In this document: positions 1-10,110 of the stretch, in pieces | How the letters are laid out: each line of letters starts with the position of its first letter | Position numbering within the stretch: position 1 is the first letter of the stretch | From: Calditrichia bacterium | GTDB taxonomy: Bacteria > Calditrichota > Calditrichia > RBG-13-44-9 | Length of the DNA: 10,110 bases | Reading direction: 5' to 3' | Assembly (NCBI GenBank): GCA_037381445.1 | Contig: JARRQT010000192.1 | Location: forward strand, 1 to 10,110 | Notes under the pieces: generated by a model | What the model saw: only the letters and a program-made list of their open reading frames with translations | Databases searched by the model: none | Told to the model about the DNA's origin: nothing | Translations under genes and position numbers: made by a program

Positions 1-613
1 AACCCCAAGCATCGCCTTCGCTGAAGGGATTACCTGGCCCGAATGGAAATATTTGGTGCATACCACCAGAATTTATTCCGTCGCCGATTTTCTGGATGAT
101 CCGCTGGATCCCCGCCATGGATACAAGGGTCAGTTCGATTATGAAAAAACGCTGGACATGCTCGATCAGCAGGACAGTTTTGACAAACTTTATTTGAAGC
201 AGAGCTTTTATGGACAGATATTTCCGAAAACAACCACCGGCATGCATCTCTTTCTGGGATTGGGAAGGAATTTGCCGGTTTACCGGTATTTTTATCTGGG
301 AGGGCCGGACAGTTTTGTCGGCATGAATTATGACGAATTTTTCGGACCGAATGTCGCAATATACGGCATTGACAACAAAATACGACTGAACAACAGATTT
401 TCACTGCTGGCGATTTTCAATGGCGGAAATCTGTGGGACGATTACCAGAATTTCGATCTGACAAAAAACAGATACACCGGCTACGGAGGAGGAATTCAGA
501 TCAATACCATCGCCGGCCCTTTCCGGTTCATCATCGGGCACAGCGGCGGAATAACCTATCAGTATTTTACCCTGGGTTTCAGCTTGTCCACCCGTATGGA
601 TGAGCGCTATTAG
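1..613 (+). CDS. C-terminal part (5'-truncated by the window) of an Omp85/BamA-TamA family outer-membrane beta-barrel protein, plausibly a patatin-POTRA-barrel (PlpD-like) protein
   Basis: The frame is open from position 2 (TPSIAFAEGITWPEWKYLVHTT...) to TAG at 611-613, so the TTG start at 53 is not the true start. Omp85-type motifs: DFLDDPLDPRHG, FYLGGPDSFVG (loop-6-like), GYGGGIQINTIAGPFRF and terminal strand YQYFTLGF. Alternating amphipathic strands. Confidence 0.75.
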   Translation, partial: TPSIAFAEGITWPEWKYLVHTTRIYSVADFLDDPLDPRHGYKGQFDYEKTLDMLDQQDSFDKLYLKQSFYGQIFPKTTTGMHLFLGLGRNLPVYRYFYLGGPDSFVGMNYDEFFGPNVAIYGIDNKIRLNNRFSLLAIFNGGNLWDDYQNFDLTKNRYTGYGGGIQINTIAGPFRFIIGHSGGITYQYFTLGFSLSTRMDERY

Positions 614-655
614 GCGGGCTGTCTGTTTCAAAAATGCATTTTCAATATCTGTGGG

Positions 656-1618
656 TTACCAATCACCCTGCGGACCGCCATAAGCGCCCATATCATTCCG
701 CGTCCCATCGGCATCCTGAAAAGCGGCGTCCGGATTCCCGGCATCAATACACGGAGAACCAGGCAAAAGGTGAAGATCCTTTTCCGATCTGAACCGGGGA
801 CTCATATCCCCGAATGCAAGAAAATTGTAATCCCTTGCACAATGCGAAGAATCTCCCATTGCCAGTGTAATCCCGGGATTGCCAGTGTTTGCGGAATTTC
901 CATAGAAAATGTTGTTCTGCACTTCACCGCCGGCAGGATTCAGAACAACAAGCCCGCCGCCGTAATTTTCACAGCGGTTGTTATAAAATGTATTGTTCAC
1001 TATGTCCGCAGAGGATTCTGTTGAAAGCAACGCTCCGCCGATACTGACTGCTGTGTTGCCCTCAAAAATGGAGTTGGCAATTGTGGCTTCTGAATGCTGA
1101 AGTATCAATCCGCCGCCATTAACGGCAGCATTATTTCTGAAAATGCAGTTTTGCACGGTCAGGGAAGAACTTTCCACATTAACGGCGCCGGCATCCTCAG
1201 TTGACATATCCTGCCAATCCGCATTCTCAACGATGCAGAATTGCAGGAGCGAGTTCCGGCGGGAGCCTACAAATTTGATCCCCCTCCAGTGCTCATCCGG
1301 CCCTGTGAAGGTAATCATATTGTCCGGCTGCCCTTCAGCAACCAATTCTCCGCGGACTTCCAGTCTGGCGCTGTCAGCAAAGACCAGTTTAACACCAGCT
1401 TCGATGGTCAGTGTTTTATCGGATTCGACCAGCAAATCCCCGGTGACATAGTAAGGAGAATGTATTGCCGAGAGCGTGCCGAATATACTGCCTGAAATGA
1501 GTGTGGATGATTCCGTTGAGAGTGTTCCGGGAGATGTGACGCCCGGATTTTTTTCCCGATCGCTGCAATGAAAACACAGTAGGGAAAGTGATAATAAAAA
1601 AACAATTCTGTAAAACAT
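656..1618 (-). CDS. Right-handed parallel beta-helix repeat protein (pectin-lyase-like fold), probable lipoprotein
   Basis: 320 aa. N-terminal hydrophobic signal ending in Cys (MFYRIVFLLSLSLLCFHC) followed by an S/T/P/G-rich linker. Contains SPYYVTGDLLV..LTIEAGV, repeated NCIFRNN/NSIFEGN/NNTFYNN..GGG beta-helix turns, and a C-terminal LHLLPGSPCIDAG...DMGAYGG motif common in this class. Confidence 0.8.
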   Translation of the reverse strand: MFYRIVFLLSLSLLCFHCSDREKNPGVTSPGTLSTESSTLISGSIFGTLSAIHSPYYVTGDLLVESDKTLTIEAGVKLVFADSARLEVRGELVAEGQPDNMITFTGPDEHWRGIKFVGSRRNSLLQFCIVENADWQDMSTEDAGAVNVESSSLTVQNCIFRNNAAVNGGGLILQHSEATIANSIFEGNTAVSIGGALLSTESSADIVNNTFYNNRCENYGGGLVVLNPAGGEVQNNIFYGNSANTGNPGITLAMGDSSHCARDYNFLAFGDMSPRFRSEKDLHLLPGSPCIDAGNPDAAFQDADGTRNDMGAYGGPQGDW

Positions 1619-1733
1619 CGCAAACGTTCCGCAAAAGCCCCGAAGGATAAGCTTCCGCTTATGCCCCGAAGCAGGTTAACCATTAAACATGGCAGCAGCG
1701 CAAATATCCGTATATTTCAAATCAAGACGAATG

Positions 1734-2510
1734 TCAAATTTGTCTTTCCTCAGGACCGTCATATTCTGCTTTAGCAAAATCAATCTTCCGCATTGGTTTG
1801 TACCGATTTTTTTCCTCAAAGATATGCGCCACCAATCCGGGCAAGCGGGCCATAATAAAAAATGCATTCGCCAGTTCACTGGGAATGTTCAGCTCGCACA
1901 GTACCGCGGCAATCGCCCCGTCCACGTTGATGGGCAGGTCCTTTCCCCCTATTTTTAGAAGCGCACTCTGGATGGCCTTGCTCATTTCAATAAATTTTCC
2001 GGAAATGCCGTGCTCTTTGGCCAAGGCAAAAAGCTTTGTTGTGCGGGGATCATTGGTATGGACCCTGTGACCATAGCCCATGATTTTTTGCCTATTATCG
2101 AGATATTGCCGGACCAGTTTCTCGGCAGCTTGCTCCACATGGAGTTTTTCCCGGTTCATTAAATCCACGCCCTCTATCAGGGTCTGCATGCTTTTTTCGA
2201 TCGCCCCGCCGTGATATTCATTAATCGACAAAATCCCGGCCGAAATCGCGGCGTTCAACGGCGCACCGGTGCTGGCGGAAGTAATTGCCGCCTGGCAGGA
2301 TGGCGGCGTCACGCCGTGATCGACGCTGGAAACCAGCACCGCCTCCAGAATTTTGCCTACGTTCCGGGTGGGCAGCTCGCCGGTGATAAGCAGATAGATC
2401 ATTTGGGGATAAGAGAAATTCCCCATCAGTTGATCCAGCATATAACCGCGGACCACTATTTTGTTGGGCTCGATTTTGGTTATGGCAGTTTTCCAGGAAT
2501 CTGAGGTCAT
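1734..2510 (-). CDS. ccl: Citryl-CoA lyase (short citrate-synthase-family protein)
   Basis: 258 aa, much shorter than citrate synthase. N-terminal WKTAIT..I.VRGY, then GELP, VDHG..PPS, HGGA, GYGHRVH, DPR, LPINVDG and MAR..GLVAH..EE. Size and motifs match stand-alone CCL and the C-terminal module of ATP-citrate lyase. SD-like GGAGA at 2518-2522. Confidence 0.88.
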   Translation of the reverse strand: MTSDSWKTAITKIEPNKIVVRGYMLDQLMGNFSYPQMIYLLITGELPTRNVGKILEAVLVSSVDHGVTPPSCQAAITSASTGAPLNAAISAGILSINEYHGGAIEKSMQTLIEGVDLMNREKLHVEQAAEKLVRQYLDNRQKIMGYGHRVHTNDPRTTKLFALAKEHGISGKFIEMSKAIQSALLKIGGKDLPINVDGAIAAVLCELNIPSELANAFFIMARLPGLVAHIFEEKNRYKPMRKIDFAKAEYDGPEERQI

Positions 2511-2536
2511 AGCCTTATCTCCGTTTTTGGAATAGT

Positions 2537-3439
2537 TTAATTTAATTTTTTCAAAACTTCAAGCGTCACTTTGGGAATATCCTGAAATTCTTCCACTACA
2601 TGTGCACCCACCTCCCGCAATCTGTTTACTTTCCCCTCATAGGTGCCGCGGTTTCCTTCAATAATAGCGCCGGCGTGTGAAAACCGGGTTCCTTTTTGCG
2701 CAGCGCGCCCGCCGATATAGGCGACCAGCGGCTTTGTGACGATACCTTTTTCGATCAGATCGGCCACGCTTTCTTCCTGGGAAGTGCCGATTTCTCCGAA
2801 CATGACAACCACTTTGGTGTCCGGGTCTTCCTGGAACAATTTAACGATTTCCGGATGGGGAAGCCCCACTATGGCGTCTCCTCCCACATGGACGATGCTG
2901 CTGAGACCGACACCCTGCTTACTCAGATAATATGCCAGGGAAGAGGTCATGCCGCCGGAACGGGATGTCACCCCCACCGGGCCTGGCCGGAACCACTCCC
3001 GAGCAGACTTTGCGCGGCCTCCCATCATTCCCAGCACGCCTTTCCCGGGACTCAGAAGTCCAAGCGTATTGGGGCCGACAAAACCGGCGCCCAACTTTTT
3101 CGCATAATGGTGCACCTCCAGCACATCGTAAATGGGTACACGGTCCGGCACCAGCACCGCCAGTTTTATGCCCGCATCGAACGCTTCCAGCGCGGCATTC
3201 TTTACCAGCGGGGCGGGCACGAAAATGACCGACACATCAATGGGACCCAATTTTTCCAGCGCTTCTTCCACAGTATCGAAAACCGGCAGACCGTAGACAT
3301 CCTGCCCGCCTCTTCCGGGCGTCACGCCGCCCAATACCCTGGTTCCGTAATCCATCATCAATTTGGTGCGGGTCATTCCTTCCCGACCCGTAATGCCCTG
3401 CACGATTACTTTTTTATTTTCATCAATTAATATCGCCAT
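2537..3439 (-). CDS. Succinyl-CoA-synthetase-alpha-like CoA-ligase subunit (SucD-like; probable citryl-CoA synthetase small subunit)
   Basis: 300 aa. CoA-binding Rossmann VIVQGITGREG, GGVTPG, SVIFVPAP, GPNTLG, SRSGGM, VGGD, GEIG and phospho-His motif RFSHAGA. SD AGGAG at 3446-3450. Confidence 0.88.
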   Translation of the reverse strand: MAILIDENKKVIVQGITGREGMTRTKLMMDYGTRVLGGVTPGRGGQDVYGLPVFDTVEEALEKLGPIDVSVIFVPAPLVKNAALEAFDAGIKLAVLVPDRVPIYDVLEVHHYAKKLGAGFVGPNTLGLLSPGKGVLGMMGGRAKSAREWFRPGPVGVTSRSGGMTSSLAYYLSKQGVGLSSIVHVGGDAIVGLPHPEIVKLFQEDPDTKVVVMFGEIGTSQEESVADLIEKGIVTKPLVAYIGGRAAQKGTRFSHAGAIIEGNRGTYEGKVNRLREVGAHVVEEFQDIPKVTLEVLKKLN

Positions 3440-3459
3440 GATTCTCTCCTTTCACCTGA

Positions 3460-4701
3460 TTACGCTTTCGAATGACCAATTTTTTCCCGGTATCCATCAA
3501 GGCCTTCAATGGGAAGACTGACATGACCGCCTTTGTTGCCATGGAACCAACATTCAACTTCGCAGGCCAGACATTCGGTGCATTTTCCTTTTTTGGCCTC
3601 CTCCCGCGTAATATTCAAAACCGGTTTTCCTTCTTCCAGCTTCAGAATCTGCGGGACGCATTTGGAAACACACACCTTGCTCTCGCATTTCAGGCACAGA
3701 TCGTGGTCATACGTAATCTCACCGGTCAGCGTATCAAATGAATAAAGGTTTTTGGAAAACTCCGGGATCCGGGGCCTGGGGATATCCTTTATTTTCGAAT
3801 TTTTCACCAGCGTATCGAACCGTTCGGCACAAAATTCCACCGAATCATCTTTTTTGTATCCTTCCACCGGCGCGGGCAGGTCTTTGGTGTATTCGGTCAG
3901 AATCCGGACCGCCAAGTCTTCTGAATTTCCGCCCAGGCGAATGACTACGGGGATGTCGACCCATTCTTCCCGAAACGCCTTTACCAGACCGCGGGCGGAA
4001 TGAAACTGTTCCTGTGAAGCCACACCGGAGCCGGACCCGAAATAGCCGATGATATTTTTCTGTGATAGAATAATTTTTGCGGCGCGGTACACCTTTGAAG
4101 CGGGCGGATTTCCCGAGGTGTCGCAGAAATTGGCGATTTTGTATCCCTTCCGCTGCACCGCATCCATGCTCATCATGGAACCGCCGCCGCCAGCCCCGTG
4201 GAATCCCACATATTCATCCGCTTTGCCGAATCCATGCGCCATTTGTATAAAATAAAATGTCCCGCGGTAATCATTCTTCTCCACATCGTAGGCAATTCTG
4301 TCCAACTCGCTGGGCGGACGATTCAGCTCCCTGGCAATTTTGATTCCCAGCTCCGGATGACGGTATACGGCATAGTCATCCACGGTAATCCGGCAATCGG
4401 CAGCCAGAAATTCACCGCTTTTGGTTCTGACAATGGGATTGATTTCCGCAGAGCGGGCATCATATTTCCGGGCGGTCTCCCAAAGGTTCACCATCATGTC
4501 CGCAATTTTTACCAGTCCCTTCCCCTGGATGCCTGCTTTGCGCAGCATGTTGCGCGCCTGGTAATCTCTGAATCCTTCCACAATATCAATGGTATGGAAA
4601 CTGACTTTGTCGGGATGCTCTTTTACGATTTCCTCCACGCCGGTGCCGCCAATGGCGCTGAAAATGAGCACCGGGGCCGCTTCACCGTCGCTGATAATCG
4701 T
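3460..4701 (-). CDS. Main (C-terminal) fragment of the SCS-beta-like subunit: remainder of the ATP-grasp, ligase domain and dicluster ferredoxin domain
   Basis: GGTGVEE, EINP, ADCR, GAGGGGS, NFCDTSGNP and VIRLGG, followed by CLKCESKVCVSKC and CTECLACEVEC. The ORF track starts it at GTG 4671, but homology extends about 10 codons further upstream. Confidence 0.8.
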   Translation of the reverse strand, partial: TIISDGEAAPVLIFSAIGGTGVEEIVKEHPDKVSFHTIDIVEGFRDYQARNMLRKAGIQGKGLVKIADMMVNLWETARKYDARSAEINPIVRTKSGEFLAADCRITVDDYAVYRHPELGIKIARELNRPPSELDRIAYDVEKNDYRGTFYFIQMAHGFGKADEYVGFHGAGGGGSMMSMDAVQRKGYKIANFCDTSGNPPASKVYRAAKIILSQKNIIGYFGSGSGVASQEQFHSARGLVKAFREEWVDIPVVIRLGGNSEDLAVRILTEYTKDLPAPVEGYKKDDSVEFCAERFDTLVKNSKIKDIPRPRIPEFSKNLYSFDTLTGEITYDHDLCLKCESKVCVSKCVPQILKLEEGKPVLNITREEAKKGKCTECLACEVECWFHGNKGGHVSLPIEGLDGYREKIGHSKA

Positions 4702-4945
4702 TTACCTCGCGGCCAAACAGCTCACCAGCTTTTTCTTCGGCTTCTTCAGGATTAGCGGCAAACTGGATCAGTCCCTGGCTGAAACGGCCGGTGGTCCAGG
4801 TTTGGGCTTTCAGAACTACTTCGGTGCCGAATTCTTCGGCGATCTTCCAGACTTCCTGCGGTGAGGAAGCGACACGTCCCTCCGGAACGGGAATTCCGCT
4901 TTCCTTTAAAAGTGCTTTCCCCTGATATTCGTGTAATCGTGCCAT
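4682..4945 (-). CDS. N-terminal fragment of the SCS-beta-like ATP-grasp subunit
   Basis: MARLHEYQGKALLKESGIPVPEGRVA...VVLKAQ...GR...EEAEEKAGELFG is the typical SucC/ACL-type ATP-grasp N-terminus. Good SD. The last ~6 codons (NDYQRR) are out-of-frame read-through past the junction. Confidence 0.8.
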   Translation of the reverse strand: MARLHEYQGKALLKESGIPVPEGRVASSPQEVWKIAEEFGTEVVLKAQTWTTGRFSQGLIQFAANPEEAEEKAGELFGREVNDYQRR

Positions 4946-5275
4946 GACAACTCCTGTGGATTTGACTTCTCTATTTTATATTATCAAAATCATTCACTGC
5001 GCCGTCCGGGTAATGGAACGTATCGGAACAAAATGAAGGACAAGCGGCAATTTTGAACCGATGGAATTTTGGGTTTCATCATATTTCTATCGCCAAAGTG
5101 GTCAGCAAATTAAAATTGTAACAAGACAACACGCAATAGAAATTTTATTTTGGATCTTGCCAGAACTGTTCTCCCAAAATACCAATCAGATTCCGGCAGC
5201 CTTCGATCAATCAAATCATCAAATTCCCGTAAATCGGGGAACCAGAAAATTTCCTGAAGTTATCAAATTTTAGGC

Positions 5276-5303
5276 TTGAATTGGAGGATTTTGCTGATAA
5301 ATT
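5276..5303 (+). promoter_or_regulatory. Putative sigma70-type promoter for lplA
   Basis: TTGAAT (5276-5281), 16-nt spacer, TAAATT (5298-5303) with extended -10 TGn, about 60 nt upstream of the ATG at 5364. Confidence 0.4.
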
Positions 5304-5363
5304 ATGCAGTTGCTTCTGGAAGAATAGCGCTGATTAACAATTGCTCAAAAAAGGAAAAAACAA

Positions 5364-6353
5364 ATGCTATTTATTGACAACCGGGATGTTACCGATCCGC
5401 GAATGAACCTGGCGCTGGAGGAATTCGCGCTGCGGAATTTGAGAACAGATGAGGACTGCCTTCTTTTTTACATCAATGAACCATCCGTGATTATCGGCAG
5501 ACACCAGAACACGCTGGAAGAAATCAACCTGGATTACATCAAGGCTCATTCCATCCAGGTGGTGCGGCGGATTTCCGGCGGCGGGGCGGTTTATCATGAT
5601 TTGGGAAATCTCAATTTCAGTTTTATCACCCGCTTTGATAAAACCCATTTCAATAATTATACAAAATTCACCGCACCTGTGATAAGAGCCCTGAACAAAC
5701 TGGGCGTTCCCGCCGAATTAAACGGCCGGAACGATATTGTCGCGGGCGAACGAAAAATCTCGGGCAACGCACAGTTCACTTCCAAAAACCGCATGTTCAG
5801 CCACGGCACTCTGCTTTTCGATTCCAACCTGGAAGACGTGGTCGCCTCGCTTAAAGTGAAGAAGGGGAAATTCGAATCCAAGGGCATAAAATCGGTACGT
5901 AGCCGGGTGGCTAACATTACCGAGTTTTTGGATAAAAAAATTGACATCCTGGAGTTCAGGCAGGTTCTTCTCGAAAACATTTTTGAGGGAACGCAGGACA
6001 TCCCGCGTTACAATTTCTCGGATGTTGAGCTGCAGCAAATAGAAAGCCTGGCAAAAACCAAATACGGGAGCTGGGACTGGAATTTCGGGGAATCGCCCAA
6101 GTTCAACGTCAAGAATGCCCATCGTTTTCCGTTCGGTGAAATTGAAGTCCGGATACTGGTGGACAAAGGACTCATTCAAAACATTAAATTTTACGGGGAT
6201 TTTTTTGCGCAGCGCGATATCGGGGAGCTGGAAATACTTCTCACCAATATCCGCTATGAGAGAGAAGATATTGATGAGGCAATCCGGAACAGCGACTTAA
6301 CCCAGTATTTTGGTCTGATTACGCCGTCGGAATTTCTCGATCTGCTTTATTGA
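5364..6353 (+). CDS. lplA: Lipoate-protein ligase A (LplA/LplJ type, with C-terminal domain)
   Basis: 329 aa. NLALEE, N.PSVIIGRHQN, RRISGGGAVYHDLGNLNFS, GRND, KISGNAQ, HGTLLFD, SKGIKSVRSRVANI, SWDWNFGESPKF and FYGDFF. SD-like AAGGA at 5351-5355. Confidence 0.95.
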   Translation: MLFIDNRDVTDPRMNLALEEFALRNLRTDEDCLLFYINEPSVIIGRHQNTLEEINLDYIKAHSIQVVRRISGGGAVYHDLGNLNFSFITRFDKTHFNNYTKFTAPVIRALNKLGVPAELNGRNDIVAGERKISGNAQFTSKNRMFSHGTLLFDSNLEDVVASLKVKKGKFESKGIKSVRSRVANITEFLDKKIDILEFRQVLLENIFEGTQDIPRYNFSDVELQQIESLAKTKYGSWDWNFGESPKFNVKNAHRFPFGEIEVRILVDKGLIQNIKFYGDFFAQRDIGELEILLTNIRYEREDIDEAIRNSDLTQYFGLITPSEFLDLLY

Positions 6354-7609
6354 ATCAGGGACAGATCCCTGCGGAAGGAAATCTGTTTTTCCCTCAATTT
6401 CTCTCGCATTTCAACCATATTCAGGGACAACCTGCGCCCAGTTTTCCACCAGTTGGTACATATTCCGCCCTTGCCATAGCTTTCCAGTGTGTCGACGGTT
6501 CTGTAATCCAGCGGCGTGGGGTTCGCCTCCTCAAGCTCGGTCCCGGACAGAGGGATGAAGTAATGAACATGGATCCGTGCCCCATATTGAACCGCCAGCC
6601 TTTTGATGAATATCAGCGATTCCCAGCGGTCATCCCGGTTCTCGCCGGGAAATCCGAAGATAAAATCCACCAGCGGTATGAGGCCCCTGCGATGCGTCAA
6701 TTCGCAGGCATTTTCGACATCCTCACAGGAATGCCCCCGGCGCATGGCGTGCAGCACCCGGTCGCTTCCAGACTGGGCCCCAATGGTCACTTTTTTATTG
6801 CTGCAATATTTGACGATCAAATCCACGAAGGCTTCACTGAAGGAATTGGGGCGGGCCTCGGAAGGGAAAATGCCGTATTCCAGGTGCTCCGTTCCGTTCA
6901 CCCTGCAATATTCAAGCATCTCGCGGACTGCATCGTAATTCAACTGGCGGGCGTTTCTCGCTCCGTATTCAAAAGCAGAGGGACAGACAAAATTGACCCT
7001 GCGGTGGTGATTTCGCTGTTTGAGCAGACTGTGATAAATCTTAACCGAATCCAGAGAGCGCTGGATGGCCTTCTGGCACGACGTCTGGCAAAATTTGCAG
7101 TTCCAGTTGCAGCCCCGGGTAATTTCCAACGGCGGCGAGGTCCTGACATGTCGGGATAACGGGAAATATTCATCGAGCGTCACCGCATCCGGGGCGTGGA
7201 GAAGAGCCGGACTATCCGGCAAATCACCTCTCAGGTAACTGCGAATAAATGCGCTGAAACCGGTTTCTGCAGGTCCGGCATAGGCATAATCGAATCCCAT
7301 CTTCAATGCAGATTCGGGATTTCCTGTAGCATGTGGTCCGCCTGCCAGCAGTATGAGTGAGGCGGGTGATTCCGCGCGTATCCATTCGACTTCCGTCATC
7401 ACCTGCGGCAAATGGGGCGTCATGAATGAATAAAGCAGGACACCTTCCGGTCCGGATTTCACGAACTGCTGAAGAGAATGAAAGCTGTCCAAAAAAATGA
7501 TCCGAAAATACCGGTCCAGTCCTTCTTTTTCCAGCAGGCTCAGCAGTAGGGGAAAGGTAAAGCGGTTTCCCTTCTGCAGGCGAATTGCTAAATATCTGAC
7601 GGGGGCCAT
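6347..7609 (-). CDS. B12-binding domain / radical SAM protein (resembles TIGR04013, MJ_1487 family)
   Basis: 420 aa. N-terminal B12-binding-like domain (LYSFMT, LAGGPHATG.P, GFDY..GPAE), EITRGCNWNCKFCQT (CxxxCxxC), FPSEARP, IGAQSGSDRVL..RGH, VDFIFGFPGE and ARIHVHYFIPLSGT. Its 3' end overlaps the lplA 3' end by 7 nt (convergent). Confidence 0.88.
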   Translation of the reverse strand: MAPVRYLAIRLQKGNRFTFPLLLSLLEKEGLDRYFRIIFLDSFHSLQQFVKSGPEGVLLYSFMTPHLPQVMTEVEWIRAESPASLILLAGGPHATGNPESALKMGFDYAYAGPAETGFSAFIRSYLRGDLPDSPALLHAPDAVTLDEYFPLSRHVRTSPPLEITRGCNWNCKFCQTSCQKAIQRSLDSVKIYHSLLKQRNHHRRVNFVCPSAFEYGARNARQLNYDAVREMLEYCRVNGTEHLEYGIFPSEARPNSFSEAFVDLIVKYCSNKKVTIGAQSGSDRVLHAMRRGHSCEDVENACELTHRRGLIPLVDFIFGFPGENRDDRWESLIFIKRLAVQYGARIHVHYFIPLSGTELEEANPTPLDYRTVDTLESYGKGGICTNWWKTGRRLSLNMVEMREKLREKQISFRRDLSLIQ

Positions 7610-7673
7610 GTTGAGTTCAAATACCTTCCAATGCTAAAATTTTTTTATCCGGCACGGCACATCGCGGCGTTTT

Positions 7674-8576
7674 TCAGTCCGCCGGCTCTAACTCCTGTTC
7701 TTTGACTGCCTTCACCGGACGATCCAGCAGCGCCATTACAATACCCGAAGCGATAAAAATCGCTCCCACATAGAACAGACCGTATGGCCGCTCTCCGAAA
7801 ATTGCAAAAGCCAGCAGGGAAGCAATGACAGGTTCTCCCAGAATGGAGAAATTTACTTTGTAAGCTTCCATTTTGCGGGCCGCCCAGTTGATAAGAGAGT
7901 GGCCGATCCCGGTGGGGATTAATGCCAGAAACAGCATCATGGCCTGGATCTTCAGGGGATATGCGAACAACGGCAGCCCAAAACCCAATATCAGCACAAA
8001 TAAGGTAATTGTCGCTCCGGAATAAACAGCGATAAGATACGGAATAAGGTTGATCTTTTCCCGCTGGTGACGGGCAATGAAAATGTAGAGGGTCACGAAC
8101 AGCGCGCTGGCGACTGCCAGCATATCGCCCAGGAAGCGTCCTCCTGCCAGACCCACATCCTGGGAGGCGATCACCATGATTCCCAGAAAAGTCAGTACAG
8201 CAGCGATCATCGCACGGATATTCCCGCGTTCTTTCAGCAATAAAGGAGATAAGATCAACGCGAAAACCGGGTGTGTGGATTCCAAAATCAGGGAATGCGC
8301 AATGGTGGTCATTTGAATGGAAGCGATCCAGGTGGCAAAGTGAAAAGCTAGTAAAATTCCTGCCAGCACGATAAATTTTTTGCTGGAATGTGACAACCCG
8401 GTGTATCTCAGCTCAAAGGGATTAACTTTCAGTTGGTAAATCAGCAGTATGACAGTGCTCCACAGCATACGATAAAAGGAGATCACCAAAGCCGGCGTGT
8501 CTCCGCACCATCGCACAAAAATCGAGGAAGAAGACACAGCCATCACGGCGATCAGTAATCCTGCATATCCGGGCAT
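7674..8576 (-). CDS. DMT superfamily (EamA-like) inner-membrane transporter
   Basis: 300 aa with about 10 hydrophobic segments and two-fold EamA architecture: AVSSSSIFVR, FYR, AG.LLA.HF..W..S...TT.A, GDMLA, LAL.PT..GHSL.NWA and LGEPV.AS.LA. SD GGAG at 8582-8585. Confidence 0.93.
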   Translation of the reverse strand: MPGYAGLLIAVMAVSSSSIFVRWCGDTPALVISFYRMLWSTVILLIYQLKVNPFELRYTGLSHSSKKFIVLAGILLAFHFATWIASIQMTTIAHSLILESTHPVFALILSPLLLKERGNIRAMIAAVLTFLGIMVIASQDVGLAGGRFLGDMLAVASALFVTLYIFIARHQREKINLIPYLIAVYSGATITLFVLILGFGLPLFAYPLKIQAMMLFLALIPTGIGHSLINWAARKMEAYKVNFSILGEPVIASLLAFAIFGERPYGLFYVGAIFIASGIVMALLDRPVKAVKEQELEPAD

Positions 8577-8590
8577 TTATTCTCCAAACC

Positions 8591-8619
8591 TTGACAATTC
8601 TTGTCCACTTCATTATTAT
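8591..8619 (+). promoter_or_regulatory. Near-consensus sigma70 promoter, probably driving the small ORF at 8784
   Basis: TTGACA (8591-8596), 17-nt spacer, TATTAT (8614-8619). Confidence 0.6.
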
Positions 8620-8628
8620 TAACCAGAA

Positions 8629-8657
8629 AATATATGTTTGATGTGTTCGGAAAACAA
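8629..8657 (-). promoter_or_regulatory. Putative sigma70 promoter for the DMT transporter (and possibly the radical SAM gene)
   Basis: On the minus strand: TTGTTT (8657-8652), 17-nt spacer, TATATT (8634-8629), about 50 nt upstream of the ATG at 8576. Confidence 0.35.
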
Positions 8658-8783
8658 CACAACATTTGTTTGGACATCCGCGAGAATTAAGATGATAAAC
8701 GGATAAGACGAAACAATTCATATGAACGGTTGATTTAACTGAAGTAGTTCAAAGAAGAAAAACAAATAATGAAGGAGAAAGAT

Positions 8784-8966
8784 ATGGACTTCAAAGATCT
8801 GGCGCTGGAATTCGTAAAAATCTACTATGCCTGCCATCCGCAGCAGCTGCCGGAAGACAAAGAAAAGGCGTTTCAGGAAATGAACAGTCTGCACGGAAAA
8901 TACAAAGCCCACCTGATTGACAAGGCCACCAGAAAGAGCGAAGACTTTTTCAGCGATAAATTCTGA
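8784..8966 (+). CDS. Small hypothetical protein (~60 aa, predicted helical)
   Basis: Strong SD AAGGAG (8772-8777) 6 nt before the ATG at 8784, which is preferred over the ORF-track start at 8769. Codon usage resembles neighbouring genes, with a promoter upstream and a hairpin downstream. Confidence 0.7.
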   Translation: MDFKDLALEFVKIYYACHPQQLPEDKEKAFQEMNSLHGKYKAHLIDKATRKSEDFFSDKF

Positions 8967-8979
8967 TTCTAAAAGGATT

Positions 8980-9016
8980 AAAAAAGGCTGATAATTTAAA
9001 ATTACCAGCCTTTCTC
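8980..9016. terminator. Intrinsic terminator between convergent genes, probably bidirectional
   Basis: Inverted repeat AAAGGCTGATAATTT / AAATTACCAGCCTTT (8983-9013). The one mismatch is a G-U pair on the minus strand. It is followed by a T6 run on the minus strand and TTTCTC on the plus strand. Confidence 0.7.
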
Positions 9017-9051
9017 ATTCAGACATTTCCGAATTTTTATAAAAATTACAC

Positions 9052-9795
9052 TTAATCTTCATCCTCAAAAGAGAACATTCCGAAGCGTCTTTCCTTTAAA
9101 GCGCGAATTCTTTCTTTGAAATAGCCCCGGTTATCCACCTGATCATACCATTTCACCCGCAAATATTGATTCCGCTCGAACCATTCATACTGAATTCCGC
9201 CACCGAATTCCTGACGGAACCGTTTGCCGATATCCAAAGCCAGCCGGGTTGTATTCGCGAAGATAAAAAGAATTCCCTTCTTTTCGACCACATCAATGAT
9301 TTTCTCAAAGGGCATGGCATCTTCCAAATCCCGTTCAATCTGTTTGGCCTGGGCAACAAATTCCTCTTTGCGGTCTGCCAGCTTCTTGTCATAAATTTCC
9401 ACACTGCCTACAAAATTCTCAAAGGTCTTGCCCACACACTTGGGACAATATGCCAGTTCCGTCCGCACCGTGAACATATCGGTAATATTATCCTTTACCC
9501 ATTTTTTATTTATATAAATCTTCCGGCATCTGGGACAAACATAAACTATCTTGGATTTGGGCAGAATGGAAGATTCTATCGCAGAAATGGCGACATCTTC
9601 GCCTTTAGCGAGTTTCTTTTCTATTTTTTCTAATTCGTCGATATCCTCATCTTCATTCTCTTCATCGTCCGAGACTTCCTCGTCTTCCGCTTCCTGGGAT
9701 TCTTCCTCCGTCTCTTCATCTTCTTCGAAATCATCATCCTCATATGGGAAAGCATCATCATTTTCGGTATCGTCAAATTTTTTGAAAAATGACAT
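9052..9795 (-). CDS. BCAM0308-family / NMD3-like zinc-finger protein with acidic N-terminal extension
   Basis: 247 aa. CPRC..IY...KW and CPKC...G.VEI, then P.EKII, LA..IG..F...FGG..Y.W and LRVKW, the pattern I recognise from BCAM0308-type proteins. SD AGGAGG at 9802-9807. Confidence 0.72.
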   Translation of the reverse strand: MSFFKKFDDTENDDAFPYEDDDFEEDEETEEESQEAEDEEVSDDEENEDEDIDELEKIEKKLAKGEDVAISAIESSILPKSKIVYVCPRCRKIYINKKWVKDNITDMFTVRTELAYCPKCVGKTFENFVGSVEIYDKKLADRKEEFVAQAKQIERDLEDAMPFEKIIDVVEKKGILFIFANTTRLALDIGKRFRQEFGGGIQYEWFERNQYLRVKWYDQVDNRGYFKERIRALKERRFGMFSFEDED

Positions 9796-9838
9796 ATATA
9801 TCCTCCTGGCGGTTAATAATCAAACCCATAAACTTTAA

Positions 9839-9867
9839 AATATAATGATCTGTTCCCCGCTTTTCAA
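9839..9867 (-). promoter_or_regulatory. Putative sigma70 promoter for the BCAM0308-like gene
   Basis: On the minus strand: TTGAAA (9867-9862), 17-nt spacer, TATATT (9844-9839). Confidence 0.55.
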
Positions 9868-10046
9868 TAAAAAACAAATCCTCCTTTTTGATAGATTTAT
9901 ATCGCAAAAGTTTCATATTTCCGCGTGAGATTGCCAGGTCCTCTCATAATCAAATCCCTTCAGGAGCGGGACAGAATCATATTCGGTTACGGGAATTTTT
10001 ATTTACCGCAAAATAAATTCAGACGGCAATTATGACGTAAAATCAC

Positions 10047-10110
10047 TTGATTTTTTCCGAATATCATGTAATTTATAATCAGAGGACCCAAAAAATCAGG
10101 AGAACAATAT
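10047..10110 (+). promoter_or_regulatory. Promoter-like elements and ribosome-binding site of a gene probably starting at the window edge
   Basis: TTGATT (10047-10052), TAATTT (10069-10074) and TATAAT (10074-10079). SD AGGAG (10098-10102) is followed after 6 nt by AT at 10109-10110, likely the first two bases of an ATG. Confidence 0.45.

Follow-up and report, generated by a model that had tools for sequence, protein, structure and literature searches.

A ferredoxin-tailed CoA ligase and a citryl-CoA-lyase homologue encoded side by side in an uncultured Calditrichia bacterium: a candidate unfused relative of ATP-citrate lyase

ATP-citrate lyase (ACL), as represented by AclB/AclA of Chlorobium (6HXJ) and by human ACLY, joins a large ligase module, a small ligase module and a lyase module in the order beta-alpha-lyase, and it has no iron-sulfur tail. 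In Hydrogenobacter thermophilus the same task is shared by three separate proteins, the large and small subunits CcsA and CcsB (6HXQ), both similar to succinyl-CoA synthetase (SCS), and the short lyase Ccl (6HXP). SCS itself, SucC/SucD (Thermus 3UFX, Aeropyrum 2YV2), has the fold of the ligase subunits, whereas citrate lyase, CitDEF, uses a lyase of a different fold, that of CitE. Here, we analysed a window of 10,110 nt, the whole stretch of DNA considered, from an uncultured Calditrichia bacterium, in which three adjacent genes encode what appears to be an unfused relative of ACL. Our main reading, to which we assign a probability of about 0.5, is that this ACL-like system would cleave citrate in two steps in a catabolic or anaplerotic role, the break seen in its large-subunit gene being likely an artefact. 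Literature searches returned no published description of this ferredoxin-tailed ligase/lyase family.

Gene layout and relationship to described enzymes

The genes follow one another in the order beta-alpha-lyase, all on the minus strand (Table 1), with spacers of exactly 20 nt from the beta stop to the alpha ATG and exactly 26 nt from the alpha stop to the lyase ATG. GGAG or AGGAG lies upstream of every start, that of beta being an AGGAG 9 nt before the ATG. Coordinates and motif matches thus bear out the co-orientation, spacers and Shine-Dalgarno sites described in a sequence-only reading of this DNA. The three-gene operon proposed in that reading holds for alpha and lyase, which are intact, but beta occupies two frames in the window, a break that had gone unreported. 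The N-terminal beta fragment corresponds to residues 1-84 of homologues of about 515 aa and matches the Pfam ATP-grasp_2 profile from 1 to 84 (67.9 bits). The C-terminal fragment, in a frame open from 4701, comprises 403 aa at 3460-4671, where 3460 is the end of beta; it matches the same profile from 121 to 201 and is 62-84% identical to 120 database proteins, mostly of about 515 aa. Promoter- and terminator-like sites showed no excess over shuffled sequence between 1500 and 5400. An LplA gene adjoins the operon within the window.

Table 1. Positions of the operon features in the window
Feature	Position	Strand	Description
Beta, N-terminal fragment	4682..4945	-	87 aa; ATP-grasp positions 1-84, then 3 out-of-frame codons and a stop
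Junction with 68 nt absent	4696..4699	.	4 bases that flank the missing stretch on either side in the contigs
Beta, C-terminal fragment	3460..4698	-	Remaining ATP-grasp, CoA-ligase (substrate) domain, linker, ferredoxin-like tail
Ferredoxin-like tail of beta	3463..3789	-	Eight invariant Cys; motif at 3550-3696
Alpha (small ligase subunit, CoA-binding/phosphohistidine type)	2537..3439	-	300 aa; CoA_binding and Ligase_CoA
Citryl-CoA-lyase homologue, short citrate-synthase fold	1734..2510	-	258 aa; C-terminal part of Citrate_synt only

What kind of ligase do beta and alpha form? Pfam and NCBI profiles confirm two SCS-like subunits, a large one with ATP-grasp and a small CoA-binding one (CoA_binding 91.3 bits, Ligase_CoA 54.7 bits). 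Canonical SucCD was rejected as an identification, since the SucC model gives 66 and 144 bits on the beta fragments against a cut-off of 370, the SucD model gives 302 bits on alpha against 336, and the true pair (599 and 465 bits) was found elsewhere in the genome, next to korABG on another contig, when a separate sucCD was sought as the earlier reading had advised. Also unlike SCS, the substrate loops GGGA and FGGI are replaced in beta and the operon partner is a lyase. No specific kinship of the subunits with CcsA/CcsB is supported: a position closer to CcsA/CcsB than to SucC/SucD is contradicted by the scores against solved structures (beta: Thermus SCS 227 bits, CcsA 134, AclB 79; alpha: Aeropyrum SCS-alpha 2yv2 292 bits, CcsB 6hxq_A 170, AclA 131) and by Foldseek, which ranked SCS first and CcsA 15th. 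Nevertheless, the substrate domain of beta has in common with CcsA (6hxq_B) an RPPxE...DxRG insertion, GGGGS and GNPPAxKxY..KIILS, none of them shared with SCS, while one of its loops reads GSGSGVASQEQ where CcsA has GGTANNTR. ACL proper was likewise set aside, because alpha and lyase are separate genes and the Citrate_bind match on the C-terminal beta fragment, a likeness to ACL in itself, is weak (25.1 bits, under the cut-off of 26.8). Judged from scores and motifs, the ligase is not canonical SucCD and is overall nearer to SCS than to CcsAB, yet its substrate domain has several motifs of CcsA type beside the one divergent loop. The overall proximity of both subunits to SCS and the one loop unlike CcsA are observations that count against citrate cleavage. 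With CcsAB/Ccl the locus shares the division into three separate proteins; it differs in combining them in one operon, in the tail of about 100 aa on its large subunit and in its hosts, heterotroph-type lineages rather than Aquificaceae or Leptospirillum.

The lyase had been described as a stand-alone protein of citrate-synthase fold, and so it proved, its residues 52-241 covering positions 167-355 of the 357 in Pfam Citrate_synt. Hydrogenobacter Ccl is its closest solved relative (6hxp_A, E 2e-54, 188 bits), whereas citrate synthases reach at most 77 bits. Residues H65, H100, H148, R156, D197, F218, R222 and R241 do not vary among 32 of 32 family members and correspond, by alignment offsets, to H229, H264, H305, R314, D362, F383, R387 and R407 of E. 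coli citrate synthase, whose active-site residues are listed in a table of PMC13147460. A DHGxxPPS stretch is present as in the proven citryl-CoA lyase. On these grounds, the protein is a citryl-CoA-lyase homologue with all eight citrate-synthase active-site residues, and citryl-CoA cleavage is its predicted reaction. It passes the NCBI 'citryl-CoA lyase' model (NF004866, 280.7 bits, cut-off 245) and would therefore not be auto-named citrate synthase, contrary to the forecast of an automatic annotation as sucCD plus citrate synthase. For beta the forecast came true, since public records name it succinyl-CoA synthetase, acetate-CoA ligase or ATP-grasp protein.

The fusion of beta to a ferredoxin-like domain could be confirmed, with the motif CX2CX4CX3C...CX2CX2CX3C at residues 326-374 of the C-terminal fragment and 25-26 residues between its two halves. 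The motif is found in all 79 full-length ORFs of the loci and all 120 database homologues, its Cys being invariant in both alignments (A3 and A6). The second spacing of the first half is 4 residues rather than 2, and the best Pfam Fer4 match, Fer4_9 on homologue P0002, reaches 17.6 bits against a cut-off of 27. An AlphaFold model (pTM 0.84) has pLDDT values of 91-97 over residues 401-510, and the Atlas look-alikes are small ferredoxins, all with scores below 0.9. The listed solved SCS, CCS and ACL chains apparently leave the tail uncovered (343-462 of 517 columns aligned, one high-rmsd hit apart). The eight Cys likely bind two [4Fe-4S] clusters and, because the ligase reaction is not a redox reaction, the role of the tail is likely structural or redox/oxygen-sensing.

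Partners of the lyase and choice of substrate

Beta with the ferredoxin-like tail is present in at least 543 species. Where there is room for it, alpha comes after beta in all cases (73 of 73 loci). The lyase comes next in 55 of 60 loci that leave 2.3 kb or more, and in 45 of 47 that leave 4 kb or more, so that the proposed co-conservation of lyase and ligase genes holds across phyla. One genome carries a natural alpha-lyase fusion of 565 aa (L085), which mirrors AclA and adds to the support for an unfused ACL-like system of ligase and then lyase.

Cross-tabulation of ligase, CitF and lyase in 78 genomes of the phylum revealed the ligase in 16, CitF in 36 and both in none. The short lyase is clearly present in 47 genomes, together with the ligase in 13, with CitF in 33 and with neither in one; the distribution of the ligase is patchy even within one genus (3 of 6 genomes). 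CitF is absent from the source genome and from the window. In sister genomes of the phylum, a CitF homologue replaces the ligase beside the same lyase-HD-Iso_dh-PrpD genes, which implies the same logic of making the thioester and then cleaving it. CitF adjoins the lyase in loci L098-L101, and the CitF-partnered lyases nest within the ligase-partnered ones. CitF is a point of likeness to citrate lyase, CitDEF, from which the system differs in the citrate-synthase fold of its lyase and in that no CitD or CitE was seen in the four CitF loci inspected. The either/or pairing of the lyase with ligase or CitF supports a two-step scheme of activation and then cleavage, and with it the cleavage direction. 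In our main reading, beta and alpha would form an ADP-forming CoA ligase converting citrate, ATP and CoA to citryl-CoA, which the lyase would split into acetyl-CoA and oxaloacetate. In an anaerobic heterotroph this would serve catabolism or anaplerosis rather than autotrophy, for example by supplying acetyl-CoA from citrate or from 2-oxoglutarate after its reductive carboxylation.

The source genome already holds a citrate synthase, AcnA and NADP-IDH, so that a second set of enzymes for citrate calls for an explanation. The operon of other lineages extends into genes for a homoaconitase- or LeuCD-type dehydratase, an Iso_dh and a PrpD-like protein, an observation against citrate cleavage. Partner genes of homoaconitase, homoisocitrate-dehydrogenase and PrpD type make homocitrate the main rival substrate, and the earlier caution that the substrate could be such a homologue was well founded, given partners of homoaconitase and AksF2 type. 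The same two-step chemistry would then act on homocitrate or another 2-oxo-acid/acetyl-CoA adduct, the ligase forming homocitryl-CoA and the lyase releasing acetyl-CoA and 2-oxoglutarate, within an undescribed 2-oxoadipate/2-oxoglutarate pathway that includes homoaconitase-, PrpD- and homoisocitrate-dehydrogenase-type enzymes. We consider this possible, if rather unlikely. Of 40 loci that leave 6 kb or more beyond the trio, 31 have a Hac-, Iso_dh- or PrpD-type gene downstream of it, although none is adjacent to it in the window. Against TIGR00139, the equivalog model of homoaconitase (cut-off 530), the fused dehydratase reaches 755 bits in L052 and 888 bits in the source genome (C162). The best model for Iso_dh is the AksF2 homoisocitrate dehydrogenase, with a score under the cut-off, and its substrate loop reads SPIVRLR where aligned IDHs have S-x-N-V-A-x-R, so that the Asn of the isocitrate motif is absent. 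On the other side, 8 of the 9 genomes of family f6, a family with no lyase, ligase or CitF, have the cluster-type Iso_dh as well. The presence of the canonical citrate enzymes would fit homocitrate, as would a PF00682 search of the genome for a LeuA/HCS-type synthase, which gave nothing beyond one weak match of 51 bits, but LysA and DapF are present and LysX is absent, and lysine synthesis via aminoadipate is therefore not the purpose of the system. The residues of the lyase point the other way, since the eight invariant ones include those that bind oxaloacetate and the DHGxxPPS stretch is that of a citryl-CoA lyase. Moreover, we know of no citrate-synthase-fold enzyme that uses 2-oxoglutarate, and CitF, the alternative partner, is to our knowledge a citrate CoA-transferase solely. 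We thus favour citrate over homocitrate; if the substrate were homocitrate, the lyase would provide the first case of an enzyme of citrate-synthase fold that acts on 2-oxoglutarate.

A wider proposal, speculative and with the odds against it, is that ligase and lyase carry out the terminal step of an undescribed route of reverse 2-oxo-acid elongation in anaerobic heterotrophs. The cluster Iso_dh would reductively carboxylate 2-oxoglutarate or 2-oxoadipate, PrpD- and homoaconitase-type enzymes would isomerise the product to (homo)citrate, and this would be activated by the ATP-dependent ligase or by the CitF CoA-transferase and then cleaved by the lyase. The iron-sulfur tail would act as a switch permitting the ATP-consuming step only in the reduced, anoxic state.

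The interrupted large-subunit gene

The two beta fragments lie in different frames, and 22 codons plus 2 nt of the ATP-grasp domain are absent between them, leaving a gap at columns 85-105 of the alignment with homologues. Exactly at 4696/4699, a further 68 nt are present in contigs of runs X1, X2 and X4. In X1, the probable source run, record 3 places its positions 1-31 on 4669-4699 and 96-450 on 4696-5050 with no mismatch on either side of the 68 nt; an identical 64+4-nt jump is found in record 9 of X2 and record 19 of X4. Since contigs from three runs, the probable source among them, contain the 68 nt, the break likely arose in the assembly, and the organism therefore likely has an intact beta. 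That the deletion is real and the operon a decaying cluster of pseudogenes appears improbable. The frameshift is present in the window as assembled, contigs drop rare variants, so a deleted form could exist, and the partner genes are scattered across the source genome. Nevertheless, the sole X1 contig extending past 4699 has the 68 nt, alpha and lyase are both intact and, at 72% and 56% identity to their counterparts in a Caldithrix sp. locus, conserved, and beta is whole in 15 of 15 other carrier genomes of the phylum.

Reaction direction and meaning for carbon metabolism

The direction of the reaction is probably cleavage, because the CitF variant runs usefully only that way at cellular concentrations. 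Reverse operation as an ATP-conserving citrate synthase, in which acetyl-CoA and oxaloacetate would give citryl-CoA and then citrate and ATP, seems quite improbable. ACL of Desulfobacter postgatei reportedly runs in this manner, and the carriers are energy-limited anaerobes. The ACL reaction is also near equilibrium (-8.0 kJ/mol, table of PMC13147460). Genes for PDH-type E1, E3 and LipB lie near some loci, as LplA does in the window, but E1/E3/LipB neighbours are infrequent (downstream in 3 of 38 loci, upstream in 5-6 of 54). A full-length citrate synthase is kept in 14 of the 16 ligase carriers of the phylum, and the CitF variant would have to form citrate from acetate and oxaloacetate, which should be unfavourable at cellular concentrations.

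It is very improbable that the operon provides citrate cleavage to an autotrophic, CO2-fixing reductive TCA cycle, like CcsAB/Ccl in Aquificaceae: the lyase is homologous to Ccl and a check for cycle markers found PFOR- and OGOR-type genes in the genome, but such oxidoreductases are common among anaerobic heterotrophs, and ATP-independent CitF takes the place of the ligase in sister lineages. The module is patchy even within a genus, and its carriers, Calditrichia, Anaerolineae, Marinimicrobia, Ignavibacteria, Aminicenantes and the like, are heterotroph-type lineages, which lends autotrophy no support. The full-length citrate synthase of 14 of the 16 carriers in the phylum also argues against autotrophy. 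A 2026 survey sets ccl aside as a marker, having detected it far more often than ccsAB (bioRxiv 10.64898/2026.09.02.748891). The earlier reading was right to caution that catabolism is no less plausible than carbon fixation, given the patchiness, the carriers and the CitF replacement. Predicted cleavage in a heterotroph means that the operon is no marker of CO2 fixation.

These results bear on how genomes are read, since matches to ccsA, ccsB, ccl or 'citryl-CoA lyase' serve surveys as markers of the reductive TCA cycle. A family present in at least 543 species, mostly of uncultured heterotroph-type lineages, would yield false-positive calls of that cycle, while its large subunit is misnamed succinyl-CoA synthetase. 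A lyase paired either with a ligase or with CitF offers a natural experiment on the relations among ATP-citrate lyase, citrate lyase and citrate synthase. Finally, an iron-sulfur domain on a non-redox CoA ligase could tie central carbon flux to redox state in a new way.

Layout of the operon and the break in beta

The genes for beta and alpha (the large and small subunits of an SCS-like CoA ligase) and for the lyase, a citryl-CoA-lyase homologue, all lie on the minus strand of the window (see the table). The sequence-only reading had described three genes separated by 20- and 26-nt spacers and each provided with an SD, and this was confirmed, since GGAG or AGGAG lies ahead of every start codon. 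A scan of positions 1500-5400 for promoters and terminators gave results at chance level.

Features of the window, of its parent genome and of operon loci in other genomes
Feature	Location	Strand	Description
Omp85-family protein	window 2-613	+	C-terminal end, at edge
Secreted right-handed beta-helix protein	window 656-1618	-	directly downstream of operon; NosD, pectate-lyase-like and choice-of-anchor Q matches, all weak
Lyase	window 1734-2510	-	258 aa; matches C-terminal catalytic part of citrate-synthase profile only
Alpha	window 2537-3439	-	300 aa; CoA_binding and Ligase_CoA domains
Beta, C-fragment	window 3460-4671, frame open from 4701	-	403 aa; from ATP-grasp profile position 121, different frame; 3′ end of beta at 3460
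Beta, N-fragment	window 4682-4945	-	87 aa; ATP-grasp profile positions 1-84
LplA (lipoate-protein ligase)	window 5364-6353	+	TIGR00545, 449 bits; divergent from operon
B12-binding radical SAM protein	window 6347-7609	-	uncharacterised TIGR04013 (MJ_1487) family, 334 bits; convergent with LplA, 7-nt overlap at LplA end
247-aa protein	window 9052-9795	-	Asp/Glu-rich, very acidic N-terminus; BCAM0308-family / NMD3-like zinc-ribbon part
Iso_dh orthologue	parent genome, contig C7		74% identical to Caldithrix sp. cluster gene; AksF2-like
PrpD-like orthologue	parent genome, contig C62		60%
HD orthologue	parent genome, C89:9896-10411		48%
Fused homoaconitase-type dehydratase	parent genome, contig C162		888 bits on TIGR00139 homoaconitase equivalog
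HD-domain protein after lyase	L013:6897-7436		likewise in 41 other loci, in ligase and CitF clusters alike
Alpha-lyase fusion	L085:4288-5982	+	single 565-aa ORF; MAG labelled Oligoflexia
Genes inserted between beta and alpha	L023:8524-9510; L059:8559-9197; L030:3405-5243		unrelated: N6/N4 DNA methylase, DUF3800 protein, BNR/sortilin-like protein

In the window, beta is read in two frames instead of a single ORF, and 22 codons plus 2 nt are absent in comparison with homologues of about 515 aa. Logan contigs of four public sequencing runs (X1, the probable source run, to X4) were aligned to positions 4300-5050; two further runs, X5 and X6, contained hardly any of the sampled words and were left out. 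A 643-nt contig of X1 covers 4669-4699 and 4696-5050 with 0 mismatches and carries 64 extra letters between the two pieces, equivalent to an insertion of 68 nt with a 4-nt repeat at its borders. The jump is identical in contigs of X2 and X4, which come from related populations 90-99% alike, and two X1 contigs approaching from the opposite side both end at 4698. The loose ends of X2 and X3, when read in frame, give the segment that is present at this place in homologues, and no contig of the runs compared contained the junction as it stands in the window. Moreover, the open frame of beta is at least 512 aa long in all 15 other gene-bearing genomes of the phylum. The break is very probably an artefact or a minor variant; we stop short of certainty because contigs may miss a rare deleted variant.

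As for the surroundings, LplA lies beside the operon in the window, and in other loci LipB (6/54) or lipoamide dehydrogenase (5/54) is encoded upstream of beta; PDH-type E1, E3 and LipB genes are neighbours now and then. LplA may stand here by chance, or its position may reflect a weak functional tie between the operon and a 2-oxoacid dehydrogenase that depends on lipoyl groups.

Affinities of the lyase and the ligase

The lyase scores 280.7 bits against the NCBI model NF004866 'citryl-CoA lyase', above the cut-off of 245. Its best relative of solved structure is 6hxp, the characterised citryl-CoA lyase (Ccl) of Hydrogenobacter thermophilus (E 2e-54, 188 bits), whereas no citrate synthase scores above 77 bits. 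Eight residues, H65, H100, H148, R156, D197, F218, R222 and R241, do not vary among 32 aligned family members, which come from several phyla. Offsets in the phmmer match to E. coli citrate synthase 4g6b place them at H229, H264, H305, R314, D362, F383, R387 and R407 of that enzyme, and a 2026 survey (PMC13147460) gives all of these as citrate-synthase residues.

Is the ligase simply a succinyl-CoA synthetase? It is not the SCS of its own genome: both subunits fall under the SucC/SucD cut-offs (the beta fragments with 66 and 144 bits against 370, alpha with 302 against 336), and the separate canonical sucCD, whose presence the sequence-only reading had left to be checked, was found on contig C104 (599 and 465 bits), adjoining subunits of a 2-oxoacid:ferredoxin oxidoreductase. 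Nor is it a plain orthologue of the Hydrogenobacter citryl-CoA synthetase CcsAB, as SCS outscores both CcsA and CcsB. Against Thermus SCS-beta, CcsA and AclB of ATP-citrate lyase, an intact beta homologue scored 227, 134 and 79 bits, respectively, and alpha scored 292 bits against Aeropyrum SCS-alpha but 170 against CcsB; these affinities rest on bit scores and on alignments to solved structures. When searched alone, however, the substrate domain of beta has in common with CcsA an RPPxE...DxRG insertion and GGGGS, both absent from SCS, as well as GNPPAxKxY..KIILS where SCS has a GGGA loop, although its loop GSGSGVASQEQ differs from CcsA. With an AlphaFold model of beta built from 103 sequences and confident over its whole length (mean pLDDT 92.6, pTM 0.84), Foldseek placed SCS-beta first (TM 0.89 by target), CcsA 15th and ACL lower still.

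Beta also carries a ferredoxin-like tail with eight Cys residues arranged as CX2CX4CX3C, 25-26 residues, and then CX2CX2CX3C. This pattern is kept in 79/79 full-length ORFs of the loci and in 120/120 database homologues, and all Pfam Fer4 models score under cut-off on the tail. Residues 401-510 are modelled at pLDDT 91-97. Apart from one high-rmsd ACLY match, Foldseek alignments of the model extend over 343-462 of the 517 residues, so that none of the listed solved SCS, CCS or ACL chains appears to contain an equivalent of the tail. Every match of an Atlas search with the tail was below 0.9, and these matches are for that reason leads only.

Conservation of the operon and CitF as alternative partner

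The 120 best database proteins for beta are 62-84% identical to it, mostly about 515 aa long and, where a name is given in public records, called succinyl-CoA synthetase beta, acetate-CoA ligase family or ATP-grasp protein. Scanning one genome per species, we found relatives of beta in at least 543 species. The best 80 loci, almost all from MAGs, belong to Calditrichia, Marinimicrobia, Anaerolineae and other Chloroflexota, Ignavibacteria, KSB1, Zixibacteria, Aminicenantes, Gemmatimonadales and others. In tblastn searches, alpha came after beta, in the same orientation, in all 73 loci that offered 1.1 kb of room or more, and the lyase lies downstream in 55/60 loci with at least 2.3 kb and 45/47 with at least 4 kb; it was not found within 7 kb in two loci, L025 and L051. 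The lyase is therefore co-conserved with the ligase genes, and the objection foreseen by the sequence-only reading, namely that it might not be, fails. In the alpha-lyase fusion listed in the table, the architecture is the same as in AclA of ATP-citrate lyase.

Within the phylum, we surveyed partners in 78 genomes, each at least 80% complete. The ferredoxin-tailed beta occurs in 16 and a CitF homologue in 36, and no genome has both. Beta is present in 8/15 other genomes of family f1, in 7/16 of family f3 and in 3/6 of one genus, and was not found in the other six families among these 78 genomes. A clear short lyase is present in 47 genomes, and cross-tabulation showed 13 of them to have the ligase, 33 CitF and one, 88% complete (G042), neither; a partial 48th (G038) was left out. 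In 12/13 ligase genomes the lyase is found no more than about 3 kb downstream of beta, and in 23/33 CitF genomes about 3 kb or less separates CitF from the lyase. Four CitF loci (L098-L101, in G007, G035, G001 and G033) are ordered TrmB-type regulator, lyase, HD, Iso_dh, PrpD, and their CitF is divergent and stand-alone; no CitD or CitE was seen in these four, and their lyases are 56-59% identical to that of the window. In a 36-sequence tree rooted at its midpoint, CitF-partnered lyases form a clade nested among ligase-partnered ones, the enclosing forks having support of only 84/77 and 90/92.

CitF is the CoA-transferase that forms the citryl thioester in citrate lyase. For this reason, the mutual exclusion of ligase and CitF is the strongest comparative support for an 'activate, then cleave' reading, in which the acid would first be made a CoA thioester, by either the ligase or CitF, and the lyase would then cleave the thioester. 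The sister clusters of CitF and lyase would be a CoA-dependent citrate-lyase-like system. In full-text literature searches, neither a CCS-like ligase with a ferredoxin tail nor a pairing of CitF with Ccl was found described, and the words 'citrate', 'citryl' and 'succinyl-CoA synthetase' do not appear in the genome paper of Caldithrix abyssi (PMC5317091).

Wider cluster, substrate and role

Of the 40 loci that offer 6 kb of room or more, 31 carry a 178-aa HD-domain protein after the trio, and 31 carry LeuCD/homoaconitase-type dehydratases, an Iso_dh-family dehydrogenase or a PrpD-like protein there. None of these genes adjoins the trio in the window or in the closest Calditrichaceae relatives; orthologues in the parent genome lie scattered over the contigs listed in the table. 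In the HD-domain protein, the usual H-D pair is replaced by A-D (LLADVGK) while its other His/Asp are invariant; it has no NCBIfam model and, among solved structures, nothing closer than YhaM, at 16 bits. In a Chloroflexota subgroup (L057, L064, L069, L073, L077 and L088), a UbiD-family decarboxylase follows the lyase (5/40 loci with room), and L073 has a nitroreductase/BluB-like protein in place of the HD, Hac and Iso_dh genes.

Which acid is cleaved? We predict citrate, with a probability of about 0.5, counting in its favour that the lyase resembles a proven citryl-CoA lyase and retains all the citrate-synthase residues, that the ligase carries CcsA-type motifs and that CitF is the alternative partner. 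That the substrate is instead homocitrate or a similar homologue seems rather unlikely to us, even though the cluster partners are of homoaconitase, homoisocitrate-dehydrogenase and PrpD type and the substrate loop of the cluster Iso_dh lacks the Asn of the S-x-N motif of aligned IDHs, the position of the homoisocitrate determinant being uncertain. A further point for such a homologue is that the parent genome already has the complete canonical set leading from citrate to 2-oxoglutarate. Its genes include those for AcnA, NADP-IDH, an NAD-IDH-like protein and a normal citrate synthase, together with LysA and DapF. Against homocitrate, lysine is made via diaminopimelate in this genome, and the cluster-type Iso_dh also occurs without the lyase, in 8/9 genomes of family f6. 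Since the phyletic spread of this Iso_dh is wider than that of the lyase, its profile does not settle the substrate. LysX was not found in the parent genome, and a PF00682 search of this 92%-complete MAG, with a single 51-bit match, revealed no LeuA/HCS-type synthase. Reverse, ATP-yielding synthesis is improbable; a transferase-driven version would, we infer, be useful only in the cleavage direction, so that the CitF pairing also supports cleavage.

The trio is neither essential nor a substitute for citrate synthase, given its patchy presence and the full-length citrate synthase kept in 14/16 carriers. Nothing ties it to autotrophy. The survey PMC13147460 places CCS/CCL in Aquificaceae and Leptospirillum. 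A 2026 preprint (bioRxiv 10.64898/2026.09.02.748891) dropped ccl as an rTCA marker for being detected far more often than ccsAB, and this excess of ccl fits the distribution described here.
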